From Dictyostelium fasciculatum (taxonomy: Eukaryota), in NCBI RefSeq assembly GCF_000203815.1, contig NW_004457624.1, positions 3,058,354 to 3,122,353 on the forward strand: a stretch of DNA of 64,000 nt, read 5' to 3'. Positions within the stretch are counted from its first letter, which is position 1. Every line of letters begins with the position of its first letter. Positions 1 to 64,000 of this stretch are shown in pieces. The notes below the pieces were generated by a model. The model was not told where the DNA came from. It did no database searches and worked only from the letters and a program-made list of their open reading frames with translations. The translations under genes and the position numbers were made by a program.

Positions 1-423
1 ATCTGGTTCATTCTATCAAAACTATCTCGTCAAGAAACAAATGATGGAATTCCTTTGTACCATTTTCTATTTTAAAAAGAATCCTTATACAAAGAAAAAA
101 ATTTATATTGATTCTTATATTAGGTATGAATGAAAAAAATAGAAAAGTTTAAAAAAAGAAATCAAAAACTAATAATAATTTAATTTATTTTTTTTATTTC
201 TTTTTTAGTTATTTTTATATTAGTTTTATTAAATTATATAATAATTATACAGTTGATCCACAAACTTTAACATTGTGTAAATTATTTTTAAATATTTTAA
301 TTGCATTTTCTATAAAGTATGTAAAAAACGAAAAAAGAAAAAGAAACAAATAATATTAATCTTACTAATTTGGTTTTTAGCAAAAATGACAAGATATCAT
401 TAAAATTCTATCAATTGAGAACA

Positions 424-1370
424 ATGGATTTTATGGTTAGAGAAGTCAATTTGGAATATGAAGTTAAACAAAATCGTAATCAATTGGCAGAATCATTCTT
501 TATTAAAAAGGAAGGTAGTAATAACTCACCTTTACTCTCTAATAATACATCCAATAATATGATTATAAAACCACTCGTTTCATTGACACCAAATGATAGT
601 AGTAGTACTTCTTCTACTACCTCTTCTGAAATCAAGAAACCAGGATTACCATTATTAAAGCTACCACCAAAAGTACCAAATCTTACCAACCTTCCATCAA
701 AAGATGGTAGCAATACAACATCAACACCTACAACTATTTCACCACCAAAGATACCTACATTAAATATACCACCCAAAGATGGAAACAATGCACAATCGGG
801 AACAACTCCTCCAAAGATACCAACATTGAATATACCACCCAAAGATGGGTCATCGCCTACTCTTAGTATCACACCACCAAAGATTCCATCGTTGAATATT
901 CCACCAAAAGTTCCCTCTTTGCCAAACCTTCCAACCAAGGATGGCACCAACTCACCAATTTCAATGGGTATACCAAAGATACCGGCATTAAACATCCCAC
1001 CAAAGGATTTACCGGGTGGTAGCTCAGGAACGACCCCTCCTAAAATACCAACACTCAATATTCCACCCAAGACAGCTGATGGTGCACCATCAATCAAACC
1101 TGTCCTCCCACTGTTGGCACTTCCACCTCGAACCACAAAGAGTGAGGTACCATCATTACCATCAGAACAAAACCCAGCACCAGGAGGCTTTCTTTCTGCC
1201 ATTGAACAAAAGATTGATTTACACGATCCAAAATTCCAATTGGTATTTGGTGATGCTGCAAGTAGCAATACACTTGGCGGTGGAGGTGCTGTTGACCAAC
1301 CGGAACCAACAGACAAGGAAATTAAAAATGAAAATCAAAGATATCAATTGGAAAGAGCCAATAGAAAATT
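424..1370 (+). CDS. Proline-rich tandem-repeat region: about 9 copies of an approximately 20-aa unit, TPPKIPTLNIPPKDG(x). It is either its own gene or the 5' exon of the downstream kinase/DUSP gene. The first ATG in ORF 370..1554 is at 424. A candidate donor GTATCA at 1371 pairs with the acceptor at 1509-1510 in correct phase.
   Basis: ORF 370..1554 (+). Repeats PPKIPTLNIPPKDG/PPKVPSLPNLPTKDG are visible in the translation. The region after 1372 is AT-rich and non-coding-like. Joining 424..1370 to 1511..2265 gives correct phase and a total CDS length divisible by 3. Confidence 0.45.
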
Positions 1371-1510
1371 GTATCACGACAAGGAATTACATATTTCTAT
1401 TTTACAATTAATTTTTAGTTTATTATTAAATCCAAAGTATGAAGAAAAAAGAAACAAAAAGATAGATAAAAAAAGTATTAATATATTTTTATTTTTATTT
1501 TTCTATTTAG

Positions 1511-4055
1511 TCAAACACTTGAACATTATTATTCAGATCAATATCCAATTTTAGCTAAAAAGTTAAATGTACCATTTATTTTACAATCACATATTAATCA
1601 TACTCAAAACGAACACATTATACCAGAATTGTGTGAAAAGACATTGGAAATGGGACCAAATCATTATAGAATCCTAAAGTTGTTGTTTAATCGATTATTC
1701 CATGCATCACCATTCAAAGATCTTAAAAGAGTGGCCAAGGGTGCATTTGGTACAGTTTACAAAGGATATGTAGCTCATGACGAAGGTTTGGAGGTTGCAG
1801 TCAAACTCATGCCAGTTCCAAAGAGTATTCATGATCGTTGCGTACTCCATGACATTTTTACAGAGATTCTCATTATGGATACCTTTAGAAGTGATCATCG
1901 TGCCTGTCATATGTTTGACTATGGTGTAGATGGTGAAAACTATTGGATTGCCATGAAATCCTATAAATGCTCTCTAAAGGAATGGAGATTAAAACAAACT
2001 GGAACTTTCCTTCAAAATCTACCATTATATTTGAATATTTATATGAATGTTTTATTAACTGTTCAATTTTTAGCTGAAAATAGTAAGAGAAAAAAACAAC
2101 CCAAAATAGATCTATTTTATACTAATTTTATCTCTCTTTTAGAAATCAATCATTTTGATATTAAATGTGATAATTTTTTGGTTCATCCAATTAAAAAAGG
2201 AACATTGGAAGAAGATTTTTGGAATCAACCAACAAGTGATCCAAATTTTATTGTTTGTTTAGCTGGTAACTATTTATAAATAATTTATCAATAACTGGTT
2301 TTAATCATTTTTATTATTTTATTAGATTGGGGAGAAGCAAAAGTTTATATTCATGATATTGATGGATACACAACAAGAAATAGAGGAACAGAATTTATAA
2401 AGAGTCCAGAAATGTTGATGATTGCATTTGCTTCACAAAAGACTAGAGAGAATTTCGATAGAAGAAAAAAGGTTGGAAGTAACACAACGTCGGATGTATG
2501 GTCGTTGGGATGTCTCTTTTACGAGTTGTTGACTGGTGACTTTTTATTCTATGATGACGATTGGGTAAAGTTCTTTATCCGTGTCACTCAACCCGGTCAA
2601 GAACTTATTACACCTGACAAGAAGGCAAAGATTAGCAACATGTCTGCAATTTGTGACTTTTTGGATTTCATTTTCGTCCGTGACCCATTCTATCGTCCAA
2701 CATTACGCGATCTATTGACTAAATTTGCAGTAGCCAAGCCACTCATATTGGCCGAGTTGGGACAAATCAAGATGAAGCTCAGTCAAGACGATCTGCTAAA
2801 TATCGAACAACCAAAACAATACTTTAGCGGTGGTGATGGTACAAGATACAAGGGACCTAGCAAGATCAGTGGACACTATACTCCAGGTCGTTTCTTCCCT
2901 CATAGCTACAACCTAAACAATCCAACTGGATTGCTCTCCAACAAAAATGCAAAGGCATCACAACAAACACTCTCTGATGACTCTTTGGCAAATGAACAAC
3001 CAGAATTCCCCGAACACAAATATCTCATGGAATATCCTTCAAAAATCACCTCTTTTATGTATATATCTTCTTATCAACCTTCCATGAATAGAAATCTTTT
3101 AAAAAATAATTATCGTATGTACAAACAAAATAATAGAAAAAAAGAATTTATTTATTTATAATTTATTTATTTTTATTTTTTTATAGATATAACTCATATA
3201 ATTAATTGTACTGGTTCACCAAATGCATTTCCTGATCATTTTGAATATTTACATTTACAATTGCACGATGATGAGTCACAAGATATCCTACATTCATTGA
3301 CTTCGGCATTTGATTTCATTAGAGATGCCATTGTACATCAAGGAAGAGTATTGATCGTGTCTGATAAGGGAATTAGTAGAAGTGCGGCATTGGCTATTGG
3401 TTATTTCATGGATTCTCGATCGATCAGCTATTTTGAAGCTTTTATTCTCATCCGTGACTGTCGTTACATTATCAACCCTAATCTTGGTTTTGTAGAGCAA
3501 CTCTGTCGCTGGGGTAAACAACGTCGTACACAAAAGGGTCTCGCAGAATGGGGTGGAGGTATTGAAGCCCAGTTTGCCAATACCAACAACACCACCACTC
3601 AGTTCCAATGTCTGTGTGGAGCATGTGTCTTTACGCTGTTGGCACCGTTTGACTCTACCAAATTCAAGAACCCTCGTAATTGCAACTGCTCCAAAGACCA
3701 GAGTCAAGACTGTCCAAATCTTTTGGGTTGCTCTTCTTTCCTACACGACATGAAGAAGTTGCACAATTATAGTAGTTCGTCCAATCATGTTATTTGGGGC
3801 TACACCAACATTACCAATGTAGTTGGTGATTATAAACGTTCTTCTGTTGAAATTCAATATCCAAAATCACCTCCAACAAACAGCATTAATAATGGTTCGA
3901 TCAACAGAAAAGACTGGACACTCTATAAATGTAAAACATGCCACTTTTTGACATACGCCATCAACAATAATCAAAATAACAATAATCAATTTACAGACAA
4001 GACCGTTGCAATCGTAACCAATATCAGAAGTGATAGATTAACTGTTAAAAGATAA
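1511..4055 (+). CDS. Protein kinase domain fused to a C-terminal dual-specificity-phosphatase-like domain. Exons are 1511 (or ATG 1650)..2265, 2326..3114 and 3187..4055. Kinase motifs: G-loop AKGAFGTVYKG, VAVK, HFDIKCDN (HRD-like), DWG (DFG-like), SDVWSLGC. DUSP-fold motifs: ITHIINCTG ... VSDKGISRS.
   Basis: ORFs 1629..2279, 2412..3161 and 3261..4055 join through introns 2266..2325 (GTAACT...TTATTAG) and 3115..3186 (GTATGT...TTTATAG). Phases are consistent and ATG1650-to-stop is 2274 nt, which is 758 codons. The kinase activation segment VCLAG|DWGEAKV spans the first intron. Confidence 0.75.
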
Positions 4056-4094
4056 TAAATTTATTTATAATAATTTTATAAAGCTGTATATATA

Positions 4095-4665
4095 TACCGA
4101 ACCATTTTTGTTCTCCTTTGGTTTGAACCAAGACGATTCCAGTGGGGGTGCCCCCAAGCACCTCCTTTCAGTAGTTGCTCACCTCCTCTGGAATCTTCCA
4201 TTATATCTGCTGACAAATTCAACCAAGAAGCCACACCTTTTGAGAAATAATGAGATGATTTTAAATATCGGTACTTCTCATTGAAAGAATTGTTTGATCT
4301 TTCAACTGTTGTGTCTCTTTTCAAGTTTGATTTTGGCATGATCAAGATGAAGTGCTTAAAAAACCAGTATGGTATGAGTCAAGGAAATTAACTAAAGAAG
4401 AAGTTAATTATGACCGTGAATACCTAGCAGTTATCAACATGCTGAAGAAATATGAACATTTACTATTGGACATGGGAGAGTTCACAGTGTACACGGACCA
4501 TGAAGCGTGTACACACTCCCACAATCAGAAACAACTGTCAATAAGGTTACCGTCATAACCGTTTCCATATGCCACCAAGATGTTCAATGACATCGGTAGG
4601 GTAAGAGACATCGTCAAAGACAACATGATTGACGCTCAAAGAAATGGATTTAAATGAATCTTGTA
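4095..4665 (+). mobile_element. Decayed fragment of a Ty3/gypsy-type LTR retrotransposon pol gene (RT C-terminus and RNase H), frameshifted.
   Basis: Translation FGLNQDDSSGGAPKHLL resembles the RT FGLxNAP motif. ORF 4352..4558 (WYESRKLTKEEVNYDREYLAVINMLKKYEHLLLDMGEFTVYTDHEA) matches the canonical RNase H / YxxRKL...TDH motif of gypsy pol. The block is GC-richer than its AT-rich flanks and has no intact ORF. Confidence 0.6.
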
Positions 4666-5072
4666 CCTAGTTTGGAACTGTAGCTGTTGTTTTGCTTTCC
4701 TCTAAAATTAATTAAAAGTGTAATTAACCATTTTTTAAAAAAAGAAATAAAAATTGAGGGTAGTATATATACGCCAATAAATAACCATTACATTAATACA
4801 TTACCTAAAAGTGTACAAGATCTAGTTCCAAACAACAATATAACTGGGTATTTTAAAAATTACTAAATAAAGGAACAAAATTTGTTAAGTTATTAATTGA
4901 AGTAAAATAATTATGGTTGTGGTTGAAGAAATGGAGTGGTAATCAGACTCTCAAATAATTTATTTATTTTATAATGTGGGGTAAATCAATGGGTCAATCT
5001 TTTGCAATGAGAAAGAGTTGTGTGACCTTTTTAGATATATTGTTTGTCATCGGGCGACATTTATTTATTTAT

Positions 5073-7340
5073 TTAAATTTTGAATAAATTATTACTAACA
5101 AGAGAATCAACTAGATGAGCTGATGATCCATTAGTGTTGTTATTATTTTGAATATTAGTATTATTATTATTGTTATTATTGATTGGTTTGGTTGGAGTTG
5201 AGGTTGGAGTCGGGGCTATAGCCAATTGAGTAGAGAAGGAAGAGGATGGAGGTTGTTTTTCCAAAAGGAAGTCAAATAATTGTTTGATGACAAGAGAAAA
5301 ATCACCTGGGAGGGTGAGATATTTGGAGAGGAAGAGAGTTCTTTCGGCCATGAATTTGTGTTTTGATTGGATCCAAAAGTCTTTGAGATTGGCACATACC
5401 GGTTGGTTGTACGAGACGATGGGACGGAACTGCGATGAGATGGTGGGGCAGACACGATTAGAGCCAAGACAGAGCTTGCGAATAGTATGGTTCTTGCCAA
5501 GTGAAATGAGAAAGTGGATGGCACCAACATTGTCGACAATGTTGTCGTAGAGTGACAACTCCATAAGGGTAGTGTTTTGCGAGAGGTATTCGGCAATCAC
5601 CATACCACCTTTGGAGTCGATGTGGTTGTTGTTGAGGTGGATAGACTTGAGTGTCTTGTTGTGCCAAAGACCATTCTTAACAATATCGATAATATCGGCT
5701 GAAGTGAGCTCGTTGTAGCCCAATGAGAGTGATTGGATGGCAGTGTTGGTGCTGAGCAAGTTGGACAACTCTTCTTTGAGTGCATCTGAGCTGTTGAGGT
5801 CACATCCCCAGAGAACGATTTGTGAGATGGTGGTGTTCATCTGCAATGTCTGGAAGAGCTCGATACCTCCACCACCAAGTCCACCTCCACCAGCGTAGCA
5901 TAGCGAACGCACGCATTGATCCTCGTCATCGGCACCACCCTCATCAGATAGCGAGCAGTCGGATAAATTGAGCGACCTAAGAGTAGTGTTGGAACCGAGT
6001 GACTCTGCAAATGACAATGCAGTCATCTCGGACAATTGGTTGCAGCTGAGATCAATCGACTGGATGATTGTGTTTTGTTTGAACAAATTGCCAATCATTG
6101 CACCAATATCGTCGCCAAACTCATTCTCTGAGAGTGATAGTTCGGTGATGGAAGTGTTTTTGTGACGTAATGCATCGGCGATTGCACTGACTGCGCAGTC
6201 GTCCAATTCGTTGCCAATGAGGAACAGCGATCTAATGGTATTGTTGACTTTGATGACCTCGGCGATATGTGTGCCGTTGGAACCGATTGTGCTAAACGAC
6301 AGGTCGAGGTGAGTGATGGAACGGTTGGCAGTCAAAGCGTCGCACAGCGACATGACCATTTCAAGGGACATGGGATTGGCACTCATGTCAAGTGTCTGTA
6401 CACTGTTGTTCTTTTTGATGGCATCGCAAAAGCTGTAGAATGCACGACAACACATGCTAAAGTTGCTGGGCACCTTGAGGACGGTCAACGATGTGCTGTT
6501 GGCAATGTACTTGCTGAGTACGACCACATCGGCAAACGATAGTTGGTCGCGATCAAAGCAGAGTGACCTCAAAGAGGTCATCTCGTCGTTGAAAAGAAGC
6601 TTATAGTCGCAGGTTGGGATTGCACCAGCTTTGCTATGGAATTTAATGGTTGAAAAGAGACATTTACTGCCACCACTGATAATACCATCGGTCATGAATC
6701 GGAGCACGGTGCTCAATTGTCTTCTCGATACTATTTTGACAACTCCACATATGCTAATTGGTACAATCTTGTCGGCCCATAATTTACAAACTCCTGCCAA
6801 GTTTAATACATTGTTTAAATATTTACAAAATGATGTTGCATCATCATTATCACAAGCAGCAGCGGTATTATTATTATTTGTTGCTGTTGTTGTTGTTGGT
6901 TTGGTTATTAATTGTTGATTGTTATTGTTTCCACTGCTCTTTTGATCGCTAAAGTATTGTTTACTTCTTGCTATGCTTTCACTGCTATTGACATCGTAAC
7001 AAAAGTTGTGAAAGTATGGGTTTGCAGGTACGTCTTGACAAACAAGTTTTGAATTTAAATGTTTGAATATCTCTACCAATACAAACTTTGGTAAATCATT
7101 AATGTTTTCTACTCTATCACATGTTGTTGTTGTTGATGTTTTCGTTGTTTGTTTGTCTTGATATATCTCTTGTGAAGATGATAATAGTGGATTACAGCTT
7201 GATGCTACTGCAGCTGCTGCCGCTGCCGCTACTACCGTAGAGACATCTGTACTACTACCACCACTACTATTACTACTATTGTTCAAATTGTGCTTAGACA
7301 AGTCGTTGATTATATTGCTAAGTATCTTTATGTCTGTCAT
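5073..7340 (-). CDS. F-box-like / RNI-type leucine-rich-repeat protein (755 aa, apparently single exon).
   Basis: ORF 5073..7340 (-). An N-terminal F-box-like LPKFVLVEIFKHL is followed by many ribonuclease-inhibitor-type LRRs (LDLSFSTIGSNGTHIAEV.., LSLSENEFGDDIG.., LNLSDCSLSDEG..). It has poly-A/S/T/N low-complexity segments. Confidence 0.6.
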   Translation of the reverse strand: MTDIKILSNIINDLSKHNLNNSSNSSGGSSTDVSTVVAAAAAAAVASSCNPLLSSSQEIYQDKQTTKTSTTTTCDRVENINDLPKFVLVEIFKHLNSKLVCQDVPANPYFHNFCYDVNSSESIARSKQYFSDQKSSGNNNNQQLITKPTTTTATNNNNTAAACDNDDATSFCKYLNNVLNLAGVCKLWADKIVPISICGVVKIVSRRQLSTVLRFMTDGIISGGSKCLFSTIKFHSKAGAIPTCDYKLLFNDEMTSLRSLCFDRDQLSFADVVVLSKYIANSTSLTVLKVPSNFSMCCRAFYSFCDAIKKNNSVQTLDMSANPMSLEMVMSLCDALTANRSITHLDLSFSTIGSNGTHIAEVIKVNNTIRSLFLIGNELDDCAVSAIADALRHKNTSITELSLSENEFGDDIGAMIGNLFKQNTIIQSIDLSCNQLSEMTALSFAESLGSNTTLRSLNLSDCSLSDEGGADDEDQCVRSLCYAGGGGLGGGGIELFQTLQMNTTISQIVLWGCDLNSSDALKEELSNLLSTNTAIQSLSLGYNELTSADIIDIVKNGLWHNKTLKSIHLNNNHIDSKGGMVIAEYLSQNTTLMELSLYDNIVDNVGAIHFLISLGKNHTIRKLCLGSNRVCPTISSQFRPIVSYNQPVCANLKDFWIQSKHKFMAERTLFLSKYLTLPGDFSLVIKQLFDFLLEKQPPSSSFSTQLAIAPTPTSTPTKPINNNNNNNTNIQNNNNTNGSSAHLVDSLVSNNLFKI

Positions 7341-8738
7341 TTAATCTTTCTATTAATAATATAATAAAAAAAAGTAAAGAAATAATTATAATGTTAATTT
7401 ACTGCAATACATAGAAATAGAGAAAGATATATAGTTGTTGTTGTTGTTTGAAATAATAATAATAAATATATAGAGTAGTAAAAGTGTGGCAAGCTTGTGT
7501 CGGTGAAGGAAGGAATATTACTTTTGGTTTGGTTTGGTTAGGTGTGGGGAGCTTCGATGGTGGTGTTCGATGATTCTAAATTTTTTTTATATTATGAAAA
7601 ATCTTAATTTAATTCTTCTTTTTTGACGTCAACGAAATATTATTATTATAGAGTCAAAAAAACTAAAACTAGTGCTAGTAGTACTTTTTAAATAAATAAA
7701 TAAATAAGTTAAGAGAGAGAGAGTATAGTTTTACAAATTTGTTGTGATGAGAGTGAGAGGGAGAGAGACAAATCAAATGTTTTTTTTTGTTGAACTAGAG
7801 AGGAGGGAGGACGGATGCCTACACAATTTTATTGCGAATTTTATCGAACATGGAGCCAAAGAATGTTCTGTCTGCAAAAGGATCTCCTTTTTTGTCAAAG
7901 ATCGAATTTTCTATTTTTTTCGAATTTTTAAAAAACCGACGTCCAGCGCAAGACAGAACATTCTTTGTGAGAGGTCGCCGCTCTATCGAACAATGAGAGA
8001 CAATTAAATTTCGCTTGGTCGTTTTGATGGGCGAAATTAATTAACAGAAAGAATGTGGATCCCACCGATAGATGCCCATCTGGCTCCTCTCATCATCGAC
8101 TTGGCATTGTAGAGACAAAGAACCATCTTCACACACATCAAAAGAGTAAGATATCTAGATAGATTGATGTTTGTTTGTTTTGACTTGTCAAGAATGCATT
8201 AAATGTATATATGCGTAACCATTATAATCGTCGTGACGAGGAGGAAGAGGAGGTCGAACATCGAGTAGCAGTAGATCAATCAACAATCCCTCCCCCTTTC
8301 ATCCATCCCTCTTCTTTGCTTCTTTCTTCTCTCTCTACTCTTATCACCATCTATCAAAGAAAGAAAGAATACTCTATATTTTATTCATTAAATCGATATT
8401 ATACTCTAATATTAGGAAACACAAAGAAGGATTCTTCCTACTCTCATCATTACCCCATCATGTTAACAGTCAACCTGGCCGAATGGAATGTGTATGGGGG
8501 TGATCCATTTAAAAATAACCACCATCATAAATCTATCATATCATGATGGTGATAATAGGAGGGGGTACTTTCACACTTGCTATCTCGAGTTGTTGTTGTT
8601 GATGATGGAACTCAACTCATTGTTCTCTCTCTTCTGTATATTCCCTTCCTTCTTTTTTTTTTTGTTCGAGAATACAATTGTAGCATCCATCTAATTCTTT
8701 CCATCTCTCTCTTTTTACCAGTTATTAGATCTATTAAT

Positions 8739-10632
8739 ATGGTCAACAACAAAAAACAATATAATCCCAATAATAATAATAATGGAAAATACATTATATA
8801 TTTATGCATCATAATAGTATCAGTACTTTTTTCAATACTGTATTACAGTCAACGGATAAGTAGTGATACTACTGATGGTAATTCAAAATCAACACTAGTC
8901 CAACACAATAATGCTATAGTTGGTGCACCATCAACAGTGGAACAGCAAGAAGATAAAGTTGTACCACCTCTATTTATGCAAGTTTTATATTTGCATCAAG
9001 AACAATTGAATTTGATATATGATTATAGTGGACCTGATGACTGCTACTTTGAGTTGATTGTCTCAAAAGAGAAACTACAACGAAATAGTAATAGTCAATT
9101 TAGAAACAACCAAAATACCGGTGGACCATATCGATTATCATGCTTTGCCTTTTTTAAAACGATACGGGCTGTTCACGAGGATGAAATCGAGTCGCTGGTC
9201 ATCCACCTAGGTGCCAACATTACATTTGCTCCACAACAATTCCGTGCACTCGAAATATTCCAACAGGCCGTTCAAATGTTGGAGCAACGCACTCAACATC
9301 ATATTGCAGTGGTCGGTCAGTGTCGGCTGTACCCAGTCATCCAAGAATTGGTGTTTGACCAATTCGCAACGGTCAATCGAATATGGAACTATCGATACTC
9401 TACTAAATCCTATCAAATGGTTGGAGGTTATGCTGAAGTTGTCCTCGATTTAGACAACCAGCAACGTTGTGATATGATAGTTGGTAGTCACAAGGAAGAA
9501 GGTATACTATTACACATGTACAAAACACAATCACAAAAAGTCAAGGTATTTTACAACCATTTGCAACAACTCCAATTCTCTTCCAACTTTTTGGTTAGTG
9601 GCGGCAAGGAGTTTTGTGACACACATCAAATCCTATTGCACAAGTCGAGTGCTAGAGGTATGTGTGGAGCACTCCATCTTCAAGCCTATTCCTTTACACG
9701 TGCCATTGAATTTAATAGAATATTTGTCCTAAACGATTCAACTTTTTCCTTTTTTACAAATGATTGGACCGAATTATTTTTACCCTACTCTATGTAAGAA
9801 AAAGAAACAAATGATACATTAAATAGATATATGTTTCTAATATTTTTTCTATTTTAGATGTAAATGGAATTGGATAAATGAATTTAAAGATTCACAAGTA
9901 TTAAATGGATTATATGGAACAGATGAATACAACAAGAGTGCAAGAATATCGATTATAGAAAAGGATCATCCTGTAAAGATTACCTTTTTCGTGACACCTA
10001 GTAAATTCCCAACACAGTTTATGGACAGTGCCAGGGCATTTAGATCACACTTGATGCGATGGATGATGACATTATCGTATCCCATGCGTGAATTCCTTAC
10101 AACCACGAGGAAACAAGTGTTTGGAGAAAAATTATTGGCCAAAAACAATGGACTTGCACCGAGATGCATTGCAATGCATGTACGACACGGAGACAAACTC
10201 ATCAGTGAAGCCAAGTTGGTCGACCTGCAAGTCTATCTAGATGTATTGAACAAAAAGATTAACGAGTTTAAATCAAACCTACAGATTGACATTGGCAATG
10301 TCTTTTTGATGACTGACAACACAACCATCATCGACCGTATCGAAGCAATACCCAATCGACCGTACAAGCTACACTATCTCACCGATGTCGATCGAGGTGA
10401 CAATGATGTTGCAATGGACATTGAAACTGGCATCATCGACCCATCCAAAAAGACCATCATTGGAAGACTCCTCCTTGCCGAGCTCTTGATCGCATCCGAT
10501 TGCGATTACTTTATAGGTACAATGTCATCCAACATTGGAAGAACCATCGCCGAACTAATGTCTGCTAAATTAAACAAAGAATATATCCTATGGGAAAGTG
10601 TTGATGATACAATTTGGTCTGTTGATCCCTAA
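8739..10632 (+). CDS. Type II membrane glycosyltransferase, GT23-like (FUT8/NodZ-type fucosyltransferase family). Exons 8739..9793 and 9858..10632.
   Basis: It has an N-terminal signal anchor (KYIIYLCIIIVSVLFSILYY). Conserved motif AMHVRHGDKLISEAKL is FUT8-like (VHVRRTDK). The C-terminal motif SDCDYFIGTMSSNIGRTIAELM is also present. The intron 9794..9857 (GTAAGA..TTTTAG) joins ORFs 8577..9797 and 9991..10632 in phase. Confidence 0.55.
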
Positions 10633-10968
10633 ACAAATAAACGTTAAGATATATACATATTCATATCTACATAATTTCTTTTCTCTATCATCGAATTGAA
10701 ATAATAATAAATTTGAAATGTTGTTTTGTTTGCTAAAGTATGTAAGTTTTAAAATATTAATGTATTTATCTAGATATAGTGTAATGATGATGATAATAAT
10801 GATGATAATAAAGTAAAGTGTTAGTAAACTTGATTTGATGTTGTGCTATGAATGATGTATCTTGTATAGTCAAGTAAACTACATACTTTTTTGTGATAAT
10901 GGAATATAACAAGTTTAAATGGTCAAATCCACTACTACTACGATTAGTTACAAAGAGGGTGTGTTTGT

Positions 10969-11190
10969 TTAGTACCATGACTCCTTGTGAGATTCGTGGT
11001 AGGTATGGTTGGCCCAGTTGACAGTGACACCGAGAGCAACAAAGTATGGAACAATGTAGAGAGCGTTTTCTCTGACACCTCTCTTCAAATGTGGGATGGC
11101 ATTCTTAAAGTAGTTTACAAACAACTTTTGTTGGAATGGTGATAAGGTGTATGTGATTTGCTTTCCGTAAACTTTTCCTCCGCCGCCCAT
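10969..11190 (-). CDS. Ubiquinol-cytochrome c reductase complex subunit 8 (QCR8/UQCRQ-like, 73 aa).
   Basis: ORF 10969..11190 (-): MGGGGKVYGKQITYTLSPFQQKLFVNYFKNAIPHLKRGVRENALYIVPYFVA. It matches the UQCRQ pattern (…YSLSPFEQR…KGIPN…RR…VPxFV). Confidence 0.65.
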   Translation of the reverse strand: MGGGGKVYGKQITYTLSPFQQKLFVNYFKNAIPHLKRGVRENALYIVPYFVALGVTVNWANHTYHESHKESWY

Positions 11191-12053
11191 TTTCTTATTT
11201 ATCTTATTTCTAAAGGGGTAGTAATATATTAGAATCTATAGATTGCTTGCAAGTTGTTCTGATGAACGAAGAGGAAAGGTGTGTGAATGATCGCAGAGAC
11301 AGAAAAAAAAAAAAATCAAAAAAAATAAAACAAAAAGTCACACATCATCACTCTCTCTTTGTTGTTGTAGAACAAACAAAGATAGAGATATACTATACAT
11401 TGTATAATATCCTCCTACATATATCTACTTTGATCCATTTACATCGTTGGCACAATACTACACAATATTTATTATTACGATCTTATCAAGGGATGTCCCT
11501 GGTCATATGACACAATCAAACATGACATGACATGATTGTTTCATTTCATTATTTTACATTTTTAAAAAACATATTATATTATACTTAGACTCTTATTTGG
11601 TTTTAAAAGTAAGTAAAAGGAAAGTACTCCTTTTTCTAGTTGGAAGAAGTACGGTACTTTGGGAGTACGGCTCGTTTTAATAAACCGCCAAAAAGTAATT
11701 AAAATTGATTTTTGTTTTTTTCTCTCGTCACAGCTTGCGTAACCAACAAAAAGGCGAACGAGTCGTTTTTAACTCTTTCCTGAACTTTCGTTAGGCAAGT
11801 GTAGAGATAAAGATAATTATTTTATTTGTTATATATATATAATATATTTTCGTAAATTTATTTATATAATAATCTAAAACAATCGTACTACTTTCTTTAA
11901 GTTTTTTAAATCGTTCATTACAAACTATTTAACTAAACCATATCTACACTTTATATATATATCTTTTTTTTTTTTTTTTTAAAAACAACAAACAACAACA
12001 AATACATATAAATTTATTTATTTATATACATATATAATTATACTTTTAAAGAA

Positions 12054-13880
12054 ATGAAATATATTTTAGTAACAGGAGGAGTTTTATCGGGTATTGGTAA
12101 AGGTATCATTGCTAGTAGTACTGCAATGATTCTAAAGTCGATGGGTTTGCGTGTCACATCGATCAAGATTGACCCATACCTTAATATCGATGCCGGTACC
12201 ATGTCACCATTCGAACACGGAGAGGTGTTTGTGTTGAATGATGGTGGAGAGGCTGACTTGGATCTCGGTAACTACGAACGTTTCCTCAACGTCTCGTTGA
12301 ACCGTGACAACAACATTACAACCGGCAAGATCTACAACACCGTCATTGAAAAGGAGCGTAAGGGTTTGTTCCTCGGCAAGACCGTCCAAGTCGTGCCACA
12401 CATTTCCGAAGAGATCCAGCAATGGGTTGAACGTGTCGCTCACGTGCCAGTCGACGGCGAAGAGGGCTATCCAGACGTCTGCGTCATCGAGCTCGGTGGC
12501 ACTGTCGGTGATATCGAGTCGATGCCCTTTATCGAGGCCATGCGTCAGTTCCAGTTCCGTGTGGGCCCAGAAAACTTTTGTTTGATGCATGTCTCGCTCG
12601 TGCCAGTGATTGGCGTCGTCGGCGAGCAAAAGACCAAGCCTTCACAACAGTCGGTTCGCGAGCTCCGTGCCCTTGGTTTGTCGCCAGACTTTGTCATGTG
12701 TCGTAGCGGCCAGCCACTCACCTCGGACACCCGTCGCAAGATCTCACTCTTTTGCCATGTTGCTCCAGACAATGTCATTGGCGTGCACGACGTCTCCAAC
12801 ATCTACCGTGTCCCCCTCTTGTTGTACCAACAAAACATTGCCAACCTCATCGTCAAGCGTCTCCATCTCACCCCCAAGGTCGACATTCATATCCACGGCC
12901 AAGAGAATGGTCAACAACAACAACAACAACAAGATAGCGGCGCCGACGTTGACAAGGTAACTGACGCCTTTGCCGTGCCATACTGGCTCCAATCCTGGAA
13001 GGAGATGGCCGACCGTATGGACCGTGTCGGTAACGAGCAGGGATACGGGCCCATACGTATCGCCATGGTCGGCAAGTACACCGGTCTCACCGACAGCTAT
13101 TTGTCCGTCATCAAGGCACTCGAGCATGCTTCCATGCACCTCGACCGTAAGATGGTCATCGACTGGGTTGAAGCCACCGATCTCGAGCCCATCCCCACCG
13201 GCACCGCCGCCACCAGCTCGGTCGAGCCATCTGGTCTCGCCTCTGCCACTCGTTCAGTCGAGTCGTACGACCGCGCCTGGACAATCCTCAACCAATGCCA
13301 CGGTGTCCTTGTGCCAGGTGGTTTCGGCGACCGTGGTATTGAAGGTATGATCCTCGCTGCCAACTATGCCCGTGTCAACAACAAGCCATACCTCGGTATC
13401 TGTCTCGGTATGCAAGTTGCCGTCATGGAGTTTGCCCGTAACGTCATGGGATGGGCCAACGCCACCTCTGAAGAGTTTACCAATGTCGGAGGCGGCAAGA
13501 ACGTCGTCGTCTTTATGCCAGAGGTTTCCAAGACCCATATGGGTGCCACCATGCGTCTCGGCTTGCGTCCAACCATCATCAACGACCCAAATAGCAAGAT
13601 TGCCAAGTTGTACGGCGTCACCAAGGTCGGTGAGGCCGTTGAGGAGCGTCATTGTCATCGTTAGGAAGTCAACCCAGACGTCGTCGAAGAGATTGACGCC
13701 AAGGGTTTGCACTTTGTCGGCAAGGACGACCAAAATGTCAGAATGGAAATTGTCGAACTCAAGGATCACGTATACTTTGTCGGTTGCCAATTCCATCCAG
13801 AGTTCAAGTCTAGACCTATCAAACCATTTCCACCATTTGTTGGTTTAATTCCAAGCTTCATGGGATTTTATGGCTTCTAA
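12054..13880 (+). CDS. CTP synthase (N-terminal synthetase domain plus C-terminal glutamine amidotransferase domain). The frame is interrupted by an in-frame TAG at 13662..13664, after which it continues open to TAA at 13878..13880.
   Basis: ORF 12054..13664: [60 protein letters not shown]; GATase motifs LGICLGMQ and HPEF. Downstream in the same frame: [34 protein letters not shown]. There is a poly-Q insertion at about 12905..12930. Confidence 0.85.
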
Positions 13881-14439
13881 AAAACCTCTAAAAACAAATA
13901 AATAATAATACTTTTTTTTCCCCTCCTTCCCCCCTCTAATAAAATATAATATAATATAATAATAATATATGTAACTCAAAACAAATCAAAATCATACCCA
14001 AGTACTTATTATTTCTATTATAATAATTTATTTATCCTTTTTTTTTTTGGCGTGAGTTAATTATTCTTGGATCATCCCAATTATTTTGCTTGTCATATCT
14101 TGTCAGAGATGGAGAAAGATGTAGTCCTTTTAAACTGAACCTACAACAATAATTATAAATACTTTTTGGCCCCTAACACAATCCATTTCTTTCTTTCTTT
14201 CTTTCTTTTTGAAATCTCAATATATATTAGGTTTATCGTTTGGTAGATGAAATAACCAAAGTAAATAATGAAATTTACCCTCAATGTGGTATCAAGTTTC
14301 TAATTCCTCCAATTATAAATAGTAATTTAACAAAATTTAAAAATATTCAATTATTTGTTGAATATCAATAATATTTAAATAAAAAGTATATATACATTCA
14401 TGTGATCAAATTTCTGTTTAATTATTATTCTTTCTTTTT

Positions 14440-16162
14440 TTAAATTTGTTGTTGTTGACCAAAGAAAAGTGATAGGTCAACTTGAACATAGGTACCACAA
14501 CAAGCACAAATTCTAGTGTTTCCAGTACCTTCTTCAAATGCTACATACATGGTAGAGTTGGCAGCATGGAAAGCAGCACTAATGACATTCATACCAGTGT
14601 TTGCATTGGAACAATCGAAAAAGTCACCTTCGTTGCCCTTTGCACCGAGGGTGGATGTGATGTTGATGGCTGCCAATTCGTCAATGGCAATCGATGCAGA
14701 TTGGTAGTACTCAAAGGCATTGTAGAGGAGCATGTAACGAATCATAGTATCGTCACCTGGTCCTGGTAATTGGTATTGATATTTTCTAATGAGTGGATCG
14801 TATCCATGGTTGGTACGATAGACAGCTTGTGGAATGGGGTATCCCATTTGGGTCTTGTCACCAGTATTGGGGTCTACATAGATATAGGCAGATTCGAGTG
14901 TATCATTGTCTGGGAAAAAGGCAGTGTATCCCTTCATAGTCTCGAGTGCGTAGGCTGGATGTTCGACAGTATCAACTTCAAAGGCAGACGATAGCATGTG
15001 GTTCATACCCATCGTGTTGTTGGTTGCCTTCCAAATATTGAGAGCATCTTCTATATTGTTGGCATACTGCATGACATAACGAAGACGATGTGCCCACGAC
15101 ATACCATCAAATGTCACCAAATCCGAGTCATTGTCACTTTCTGCAACGAAAATACCTTTGGAAGAGATACCAGTGATGGCACCAAACAAACCGGCAAATC
15201 CAACTGCCACATGACTATTACCTCCAGTGGTTGGATGGAAGAATGTGAGTAACTTGTGCTTGGCAATACCAGTGTCAATGATCCAATCCAAATTACGACC
15301 ATTATACATCTCTCCTTGAACCGTACGATCTCCCCAAACTGAGAAATGACTACATTGCATTGAATCGGGTGATAGCTTTCCATGTGGTACTCCCTTTTTT
15401 TCAATATACTCTAAAAATGCTTCAGACTTTAATTCACTATAGAAAGCTTGAATAAGTATTTAATTGAACTACTACTACTATCTTTTTCTACATTTGTCTT
15501 ACTTGATTAAAAGATATTCAATATTTTGACCAGCATCGCCTGGGAATGAGGAGAGTACTATACATCTAGTGATGGCTTTACCCATTTGAGTGAATCCGGA
15601 ATGTACTGCACCATCATTGAAACCATTGATTTCATCAGAGAATTCTTGTGGGAATTGTTTAGAGAGATAATCATCCCATTGCCAATCAAGGAATACTTCA
15701 AGTGCATCATTCTCTAAAAAGTTTGGAACCAATGTCTTGAATAATGATAAATAATTTTCATATGCTTCATTCTAAAATAGATTAGATAGATAGATTAGTT
15801 ATTTGTCTCTATCGTATACGGTATATCAAGTTGATGATCATACAGCCAAAAAAACACCAAGCGAGAAACCCATTTCATAATGTGAACCAGTAAGATTTGC
15901 GACCATGATTGGATCAGCGTATCCAGTTGATATCATTGTGTATAATTGACTTCCATTACTATAAAAAATGATTTGAGAGAGAGAGAGAGTCAGAGAGTCA
16001 GAGTCAGGTGTCGTTGTGTATTTTCAAGACAACATACTATTGTTTAACTAAAGATAATTGTGGATTATAATCAATTTTGAATGATGGTGTTGCAGCATTG
16101 CTAATAGACAATGATGACATTACTGCCAACACTGTCAAGAGGATGGTATAATAAAATAACAT
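14440..16162 (-). CDS. Secreted peptidase C45 / acyl-CoA:6-aminopenicillanic-acid acyltransferase-like Ntn-hydrolase. Four exons: 16038..16162, 15844..15958, 15503..15771 and 14440..15436 (about 501 aa).
   Basis: A signal peptide (MLFYYTILLTVLAVMSSLSISNA) is present. SHYEMGFSLG matches the EIGYEHG motif. FSDEINGFNDGA is present. QCSHFSVWGDRTVQGEMYNGRNLDW matches the DGCTT..GQNWDF autoprocessing/nucleophile region. GTATGT/GTAAGA donors and TAG acceptors were used. Exon lengths sum to 1506 nt, which is divisible by 3. Confidence 0.55.
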
Positions 16163-16920
16163 TTTCTTGCTACACTAATAATAATACTACTACTACTGTT
16201 ACTATCTGTTATCTCTTGAGGAGAAAGGTGATGATGACTGCTTCTGCTGCTCTCATTTCTATCGGAAGAGGACTATTAGGAAATAATGAGGTCGAAAAGA
16301 AGGTTTGAAGCCCAAAATTTATAAATTTTAATTAATAATATCTTCTCAGAGATACTTTGTCCTTGAAAGTTCGGCTCTCTTGTTGTGAAATCATCTAGAT
16401 TCAAAGGAATCTTGACAATAAAGTATCCTTTTATAGGGTAGATACTTTAAGATAATAATGTAAAGGGTAATAATCTATTCAACCAACATTTGATGTTACA
16501 CACCTACTCTCTTTTAAATAAAAGTATTTATAATAATATCATTATAAATAAAGTATTTGAGTGCTCTAAAGGGTGAGTAAAACAAATTAATATCTTAGGA
16601 TAAATAAGATAGATAGATAGATGATTCGAATCGACTCGGGAGTACTGACATTGACGACCAAAGAGGTGATGATCCTAAAAAAGGAGGAAAACTTCAACAA
16701 GAAAAAAAATATTAAATTAAACTTTTTATGAGACAGAGGGTAAGCTCAAGTGTGTTGTGCTTAAATTACACACATTTATTATTTAATATTTTGAGTTGTT
16801 AGAATAACATCAACATCATAATCGAGAAACACGTATAGTACTATACAACATAATAATATAATATATATATAAAAGATAAGGAAAGAGACAATATAAATAA
16901 TAGAGATAGATAGATAGAGA

Positions 16921-17459
16921 ATGAGAAAGTTTTTATCAACCTTTTCAGGCATACTTGTATGTTTCATGATCATCATAATCATCATCATCACAATATAACA
17001 ATATTGAATGAATGTGATGATGTGAGATGATGTGATGATACCTTTCTATTATATTCAAATACTAATACTAATACTATGTATTTATAGTTTGGAGTAGCTT
17101 GGTTCCTTTGGATTGATGGACATGTTTATGAAAATACTAGAAATGCAGCAACACCTGGTTTTGGACCATCTATTCAATGGGTCTATTATCTGCCAGGTAT
17201 ATTTTCGACAGTTGGTTTGGTGATGGCAAATATAATCAAGTTGGATGGACTCAACTCATCGTCGTTCCTCGGCGATGACTCTTATGTAACAAAGATTCGT
17301 ATCTGGCTATTTGTCAGCTTTGCTATCAACTTTGGTTGTATTGCAGGCAGTGTTTGGATTATGGCTGCAACCTTTATGCCACCACATGTAAATAGCAATG
17401 CCGAATGGCCTGGTATTGCTCTCACTTTACAAAATGTTTTGATTTTCCTTAGGTATGAA

Positions 17460-17495
<36 letters not shown>

Positions 17496-17674
17496 AAAGA
17501 AAGAAAAGAAAGAAACATCAATCAATCAATCCCTCAATTATTATATTTATATTTATATTCATATTATGTACAAATCACTTGAAACTAAAACTAACCTATT
17601 ATTATTATAACCATTATAGTTCATTAACTTTAATGTATTCTAAATCAAGAAATGAAGATGAGAATCCATTCTAA
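16921..17674 (+). CDS. TMEM50 / Vps68 (UPF0220) family small multipass membrane protein. Exons 16921..16956, 17088..17452 and 17620..17674 (151 aa).
   Basis: Joined translation MRKFLSTFSGIL|FGVAWFLWIDGHVYEN...GDDSYVTKIRIWLFVSFAINFGCIAGSVWIMAA...WPGIALTLQNVLIFL|SSLTLMYSKSRNEDENPF. It parallels human TMEM50A ([48 protein letters not shown]). Phases are consistent, giving 456 nt. Confidence 0.65.
17457..17516. repeat. (GAAA)n microsatellite inside intron 2 of the TMEM50-like gene.
   Basis: gaaagaaagaaagaaagaaagaaagaaaagaaagaaaagaaagaaa follows directly after the GTATGA donor at 17453. Confidence 0.9.
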
Positions 17675-18718
17675 TTATAATAATAGCTCCCTTAATATAT
17701 AATAATAATAATCTTTTTTTTAACAATAACAACAATATAATATTTGGATGGATGGAAAGAAATAGAATAGATTGATCAATCAGATAGATGAATTTAGATA
17801 CGTTATTAACCCTCCCAACCTCAACCTCAACAACAACAACTTTATATATAAAACTAAACAACCTAACCTAACTTATCCTCCCCTTTAACTACTTTTTTTG
17901 TACAAATAAATCAAATCAATGGAATTCAATAACAAGTACTTGTACTACTACTACTACTACTACTGGCGCCAACTGAGAGATTAATGAGAGGGATGTGTGT
18001 GTGTGATTTGCGTGAACCATTACCAAGATTGGTATGGGCGTATGTAAAAGGATTATTTCATTACTCAATTGAAAAAGGAAACAAAGGAACAACAATTGTA
18101 TTATGAAATTTTTAAACTGTATGTAAAATATTTATATCCAATTTTCCAACATTTAATCGGCCCAATATGCAAGGCAAAATACAAACAAAACCTAATGTAC
18201 AACATTTTGGCAATAACAGTTGCTAAAGAAGGATTCAATTAGTGTGTGATAATCAACACGACAAGGTCAAAGCTGCAGTAGACTATTATCAACTGATATT
18301 ACCTATGATACTTGACTGGATATTGTCCGATAAATATTTTATTACATGATTTAAATACTATTTAACTAAGAAGAAAAAAAAGAATAGTACAAGTTGTCAA
18401 AATTTATAATTATAATTATTTAATAAATAAAAAGGAAACAGAATGGTTAATGTTCTTGGTAATTATTATTATTTATTTATTAATAACATTTATTTAATTC
18501 TACAATTTTGGATTGGATGTATTCATTTGGATGGCTGGGAATGTTTGTGAGTCTGGTCTACTAGGCATTTGTAATATGAGAAATATTCATTGACTTTTCA
18601 TCAATAACATATTCACCTCTTTCATTTTGGACACCCATTGTAACTGAAAAGAAAAAGAAAAAGAATAAGTTAATATATATATATTTATATTATTTATATT
18701 ATTTATATTTTATATTTT

Positions 18719-21700
18719 TTATATTTTACCTTTAACAAAAACTTCTTCAAGGGTACTATTGGCAACACCCCAATCTGTAATTCCAAGTCTTTCACGGTTA
18801 TCTTCAAATTGTCTAAAGAGAGAGGCAAGGTCAATTGAATTACTTGGCACTTCATAATTGTAGGTTCCGGCAAGTGAATTGAGGAGTGTGGCACTTGGCA
18901 ATAATTCACGAACAAACTTTTGAGTGTCTTCTTCACGACCACCTTGGATAGTCAACGATACCTTGTAACCCTTACCAAAACGGGAGATCAATTCAGAACT
19001 AGATCCAATGCACTTGAGCTCACCACCAACAAAAATACCTAAACGGTCACACAGTTCTTGAGCCTCTTCCAAGGCATGAGTGGTTAATAGCATAGCACAA
19101 TTACGTTTGTATCCATTTACAACATCCCACAATTTCTTTCTTGAGGATGGGTCCAATCCTAAAACAAACAAAATTAAATAAAAAACAAAATGGTTAAGGG
19201 TTTTGGAAATAAAATGATCCATTTCTTTTTCTTTCTTTTTTATCATACCAGTACTAGGTTCATCAAGTAAAACAATCTTTGGATTACCCATCATAGATAT
19301 GGCAACAGATAGACGTCTACGCATACCACCAGAATATTCAACACTCTTTTTCTCGGTTTCTTCGTGCAAGTTGACTTGTTTGAGTCCATTGTAGACCGCG
19401 TCTGTCAATTCTTTACCCTTCATATTCTTGATACGACCATAAAACAGTAGATGTTCTTCGCCTGTCAAATCATCCCAAAGTACATTGTCTTGTGGACACA
19501 CACCCATAATCATATGGATCGATTCAATGTCATCACGAATATCCATGCCAAATACACGTGCTGTTCCAGTGGTTGGTGGGAACAATCCACTTACACAAGA
19601 GATGGTAGTTGACTTGCCGGCGCCATTGGGTCCCAAAAAGCCAAAACAGATTCCTTGGTCGACTCCAAGTGTCAATGATTTGACAGCCACCTTTTCAGGG
19701 GCACCTCCTTGTGCAGGGTAAACCTTTCCAAGATCGCATACCTCAAGTGCCAAGAGTTGGTCGTGATGTATGACACGTTGACGTTCAATAGCAACATCCT
19801 CACTTTCACTTTGAAGGTGTGGTTTGATTGTGATGGGTGTCACTCTCTTGGCACCTTTTTTGAACCAAAATGATTTTTGTAAAAAGAATAGAGGGTGACG
19901 TTTGACACCATAGTCTGACGGTAACACCTCTTCCAGATACAATGCCAAAATGAGGAATACAACAGCTTCAACAATCATAAATCCATAGATATCACCAAAT
20001 TGGTATCCTGGATTATTCATCTTGGCAATTGACACACCCGGTCCATCAAATGAAACATATTTCTTTAATATAAATAATGCTCTATAAAGTACAAATGGTG
20101 GGAATATTGATATTACAAATATTGAGCTTGATGGTGTTGAGTCGCCTAAATTAAAAATAGAAATAGAAAAATTAGATTAAATCATAATGATTATTAATAT
20201 TATTGTTATTTTTTTGATAGTTACTTGAAAAGATATTATCAATGACACGAGAGGCAAGAATACCAGTACCAAATACCCAAATGTAACCAACTACGGTACC
20301 AGTTTCAGTTTTTGTAAAAAAGGTTGATAGGAAAAAGGCAAAGCTGACCAATGTATGACCCCAAAAGAATATGAGTAAAAAGATGACAAGGGGACTGTTG
20401 ACTGTAAAGTATCGGAATCTAAACAATGCACCCAATGCCCACACCAACATCATGGCAATAAAATAGATCGAGTAGGCAAATATATAGGTGACCAACCAAT
20501 ACGTCTTCATCTCCAACCCCATCATTTTCATAATCTCTCTCAACTTGTTTTCCTTTTCATAAAGAATTAATCTTAATACTACTGGCATCATTAATTGAAA
20601 TATGAAAATATATAACATTGCTAAAAAATAAAAAGAAATAGAAAGATTAATATTTAATATTATTAATATTTAATTAATATTATTAATTTAATTTTTGATT
20701 TAGATTTACTACTTACGACCTAATAAACTAACAAGATCAAAATCTAAAGTAGCTTGACGAGTTGGGAAATCTTTAATACCATCAAAGATGATTTCAGTTA
20801 GACTGGCACCAGTGATGGCACGGAATGATCGTGATGCAAGTGTGTAGAGTGTACCTAGTTCCTTGCCAAATGAAATAGATCGATTGTATAATAGCGAGAC
20901 TGCTAGGCTGTCATTGTCAACTTGAGCGAATCGATAGCCACCATTGACAATGATGGTCTTCCAATTATCAAATGTTTCGTTTGTAAATTTATCGTATGAT
21001 TCCATTCGTTCCATTGTAATGGGTGCAGCAATACTAGGAGTGTCTGAGCAATAGGTTGCATATCTTCCAAGGAATGATTGACCAAAAATAAGTGGGACGA
21101 TGGTATCACCGTTACTCTTGTTGGTGCCAGCGTATGTTTCGAGTTGGAGCATCATTGGCTCCACTGTCAAATTTTGGTTGAGTTGATCGATATAGATTAG
21201 CGATCTGGCATAGACTGCCGGTGCAAATGCCCTACACTCTTCGACAATTGTCTGATTGGTTTCAAATAATGGTGGCATCATTGCTCTTGGATGTAATATC
21301 GATGGAATCTTGGCTCCATCTTGATCCTTTACAAAATTGGTTACAATTTGTTGAAGAATAAATAATAATAATATCTAAACAAAAAAAGAAAGTTAATAAA
21401 TATTAAATATTAATAATATATTTGTTTGAATTGATTTACATACAAGGATTAAAGGTAAAATAATCTGACAAAGATTAGTTTTGTATTGTCTCCATTGATA
21501 GGTAGCCGATTTTCTAAAGAGTGCATTAAACTGGTTGTGAAAGTTTCTTTTTGTCTTCATGTCATCGATACTCTTGACCATTTCATCGGCTTGAGCATAA
21601 CTTAGATTGGCTGTTGTAGTTCCACTTCTAGTTGTTCTCGTCGTCGTTCCATTATTATTATTATTGTCATTATTATTATTGTCAGGAGGAGATGAAGATC

Positions 21701-21743
21701 CTACCACTGGAGGTGAAGAAGTTTCATATAGTGATTCCGACAT
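18719..21743 (-). CDS. ABC transporter, ABCA subfamily, half-size (TMD+NBD). It has at least 5 exons: about 21393..21743, 20709..21300, 20172..20640, 19246..20035 and 18719..19142.
   Basis: The N-terminus has the ABCA-type first TM (FNALFRKSATYQWRQYKTNLCQIILPLILV). The ABC-2-type membrane domain is in ORF 20172..20618. The NBD has Walker A GPNGAGKST, Q-loop, signature YSGGMRRRLSVAISMMG, Walker B VLLDEPSTGM (intron) and DPSSRKKLWDV. Only one NBD is present. Confidence 0.75.
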
Positions 21744-23020
21744 GATCCTATGATTGTATTTCCAAGATGTAAAAATTAATTAATAATATATAATATTATT
21801 AGGGTAAAAAAATAAATAATATTAGTACTAATACTATAACTAGTTATAGTATAGTTGGGTGGGTATAATAATAATTGTATATGTATGAATGAGGAGTAAA
21901 AGAGTAAATAAGCAAGACTCTACTGGCGTAGTATTTATTACATTATGATAATAAATGTGGGTTGTTGGAGTAGGATGGAGGATGATGAGGATGTCGATAT
22001 ATATCGACTATATAGCAACCATAAAAAAAAATACTTTAAAAAAAGTAGATTTGATTTGTTTTGATCATAGCATGGCATCAACACAAATACAATTCACCCA
22101 ACACATCCACCATTTACCCACCACATAATCCATTATTGAATAAATACATTCTATCACTATATCCAACCCTATCCACTATAATATCTACTCGATCATTCAT
22201 CATGATTATTTAACCCTAACCCCCACCCAAAGATTAATTTCTACAAACCTATCTATTGTACTCCGCCAACTGAACTGCTGCTTGCTTGTTACTACCTCTT
22301 TTTTAAAAAATATCTATTTATCTTTTACTAACTACTACAACGACTGACTACAACTATTATTACTTACTATCTACACCGATTTCTTGTTACAAAACAAAAA
22401 GTGGTTGTTGATTGTTTGTCGCATGCGATACATTTGATGTGAGAGGAGGATCGAACAGAAAGAGAGAGAGTGAATTATTTTTAGACAGTGTTTATTTTTA
22501 AAGTGGGATGTCATCATTGATCACGACACGCACCCCAAAAAAGGGGCTGTCCTACCAATCAATCTATTGGATGATGGACCACCACTTCTCTGTCCCCTGG
22601 TAAGTTTTAATATTGATGATCACAACATACACAACATTTTATCTATTTTATTAATATCGTCATCACTATATTATTACTACTCCTTGATTGCATCATCACA
22701 CAATACTATCATCCGATCTGAATAATAATAATAATAATAATAAACAGTTTGTCTTTGTTTGTTCACCATCACACTTTATGTATTTGTAATTAATTAATTG
22801 TTAATTGTGTTAATTGAGGGGTAGACAGATAGATAGATAGAGATGACCATCGGAATAGTCATATCGATGACCGTTGGGAACATTTCAACTTCCGCTTGAA
22901 GAGAAAATTTAATTTAAATTTTTTATTGCTTCTCCCTCTTTGTGGTGAAGCGATGATACACCCTAAATGAAATTAATATCACGATAGAGATATAGATAGA
23001 AAGATAGATAGATAGATAGA

Positions 23021-24377
23021 ATGTCAGAGACTAATAATACTACCACCACAACTGGAAAGAAACCAATCAGAGTATACGTAGATGGGTGTTTTGATGTATG
23101 TATGAGTGGGGAATGATGTTTGAGTTACTTACTGATATACTTTTTTGATTATTTTTATTATATGTATAATTAGTTGATGCATTTCGGTCATGCAAATGCT
23201 CTTAGACAAGTAAGTAAAAGAGAAGAATAGAAAGTAAAAGATGAAAGAAGGAAGGATTTATTATCACATGATATTGATATAATCTTTCTCACTTTCCCTC
23301 TATATATATAAATTTGTAGGCAAGAGAATTGGGAGATATTTTAGTAGTTGGAGTTCATACAGATGCAGAGATTGCAAAGAATAAGGGACCACCAGTCATG
23401 AATGAACAAGAGAGATACAAGGCTGTACGTGCTTGCAAGTGGGCCGATGAAGTTGCAGAGGGTGCACCATACACTGCTACCGTCGAATTGCTCGACCAAT
23501 TAAACTGTGACTTTTGTGTACACGGTGAAGATATCTCTGTCGGTGCCGATGGCAAGGACGTCTACGAGACTATTAAAAAGTCGGGCAAGTTCCGTTTCAT
23601 TAAACGTACCGAAGGTATTTCCACGACCGAACTTGTCGGACGTATGTTGTTGTTGACCAAGGACCATTTGGCTGCATCGACAGGTCAAGCCACCAGTCCA
23701 TTGAGTCAAGTCAATCCAAAGGACTTGCATCGTCAATCACCATACACTAGTTTGTCACACTTTTTACCAACCACCCGTAAGATTGTTCAATTCTCTGAGG
23801 GCAAGGCCCCCAAAGACACTGACCGTATCGTATACATGGACGGTGGTTTCGATCTCTTCCACGTTGGTCACACCGAAGCACTCCGTCAAGCCAAGGAATT
23901 GGGTGACTTTTTAATTGTCGGTGTTCACGATGACAAAGTTGTCAACGAACAAAAGGGTTCTAATTTCCCAATCATGAATCTTCATGAACGTGTCTTATCT
24001 GTTTTATCTTGTAGAGTAAGTAAATATAAATAATAATATTAATAATATTAATATTAATAATACTTTATTAATTATGTTTATTTTTTTTATAGTATGTAGA
24101 TGAAGTTATTATTGGAGCACCATTCAATGTTACAAAGGAGATGATTGAAAGTTTACGTATTAATACTGTTGTTCATGGTGACGATCCAGTTGTTTCGGTT
24201 GATGCTGATCCATACAAGCTTCCAAAGGGATTGGGTATCTACAAGGAAATCAAGCATACCGAAGGTTTGACTGCCACTGAAATCGTTCGTCGTATCATTG
24301 AGAATCGTATGCAATTCGAAGCCAGAAACAAAAAGAAACAACAAAATGAAGTTACCTTTATTCAACAAAATCAATAA
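23021..24377 (+). CDS. Ethanolamine-phosphate cytidylyltransferase (PCYT2/ECT-like), with two tandem cytidylyltransferase domains. Exons 23021..23095, 23174..23209, 23320..24015 and 24093..24377 (363 aa).
   Basis: RVYVDGCFD|LMHFGHANALRQ|ARELGDILVVGVHTD..GPPVMNEQERY..CDFCVHGEDI; second domain RIVYMDGGFDLFHVGHTEALRQAKELGDFLIVGVHDD. Canonical GTATGT/GTAAGT donors are used. The sum is 1092 nt, which is divisible by 3. Confidence 0.85.
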
Positions 24378-24522
24378 ACGTAATCAATAAAAATTATAAT
24401 TATATATAGTTGTATGTCTAACGCGATGTGAATGAATCGATAGTTTGATCTATCTATCCAAAAAAATAATTATTAAGATGTTTTATTATTATTATTATTA
24501 TTATTTTAATGTTGTTTTATGT

Positions 24523-26011
24523 TTACAAATTAACAGATAAAGTACGACCTATTGAATTGATACTTGGTAAAGGTAGTGGAGTGGTATGAAGACATTTGTG
24601 ATGTTTCATGTCCTTTAGGTTGAATGAACATTTACATGATGGACATTTGACTACATTTCTTTTACACTTGTCACGGAGATGTTTGTGTAAAGAGGTATGG
24701 CTAAACTTGGCACCAACACTTTCTTTGACATGGACGAGTTGGTCAGTGTAGCTATGTTTGAATCCACGCAACATCTGGTTGCAAAATGTACATATTTCCC
24801 ACATTTCACTGTCATGTGAAAAGATGTGACTGGAATAGGCAGTACGGGTAAAGTAACCATCGCATTGGTAGCAGTGCAAGTATGCACACTCACTCTCTAG
24901 ATGGTTGGGCAATGACTCTCGTGGAATGAGTTTGGCCTGACACCCATTATGGAATGAATTAGGACATGCAACCATTCTCAACAAACATGCATGTAAATGA
25001 TCATGTGCATCATTTATATTAACTTGTAAATGACAATCTTTACATTTAAATGATATGGTATCTTGTCCCCTTGGAGTTGAGCTATTACCACTACTATTAC
25101 TATTATCATTATTATTGTTGTTGTCAATTTTACTAAATTGACCAGGAAGTTCTGTACTTGTCATTGGATGTAATGTAGATTGTTTAATGACTGATGCAGA
25201 TGATGTTAATCTTGATTTATATGTTGTTGTTGTACCATTATTATTACTATCTTGATTTTCATTTCCATTATTATTATTATCTTCATTATTATTATTTTCA
25301 TTTCCATTTGTAGCACTTTTTGAAGTATAATTTGGATCATTATTTTGATAAGTTTTACTAAATCCAAATGAACCTTGTTGTTTATCCAAAGCATCGATGT
25401 ATTCTTTTGGGATGTAGAATGATTCAAATACACGTCTAATTTCCTGACGATTACGTAGTTGGAATGACATGATGTAATCTATTTCCTTTTTCTTGTCCAT
25501 CGAGATTGGGTCTTGACGTGTTGGGATACGATACACTAAACATAATTGTCGTATACATTTATAGGCACCCTTTACAAAACAGAGTTCAAACAAATAAGGT
25601 GCAGATTTGGGACACTTGATTCTTTCGTTGAAAAAGTAAACTAGGAAATGACCAAACAATACATCATTGTCGTATCCAATCAACGAATGATAAATCCCAT
25701 TAAAATAATGGTCCATTGCTTCTTTATCTTGTCCAAACAACTTTTCAATAAATGGTTTCAATTCCATCTGTCTTGTCAATGGTTCCCGAATAATAAAATC
25801 AAAAATAAATGATACCTTGCAATCAAATAATGAAGAATTGTATGGTAAAAATGATTCTATTAAATCATATCTACCCAATGTTAATAAATCTCCAAATATC
25901 TAAAATAAAACAAATAAAATTAAATTAATTCATAAATCAAATTACATTTATATATATTTTACTTACAAGAGTTGATTCAGTATCTGATAATGAAATATTA
26001 AATAATTTCAT
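24523..26011 (-). CDS. Protein with C-terminal TRAF/SIAH-type zinc fingers and an uncharacterised N-terminal domain. Exons 25967..26011 and 24523..25899 (about 473 aa).
   Basis: MKLFNISLSDTESTL|IFGDLLTLGRYDLIESFLPYNS... The C-terminus has many CxxC/HxxxH motifs (FKCKDCHLQV..HDHLHAC..CPNSFHNGCQAK..ECAYLHCYQC..CPSCKCSF). It has a poly-N/D/S low-complexity centre. The intron 25900..25966 is GTAAGT..TTTTAG. Confidence 0.45.
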
Positions 26012-26101
26012 TAAATTTAATAAATTATTACACTATTTAATAAATAAATTAAAATGTTAATATAAATTTATATTTATAATTTTGTTTGTTTCTTTTTTTT
26101 T

Positions 26102-29100
26102 TTAATCTCTTACAATATTTAAATCTTGTTTTGAATTTAAGAATAAATTAAAAATTTCTTTTGATTGACGATTATTAAAATAAGATTTGTACTTTGGTTT
26201 TGATTGAATGTATTGATAAAATTCATCGGTGATGAGGAGAGTGGATAATCCATCTTGGTGATGATCAATGAATCGGTCAATGATGACACTGGATATAGGG
26301 AATAGGTCACGTTTCTTTAATAGGTACAATAGTTTGGACATTTGAGATGCCTTTTTGTTGTATTCTCCGAGGATCGATGGAGACTGGTGGATAGCCTGCT
26401 GCTGTACATTCTTGCTAGAACAAGTCGACTCGTCCTGCAAGAGTTGCTCTAAAAGGGCATCGTGAAGTGAAATGTTTTTTAAAATGGAAATGTCCAATAA
26501 ATCCATTTGGTGTCCTGTCAATTGATAGATATCCGAACCAGACTCTATTAGCAGCGATACCATCTCTAATACAATTTCTTGACTTGTTGTATTATTACAT
26601 AATGCCAAATGAAGTGGTGTATATCCAATTAAATCTTTCATATTAATTATAGAAATAATTTCTTCCCTATCCTCTTCTTCTTGTTTTTGTTTTTTTAAAA
26701 TATCTAATATTATTTTTAAACTTTCCAAATGACCACCACTAGCAGCTAAATGGAGGGGAGTTGATTGATTTGGATCGGTATCGTTGATATTGGCACCAGC
26801 TTTGATTAAAAGACGGACAATCTCGGGTTGACCAACTGCAAAGTGAATGATGGGAGTATCTTTCCAACGTTTGAGTGATACGTCTGCACCGGCCATAATC
26901 AATGGTTGGATCATGTGAATGTGGTTGTTGAGTACGGCCAACAATAGTGGAGACTGCAATGACTTGTTCAACTTGTTAATGTATCCAAATTCGACAGATA
27001 CATTGAAACAATTCAAACTGCCGTATGCAGCAGCCATGTGAATCGGTGTGTTTCCATCGCTGTCATTGATACCACTGTTGGTGACAGACAGAGCATTAAA
27101 AAACAATGCCAACAATTTATGATTGTCATGTCGTATACATGTAAACAATAAATCACATGTTATCGTTCGATCCAAAGATTGTATATCCTTGTCAAATAAA
27201 TAAGAATTTAACATTCTTGCCACTTTTAATGGATCCCCTTTTTCTATATTTAATTTAATATTTTTAAAATCTTCTATATTTACTTTTTTTGACTACAGAA
27301 AATTAAAATAAAAATAAATTAATAAATGATTTGATTTGATTTGATTTCTATTTACATACTAAATGTTTTTCTAAAATTTCTATACATTTTGAATGACCTT
27401 TTTCTTTTGCAATATCTAATGGAGTACGTTCGAGTGAAGTTTGCATGTCTGGGATAGCACCATGTTTTAGTAATAGTAGGATGATTTGTTCATGACCACC
27501 TTGAGCAGCCCAGTGAAGAGGAGTATAGGAATTATATTCTTCTTTCCAAGATTGAGCCAAATGAACCAATCGCTTTTCAATCATTTTATATTGAGCATGA
27601 CGAACCTTTAACATACTTTCATAGTCTTTTAGAGTACTACTATTTAATTCTTGTTGTTGTTTTTGTTGTTGTTGTTGTGGTGAAAGTGGTCTAATGCCAT
27701 CCAATTGCTCCTTGGTTTGTTTGTAAGTGGTTGACAATCTACTTGTCTGTCGATTACATTCTTCGGTCATATGTACCACCTCTCCACCATAATCCCATAC
27801 ACCAGTCCTCCATGATATCAATGATGATCCTCTCTTTGTTTGTATCATTTCATTTAATACTGTTTCATTTCCAGTTTGTATACATAAAAATAATGTAATT
27901 TGTGCAAACTTAAAAATAAAAAATAAAAAAGTTAGTAAATGAAATAAATATTATTTCTTTCTTTTTTAATTTTCATATTCATTTTACCATTGTATCTAAT
28001 AATAAATAAGATGATTCTAAATTAAAATTAAATAAACTTGATGTCATAATTCCATCTCTAAATAATTTTAAAATCATTATTAATTAAATAATAATAATAA
28101 TAATAATAATTAGGTTGTTAAAATTAAAATAAATAAATATTAGTTATTATTTATTTGTTTGTTCTATTCTATTATTATTTTTTGTTTGTTTTGTTTTTTT
28201 TAATTTTATATATATATTACATACGATCTATGCCAATTGATTGAATAAAATTTATTTTTACCCATCAATAATACATTGGTATTTGAAGAGGTGATATCAG
28301 CTCCATTTTCCAACAAGACACGGATACATGATAGACGATTCTGCAAATTCGATGTTATATCTTCAAGTCTAAGAAACTTTTTTTTAAAGTTGTCATATAA
28401 CACGCTGTCCTCGGGGCAACCATACTTGTTCATTAACACACATTCTAGAATCAGTGGGTTATTGTTTGAAATGGCTGCTTCTGCTGCTCTCATATATGTC
28501 TTGCTGTCATGTAATATCGATAAAGACAATACATCGAGTGCTCTCTTTGTATCATGTTGTTCTATATATCTTATTAAATCTAAAAAGAGAGAGACAAAAA
28601 AAAGGGTCAGTCAAACAATGTACATATTGAACAACATGGTAGAAAGAAAAAGAAAAGGAAAGGGTTCCAACCCATCACTCACTCTCCCCCGTCGTCTTAT
28701 CTCTCTCTCTCTCTATACACCACACACATATCCCACAACACACACACAATACAATTGTATTTAAAGAAAAAAAGATAATCTTGGGGGTTTGTCATATTTG
28801 TTTTAGATTTTATAAACAAAATCTGACATGATTATCCAATCTAATCTATTTTTGTATATGTGTTTGTGTGTGTGGTTGATGGGATGGGGCGATAGATAGA
28901 TAGATAGTACATAAACTGTCTATTCATCCTTCATTCTCGTTCAACTACTATTATTATTATCATTATTTATAATGTATTTGGACACTTACCAGAACTTAAT
29001 TCAAGTATCATACGCTTTTTATATTCTCTTTTCCAACCTTTTTGAGGTACAAAGGTTTGTTTTGGTTTTTGTTGTTGTTTTTCTTTTTGTTGTCCATGTC

Positions 29101-29680
29101 CATGTCCATGTTCCTGTTCTGTTTGTGATTGTGATTGTGATGCCGATTGAACAGGAGGAATTGTGGGGACGTTGAATCTAGAGAGAAAGAGTGGTTTCCA
29201 TAATCTCTCATCTGATGATATGACCAGATAATAATGACAAGTTTTTGAAAAGGATAAGAGATCGTATACGTTTAATTGTCCAAGTATACCTAGTAAGGTT
29301 TCAGTGGGTAACAACTCCATTGGTGATGATATAAAATTATTTTGTCTATACAAATCATATGTTGTCTGTTGTTCTAGTTGTTCTATTTGTTGTTGTTCAA
29401 TCTTTTTTAGAATATCAATATCTTCTTGTTGGATCTGACTATTGATACTAATATTTGGACTATAATATAAATGATGCTGATTTTGATTCTGATTATTGAT
29501 CAAATTAAAGAAATAATCTTCTTCTTCTTGTTCTCTGTTTGCTTCGTCTTGTTCTTCTTCTTCGTCGTCGTAAGAATAGTGGTGGTCTTGAACTACTATT
29601 GTTTCTTCCTCAAGAGGACCATTAAATACTATATCATTGGTTGTTGAACTTTGTGATCGTGATGGAGAATAGTAGCTCAT
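26102..29680 (-). CDS. F-box plus ankyrin-repeat protein. Four exons: 28990..29680 (acidic/Q-rich N-terminus and F-box), 28262..28579, 27360..27859 and 26102..27292 (about 899 aa).
   Basis: F-box LLPTETLLGILGQLNVYDLLSFSKTCHYYLVISSDERLW in ORF 28967..29680. Ankyrin repeats: GNTPIHMAAAYG.., TPLHLAASGGHLESLKIIL, YTPLHWAAQGGHEQIILLLLKHGA, IRVLLENGADI. Splice phases are consistent across all three introns (691+318+500+1191 = 2700 nt = 900 codons). The introns carry (CA)n/(GA)n/(GATA)n microsatellites. Confidence 0.6.
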
Positions 29681-30653
29681 TTAACTTTAGCTACCAAGTG
29701 TGTGTGTTGTTGTTGTTGTTGATGATAATAATAATAATATATATACAATATAGGGTGAAATTGGGGTTTGGTTAAAGGTTCTATTTACAAAAAGGTAAAG
29801 GTTGTGTTGTTGTGATTATTATTATTATTATTGTTATTTAAATTAATCCTATTTATCTCAAATTTGTGTGTGTATGTATGATATTATCTTATCTGTGTAT
29901 TATCTATCTTATCTTCTATTGATTTGAGTAGTGTGGTTGGAAAGGAAAGGAAAGCTCATGAGGATGTTGATAGAGAAAGAGGATCGAAAGAGGAACTAGG
30001 AAAATGTGTCTAGAAGTTGTTGGGGTATAACAATCTAGCTGTTTGGGGGCATTCCACCACGTGATCCTTGAAACCACGCTCTCTCTGAGAGGATATTGAT
30101 TTTTTGTGTTTTTGGCTAAACCCAAATACGTATGAGGGGTGGTCGAGATAACCTTGATGATGTTGTCGAACCTTTTCGGCTCTTTCTAGTTTAGATACCA
30201 TAGTTTATTTTACCATCTTTCTATCCTATTATTTTTGTTTTCTCTAGAGTATTCTCCCCATCTATCAAGATCCTTGTTGGGTCTTTCATCTAAGAGTCCT
30301 CTTTCCACATTTGGTTAGATTTTTATATAAAAAAAAAACCGTCACATTTTATTTAACCTCTTTGTCCCTATTTGGGTAGAAAATGTTTGTTTTTTAGTTT
30401 TAGAAAAACTCAAATTAGTATTTTAGTTTTAGAAACAAAGTACTTTAATATTTTTGATTTGATTTTTAAAGAATTTTAATTTACAATTTGATTTTATTTT
30501 TTGTATAATAAAAACTATCTTTTTTTACTTTTGGTTGTTGTTTTTAAACAAAAAGGTTTTTAGATTTTTTGTTGTTGTTGTTGAGATAGTTTTTTTGATC
30601 TAAAAGATTTGTTTGTTTGTTGTTTTTTTTCTAATCTTTTCTTTACTTTTTAC

Positions 30654-33349
30654 TTATTTTGGGATATTACCACCAACCAAACCATTGGCAGTATTGAAGA
30701 GATTGATTGGTGAAGAACCATCGGTAATCATGAAACTCTTGAGACCGAGACCAGAGAGGAGCTTGGCTTGCATTTCTGGGCCAGCTTGGGCGATGGATTT
30801 GATAGTGTCGGCACCGATGGATCCAACAATGTCTCTAAACTTCTTGGCATCGATTTCAGTGAGATCCTTGGCACGTTGGATTTCGAGTTCATCCAACTTC
30901 TTCTTGTATTGGAGTTCGGCCTCACGCTTTTGCTTGATCAAGAGGAGTTCAGATTCGGAACGGATCTTGGTGGCTTGAGCCTTGAGCTTGGCTTGGTTAA
31001 CGTTAGCCTCGGCAGTGATGGCTTGGGCTTCAGCTTGGGCTTGAGCTTCTGCGGTTGCTTGACCGGTGGATTCGACGGCAGCAGATTGGGCTTGCAACTC
31101 GAGCAACTCCTTTTTGGCAAGTTCGGCAGCAGCTTCATCATTGATCTTTTGACGTTCGAGACGACCACGGGCACCTTGTTCGAGCTTTTCGGCTTCGTGA
31201 CGGGCAGCAGCTTCTTGAGACTTGGTGGTGATTTCGATGGCCAATTGGACAGACTTTTGGAGAGAGTCACGGGTACGTTGGTCGACTGGTTCGACAGATT
31301 GAATATCAATGTTGGTGACGACGAGACCGTTGGAATTGAAAACAAAGTTTTCCTTTGGCTTGCCAGTTTCATCAAAACCAAAGACAGAGTGACGGATAAT
31401 TTCAGCAGAACGCTTGTGGAAGTCGTCAAATGGAACGGCAGCGACGGCACCACGGACACGCGAGGCGATGGCCTTGCAAGAGTCACCAACAAAATCTGGG
31501 ACTTGGAAGATCTTTTGGGCATCCTCCTTTTTGGTCTTGTCAATGACAAATTGCCAGTTGTAGGACAACTTCAACGAGAGCTTGGCGTGATCAGAGGTTT
31601 CGACAATGACAACGTCGGTCATGAAATCTGGACCGAGGTAGAGAGCAATAGACTTGATGACGTGTGGACGCTTTGGCTTTTCACCAGAGAGCGAGAGGAC
31701 GGTAAAGTGTTCGTCTGGACCGAGCATGACCAACTCTGGACCGAAAACAACACGAGCCTTCTTTTCCTTGTAATCGTAGATTTGGACGGCAGAGTTGTGT
31801 GGGGCACGGTAAGTAACAACACGGGTCTTGTCACGGCTGCCAAAGTCGGGGTCGTTGGTTTCCTTGGCAAAGACTTCTTCGACGGTCTTGGGCAACTCCT
31901 TTTCCCAGAGTTCTTCGTTTGGACGAAGCATATAGGTACGGGCAGAGAGCGAGGCAACCTTACCAGTCTTGATATCACGGACATAGATACCTTCGTTGTC
32001 GTCCAATGGGATCGAGGTACGCTTCTCGGCAACTTCGACTTGGACGGGTGGGATGAAATCGGTTGGACCATAGATCATCCAACGGTCACCGGCCAAATGG
32101 GTTTCGGCGCCATCAGTAAAGGTTTCCTTGGCACGGAGGAGGAGGGCTTCTTGGTCGTTGAGAATGTAGACTGGGTTGATACGGTTGCCTTCGAGCGACT
32201 CTCCTGGACGGAGGAAAAAGGAGACTTCACCCTTGCGCAACTCCTTTTGACCGAGTTGTGGCTTGCCGTTGGCACCGACTGGGTCGAGGACGACACAGTA
32301 TTGACGCTTGGAGAGGGTGGTGATGGCAATCTCAGAGACGACGGTTTCATAGACATCGGCAATATGGGTTTCACGGTCGGACGAGGTGACGAGCCATTCT
32401 TCACCGGCCTTTCTTTGGACTGGGGTCTTGCCAGACTCGTCGGTGAACGACTTGATGGCCTTGAGGTGGAGAGCCTTCTTGTCGGTCAAAATGTATGCGT
32501 TGACAGTCTCGACAATCTTTTCGTCGACGCCTGGCAAGTAGGAACCGCTTTGACGGACCAACCACTCTTCACCGGCCTTTCTGGCAGTGCCGAGTCTGTC
32601 GATACAGGCCTTGTTGGCACGGAGCTTGAGGGCTTGGTTTGGACCGATAATGTTGGCCTTGATCTCTTCCTCGACACGGACTTCAATGCGTGGCAAGTAG
32701 GTGCCTGGACCTTCGTATAACCATTCGTCACCGGCAACGTGGGTGACCTTGCCTTCGGTAAAGTCACGGAGTGCTCTGAGACGAAGAGCACGGAGTGGTG
32801 GAACGACTTGGAGGGCAGTGACCTTGCCAACCAACTTTTCACCTGGGTATAATGGGAATGGGTCTTGAGCAACACGGATCTCTTCATCACCGTGTCTCAA
32901 CTTGACTTGGTTAAACTCATCCAAAGCCAATGATCCGTCGGCCTTGCGAACTACTGGGTTACCAATGGTGCAGTAGTTACGGAGTGGAATCATGATCATG
33001 GGATCTGGACCGGCAACTACCTTTTCGTGGTCTTGACGTGTAAAGGTGTTTGGACCAATCTCTACTCTGGTTACATTGGTATTATTATCCAAGACATGAA
33101 TGTATTGGTATGGTTTGATACGTATCACTAAAATATATAATAGAGAGAAGAGAAATAAAAGAATGAATAAGTTAGAATAGAGAACTTAAGAAAAATCGTA
33201 AAGACTGTAAGACATCAAGTCTAACAACAAATATTGCGTTCAGTTTTGTGGTCGATCATTTGATAGATCGTTCACTACTTTTGCTCTATTTGTTGTTTCT
33301 ATTGATGTTGAGTCTTGTTTGATAACAAACCTGAGTTGGTGGCATCCAT
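30654..33349 (-). CDS. mvp: Major vault protein, paralog A. Exons 33331..33349 (MDATNS + G) and 30654..33127 (830 aa).
   Basis: ORF 30654..33128 (-): (V)[59 protein letters not shown]..., MVP repeats, shoulder/cap-helix region and C-terminal [22 protein letters not shown]. It is closely collinear with human MVP. An upstream mini-exon is joined via GTTTGT...TTTTAG. Confidence 0.9.
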
Positions 33350-33362
33350 TTTTTAGAGCTTA

Positions 33363-33723
33363 GATGTGTATAAAGAGTAGTATTAAAAAAGTATAGTGAA
33401 AAGTGTTAAGAGAGATTGAGAATAAAAATATATATATAAATAAACAAAGTAAATATATATAGAGAAACCAAGTTAAATAATATAATCAAGTAAGATGGTG
33501 TGATGATGTAAAAGAAAAAAGCTGATATTAAAAGATGCTGGCCAATGGCTCTCTTTAATTATTTTCGAAAAAATTTTAATAAATTTCCTGTAAAAATATC
33601 CTAACGTTGACCTCACACAACGTGACGCACACATCGATCAGCTGAATTTTTCACAATTCACGGAAGCTTAGATTCATCTTCAGCTGATCGTTGCATTCAT
33701 CTTTGTATCTGCTGTCATATTAA
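33363..33723. repeat. Left arm of an approximately 360-bp inverted repeat forming the 5' flank/promoter of MVP-A. It contains an internal 11-bp inverted repeat GATCAGCTGAA/TTCAGCTGATC at 33636..33689 and a GC-rich core GTTGACCTCACACAACGTGACGCAC.
   Basis: The reverse complement of 35048..35408 matches 33363..33723 with about 97% identity. Differences are confined to a few indels near 33385..33400. Confidence 0.9.
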
Positions 33724-34439
33724 CAATACTATGGAGTGAATTGTGGTATTTGGTGTACTTTTAATTTTAATTAATTGATCCTATGAAATGATGCGTTGCT
33801 GATCATCAGCTTGATCGTGTGGCGATATGATCGACCATAGAAACACGCTCATCAGCTTGGCCGTGTTTCTATGGTCGATACTAATTAATATATACTCGCG
33901 ATAATCATAATTAGATTATTTAACATCATTATTAATATTAAATACAGAGGAAACTCGAAAGATCATATAGAACTTGAAGAGCGATGGTTTTATTTAAAGA
34001 TCTGGTTTGGTAGTATGGGTTAAAAATGTTTAATACTACTGTAGTCTCTGTCTGGTATGATGAATTCGAATACAGATAGGCATTTGATAGATATTTTCAC
34101 TTCATATACATATGGGGTTTTGATATATGTATATGGTCCTACTTCGGCCATAATTAATATTGGAATCTGGTTGAATGTAAAACTATCCTCGATCTGTTCG
34201 TCATCTTTATCATATCCTTTGTATTGATAATGGCTTTGGTAGTGCGACTTTGGTCGATCTAACAATGCTAAAAATAGCTCCACAGTGCTGGGTCATATGG
34301 AATGGCTTTTACCATTGTCAATTTGAAGAGGTACTTTCCCTCAAGCGCCTTGAGAGATTTTTCCAGGTCATAAAGCAAAAGCCTGGCAGACATATCTTGT
34401 TGTTGTTGAGGCCGGACTTGAGGGGTCACCTTCTTAATC

Positions 34440-34690
34440 TATCCTAATCTATCATATCTACACTTGATATATTGATTGATGATAATCATGTGATTAATTC
34501 ACACAAAGAACAGTCGATGGTTGATTTGATCGATTGATGATCATGTGATTAAAGTCAACAAACAACATACATGAATATATTGGTGGGGCTTGATTCTGAT
34601 TACGGTCGATGGTTGTGACATTTTTAGATGTGTATAAAGAGTAGAATTAAAAAAAGTATATTCGTGAATGAAAAGGCAATAAATATAAAC
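34440..34690 (-). repeat. Inverted partial copy of MVP-B 5' end: about 45 bp upstream, exon 1 ([17 protein letters not shown]) and the first roughly 120 bp of intron 1. It has no following exon, so it is a relic/pseudo-exon.
   Basis: The reverse complement of 34553..34660 is identical to 35375..35490. Similarity continues with increasing divergence to about 34440 and 35590. ORF 34541..34756 (-) translates to ..[17 protein letters not shown] then reads into intron sequence. Confidence 0.85.
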
Positions 34691-35047
34691 AATGGGTCTG
34701 ACCGAACATAACCAATTGATTAAAAAGGGGTGACGATTATATCTAATAGCTGCCATTATTAAACTGTAGACATGTTGACTATGAAATTGATGTTAAATAA
34801 TCTGATTATGATTATTATACAATGTTATGTAAAAATATAGCTGATCTCTCTCACAAACAAAAATTATACAAAAGAGTCCCTTTGAAACTTCTTAAGAGCT
34901 AATCAAACAAAAGGAATAGCAATTCATCACTGACCATAGCAAGTCTGCACGACCAAGCCGATGAGCAACGCATCGACCAATTAATTTAAAAAGATAACCA
35001 AACAACACTGCAATTAACTCCATAGCAAGTCGCCTCATACTGCATTT

Positions 35048-35408
35048 TAATATGACAGCAGATATAAAGATGAATGCAACGATCAGCTGAAGATGAATCT
35101 AAGCTTCCGTGAATTGTGAAAAATTCAGCTGATCGATGTGTGCGTCACGTTGTGTGAGGTCAACGTTAGGATATTTTTACAGGAAATTTATTAAAATTTT
35201 TTCGAAAATAATTAAAGAGAGCCATTGGCCAGCATCTTTTAATATCAGCTTTTTTCTTTTACATCATCACACCATCTTACTTGATTATATTATTTAACTT
35301 GGTTTCTCTATATATATTTACTTTGTTTATTTATATATATATTTTTATTCTCAATCTCTCTTAACACTTTTCATTCACTAATATACTTTTTTTAATTCTA
35401 CTCTTTAT
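35048..35408. repeat. Right arm of the inverted repeat, the 5' flank/promoter of MVP-B. It ends immediately before the MVP-B ATG.
   Basis: See the left arm. The symmetry axis is near 34385. Confidence 0.9.
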
Positions 35409-35420
35409 ACACATCTAAAA

Positions 35421-38115
35421 ATGTCACAACCATCGACCGTAATCAGAATCAAGCCCCACCAATATATTCATGTATGTTGTTTGTTGACTTTAATCACATG
35501 ATCATCAATCGATCAAATCAACCATCGACTGTTCTTTGTGTGAATTAATCACGATAATCATGTGTCAATCAATATATACTCAGTAATCTAACCATTTCAT
35601 TATTTTATTTACTCTATTTATATTTTTGTAGGTATTAGATAATAATACAAATGTTGCAAGAGTCGAGATTGGTCCACAAACCTTTACTCGTCTCGATCAC
35701 GAAAAGGTAGTTTCAGCATCACCATTGTCAATGATTATGATCCCACCAAGAAACTATTGTATTATTGAAAACCCAGTTATTAGAGGAGCTGATGGAAAGC
35801 TCATTCTCGATCAATTCGAACAACCAAAGCTCAGACACGGTGACACTGAGATTCGTTTTGCTCAAGATCCATTTGCATTATACCCAGGTGAAGTCCTCTT
35901 GGCCCCACCAGTCCCACTCCAAGTTGTACACGCCAACAGTGCCCTCCGTCTCAAGTGTCTTCGTGACTTTGTCGAGGTCACTGCCGACAAGAAGGAGCTC
36001 CACCACGTCGCCGGTGACGAGTGGCTCTTTGAAGGCCCAGGCACCTACTACCCCAAGGTCGAAGTCCAAGTTGTCGAAGTCGCCAAATCCACCATCATCA
36101 AGGAGAACCAAGCCCTCCGTCTCAGAGCCCGTCTCCAAACCACCGATCGTAAGGGTGTTGTCCGTCAACCAGGAGAAGAATGGTTGGTCCGTGACAGCGG
36201 TGCCTACTTGCCAGGTGTCTATGAAGAGATTGTTGGCTTTGTTGCCGCTCTTGTCTTGACCGACCGTATTGCCTACCAATTGCTTGCTCTCCGTTCCTTC
36301 AAGGATCAATTTGGCAAGTCCCGTCGTGCCGGTGAAGAGTGGATCATCACTCAAAAGGACAGCGACACTTACATCCCATCGGTCGATGAAAAGGTAGTTC
36401 GTGACTTGAAGGCCATCACCCTCACCAACCGTCAATACTGTATCGTCGCCGACCCAATCGACCCAACCTCTGGCAAGAACCAACTCGGCCACAAGCAACT
36501 CCGCAAGGGTGACCGCACATTCTTCCTCTTGCCAGGCGAAACCTTGGTAGGTGGTGTCCAAAACGTCAACGTCCTCGCCGAAGACGAAGCCCTCTTGCTC
36601 TCGGCCAAGGAAATGTTTGTCGAAAAGACAGAAAAGGAGACTGTTACCCGTAAGCCAGGAGACAGCTGGATGATCTATGGTCCAACCGACTATATCCCAC
36701 CCATTGAAATCGAAGTCGTCGAGAAGCGTAAGCGTATCCCATTGGACGTCAACGAAGGTATCTATGTCCGTGACACCAAGACTGGCAAGGTCCGTTCCGT
36801 CATTGGCGCCTCGTACATGTTGTCTGCCAACGAAGAGAGATGGCCAAAGCCCCTCACCCCAATCGTCGACGAGCTCCTCTCCAAGTCGGCCACCCGTGAC
36901 GCCAACGAAGAGTCCAACGATGTTGAACGTGATCCAACTGAAGTCGTCACTTACCGTGTCCCACACAATGCCGCCGTCCAAATCTATGACTACCGTAAAA
37001 AGGAGGCTCGTGTCATTTTCGGTCCAGAGTTGGTCATGCTCGCTCCAGATGAAGAGTTTACCGTCCTCTCCCTCTCTGGTAAGATTCCAAAGCGTCCAAA
37101 CCATATTCGTTCCCTCGCCCTCTTCCTCGGTCCAGATTTCATGACTGATCTCATCACTGTCGAAACTGCCGATCATGCTCGTCTCTCCTTGAAGCTCTCC
37201 TACAACTGGCATTTCAAGATCGATCCAAAGAATACTAGCAAGTTGTTTGCCTCATCCGATTTCACTGGTGATTTGTGCAAGGCTACTGGTTCTTTGGTTC
37301 GTGCTGCCGTCGCTGCCTCCACTTTTGACAACTTCCACAAGCACTCTTCGGAAATCATCCACGAAGCTGTCTTTGGCAAGACTGAAGATGGTAGCCCATG
37401 CGACCAATTGGTTTTCGAAACCAACGGTCTCGTCATTACCAACATTGATGTTCAATCTGTAGAACCAGTTGATCAACGTACCTTGGACTCTCTCCAAAAG
37501 TCTGTCCAATTGGCCATTGAAATTACCACAAAGTCACAAGAACAATCTGCCCGTCAAGATGCCGAACGTCTTGAACAAATTGCTCGTGGTGAATTGGAAC
37601 GTCAAAAGATTGTTGATGAAGCCCATGCCGAACGTGCTCGTTCCAACCTCGTCAAGCTCCAAGCTCAATCTGCCTCTGTCGAATCCACCGGTCAAGCTAT
37701 CGCTGAAGCCCGTGCTCGTGCTGAAGCCTCACTCATTGCCATCGACGCTGAAGTCAAGCAAGCCAAGCTCGAATGTGAAGCCTCTGAAATTGAAGCCGCC
37801 GCCGAACTCGAACAAACCATTGCCCTCCACGAATCTGAAATCGACCACATCCAATCACTCAATGAACTCGAGGTCAACAAGGCCAAGGAACTCGCTGGCA
37901 TTGAAGTCTCCAAGTTTTCCAACCAAGTCGAAGCCCTCGGTACCGAAACCATCAAATCCATTGCCCAAGCTGGCCCAGAAATGCAAGCCAAGCTCCTCGG
38001 CGGTCTCGGTCTCAAGAGTTTCATGATTACCGACGGTAAATCTCCAATCAATCTCCTCAATACCGCTAATGGTTTAATCGGTAATACTTCATCTGGTTCA
38101 TTTGGTGATTTCTAA
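35421..38115 (+). CDS. mvp: Major vault protein, paralog B. Exons 35421..35471 and 35632..38115 (844 aa).
   Basis: [17 protein letters not shown]|[49 protein letters not shown]... collinear with paralog A and human MVP (about 60% identity to paralog A by eye). The intron is GTATGT...TTTGTAG. Confidence 0.9.
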
Positions 38116-38349
38116 AAATTGAAAAAAGAAACAAAAAAAAATCATAGATCAAAAAATTATCTTTCCCTATCATCACACAAAACAAAAATGTAACACTTTT
38201 TGTTTCAATCAAAAAAAAGTTAAAAAAGATAGTTTTATTATAAAACAAAATAAATCAAAATTGTAAATTAAATTTAAACAAAACAGAATAATAATATAGA
38301 ACAATATAATTGATTATTTACACTTTTTTTTTTTATATTTATTTATTTA

Positions 38350-39969
38350 TTAATTGCGTAATGAGAAAAATGTTGGAGGTGATGAAATTAGATTTTGTAT
38401 ATTATTATTATTATTGCGTTTAATGTTTAATGGATTGGGTAATAAATCATCAGAACATTCTTGGATATCATCATCTTCTTCTACTTCTTCTTCTTCTTCT
38501 TCATTGATTGGATTTATAAGATTGGATATTGATAATTTGGAAGATGATATAGAAGAAGATTGATTAATACGATGTTCAGAAAATGGTATTGGTTGTGGAT
38601 GACTATTATTATTATTATTATTATGATTGTTGTGATGATTATTATGATATGGGGAATAACGATTAGGACTTGAATTCCCAGATCCTGTAGAAAGATTTAA
38701 AATTCTTGGTGGCGTAGTGGAAGAGGGAGTAGTGGAAGCACTACCATTATTTGATGATGGAGGACTACCATTTAATTGGAATGGTTTATCTTCTCGGAGT
38801 GGATGTGGAAATGTTGGTGGGAAATCAAATTCATCAATGGATGTAGGTTGACTAATCCGATGATTCATCATTGATGGAACTTTCTGATCTCTAAAACTAA
38901 AAAATGATGGTGTTATATTTCCATTTGGTAAATCATTTACCCCAGTATTTTGATTTCTTTGAGGACCTTGATTTCTTAATTGTTGATGAATATATTTTAA
39001 TTTATGATCAAATATTTGATTATTATTAATATTAGTGTTATTGTCAAAACTAAATGATCTACTTCTTGGTCTTGCACTTGGTGATGCCATTGATAATTTG
39101 TTAATTTCAAATAGTGATTTTGAAGGTGGTACTCCTGATAAAGGTCCATTATTATTAGTATTATTGGTTGAGTTTGATTGACCATTGACAGAGGAACGAG
39201 TAGGTGAAAACATTAAAGATGAAAAGGATGAAGTCAAGAGTGGAGTAGAGGTATTTGAATTTGCTGAACCATAAATGGGAGGTGAAAGTATAAAATGATT
39301 ATTTTGATTATTATTATTATTGGAATGAAATTCAGGTGATAATAAAGGTGAAAGAATTGGAGATGATGGATTTGATATTAAAATATTGTTGGCTGAAAGA
39401 TCATCTTCCCATGGATCATTATAATCTTTTAATTTCCAATATCCATAACAATCATGTCTATCTGCTCCACTAACAAATAATCTTCTACAATGTGAAAGTG
39501 CATCTTGTAATTGTTTTCTCCATCCATTTGTTTCTTTAAAAAAAAATTAAATTAATAAATAGAAAAAAGATTTGATTTTTTTTTGTATGTTTTTTTGTTT
39601 ATATTTACTTTTCTTTTTTGAACAAATAATATCCCAATGAGTAGCAACATAACCATAGACATCTTTTTTTAGGTTAAAAAATTCCTTTTCTGGATATAAT
39701 TGTTTTAAACAATAAAATACAACTCGTAGGATAGAGACCCAAGATACTGATCTAGATACTAGACATGGTGGTAATTCTTTGGTACAAATAAGACAATAAT
39801 TTGGAAATGGACATGGTTCAATGGTTGGTTGAACAATTGGTGATGTTGCCATTGATGATGGCATTGATGATGATGATGAAGAGGATGATGAAGAAGAATT
39901 ATATGATGGAGGAGAATTTGATCGATTATCATAATCATCCAAATAATGAATTGTGGATGTTTGATTCAT
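38350..39969 (-). CDS. S/N-rich low-complexity protein with an N-terminal Cys-rich motif (CPFPNYCLICTKELPPC ... HW ... WRKQLQDALSHCRRLFVSGADRHDCYGYW). Exons 39609..39969 and 38350..39533 (about 514 aa).
   Basis: ORFs 39547..39969 and 38350..39237 are continuous after removing the intron 39534..39608 (GTAAAT...TTTAAAG). The total is 1545 nt, divisible by 3. It has long poly-S, poly-N, HNNHHNNHNNNNNN and EEEEEVEEDDD tracts. No confident family assignment. Confidence 0.4.
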
Positions 39970-40900
39970 AATTTCTCTCTCTTTTTTTGGAAAAAAATTA
40001 ATATTATTTTTTAAAAAAAAACAATGACAAAAAATATTAATATTAAAATATTATAATTTAAAATATATGATTTGAATAGTGTAGAAATGCAGTGCAGTGA
40101 TACATTGACCAAACGACAGGGTATATATTGCAACTAATTAATGAAAAGATAAACAAAAAAAAAAAACAAAAAAAGTAGGTTGTTGGAGTTTTAATGGCAA
40201 TTCAAGAATACAGAAGGGTACATAAAGGGGGGGTTAAAAAGACCAAAGAGTTGGATAATGATGATGATGATGAGGAGGAAAATAGGAAGAGGATGATGAT
40301 TAATCAGGCAACAGTGTTTAGGGAATTTAAAGTTTGACGTACGTAGGTGGTTAGGAAAATAAATAAATATATAAATGTGTGGGGGGTTTTTTAAAAAAAA
40401 AAATAACCTATATTAGTTAAATGATCAACGGATTGGTTGGTGAGGAATTATCTTATCTATTTACCTATCTATTGGAATCTTAAAAAAAATTTGGGAAAAA
40501 AAAAAAAAAAAAAAGTAAAAGAAAAAAGAAGAACTTGTCTTTTTTACTCCTCTTTTTTGGATAAATATATATATATGGTTGTACTGATTGTATGTATGTG
40601 TGGGGGTGTGTTTATGTCAATCAACAAATAAATATTAAATTTAAATCAACCAATTACAATTGACAATGGATGGATATTTTTTAAAAAACAAAAGTAAAAC
40701 TGTTTTGGTATTTTTTAAAAAATGAGTAGTTGGGTTGGTAATTGTAATCAGTCAAGTAAGACTGACGCTGGCGAGGTGTTGAATAAATGACTCTGTGATA
40801 CAGTTGGTGGTGGTGGTGGATATTAATATTTTTTGATTTGTTATTCTCTCTTTGTTGTACAACTTTAAAATAAAAAGGATCAATATTGACTCTTTGATTT

Positions 40901-40931
<31 letters not shown>

Positions 40932-42419
40932 TTGGTTGGGATTAACAGTAGGAATAGGAAGAGAGGAGGAGAAACAACAAAATAGTAGAAGCGACAACGG
41001 CGGATTGATCTATGACGTAAATCATTAAAATAAGTTATTATGTTGTTATTGTTGGTGTTTCAAAAAATTATATAATTTTGTTGCCAATTATTCATATTGG
41101 CATGTGCCCTCTACTGGCCAGTAGTAGCACGGCTGGCATGTCAGAGAGAGTGAGTGTCTGTGAGTGTGTTACAACACAAAGCTCCACACTTGTTCTCTCT
41201 CCCCTTTTTTGTTGTCACAAACATTCGTACCCCCCTTTTTATTTTAAAACTTTAAACTAACTTGAAGCAACCACATACGATGTATATAGTGGATTGGTGT
41301 TGTTGTTGTTGTTGTTGTATCTGTTGCGCCCACCTCTAAAGATAACCACCTACCCCACCACCACTACCACTCCCATTCCAATCCATCCATTGATCTTTTT
41401 TTCTCAAAAACAAACAAAGACACACACCCCTACAAAAAGAGAAATGCATTTGGTGTGTGAGTGTGTTTGTCGATTCAACCTTTAAAGTGTGATCTGATGT
41501 TTGTTGACTGGTTGTCATTTTCATTTTTACCAGTTTAGGATGGATTATCGTTCGATTTATTGTTGACTATTTGGCAGGAGCAGCTGTTGCGGCGGAGGAA
41601 GCTGTTGATTTCACCCCGATTACATTACCAATTAGACCTATTATTAGAAGACAGATGTAGAGAGAGAGAGAAAAAGAGTGGGAAAGGGTTTTAAAATAAA
41701 TTAATTAGTTCGGCGCCTGTCATATTTTCTTTTCTTCCATGGTTTTGTTGTTGTTGTTATTTCCTCTACGAATGAGATCACTTCGACGACAAATGGGGTT
41801 CATTATGAATATTGTCACCAACTACCTCTAACCTACAAAAATGGTGGTAGTGGTGGTCGATCTACTCCTCTTCTTAATAATAATATTTCCACACGTTTTC
41901 TCGACGATATATATCGTTCGCTACTTTTGAATCGCAACCATCTCTCTAGAGAAACCACACAACCTCTCCTCCTTGTCGTGCCCCACCCACCAATTCTCCA
42001 TACTATACGACACTAAAGTGGAGTGGTTGCTGGGCTTGTTCCCAACCAAAACTCTCATCTTTTCTTCTCCACCACTTCTACTACGAGAGCTGCAAAGTGT
42101 CAAAGAGAGAGAGAGAGAGTAGGAACCCCATTTTAGGTTAATAATGGATGGGTGTTTTTGTTGTCATCACACGACAGATTGGTTGTGATTGTTTCGTGGC
42201 GGCACGAATGATTGTACATTTTTGAATGCGATGCGATGGTTTTGATGGTAAATGTTGTGTACTAATTAATTATCGCGATTATCATCATTTGATTGGTCAG
42301 ATTGACTGAAATGAAGGAGTGAAAGAATGAGAGAGTGAGTGAGAGAGAGATGATACATACTTCCAATATAAACAACTCCATCCCTTTCAACAACATTTGT
42401 GATAACTTTTAGTTTGGAT

Positions 42420-43784
42420 TGACTACCTTGTAATGACCCTAGAATATCTCCAGACTAGTACAACAATCAAAAATAAAATGTTAGTTGACTAACCTCTACG
42501 ATCATTCATCATTCATTTTGTGTAATTTACCTTGGGATCAGCAATTACAACCATTGGAACACCATGGGGTTTTGGGAATAAAAAGGGAAGTCTAATTCCC
42601 AATCTTTTAATCATTGGATAAGGAGAAAGGAAATCCATAATCTTTGATCTCATTCCAAAAATGGCAATATATAATTTACCATCATCACCCATTCTAATTC
42701 CATCTGGATACCCTGGTAAATTATCAATAAAAACTTGTGATTTTCCAGCTACAAAATAAATTAATTAATTTAATAAATAAAATATATAAGTTTTTTGTTT
42801 TTTCTTATTTACCATTAACACCTTTAATCCAATATCTTAAAACTCTTGAAGTTGCAGATTCACAAACAAAAACACTATTTTCTTCTTGATCCAATGTTAC
42901 TCCATTTGAATAGGCAATCTTTTCAATCAACACCTTTGTTATTTTTGTCTTTGGGTTGTATGATAGGAATTTTCCAGCAGGTTGACCACTAAAACAAGTA
43001 AAAATAGATGGAATATATGTATTCCAATCACCAGCTTTATCTAAAATTGGTGCCAATGTTGTACTATCACTAAAATAAATCATTCCATCTGTTGCACATG
43101 CTACATCCTATAAAACATTGATACAATAAATAAATATATATACATAAATAATATTCTCTACCCCCTTTTTTTTTGATTCCTTTCATACATTTACAAAAGT
43201 TAATTTTTGAGTACCATTAAATTGACCAGTTAGAATTTCCAATATATTTGTATTTTTGTTTAGTCTTAGTAAACCCTTGACAGAGTCTGCAATCAATAGA
43301 TTTTCATCTTGATCAAAGAATATACCAAGTGGTCTACCAACCACGACTACAGAGTGCGATGGTGATGCAGTACCCGTAGTACCAACATGAACATCTTTAT
43401 GTTTGATATATCTAATCTCACCAGTTTTCAATGAAAAGTATATATCTCCTTGTTTATTTATTGCAATTGATTCAGGTCCTTCATATGATCCTAAAAATAA
43501 AAAAAAGAAAGATATTAATATTAAAAAAGAAAGAGTGAGAGAGAGAGATTCTCTTTTGTATATAACATACCTAAATGTATATAATCAATCTTGTCTAATT
43601 CATTATTGGGAGGATAAGCATCACCATATATAGGTTGAGGATGTGTAGCTATAAAATCCAAGTCGATAGCTTGTTTGAGACCAAACATGCCAAGTGGAGG
43701 TAAAAGTGAAAGTGTTCCCAAACAAACAGCTAATCCCAACATGAAATAGTTTACTAATCTCTTCATTTCTTTCTTCTCGAACAA
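42420..43784 (-). CDS. Strictosidine-synthase-like / APMAP-family six-bladed beta-propeller protein with an N-terminal signal anchor. It has at least 5 exons and the 3' boundary is approximate.
   Basis: Exon ORFs 43521..43784 (MKRLVNYFMLGLAVCLGTLSLLPPLGMF..), 43183..43431 (..GRPLGIFFDQDENLLIADSVKGLLRL..) and 42805..43083 (MIYFSDSTTLAP..FLSYNPKTKITKVLIEKIAYSNGVTLDQEENSVFVCESATSRVLRYWIKG), then ..PGYPDGIRMGDDGKLYIAIFG.. and ..ITNVVERDGVVYIGS on the minus strand at 42420..42770. Confidence 0.6.
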
Positions 43785-44366
43785 ATAATTCTTTACTTGT
43801 AATAATAATAAGAATGATTGAAAAGAGTTAACCTTTTTTTTTGATTATGATGATGATGAAGTTCACACTTTTTTTTTAAAATTAAAAAAAATACCTAGGT
43901 ATTTTTGGAAGCTTGCAAAGGTTATTTAGTTGTTTTTACAAAAATATAAAAAGAATAAAAGAAATGAATACTTTTTGGTTAAAGTATAAAGTATTATGGT
44001 TTGTCCAAAATACACACGCAACTTGTTCACAATTAAAGATCTATTATTTTTTATTTGTGTTTCGTAGTAGTGAGTGAGTGAGAGTTTAAAGTTTGGTTTC
44101 GTAATTATTATTTGTTATTATTATGTGTATTTTGTTTGTTGGTTGGGGATTAATTAATTTGTACATATATGTTTTATATGATTACTATTTGTGAATTCAC
44201 TCGTTAAACTCCAAAAAGTATATCGATTCATTTATAAATAATAATAATTATTATTATTATTTGTTTGTTGTTGTTGTTTTAAAAATTAAAGAGAGGAAGG
44301 AAAAGGATCAATGTAATAAATATTTTGATTTTGTTATTGTTGTTGTATATGTTTGTTTTGATGAAT

Positions 44367-44979
44367 CTATTGGAAACCAGATGGAGCTCCACCAAAACCA
44401 CCTCCACCAAAACCACCTCTATCACCAAATCCTCTACCACGACCTCCTCTATCACCACCACCGAATCCACCTCTGTCACCACCGAATCCACCTCTTTCAC
44501 CAAATCCACGTCCTCTACCTATATAATATGTTGAAATGAGTTGTTTGTTTGTTTGTTAGTAAGTATCATTGTCTAATGTGTCTTGTTGTGTCTGTTGTTG
44601 TTGTTGTTTTGATATTACCTCCACCTCTACCTCTTTCACCTGGAGGACCACCACCTCTAGTTCCTCTACCCATAGTTCTACCAATACCCAAACTCTTTCC
44701 ACGTAGTACAGTCTTTCCATCGATACGCTTAAACATGGGAGCGTTCTTGAGAATGTCGGGCAAGATGATGAATCTAATCTTGCTGCCACGAATGTAGATT
44801 TGTTCGAGTTGTGATTGCTTGCCATCTCTAGCAGTCATTGTAACAATCTTTAACTTGCAATTCATATTGTCTTCACTTTGCATCAATGTGCCTCTGTACA
44901 TTTCACCATTCTTTAACTCGATCGTCACTATATGTGAATCTGCTTCGTGTAAGATCTTGACTGGTACTCCAATACTCAT
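44367..44979 (-). CDS. snrpd3: Small nuclear ribonucleoprotein Sm D3, with the Sm fold in exon 1 (44619..44979) and an RG/FGG-rich tail in exon 2 (44367..44518); 170 aa.
   Basis: [83 protein letters not shown] matches human SmD3 ([70 protein letters not shown]). The tail is [39 protein letters not shown]. The intron is GTAATA...TATATAG. The sum is 513 nt. Confidence 0.85.
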
Positions 44980-45512
44980 TCTTACTTTTATCTATCTAAA
45001 TATATAAATATATATATATATATAATATATCGTCGTTGTCTAATATGATTCGATCAAGCTAATTGTATGTGAGATTGAGAATCGAAAGCAACTGATCTTC
45101 AGGTTCAGCTGAATAATACAAAAAAAAAAACAAATAAAATTTTCACTGTCGAAATTGTCAAAGTACTTCATTACTTACACAAGTCTACAACAATATTATT
45201 GTAGTATTATTATTATTATTATTATTCATTTCATTGTATCTGCAGATAAGAATATTATTATCAACATACATTACATTACATGCATATAAGATCACAAATC
45301 AATCAACCAAACATTCAATCAATTTGCACAACTAATTGCGTCACGTGACAGACACTTTATAAGTCGAAGATCATTAAAAAGTGTAAATCAAGAATAGAGA
45401 AAGAGACTTCATTTAAAAGACTTATCCACTAAAGGTTAAACCCAAGTTATAACACACAACGAGAAGTGATAGAGAGAAGATATGGCCGATGCTCTCTCTA
45501 CTACAACTATTT

Positions 45513-45794
45513 TTAGTGTTTGGTGTGAAAAGTTGGTTTGGTTTCCCACTCACAATCTTTTATTACAAGATTGACGTCTCTTGTTTTCATTGATAGAGCA
45601 GTTGCCAAAGATACACACACTCTTTGTTTGCCATAGGGTATCTTCTTGAGCAAACAATGCAATTTGTGTAGGGGTGTGGTGGTTTTCAAGGACAATGTTG
45701 TGGATGGGGGGTGACGAGACCAATAGGGTGATGCCTGTTTGATGATGGTGCTGATAAATAAAGGTTCTGATGTAGCATCACCATCTGCCATCAT
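45513..45794 (-). CDS. Hypothetical small protein (93 aa) with no confident homology. It could be a mis-framed part of a spliced gene.
   Basis: ORF 45513..45794 (-) has moderate GC in an otherwise AT-rich region. No recognisable motifs beyond a weak resemblance of ..DVNLVIKDCEWE.. to an Sm/LSm-like strand. Confidence 0.2.
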   Translation of the reverse strand: MMADGDATSEPLFISTIIKQASPYWSRHPPSTTLSLKTTTPLHKLHCLLKKIPYGKQRVCVSLATALSMKTRDVNLVIKDCEWETKPTFHTKH

Positions 45795-46081
45795 CCATTA
45801 TCCACAAACTCATAAACCACCCAAGCAATCAGAAGTAGAAAGTGGATGAAAAGTTGTTTATTTAATTAGTTGTACATCATTCCATTCGTTCATCATCATT
45901 TAAATATACTACACAAAAAGGAGGATTCCAATATAATATAAAAAAAGAAAGAAAAGGGACCCTTTTCCAACATAAATATATCTAATATCAATATAAATAT
46001 TTATTCATTGTACATAATAATAATAATAATTTTTGTAAATTAAACACATACACACATCTTCTCCTCATAAATCACAAAAGA

Positions 46082-48262
46082 ATGATATTTCATTCACTTT
46101 CAATTCACCACAAAGTCCAAACCATTATTTTATTAATCTTTTTATACTCTGTCGATTTATATCTATGTGAGTGTCCAAATGGATACACCCAAACCAGCCA
46201 AGGTTGTATATTGGGTGGAAATGAAAGTGCTGTTCTCTCTATTTATCGAGTATGTATATACAAACATGTTTTCAATCAATCAATCATTTTATTAATGTCT
46301 TGTTTAGTGTACACATACAACAGATTCACAATTAAATTATATAAAGATTGCAAATACATCAACAGATAATATTTGTTTAAATTCAGAGTATGTATTTAAA
46401 TATCTCAATCTCAATCTCCACCATTCCATAAAAGAAAAAAAAACAAAACAATTATATTAATAACTATTTTTATCTTTCTCTCTCTTTTGGTTTATTTTTG
46501 GAATTTATTATAATTTCCTTTTCCTTTTTTCTTTTTTTTTTTTCTTTTTTATAGTTATACATTATCAAGTTATTGGGTATTAAATAATTTTGGAAGAAAA
46601 TTGAAATATATGGGATGTAAGAATACAAATGATGATACTTATTATGGTTTATTACAAACCTATCAAAGTAACCATGATGTGTGTAACGGTGCGGGTGAAG
46701 AGATTGTAAAGTCGCAAGACTATGATTTTACGAGTGCTCCTCTATGGCAATACCGGTATTTGGTGGTCGAGACATGTGCCAATTCCAATGGAATGTCTTA
46801 TTTTACACCTTCAACAACCCCATCAATGCCTAGTAGCAATTGTGCTCAGCAAATGTCAACTTTTGTGTATGATGTGGGACTACAGTATCCTTGTACATCG
46901 GTCTGCAAGAATGGAGGACAGTGTAGTGTACAAACTGGTGTGTGTGGATGTACAGCCCAATGGAAGGGTCCTGATTGCACTGAAGATGTTGATGAATGTC
47001 AGACCGTCAAACCGTGCAAAGGTATTTCTAGTTGTCTCAATACACCTGGTGGATACACATGTCTGTGTCCCAATGGATGGACACTCTCTTCCAACAACAA
47101 CAGTTGTGTTGATATCAATGAATGTACTGAATCGTCGCCATGTCACGGATCATCACAGTGTGTCAATACGGATGGGTCATATACTTGTTCATGTCCAAAA
47201 GGGTTCAGATATACCAATGGTGATTGCGCTGATATCAACGAGTGTACAGATACTACTACACCGGCTCAATGTGACACTTTATCCACCAAATGTATCAATA
47301 CTAATGGAGACTACCAATGTGATTGCAAGCCAGGATTCATACGTGGTACTAGTGCGTCGCCATACCAATGTCTCATGATACCTAGTGTCACTGCATTCTA
47401 CCAAGTATCAAAGACACAATACAACATTCATTTTAGTAGTAATACATCGGCATCAACCATTTCAATCAAGGTTGGATCGGTTGCCTGTGACAATCCAACC
47501 AACATTAATGCTACCACTCTAAGATGTACTGCTAAAAGTGGACAAGAAGTGATTGGATTGGTTTCATTCAAGATTCCAGAGATTAATGACTCCTATATAG
47601 TGTCTGTGTTTGACTATTCAGGATCACCATTTATAGTATCAGTGTCTACGTTTGATAACTATCTCACACCACTTACCATTGTAGGAAGACATTTTCCACA
47701 ACCTCTCATTGTTAGAATTGGAACAGAGACCTGTGATGTTGGATCATCAAATGAAACTATCATAGTTTGTACACCAAGTCGTGGAACAGGTAATAGATAT
47801 CTTACTATCCGTAATGAATCTATTGAAAATACAGACAATTATCAAATCACATTTCCAACTCCACGTATCGACAAAAACACAACCTATGACACCAAATCAA
47901 AGAATGCAAAGGTTCATGGATCAAACTTTGGTATTGACCCAACTGTCATCCAAGTAAAGATGGGATCCTATCAATGTCAAAATGTTAGTATTCTAGATGC
48001 TTTGGGATCGATTGTCGAGTGTCAAGTAATTGCTCAACTCGAACCAATCACATACAATCTACAGGTATTTGTAGATGGTATATCATCGAGTAACTCATTT
48101 TTTGTAGATGGATCGGACAATATTTTACAAGGAGTTGAATGTCCAGTTAATTGTAGTGGTCATGGAACATGTAGTCCTCAATTTGGTTGTCAATGTAATG
48201 ATGGTTTTACTGGTTATTCATGTGATCAAGTTTTAATAGATTCAATGCCAATGGTAGTAGAA

Positions 48263-48318
<56 letters not shown>

Positions 48319-49258
48319 GACAATATCATCAATTCAATTGGGTGATATTGATAATTCATATATTATTTCAATTTATTCGGTTGAAGAGTTTTTAGATACA
48401 TTGGTACCTGCAACTGGAAACAATAGTCATACAGTCAAACATTATAATTTAACAAATGTAGAATGGAATCTTGTTAAACAAGAATCTTTACATTCAACCT
48501 ATTGGAAATTTTCAATTACCCTCGATAATAATGCAACCATTGATGCAACATTTGAATACATTCGTGTAGAAAATGGATCAGATTTTACATTTGCCAATCA
48601 TACCTTTCATCTCAACCAACATACTCTTAAAGTATCAATCAATGTTAGTCAATGGCAGTTTGCAAGTCCATCAAACTCGTTAAAAGTTCTGATCAAATCA
48701 GAGACAATGGGTAAAAATGATTGTGGACAATTAAACAAAAGAGTTGATAATTCATCAAGCGGTTATCTTAATCTTGAAATTCAAAATACCAATACTGGAA
48801 TCGATGGTAGATTCTTGAAAATAGCAGAAGCTGATGGTACTCCAATTGTTGGAAAGGTACAAGAAGAAATGATGGATCAACCAGATTCTGATCAAGATTC
48901 AACTGTTGTCATTGGTATTATAGTACCAGCATTCCAATACTATGCATACCTAGATCCACACTATTCAGTTTATCTCCGTGTCGATGCAGATGCCGGTAAA
49001 TTTTCATGTTCCGGAAAACAAACAGATTGGAGATTGATGGTTGGTTTTGTACTTGGTACTCTTGCAGCAGTTGTCTTGATTGTATCGGTTGCACCTGCCA
49101 TTCAAAAGTGGAGACAAAGAAAAGAATTTGACAAACAAGAAAAAGAAGATGAAATTGCTCTTGCCAATGCAGCTGCTCAAGCCGCCGCCTTTGAACAAAT
49201 GATGGAACAACAAGTTGTTGATTTTGAATACACAAGAGAAAGAAGAGCTACTCTCTAG
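46082..49258 (+). CDS. Type I membrane protein with a signal peptide, at least 3 calcium-binding EGF modules, a large extracellular region with a poly-N tract, one TM helix and a short acidic/alanine-rich cytoplasmic tail. Exon 1 is about 46082..46249. Exon 2 begins about 46555..46610 and runs to 49258. The exact junction is unresolved.
   Basis: MIFHSLSIHHKVQTIILLIFLYSV (signal peptide). DVDECQTVKPCKGISSCLNTPGGYTCLCPNGW, DINECTESSPCHGSSQCVNTDGSYTCSCPKGF and DINECTDTT..CINTNGDYQCDC are cbEGF modules. TM is WRLMVGFVLGTLAAVVLIVSVAPAI. (AAT)n encodes N17 at 48263..48318. Confidence 0.6.
48263..48318 (+). repeat. (AAT)n trinucleotide microsatellite encoding a poly-Asn tract inside the EGF-protein CDS.
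   Basis: aataataat... x18, in frame. Confidence 0.9.
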
Positions 49259-49370
49259 ACCGAGAGAAAGGAAAGGATAAATAAACAAATGATTAAATAT
49301 TCTTTGAAATTGCTTCCATTTTAATAATCTATGATAATTATTAAAAGAAGATACGGGGGATCTATTCTTT

Positions 49371-52191
49371 TTATTTCTTTCCACTCTGGCTAATTGGTTG
49401 GAAATAACTGGTTATTGAAGTTTGTCTTGTTTTTTTCATTGGAGATGGTGGTGGAGGTTTTGTATCACCACCATTCATATTTTGATCAATATTAATAGTC
49501 GGAGTTGTTGTATCTGTAAAAGCTTGAGTTAAATTAATTTTGTCTTCAACCTTTTCTTCTTCTTCTTCCATCTTTTGTTCTACTTTTTCCTCTTTAACTT
49601 TTTGTTCAACCTTTTCTTCTTCCATTGGAGTTTCATCTTGTTCTGGTCTTGGAATTGTTGGATCATCAGATTTAACAATTGGTTGAATAAATTGATCTAA
49701 ACTTTCTTTTTTAGTTTCTGCCGTTGGGTCATTTTGAATAAAGAAACTTGACAAGAAACTATTTGTTGAAGTATTATCAATAATTAAAGCTGCCAATTTA
49801 CTTTGAATTGAAACTAATCCATCTTTCATCTAGAAATAAAAATAAATAAATAAAGATTAATATTTAATACTTTTTCTTTCTTTCTTTTTTTTTTTTTCTT
49901 TTTTTTACTCTAGTTCTATTAAAATCAATAGCATCTTTTGATTCTTTAATTTTTCCAGACCATCTAACAATTAATTGCTCAAATGGATTCATTTTATCCT
50001 TTCTCTTTAGTTCATTCAACTCTTTTCGACTGTTGGAACAAATATCAACCAAAACAATTAAATTTAACATCTTTAACACATCGATAGTATCATCTTTAAT
50101 TTGTTGAACAAATGGTCTAAGTATAACCACCAATTCTTCAACCATTGATGATTTTTTTGAAATAATTTCTTTTATATTATTCTAAAATTAAAAAAAGAAA
50201 AGAGTATAAACAATTTGTATTCATTTTTTTTGATTTCTGTTCTATTCTTTTTACTTGCATTATTTAAAATTTTTAAAATTGAATATAAAGCAAATTTTCT
50301 TTGAAGATCAATTTTAATTGGATGTTTAATTTTACCGTGACAAGGTAAAACGTAGGAAACAATAGTTGATAGACTGTAAATATATTTTTCGTCAAGTGAA
50401 CTCCAAATATCATCAAATAGAGTGATGGTTGTATCATCGGCCGATTGTTCAACTGTCAAGGTGTTGTAGAATGATACGATTAGAGTATTGAGAAGGGTTG
50501 GGAGTAAAAGTAGGATTTGGAGTATAGTAGTTCCCAATGCAAGATTGGTAGCTGATTCCTTTTGTTCTTGTTCTTGTTTTTGTTTCAAATCAACATCTTC
50601 GATAAAATCTTGCAACATATCTTGTTGATTACTTCTACGGAAATTTGGATCCAAACATAATAAACAAATAAATAAAATTAAATGTTTTAATTCTTCTGAT
50701 TTAAATTGACTAAAGAGAGAAAAAAGAAAATGTATTAGAAATGTATAATGTTTTTTTTTTTTGTTTTTCCTTCCATACTGTGATTGTTCTTTTAATAAAG
50801 TTAAAATATAATAAAGATTTGTGAATGGGAATGATCGTTTTGGTTGTTTATCCATATTATTTAACTCTTCTGTAGCGGCGGTAGTAGAAGCACTACTATT
50901 ACTTGTTGATTCATTTGAAGGTTTGGTAGCATTAAAAGTTTGATCAGTATTGATTTTATAATGACCTTGTAAAACATCCACTAAACTTTGGAATGGTAAA
51001 AGTATGGTTTTTGAATTTTTGATTGATTTTGATAGAATCAAATATGATTTATAAACTGTTAATTCATCTTTTTCAAAACAAACTAAAATAAATAGAAAAA
51101 AAAATTAATTAGGTTAAATCATCCATCCATCTAGATTTAAATTGTTTTTTGTTTCATACTATAAGAAAATAATAAATCTAATAAAAATTTTGGAATTGTA
51201 TCAAAAGTTCCAACTAAATAATCCAAACCATTTAAAATAAAATATTTAAATGGTGTTCTTTCTCCAGTATTTTTAAATACTTGAATTAAATCAGATTCAG
51301 CTTTGGAAGCTGGTATATAATTGGAATCCAATACCTTTGATAGAGATAATACCTTTGGTAATTCCAATTCTTTTTCCTTTATACACATTTGATTTGGATT
51401 TTCTGTCATCATTAAATCTGGTCTTGCTTTTAATAACTAAATAAAAAAAAATAGAAAATTTAATAAACCAAGTAAGATAATATTTTCTTTTGTCTTTTTC
51501 TTTCATTTACTTTTGATAATTTTTGATAATCTTCTTTATCAATTAAATCAGATTCAGATATCTTCTTTTTAGTTTCATTTTGTTGATTGATCATTTCATC
51601 ATAAGAGATGACTTCTTGCTCTGGTTTTCTTTCTTTTTTTTGCATTAGCAAGTCATCGAGTGAGATTGCATTGGATGTCTTTGCGCGTGACTTTGCAGTT
51701 GCTGGTTGTACCGATTGCATTTGCTTTTGTTGTCCTTTTTGTGCCATTTGTACACGTTCTTCGTTGGACACTGTCTTTTGTTTCTTTCTTTGACTAAATG
51801 ATTGTCTCTCTGGTTTTGATATGAATCCTCCGTCGTAATCGTTTTCTTGGCTACTTGAAGGACTACCAAATGATGGACTTGTAATATTAGATGATGATGT
51901 AGAAGAAGATGGTGGTGGTGAAGAGTAATAAGAGTTATTATTATTATTATTACTACTACCGTTGTTGTTATTATAATTATCCTCCTGTTTAGGTGTTAGA
52001 GGAGTAGGAGGAGGAGGAGCCTTTCTTCTTGAAGTAAATGTCTTTAGTATAGTGAAGGGGGCAGGTTTGAGTTGGTCAATGATAGACTTGTTCTTTTGTA
52101 GTGTGTCTTGTTCATCGTCGTCAAACATATCTGCACCAGCCACTCTGACAGACACAGTTCCATCCTTGTTCTCTTCTATCTTTTGAGACAT
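49371..52191 (-). CDS. Multi-exon gene (at least 6 exons) encoding a protein of about 800-900 aa whose extreme C-terminus is a canonical PIP box (QTSITSYF). Exons are about 51511..52191, 51160..51436, 50779..51082, about 50200..50778, about 49909..50171 and 49371..49829. The exon 4/5 junction is uncertain.
   Basis: ORFs 51460..52209, 51137..51412, 50172..51041, 49864..50145 and 49371..49829 all lie on the minus strand. GTAAAT/GTATGA/GTATGG donors and TTTAG acceptors have consistent phases for exons 1-4. The final exon ends ..PPPSPMKKTRQTSITSYFQPISQSGKK* after a K/E-rich disordered region. Compare POLD3 ..RQVSITGFFQRK. Confidence 0.45.
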
Positions 52192-53027
52192 GATGTGATG
52201 TGATGTCAACTCTCTCTCTCTCTCTCTCTAGCTCTGACAGCAATAATCTAAAGAATCTTAAAGATGAGGTGAGCAAATCAACAAAACATGTTCTCTCTCT
52301 TCAACTTTTTAAAATTTGATTTTTTCAAAGGCGGGAAGGGAAAGTAAGTATTATTATTGTTCATAGGATCCTCAAATACCAAGTATAAATAAGAGATGGA
52401 AATATTATATTTTATTTATAAACCCATCAAACTCAAGTTACTTTACTTTGAATTTTCAAAAAAGGAAAAACTCTATAATAATTTATATTTATATTTTATA
52501 TTTTTTTATTATTAAAGTAAGTATGTAATGAATGTGATTAATATCATCAATATTTAATGATTAATATTGGTAAAAACCAGTTTTAAAGGAATAATATAAT
52601 AAATAGGAACGAATCTTTGAAAGCGATTCTGACAGAAGCGCATGAAATCAAGTGGGATTGGTTTTTCAAGCTGCGAAAAAATAAAATAAAAAAAAAAAGT
52701 AAATATGAAAAATTGAGTATTTTGATGCATGCAAATATGTAACCCGCCCATATTATATTATTTTGTTGTAACAAATTTTTATCATTATATTAACCGTGTG
52801 TACATAGACAGAAGAATTAGAATTTTTATTATTTATCAATTAACAACCTTTGTGAGACAGAGAAACAATAACAACGAAAAAGTTAACTTTTGCTTTTTTA
52901 AAAAAGATAAAATAATAAAAAAAGAGAGAAAGTCATTAGAATAAAACAAGAAGAAGGATAGAAATAGAAGAACAATCATATTATTTATATACCTATATAT
53001 AAATATATATATATATTTAGATAAGAT

Positions 53028-55477
53028 ATGTTTAAACAAAAACTATTAGGTAGTCAAAGAGGAGAGGAAAGAGGAGGTGATTACTTTCCTTTACAAGATT
53101 TTGGCTCAAATAATAATAATAATAGTAGTAGTGGTGCAAGTGGCAGTAGTAGTAACAACAATAATAATAGTATCAATCGTGACGATGAATTAGAACTAGA
53201 AGATATCAATACAACAGGTTCTGTAATACATACAGCAAGACCGACATTGGACAATAATGAAGAACAAGAATCGTTTTTAGAGAAAACATCTCAGAGCATG
53301 CCCGCTATTCATAACTTGGACGCCTTTTTAACAGAGGTATACGAATACTTCCAAGGCAAAGGATTTATGTGTTTATTCCTTGACGACTTTTTTGAATTAG
53401 GGTAAAGATATAGACAAAACATAGTTAAACAAAAATAAGATTTATTTATTAATTATATTATTTATTATTTCCATAGGACATCATTATTTGTAGTTTCATT
53501 TTTTACATTTTTGGTATCATTTATCAATTATGGTGTATTGTTTAGTCAACCTTCAAACATACAGAAATCAGTCAATTTCGATAGACAAATCCCAACATGG
53601 TTGATCATATTTTTGGTTTTATTTGGTATCTATTGGTGTGCCAAATTCATTAAATTCTTGGCTAGTTTAAAGTCTCGTTTAGAAATGAGAAGTTTTTATC
53701 ATAATACTTTAAAGATTTCTGAAGTAAATATATATATATATAAAACAAAAAAGAATAGAATAGAGAATATAAATATTTATTAATTTTCTTTTTTTATTTT
53801 TATTTTAGGATGATGTACAAACAATTGAATGGAGAGAAGTTGTAACAAAATTAATTAAAGTACCAAGATTATGTGTAGTAAAGGGTAATATGAATGCATT
53901 GGATATTGCAAATAGAATCATGAGAAAGGATAATTATATCATTGGTATTGTCAATAGAGAAATCCTTGACCTTTCCATTCCATTCCCAGGTCTTCACAAA
54001 TATAAATTCATCACAAAAACTCTAGAGTGGAGTTTAATGTATGCATTGTTTAGTTATGTTTTCGATCGTAACGGTGAAATTAGACAAGAAGTTTTAGATA
54101 CAAATCAAAGACAAAGATTAGCAAGAGGGTAAGAAAAAACAAACAAACAAACAAAACAAAAAAAAAAATTGATCAATTTATTTATTCATTTCTTCTATTT
54201 CTATTTTTTTAGATTATCAAGAAGATTTAAAACAATTGGATTAATTGGATTATTTGCATCACCATTTATATTCTTTTTCCTATTACTTAATTTCTTTTTT
54301 GAATATGCTGAAGAATTTAAAAGTAAACCAGGTTCACTTGGTAGTCGTGAATGGTCTCCTTTGGCAAAATGGAAATTTAGAGAATTTAATGAATTATCTC
54401 ATTATTTTAAAACTAGGTAAAAAAAAAGAAAAAACAAAATATATTTATATTTATATTAACTTTTTCTTTTTCTTTTTCTTTTTTAGATTAAATCTTAGTT
54501 ATAGTCATGCAAACAAATATGTTGATAGTTTTCCATCAGAGACAGTATCGATTATGGCAAAATTTATTAGTTTTATTTTGGGATCTATATTGGCAGTATT
54601 TTTGATTTTTGGTATCTATAGTGACGATTTCCTTTTCAACTTTGATATTTATGGAAAAACTCCTATTTGGTATGTTGGTATTTTTGGTACTGCAGTAGCA
54701 GTGTGCAAGTCTTTGGTAGTTGATGAGAATCAAGTAGCACGTCCAGCCATCCAAATGACACGTGTTGTTCAGTACACACGTTATTGTCCACGTTCTTGGA
54801 AGGGCAAGAGTCACACATACTCGGTTCGCGACGAATTCCTCACTCTCTTTGAGTTTAGAGTTGTCAACTTTTTACGTGAAGTCAGTTCTGTCATTTTTGC
54901 ACCATTCATCCTCATCTTTTCGCTTCCCAAGTGCTCACTCGACATTCTCGACTTTATCGGCACCTTTACCGTGCGTGTCAACGGTGTCGGCTTGATTTGC
55001 AGCTTTGGTGCCTTTACCGACGTCAAGAAACACGGTAGTAAAAAGTATGGTGCCACTCAGGACGCTGACAAGTACTACAAGACCAAACAAGGCAAGTTGG
55101 AAAAGTCAATCGTCAACTTTTCACTCATCTATCCAGAATGGAAACCTGCTGGTCACGAAATCCTTGACAACCTCAATCAATTCCAAAAACAACAACAAAC
55201 AAATGGTACTAATCAAAATTCGAGTGGTAGAGTCGATCCACCTGCCAATTGGAATCCAAATGATATCAATTATATGCATGACTCTTCCTTTGTATCTCCA
55301 TCTACCATTCAAATGGTACTTGGTAGTACTGGAAGTGATAATAGTGGTGCTGCCATGGGCAACAACTATGACAACGCACAAAGAGCTCGAGTCGACCAAA
55401 ATGTAATCAATGCAGTCAATGATTTACAACAAAATTATTATGATTCTCAAATACTTCAACCAAATCAATTTCCTTAA
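53028..55477 (+). CDS. atg9: Autophagy-related protein 9 (ATG9), a multipass membrane lipid scramblase. Exons 53028..53401, 53477..53723, 53809..54128, 54213..54416 and 54487..55477 (711 aa).
   Basis: YEYFQGKGFMCLFLDDFFEL; IANRIMRKDNYIIGIVNREILDL (ATG9 hallmark IMRKENY); ..YTRYCPRSWKGKSHTYSVRDEFLTLFEFRVVNFLREVSSVIFAPFILIFSLPKCSLDILDFIGTFTVRVNGVGLICSFGAF; ..IYPEWKP. Four introns have GTAAAG/GTAAAT/GTAAGA/GTAAAA donors and TAG acceptors. Phases are consistent, giving 2136 nt. Confidence 0.8.
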
Positions 55478-56240
55478 AAAAAAAAAAAAATGATTTAAAA
55501 AGTAGAAAGAATCACAGCAAGACAAATCTGTAAAAACAAAACAAACACAAAACTTATAGGAATCAATTTGATTGTAAATATATATCTATTATTCTCCTTT
55601 AGAAGAAAATAAAATTCATTCTTACAACATTTTTTAACAACACATGTCGACGACATTACATTGTTCGTGCATATATATTTAATTTATTGAGAGAATATTC
55701 ATCATCGGAATTGACTTGTCGTTACGATAATCGCCCAGAGATCCCGCGGTTTTGGGTACAAAAAAAACATAAAAAGACACTTCGGAAATATCTCAGCGCC
55801 TCATCTAAAATTGTATCCTAACCAACCTCCTACTACAATCTTTCTTCCTCCTCCTTGTTGTTTGTTCCTTTATTATAAACATCAACCAACCCATCCATCT
55901 CATCTCCCATTATCGATATCCCATCTTTGTTATACACACAACAAAGCATAGCAAAGCAAAGAGCAAAGCGCAAACAAGAGCAGGGAGAAGAGAAGAGGAG
56001 AAAGAAAAATAACAATACACTCACCTCCCACTTACATACTCTATAGATTTATTCAGAAAGTTACACACACCTACACTCAGAGATACAGCAGTATATCTAA
56101 CAACACAATTATTGTAGGTTTAAAAGGATTAGATTTAAATATATTTACTTACTCTTTTCTCCCTCTATCTATCTATATATATATATATGTTTCAGTATTA
56201 ACAACAACAACAATATTATTATTATTATTAGGAAAGGGGA

Positions 56241-59200
56241 ATGGGAGATAGTAGTGTAATACTAAGTGTATTGAGCTTGGTAGACAAGAGATTAAATCGA
56301 TTAAAAGGATCACCAACCAATACAAGAGCTACTTTGGTCGACACTATCGAACAGTATCAAAAGACAAAAGATATACTATACAATGCAAAGAGACTACAGA
56401 GTAGAGATCCAGGTGACACTGACAATATCAAATCAAATATAACACAGATCGATGTTAGAATCAATCTTGCCAACCACGAAGAAAGTCTACTCATCAAACG
56501 ATTAAATGAAAAGGATTACTCTGAAAATGGTGAAACACCTTCTTCCCCTATCGTTGCATCAAGATCAACAACTCAATTAAATCAATTATTATTAGGTGTA
56601 GAAAAAAATATTAATATTAATATTAATAATAATACAACAACAACAACAACAACAAATGATATAAAGGAACAAACATCACAATCACAACAACCACAACAAG
56701 AAATAGTAGAAATTAAAGAAGAAATTAAAGTTGAAGATAAAAGACCAACTAGTCCTGTTACCACTACTACTACCACCACTGCCATTGCCATTTCCAATGT
56801 TGAAACTAGTCCACCGTCTACCGTTGTTGTTGGTGTTGTCCCTGATACAACCAATGTTTCATCTGAAGTAGATTCAAATCGAACAAGATCAAGTAGTTTT
56901 AAACAAGTTTTGGAAAGATTTGACAAGATTGAATTACACAATAACAATTATAATATTGTTAATCTAAACTCACATAATCCTACCAACGATAAAAAAGGAA
57001 ATAGTAATCTAAATATTCGTGGTCGTCCTCTTAAAGGTGATGAAACGACCGTCGCCGCTGTGGAAAAGGAGGAGAAGGAACCATCACAATCAATTTCACA
57101 ACCACCAACCATTACAAGAGAAGGATCATCATTATCAATTTCACAAAGAGGTGCTGAAATTACTAAAATGTTAAAGAAACAACATCATCTAGATGAATCT
57201 GAACAACAACAATCAGAAGATTCACATAGAGTTAAAAGATCAAAAAGTAGTAGTAGTTTAATTATCACTCCTCCTCCACAGCCAACTAATAATAGTCTTT
57301 CATCATCATTAAATGTATCAGCACCAACTACTACTACTACTATTACAACAAAACCTTCTTCTTCTTCTGAACCATCATTATCAGAACCAATTGATTCATT
57401 TATACCAATTGTTCAAAATGTTTTTGTTGTTCAATTGGATGAAGTACCAGATGAAGCAACTCCAAGAAAAACAACCATGTTGTTGACAAAACAAGCAAAG
57501 TCTGATATTTTCGATAGTAATATTAGTATTGGAGTAATGAATCAACCAAATAATAGTAATCTTAGTATATTATCAGAACAAAATAATAATAATAATATTA
57601 CAACAACTACACCTACAACTATACCAATATTTGCAAAATCAACAGATTATATTCCAATATCACGTCGTGCAACAGGATTTTCACCAATTAATACACCAAA
57701 TTCCGATTGTACAACACCAACCAGTAGTCAACCATATCCAAATTCTTCAGACATGATGTCAAGTTCAGTAGCCGATGCATTTTTATTGCGTCATCAAAAT
57801 ATTGTTCGTTCAGAGTCTGCTCTTTCGATTTCACAATCAATTCAACCATTTTTAATGGCAGATTCATTACTCAATTCATATACACCTCAATCATCATTAT
57901 TACAACAACAACAAGGTAATAATATCAGTCAATCATTACCACATTCATATTCTTCACAATCAATTAATAGTTTTACCAAACCACAACCACAACCATCATC
58001 ACAATTTAAAATATCACAAAGATTAAAGTTTTCGAGGCAAGTACCAATTCGTAAAACATCTGAAGCTAGAATTGGTCATGCTAGATCAAATAGTAATAAT
58101 CAAAACAACAATAATAATAATAATATGTATTATAATGCACCAGCAAATCCAAGTCCATTGTCAAGTGGACCACCTATTTATGGTGATGAACCTGTTAAAT
58201 GTCAAGGTGAAAGATTGGCACTATTACAATCACTATTAAAGGCAGAAGAATTGACAAACAATGCAGAGAGAAAGGTGATTGATGAAATCAACAAAATCAC
58301 TAGACAAAAATCCGAAGAACTCTATCAATTGGTTTGGGAAGTTAGAAATTTAGATAAAGCAATTGCTCATATTCTAAGTAGTAGATTGAAAATTGAAGAT
58401 TTATCATCTTGGAATTCTCAACGAGATGTTCCTTTAAATCAAAATCAAAATCAAAATAATCAAAATAATGAATATCAAAAAAAACCACAAGAAGAAATTG
58501 TAACAATAGAATTATCAAGTCAACTTAAACATTCAATGGAACGTTTAATTGTATTGATGAGAACAGAACCAACTATATTGGCAGAAACACTTTATAGAGC
58601 TGGTTATCTTAGAGATGAAGGTGATAAATCTTTAAAAGCAACACATTCAGATCTATCACAGGCGATTGTATTTTCATTGTTTGGTAATTGTTTTACTGCA
58701 ACCGATGAAAAACTATTGCTACTATTGATCAAAAAGATATCGGAAATTGAATTTTCCAAATGTCCAGATGATCAAAAACGTAAATTTGGTTCACAAGAAC
58801 CATTTTGTTATACTTTGCTCTCAACCTATCTAAAGTATACTTTTGGTAAACCATATATCATCTCTGTACTCAAAGATTTAATCGTTGCCATCATCCAAGA
58901 CCACAATATGAATCTTGAAGATGATCCACAGAAAAAGGCAATGTTGGCAGAATTTGGTCTACTCGAAGAAGAAGTCAATGTCGATCAAAAGGCATTGCTA
59001 CAACAATTCTCTGCCGAATTTCTTCAAAGAGTTTTGGCTCTCCAATCTGGTCTACCCTATGCCGTTCGTTGGATGTGTAAAGTAGTTTTGGGGTATTGGA
59101 GAAAACATGTTCGTGCATCACGTCCCGACGATTGGGTGCCAACCGATTTCTCAGACATTAAAGACATTGCACACGAGAATGAACTCATCATTCACTTGGT

Positions 59201-61152
59201 ATTTGAAAACTTTTTCATTCCAGCTCTTATTCGTCCAGAACATTATGGTGTATTTACTGGTCTCACTATTTCCCAAAAGACTCGTCATAATCTTATTCAA
59301 ATCGCTAAAATGGTTCTCACATTCCTTACCAATCCTCAATCCATTCCAACTTGGTTAAATGAAAGTATGAACCTTGCAAATCGTATTCAAGAATATTTTT
59401 CTGAAGTTTCTCAAGTTGAAGAACCTGATACTTATTATCATAGTAAATATAAAAACAAAAAAAATAGGAAGAGAAATGTATATTTTACTTATTTTTTTAT
59501 TTTTCTATTTTTTAGGACCAATATATGAATTAGAATTGGGACAAAATTTATTAGTATCATCAACTGATATATTTATAATGATGGAATTAATTTATCATAA
59601 CAAACCAGAAGAAGAGGATGAATCAGAAACCAAACAATTACAATTGGAAGTGGTAGAGATGATAAAGACTGTTCAACCAGCTGCACAATTGCAAGAAGGA
59701 ATGAAATTTTTGGTGATCAATGTGATACCAAAAGTTAAAGATTCGGCAGATCAATCAAGGATGAGTTCATTGGTACAAGGTCAACAGCATTCAATACGTT
59801 TGGCAAAAGAAAACCTTTTACTTTCTCTATGTGTATTAAATTATCTTTGTGGTTTTCTATCTACACCAATTTGTGAATTACTGCTACTTCAATGTGGTCG
59901 TTCAAGATCATTGGAATTGAATATTTTGGAAGCACAAATTGAAGAAACCATTAGAAGTCTTTGGTCACTACCAGATTCTTACAAACTCAACGACTATGAA
60001 CCATTGTTGGATTTAATGTTTGAAGATTATAATCGTCGTGAAAAGAAGCGATCAATGGAGAAACAATTAAAACTACTCTATCTAGATCAGCTCCAACGTC
60101 ACACTTCACAAATCATCTCTCAAAAGAATATCAATATCGAATTTTTGACCAATCAAAAGTTTAGACTCTTTAGAGACAAGACCTATACTCGTATGCAAAC
60201 CGAGTTTGTTTCTGAATTCATGTCTCGTTTCTCTATCAATACGCCTGGTAACTGTAGTTGCTCTCCTACCATCAACGATGAAGATTCAGATATCTGCGAT
60301 ACTTGTTCTCTCAAATCAACCATGATTAGTACCTTTTTAAAACGTGCCAAAGATGCAATCATTAAAAGTCCTTGGTGGAAAGATGCTCTTGAAGATGATC
60401 TAATCATTGCTCAAAATACTCTTGAACGTAATTTAATGACTCAAATTTATAATTAGTAAGGAAGAGGAAAGGACAAAAAATAATTATAAATATTATAAAT
60501 ATTAATTTTTTTTTCTTTTTTTTTTATAGTACATTTAGTATAAGTAAAGTTGATGTAATATTTTCAAAAGAATTAAAATCAAAATCAAGTTCAATTGATC
60601 ATAGATCACTTTATATTCCAGAGAAATATGCCAATCAATCACCATGGGAATTGGCACAACAAGAAATTAGAAAGATTAATCTTTATAAATCCCCTCATGA
60701 CAAGATGAAATGTATTATTGATACTTGGAATATTATTTTCAATTATACAAAACCATTGGGTGAATCTGGTCCTGATGATTTCTTACCTGTAAGAAGAAAT
60801 AGAAAAAAAAAATATATATATTTTTACTTACTTTTTTTTTTATTTTATTTTTTAGATAATGGGATATGTAATTATAAAAGCAAAACCAGAAAATTTATTA
60901 TCAAATATTCAATATATAAGTTTATATATTACAACTATGGATCCGACTGCCGAAGTATGGTTTATGAATTTGAAATCATCGATTGAAGTGATTCGAGAGG
61001 TATTGTCTGGTGAATTAAATTATAAAGGTTGGACAAATGGTATTTTAGCACCCATGATTGATAGAATTTCAATCATGAAAAAAGAAATTAAAAAGAAACA
61101 AAAAACAAAGTATAGAGCTTCTATTATCAATTTGTCAAATCTTTCTCAATAA
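56241..61152 (+). CDS. GAPVD1 / RME-6-like protein with an N-terminal region, a central RasGAP domain and a C-terminal VPS9 (Rab5 GEF) domain. Exons 56241..59442, 59516..60455, 60530..60788 and 60856..61152 (about 1565 aa).
   Basis: RasGAP: ..LQSGLPYAVRWMCKVVL.. and FENFFIPALIRPEHYGV (FLR..PAI..P arginine-finger-region pattern), LIQIAKMVLTFLTN. VPS9: KMKCIIDTWNIIFNY..GPDDFLP|IMGYVIIKAKPENLLSNIQYISLYIT. There are long poly-N/Q/T/S tracts in the N-terminal 900 aa. Phases are consistent, giving 4698 nt. Confidence 0.7.
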
Positions 61153-61225
61153 TAATAAAAAAAACAAAAAAAAAAACTATTTATTTAAATGATAAAACAT
61201 GTTTGTTTTTGTATTTTTTATTTTT

Positions 61226-64000
61226 TTAATGATCAATTCTAATATGAGGATATTCTTGAGATAGATCATAAGCAATTTGGGAGGTAATTTTTTCACAACC
61301 ATAACAAGATATTCTACGTATAATTTGACAATGAGAGATAATGGTGGCAATATGACGTTTTTCAAGTGTCTTGTGATTGGAAATATTGAGTTCATAGAGA
61401 TTGGTAAAGAGCTTTAGGTATTGGTTTAGAATGTTGTCATTAAATTCAACAACAATACATCTATCGGTATGGATATAGGTGACAGCCGACAAGGAAAGGC
61501 ATTCTACTAGAGGTGTAAGACACATAAATTCTTGTAAACTCTCGTAGCCAACTGTACACATGGTCAAGTCCAACCATTTAACCTTTGATAGTGGACTTTC
61601 AGCAATGGTTTCATTATTGTCAATTAGTTCTTTGTGAACTTTAATTAGGTAGGGAAGATGAGATGATGGTGGTAGACGAAGATGTTCAAGGTTTGGTAAT
61701 TTTCTTAAATAACTCCAAAGTAATTGACCATCTCCTTTGAATCTTGGTAGATGAAGTGCTTTGAGTGATGGAGAAGCAAAGTTGGATAGAGCTTGAACTG
61801 TTTGATCATCTCCACAATTTGTTTGATCCAAATATAATGATACAATTGATTGAGATGTTTGTTCCAATGCTTCAATAGAGCTTGAATCTGCCGATGTTGA
61901 AGATAAATCCAATAATTTGACAATTCTTAGATTTGAAAGAATCTCTGTTAATACAGGAGCAGTGAATCTTGTACGAATCAACATGAGTACTTCCAATTCT
62001 GATGCCATTTTAACGATTTGTTTACCAGTTTCATCAGTCAAACCATGAAGACTAAGATAAAGTTCTTTTAATTTAATTGGACGACTCGATAGAGATTGTA
62101 AAAGTGGAACGACTCCATTATCATTTACATCATTTGTATAGGAAAGTGAAAGTGAAACAAGATTATCAAGATGAGGTGATAAATCTAATAATGTCTTGTT
62201 TGTAATATAACCTTGACAAATGGATAATTGTTTGAGTTGACCGAATAAATGACCAATACCTTCAAATGATTTATCATCTGTTGCTCGAGCAGAGATGGTA
62301 AGAGAATGTAACATTTTACATTGTAAAAGTATTTCTCGAAGCAAATCAGACATACTAGTAATTGGATGATAAGGATCGATTAAACCATCTGGAATTGGCT
62401 CTGAACCTTTTGGTGTATTTCTAGTATTATCTGTGAAATAACAATCTGTCAATTCCAATGTTGTAAGGAATTTCATTGAAACAGTACTATTTGCAAGAGT
62501 TGGATTAAATGTAATCTTTTTGGCAGACAGTATTAAAATATTTGGTAGATTTTCAAACAGTTGACCAACTGTTTCAGTATCTATGATACGAGCCAAAGAA
62601 AATGGTATTTCAAGTTGAGAGATTTCTCTAACCTGTCCCATTGCCAATTTAATAAAAGTATGAAGAGTACTATCTGGTGGACATTGATCAATCAACATGA
62701 CCATTGATAATAATTCATACAATTTACGTTGTTCAACACCAGTATTGTAAGAATTTGAATGATTATATTTTAGAATAAATGATTTTACTCCGTCGTCGTC
62801 TGAATCTTTTTCATTGTATTCAAATGGAAGAGATTGGTAAAGATAACCTTCAACACTTGAACTATTAATTGAAAGAGCCTTTTCCAATCTTTCTTGAGCC
62901 AAATCCAATTCTTGTTTAAATCTTTGATAATCCAAACCATAAAATAAATAGTGAGTTGCCAATTTTAGATGAATCATACCCCAAACTGCCAATAATTCAC
63001 TATTACTTTCTTGAGAGTGACTACTTGCTTGTTCAATCAATTGACTACCAATACGCAGAAAAGACAATGAATCTTTAATACTTCCAGTACTATTTGCTTT
63101 TAGTAAATAGGTTGAAGCAAGTTTTACAGTTAAACTACCAGATAGTGGAATTGATTTTTGTGCAGTTTTTAATTTGTGTTGAGCCAAATCAATCCAACGT
63201 TGAGCTTGAAGTGGTGGTACTTTATGATTAACCAATAATCTTTGAACTTCATAAATTAATGAATCACCAGCAGCAACATCTATTATAGTTGGATATTTTA
63301 TAGTAGAATCTACATCTTCAATATCGCGAAGGGAGATTACATATTTTTTACTATTTAAAAATTGACTATATGCTACTGGATTAATTCTAATATTTAAAAT
63401 ATAAATTAATCTAATGATTAAAAATTTCATATCAAATGAATTTCTCATATCATAATCTTCTAATAATTCTAAATTATTTAAACTATTTGGGAATACTAAA
63501 AGAGTAAAAATTAAAATTAACCAAGTATTCAAATATTAATTATTTTTTGTTTTTGTTTTTTTTTACCTTTTAATAAAGTAAATTTAAAAGTACCAAAATT
63601 TAAATTTGACCAAAAATCTTTAAATTCATCATGACGATCACGATTTAATAGGATATCGAAAATTTGAGCAACAATTTGACGTGGTTCATCTGATGGACGA
63701 TTTGAATTTTCCAATTTCTCTCTAAAACGAGCACGAATGATTTTCTTGAATGTACGAGCTACCACTTCGGTCATAAAAGTTGATCTAAGAGAACGTTGAG
63801 AAATCTTTTGACAAGCAATACCAAGATATCTAATATTGATACCTTTTGAATGGATTTCATTAATCATACGTAAAACATCATTGTTTTTTTGTTCGTACTG
63901 TTCCTTTTCCCATTCACCAAGGTCTGATGTAGTCGACCTAATATCCTTTGCCAAATGGGTACTTTCAAAGAATAATTGATCAGATGCTTTTTGATCACTA
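61226..64000 (-). CDS. Large repeat protein. Its N-terminal part (with a CLU/TIF31-like motif, GINIRYLG) runs out of the window at the 3' edge. It has a helical TPR-like middle and C-terminal RNI-type leucine-rich repeats. At least 2 exons and the 5' end is not in the window.
   Basis: ORF 63529..63954 (-): ..INEIHSKGINIRYLGIACQKISQRSLRSTFMTEVVARTFKKIIRARFRE.. then an intron (GTACTT..TTTTAG at about 63533..63580). ORF 61226..63532: ..LAQHKLKTAQKS..LAQERLEKAL.. then LRRs (LSLSYTNDVNDNGVVPLLQSL.., LDLSSTSADSSSIEAL.., LHLPRFKGDGQLLWSYLRKLPNLEHLRL). Confidence 0.5.

Follow-up and report, generated by a model that had tools for sequence, protein, structure and literature searches.

The CTP synthase gene (ctps) of Cavenderia (Dictyostelium) fasciculata lies on the plus strand at 12054..13880 of the 64,000-nucleotide stretch of genomic DNA that we analyzed (the window), where conceptual translation gives a single frame of 608 positions that includes an internal TAG. 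The open reading frame (ORF) starts with an ATG at 12054, preceded by a typical AT-rich leader, and runs for 536 codons to the TAG at 13662-13664. Beyond the TAG the same frame continues for 71 sense codons (EVNPDVV...GFYGF) and then reaches a TAA at 13878-13880. No intron and no frameshifts were seen in the frame. An initial annotation, made from the letters of the DNA, had proposed that this is a CTP synthase frame, clean for 536 codons, in which a Cys codon and a TAG interrupt a highly conserved motif. The sequence, its translation and Pfam bore out the identity of the gene, the motif and the position of both codon changes, and the first 536 codons were indeed clean. The 72 further codons that it counted need a small correction, as the frame is open to the TAA as described, with 71 sense codons, and the figure of 72 includes the TAA itself. 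The features of the locus are as follows.

10969..11190, minus strand: UcrQ, cytochrome b-c1 subunit 8, the upstream neighbor (Pfam UcrQ, E 6.6e-15)
12054..13880, plus strand: complete conceptual ctps frame (78% identity to the Heterostelium and 73% to the D. discoideum CTP synthase, over 99% of the length)
12057..12869, plus strand: synthase (amidoligase) domain, residues 2-272 (Pfam PF06418 CTP_synth_N, E 1.7e-123)
13086..13844, plus strand: class I glutamine amidotransferase domain, residues 345-597 (Pfam PF00117 GATase, E 1.1e-34)
13401..13403, plus strand: codon of the glutaminase nucleophile Cys450 (GICLGMQ; E. coli Cys379), intact and 5' of the TAG
13653..13655, plus strand: TGT, Cys534 in place of Arg (E. 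coli Arg468, Drosophila Arg479); C>T relative to Heterostelium CGT
13662..13664, plus strand: in-frame TAG in place of a conserved Tyr (position 537; E. coli Tyr471); T>G relative to Heterostelium TAT, next base G
13665..13877, plus strand: the 71 codons after the TAG, which make up the rest of the glutaminase domain, with conservation kept
13794..13802, plus strand: codons of His581-Pro-Glu583 (QFHPE), with the catalytic His and Glu (E. coli His515 and Glu517), present only 3' of the TAG
13827..13829, plus strand: TTT, Phe592 in place of Ser (KPSPPF; Ser in 119/119 full-length homologs)
13878..13880, plus strand: TAA, the normal ctps terminator, read directly from the sequence

The PF06418 match covered the full profile, as is expected of a CTP synthase N-terminal domain, and the synthase domain was 83-90% identical to its amoebozoan orthologs. 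The PF00117 match bridges the TAG and was detected only when the conceptual read-through product was used. The stop also divides the glutaminase catalytic triad. The nucleophile codon lies upstream of it, and the codons of the catalytic His (13794-13796) and the catalytic Glu (13800-13802) lie downstream, so that Cys, His and Glu are not encoded in one polypeptide and the literal product is without two of the three triad residues. In the E. coli enzyme both His515 and Glu517 belong to the triad (PMC9138612). A product that ends at the TAG has neither of these residues and would be without glutamine-dependent activity. CTP synthase is able to use exogenous NH3, and the glutaminase-dead E. coli variant G352P retains NH3-dependent activity (PMC9138612). 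By analogy with such glutaminase-dead point variants, the ammonia-dependent reaction of the synthase domain is the only one that could survive in the literal product.

Compared with other dictyostelid CTP synthases (PyrG / URA7 / CTPS, EC 6.3.4.2), including those of Heterostelium album and D. discoideum (ctps), the gene has the same PF06418 plus PF00117 architecture and 73-78% full-length identity. As in these genes, the nucleophile Cys and the QFHPE codons are in frame with each other, and the UcrQ neighbor is as in Heterostelium. It differs from them in having Cys for R468, TAG for Y471 and Phe for Ser, and in lineage-specific insertions, including poly-Gln, in two variable loops. One insertion, at 12912-12932, encodes a run of seven Gln within the inter-domain linker. 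The other, at about 13188-13256, adds a Ser-, Thr- and Ala-rich segment of approximately 20 residues to the glutaminase domain and is absent or shorter in the other aligned dictyostelids.

Database searches returned as the top match the annotated CTP synthase of C. fasciculata itself (EGG14457.1 / XP_004353866.1 / UniProt F4QCM9), with 100% identity over the covered part. The C-terminus of this protein is ...VEERHCHR, which places the lesion in the deposited assembly and its annotation and not just in the window. A truncated CTP synthase model is already in the public databases. The next-best matches were the proteins of Heterostelium (78% identity), D. discoideum and D. purpureum (both 73%) and Tieghemostelium (70%). 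Among the 120 best protein matches, all with at least 57% identity, there was one CTP synthase for each dictyostelid species named and no second one from C. fasciculata. The Heterostelium ctps locus also has UcrQ upstream on the minus strand, in the same orientation, and this common neighbor identifies the C. fasciculata gene as the orthologous locus and not a stray copy. Orthology to the dictyostelid ctps locus is thus seen both in the best matches (70-78% identity) and in the conserved neighbor. Its architecture, sequence identity and synteny make the locus a CTP synthase gene, and it is best described as one whose deposited sequence is damaged.

Further copies of the junction were sought in several ways. 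A protein search with a 130-residue query across the stop gave no independent copy, the closest match being only 63% identical. No other contig or cluster member matched the annotated protein or the 536-residue ORF exactly, and exact-pattern scans of metagenome contigs for the junction gave 0 matches. The supplements of Gloeckner et al. (2016) contain no mention of ctps.

The F4QCM9 model carries an extra 33-residue N-terminus (MTPCEIRDSYLVLKLEEVRYFGSTARFNKPPKK) assembled from tiny predicted exons (10977-10997 and 11637-11694, with a junction near 12052), and the first of these exons overlaps with UcrQ, which is encoded on the other strand. Every one of the 14 aligned amoebozoan orthologs starts at or near MKYI(L/V)V, and for this reason the extension is probably a gene-prediction artefact.

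Around the two lesions the local translation is EERHCHR-stop-EVNP. In the 238 motif-containing homologs that we retrieved the sequence, which belongs to the GTP and glutamine site, is ERHRHR[Y/F]E[V/I]N, and the C. fasciculata gene departs from it with ERHCHR-stop-EVN. The position of Cys534 is Arg in 238/238 homologs, and the position of the TAG is Tyr in 237/238 and Phe in 1/238; human CTPS1, too, has Phe at this position. The view that both residues are conserved was therefore fully confirmed for the second Arg and was slightly overstated for the Tyr. In E. coli numbering the motif is E465-R466-H467-R468-H469-R470-Y471, such that Cys replaces R468 and the stop replaces Y471. In E. coli CTP synthase R468, R470 and E68 sit at the purine of the allosteric activator GTP (PMC9138612), and in a Drosophila cryo-EM structure Arg481 (equivalent to E. 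coli R470) makes three hydrogen bonds to the guanine (PMC8325340).

We compared the 13 codons across this site with those of Heterostelium. The Heterostelium DNA reads GTC GAG GAG CGT CAT CGT CAT CGT TAT GAA GTC AAC CCA and the C. fasciculata DNA reads GTT GAG GAG CGT CAT TGT CAT CGT TAG GAA GTC AAC CCA, with three differences, namely the two lesions and one synonymous change. Given the CGT and TAT codons of Heterostelium, the lesions are a C>T at 13653 and a T>G at 13664, 11 nt apart. The DNA encoding RHRHR (13644-13664) is a near-perfect tandem hexamer, which in Heterostelium reads CGTCAT CGTCAT CGT.

The third deviation at an otherwise invariant site, Phe592, lies within 176 nt of the first odd base. 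A few shorter fragment sequences have Ala or Gly at this site and none has Phe. Phe592 may be a further error, a passenger mutation or a true change of this lineage. The description of the gene as otherwise intact held in that no frameshift was present, but this replacement of a Ser shared by all 119 full-length homologs has to be added to it. Each of the three odd bases copies a flanking base, a homopolymer-extending pattern that pyrosequencing miscalls typically leave, as does polymerase dislocation. We set this pattern aside as a signature of error, because it would be expected by chance in approximately 15% of cases.

To place the lesions against the conservation of the rest of the gene we used a reference set of 14 amoebozoan CTP synthase orthologs. 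Upstream of R534 there were 0 lineage-specific changes in 256 columns that are otherwise invariant, and in the remaining 29, which begin with R534 itself, there were three (R534C, the stop and S592F); this difference (3/29 against 0/256) gives a Fisher p of about 0.001 for a split point that was picked post hoc. Residues 538-595, the 58 after the stop, were 71-79% identical to the orthologs. This equals the conservation of the upstream half of the glutaminase domain (62-77%) and that of the orthologs compared with each other (72-79%), and no decay after the stop was detected by amino-acid identity. Codon use gave the same picture. The gene has a GC content of 49% and a strong codon bias in a window that is mostly 30-35% GC, and in the 40 codons across the TAG the GC content at third codon positions (GC3) was 0.65, the bias continuing past the stop. 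Along the gene GC3 was 0.32 in codons 1-40, 0.57-0.78 in the middle and 0.35 in codons 561-600, a profile similar to that of the Heterostelium ortholog. The 3' drop in GC3 was considered as a possible sign of decay and rejected, because the 5' end of ctps is equally low and the Heterostelium gene has the same shape.

As the rest of ctps is undecayed, the lesion must be instantaneous in evolutionary terms. The gene was under full purifying selection until just now on that time scale, which rules out an old pseudogene; several lesions, excess divergence and lost codon bias would mark such a gene, and here there was one stop and no frameshift. The initial annotation had also argued against an old pseudogene, and the invariant columns, the GC3 values and the identity after the stop support it well. 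For an established pseudogene whose function has passed to a second CTP synthase gene elsewhere in the genome, the in-frame stop and the damaged invariant residues speak in its favor. We nevertheless regard it as very improbable, given that the locus is the syntenic ortholog, that it has no frameshifts, excess divergence or loss of codon bias, and that the 120 best matches (at least 57% identity) hold no second C. fasciculata copy and one gene for each of the other dictyostelids.

The possibility that the TAG is real and is read through, with Tyr inserted by a near-cognate tRNA-Tyr or a suppressor tRNA to give some full-length enzyme, draws on the placement of the stop exactly at the Tyr codon, one base from TAT, on the intact frame downstream, and on the low-level misreading of UAG by tRNA-Tyr. 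It had been offered as one option in the initial annotation and found no support here. The stop is not conserved, being TAT in Heterostelium and Tyr or Phe in all 238 motif-bearing homologs. Its context, UAG-GAAGUC with G at +4, is unlike the known read-through contexts, which are UAG-CARYYA or have C at +4. No stimulatory RNA structure was found, the fold of 13656-13775 (120 nt) being no more stable than shuffles (z +0.55), and there was no Rfam match in 11000-15000 and no tRNA gene, suppressor tRNAs included, in the 64-kb window. A read-through product would moreover retain Cys at the invariant Arg (E. coli R468). Programmed read-through, as in tobacco mosaic virus (UAG-CARYYA) and in metazoan genes, shares with ctps an in-frame UAG followed by an open and meaningful frame, but the ctps stop is unconserved, has no stimulatory context or structure, and lies midway through a catalytic domain, not ahead of a C-terminal extension. 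Taken together, these observations leave read-through highly unlikely. Still less credible, to the point of being almost negligible, is that TAG means Tyr in a non-standard code, or that mRNA editing restores CGU and UAU. Both changes are formally reversible in RNA and the TAG is at a Tyr position. Dictyostelids use the standard genetic code, however, and the long conserved ORFs of the window, among them both major vault protein genes, a RasGAP protein and a fragment of an ABC transporter, have no in-frame TAG. Editing would need both a U>C and a G>U/C change to restore the motif, a combination that is not known from nuclear mRNAs of Amoebozoa, and the Heterostelium ortholog encodes the motif directly in its DNA. 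An intron that would remove the TAG was also considered and rejected, because the region is GC-rich and collinear codon-for-codon with the orthologs. The sole local GT...AG stretch (gtcatcgttag) is 11 nt long and its removal would shift the frame.

Pairs of long same-frame ORFs elsewhere in the window were checked for a second in-exon stop joining them, which could have pointed to a variant code or an error-prone assembly, and none was found among the pairs checked. In-frame TAA codons at 3159-3161 and 39547-39549 join ORFs of 288+297 and 167+398 codons, respectively; the short AT-rich DNA around each stop resembles an ordinary dictyostelid intron, and neither stop looks like a nonsense mutation. 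The segment at 44.2-45.0 kb is low-complexity non-coding DNA, and most of the other ORF-pair candidates are shadow frames of known genes.

Two readings, both already named in the initial annotation, hold most of the weight, and everything else together has only a small share of the probability. With moderate confidence we infer that the reference consensus is wrong at the two bases, and the lesion is then most likely not present in the living organism. The error would be a local one that arose by base-calling, in assembly, or from a mutated clone or PCR product during finishing of the Sanger and 454 assembly. The true gene would then read ERHRHRYEVNP and encode a normal 608-residue enzyme. The locus is the ordinary syntenic ctps, the only annotated copy found, and on this reading the TAG is no recoding signal. 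By our estimate, null alleles of so conserved a gene should be very rare in a haploid, whereas some false stops from consensus errors are to be expected in a Sanger and 454 draft of 31 Mb, so that a false stop is a priori much the commoner of the two. Dideoxy reads, 454 reads, fosmid maps and primer walks all went into the C. fasciculata assembly, a mixture that leaves room for local consensus errors or errors derived from a clone. There is a precedent in the D. discoideum reference, where one well-expressed gene contains two false TAA stops, with RNA-seq giving TTA in 100% of 56 and 33 reads, as well as a 1-base error, and where about 100 more genes are suspected (PMC5282741). This precedent means that reference errors can cluster within one gene. 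That gene, DDB_G0279477 (Singh et al., 2017; PMC5282741), is like ctps in that single-base substitutions made the stops in an expressed and well-conserved dictyostelid gene and that several errors are clustered. It differs in that its error was proved by RNA-seq and had been hidden by annotators with 3-bp 'introns', whereas the C. fasciculata protein simply ends at the stop and the error is deduced.

Some features of the locus count against a reference error. With its balanced GC content (49% in an AT-rich genome) the gene was probably well covered, which makes a consensus substitution error less likely. Low-quality 454 and Sanger errors typically include indels, yet the frame is kept for 71 codons past the TAG. 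The strain is fed on bacteria, such that a real null could be tolerated through pyrimidine salvage. These same points favor a real allele, a loss of function that SH3, the sequenced strain, would have acquired very recently through a single multi-nucleotide event changing the two bases 11 nt apart. Its product would have 536 residues, with an intact synthase domain and a glutaminase domain that lacks the 72 C-terminal residues from Tyr537 on and, with them, the catalytic His and Glu. Cells would survive by salvage of cytidine and CMP from their bacterial food, perhaps aided by ammonia-dependent activity of the truncated enzyme. After all, the deposited assembly does carry the lesion, which is made up of base exchanges without any insertion or deletion, in a region of balanced GC content and probably good coverage. 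Double substitutions in close proximity are also known to arise as real mutations. C. fasciculata is fed bacteria and not grown axenically, making cytidine salvage possible, and the use of NH3 by CTP synthase, as in E. coli G352P, also fits. The additional S592F past the stop, and with it the excess of changes at invariant columns from R534 onward (for the post hoc split given above), fit such an allele as well. The initial annotation had supposed that a nonsense allele would require a second functional copy of the gene; this does not strictly follow, in view of cytidine salvage from a bacterial diet and the direct use of ammonia.

Against a real allele, ctps is conserved in all of the bacterivorous dictyostelids sampled, so a null should be selected against. 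Published Dictyostelium mutation rates are very low, which makes it a priori very improbable that a gene of 1.8 kb would be hit during laboratory culture. A truncation within the core of the glutaminase fold may also give an unstable protein. We rank a real recent allele second, as less likely than a reference error but more likely than any other reading. There is only a slight chance that the TAG and the Cys are both real in SH3 and that some working enzyme is still made, either by low-level read-through with tRNA-Tyr or as an ammonia-dependent truncated enzyme in a high-ammonia organism.

The ctps lesion is no new kind of system and has little biological significance. Its main value is for curation, as F4QCM9 / XP_004353866.1 is probably wrong at both ends, being 72 residues short of 608 at its C-terminus and carrying the dubious 33 residues at its N-terminus. 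With a real allele, SH3 would naturally be auxotrophic for cytidine or would use ammonia-dependent CTP synthesis, a modest result that could be used in the study of pyrimidine metabolism in amoebae.

Elsewhere in the window two major vault protein genes are arranged head to head, at 30654-33128 on the minus strand and 35725-38115 on the plus strand, about 2.6 kb apart. Each is complete for its Vault repeat and shoulder domains, and their GC content (43-51% against a background of 30-35%) is raised as in ctps. The GC-rich vault and ctps genes suggest a strong codon bias in highly expressed genes.
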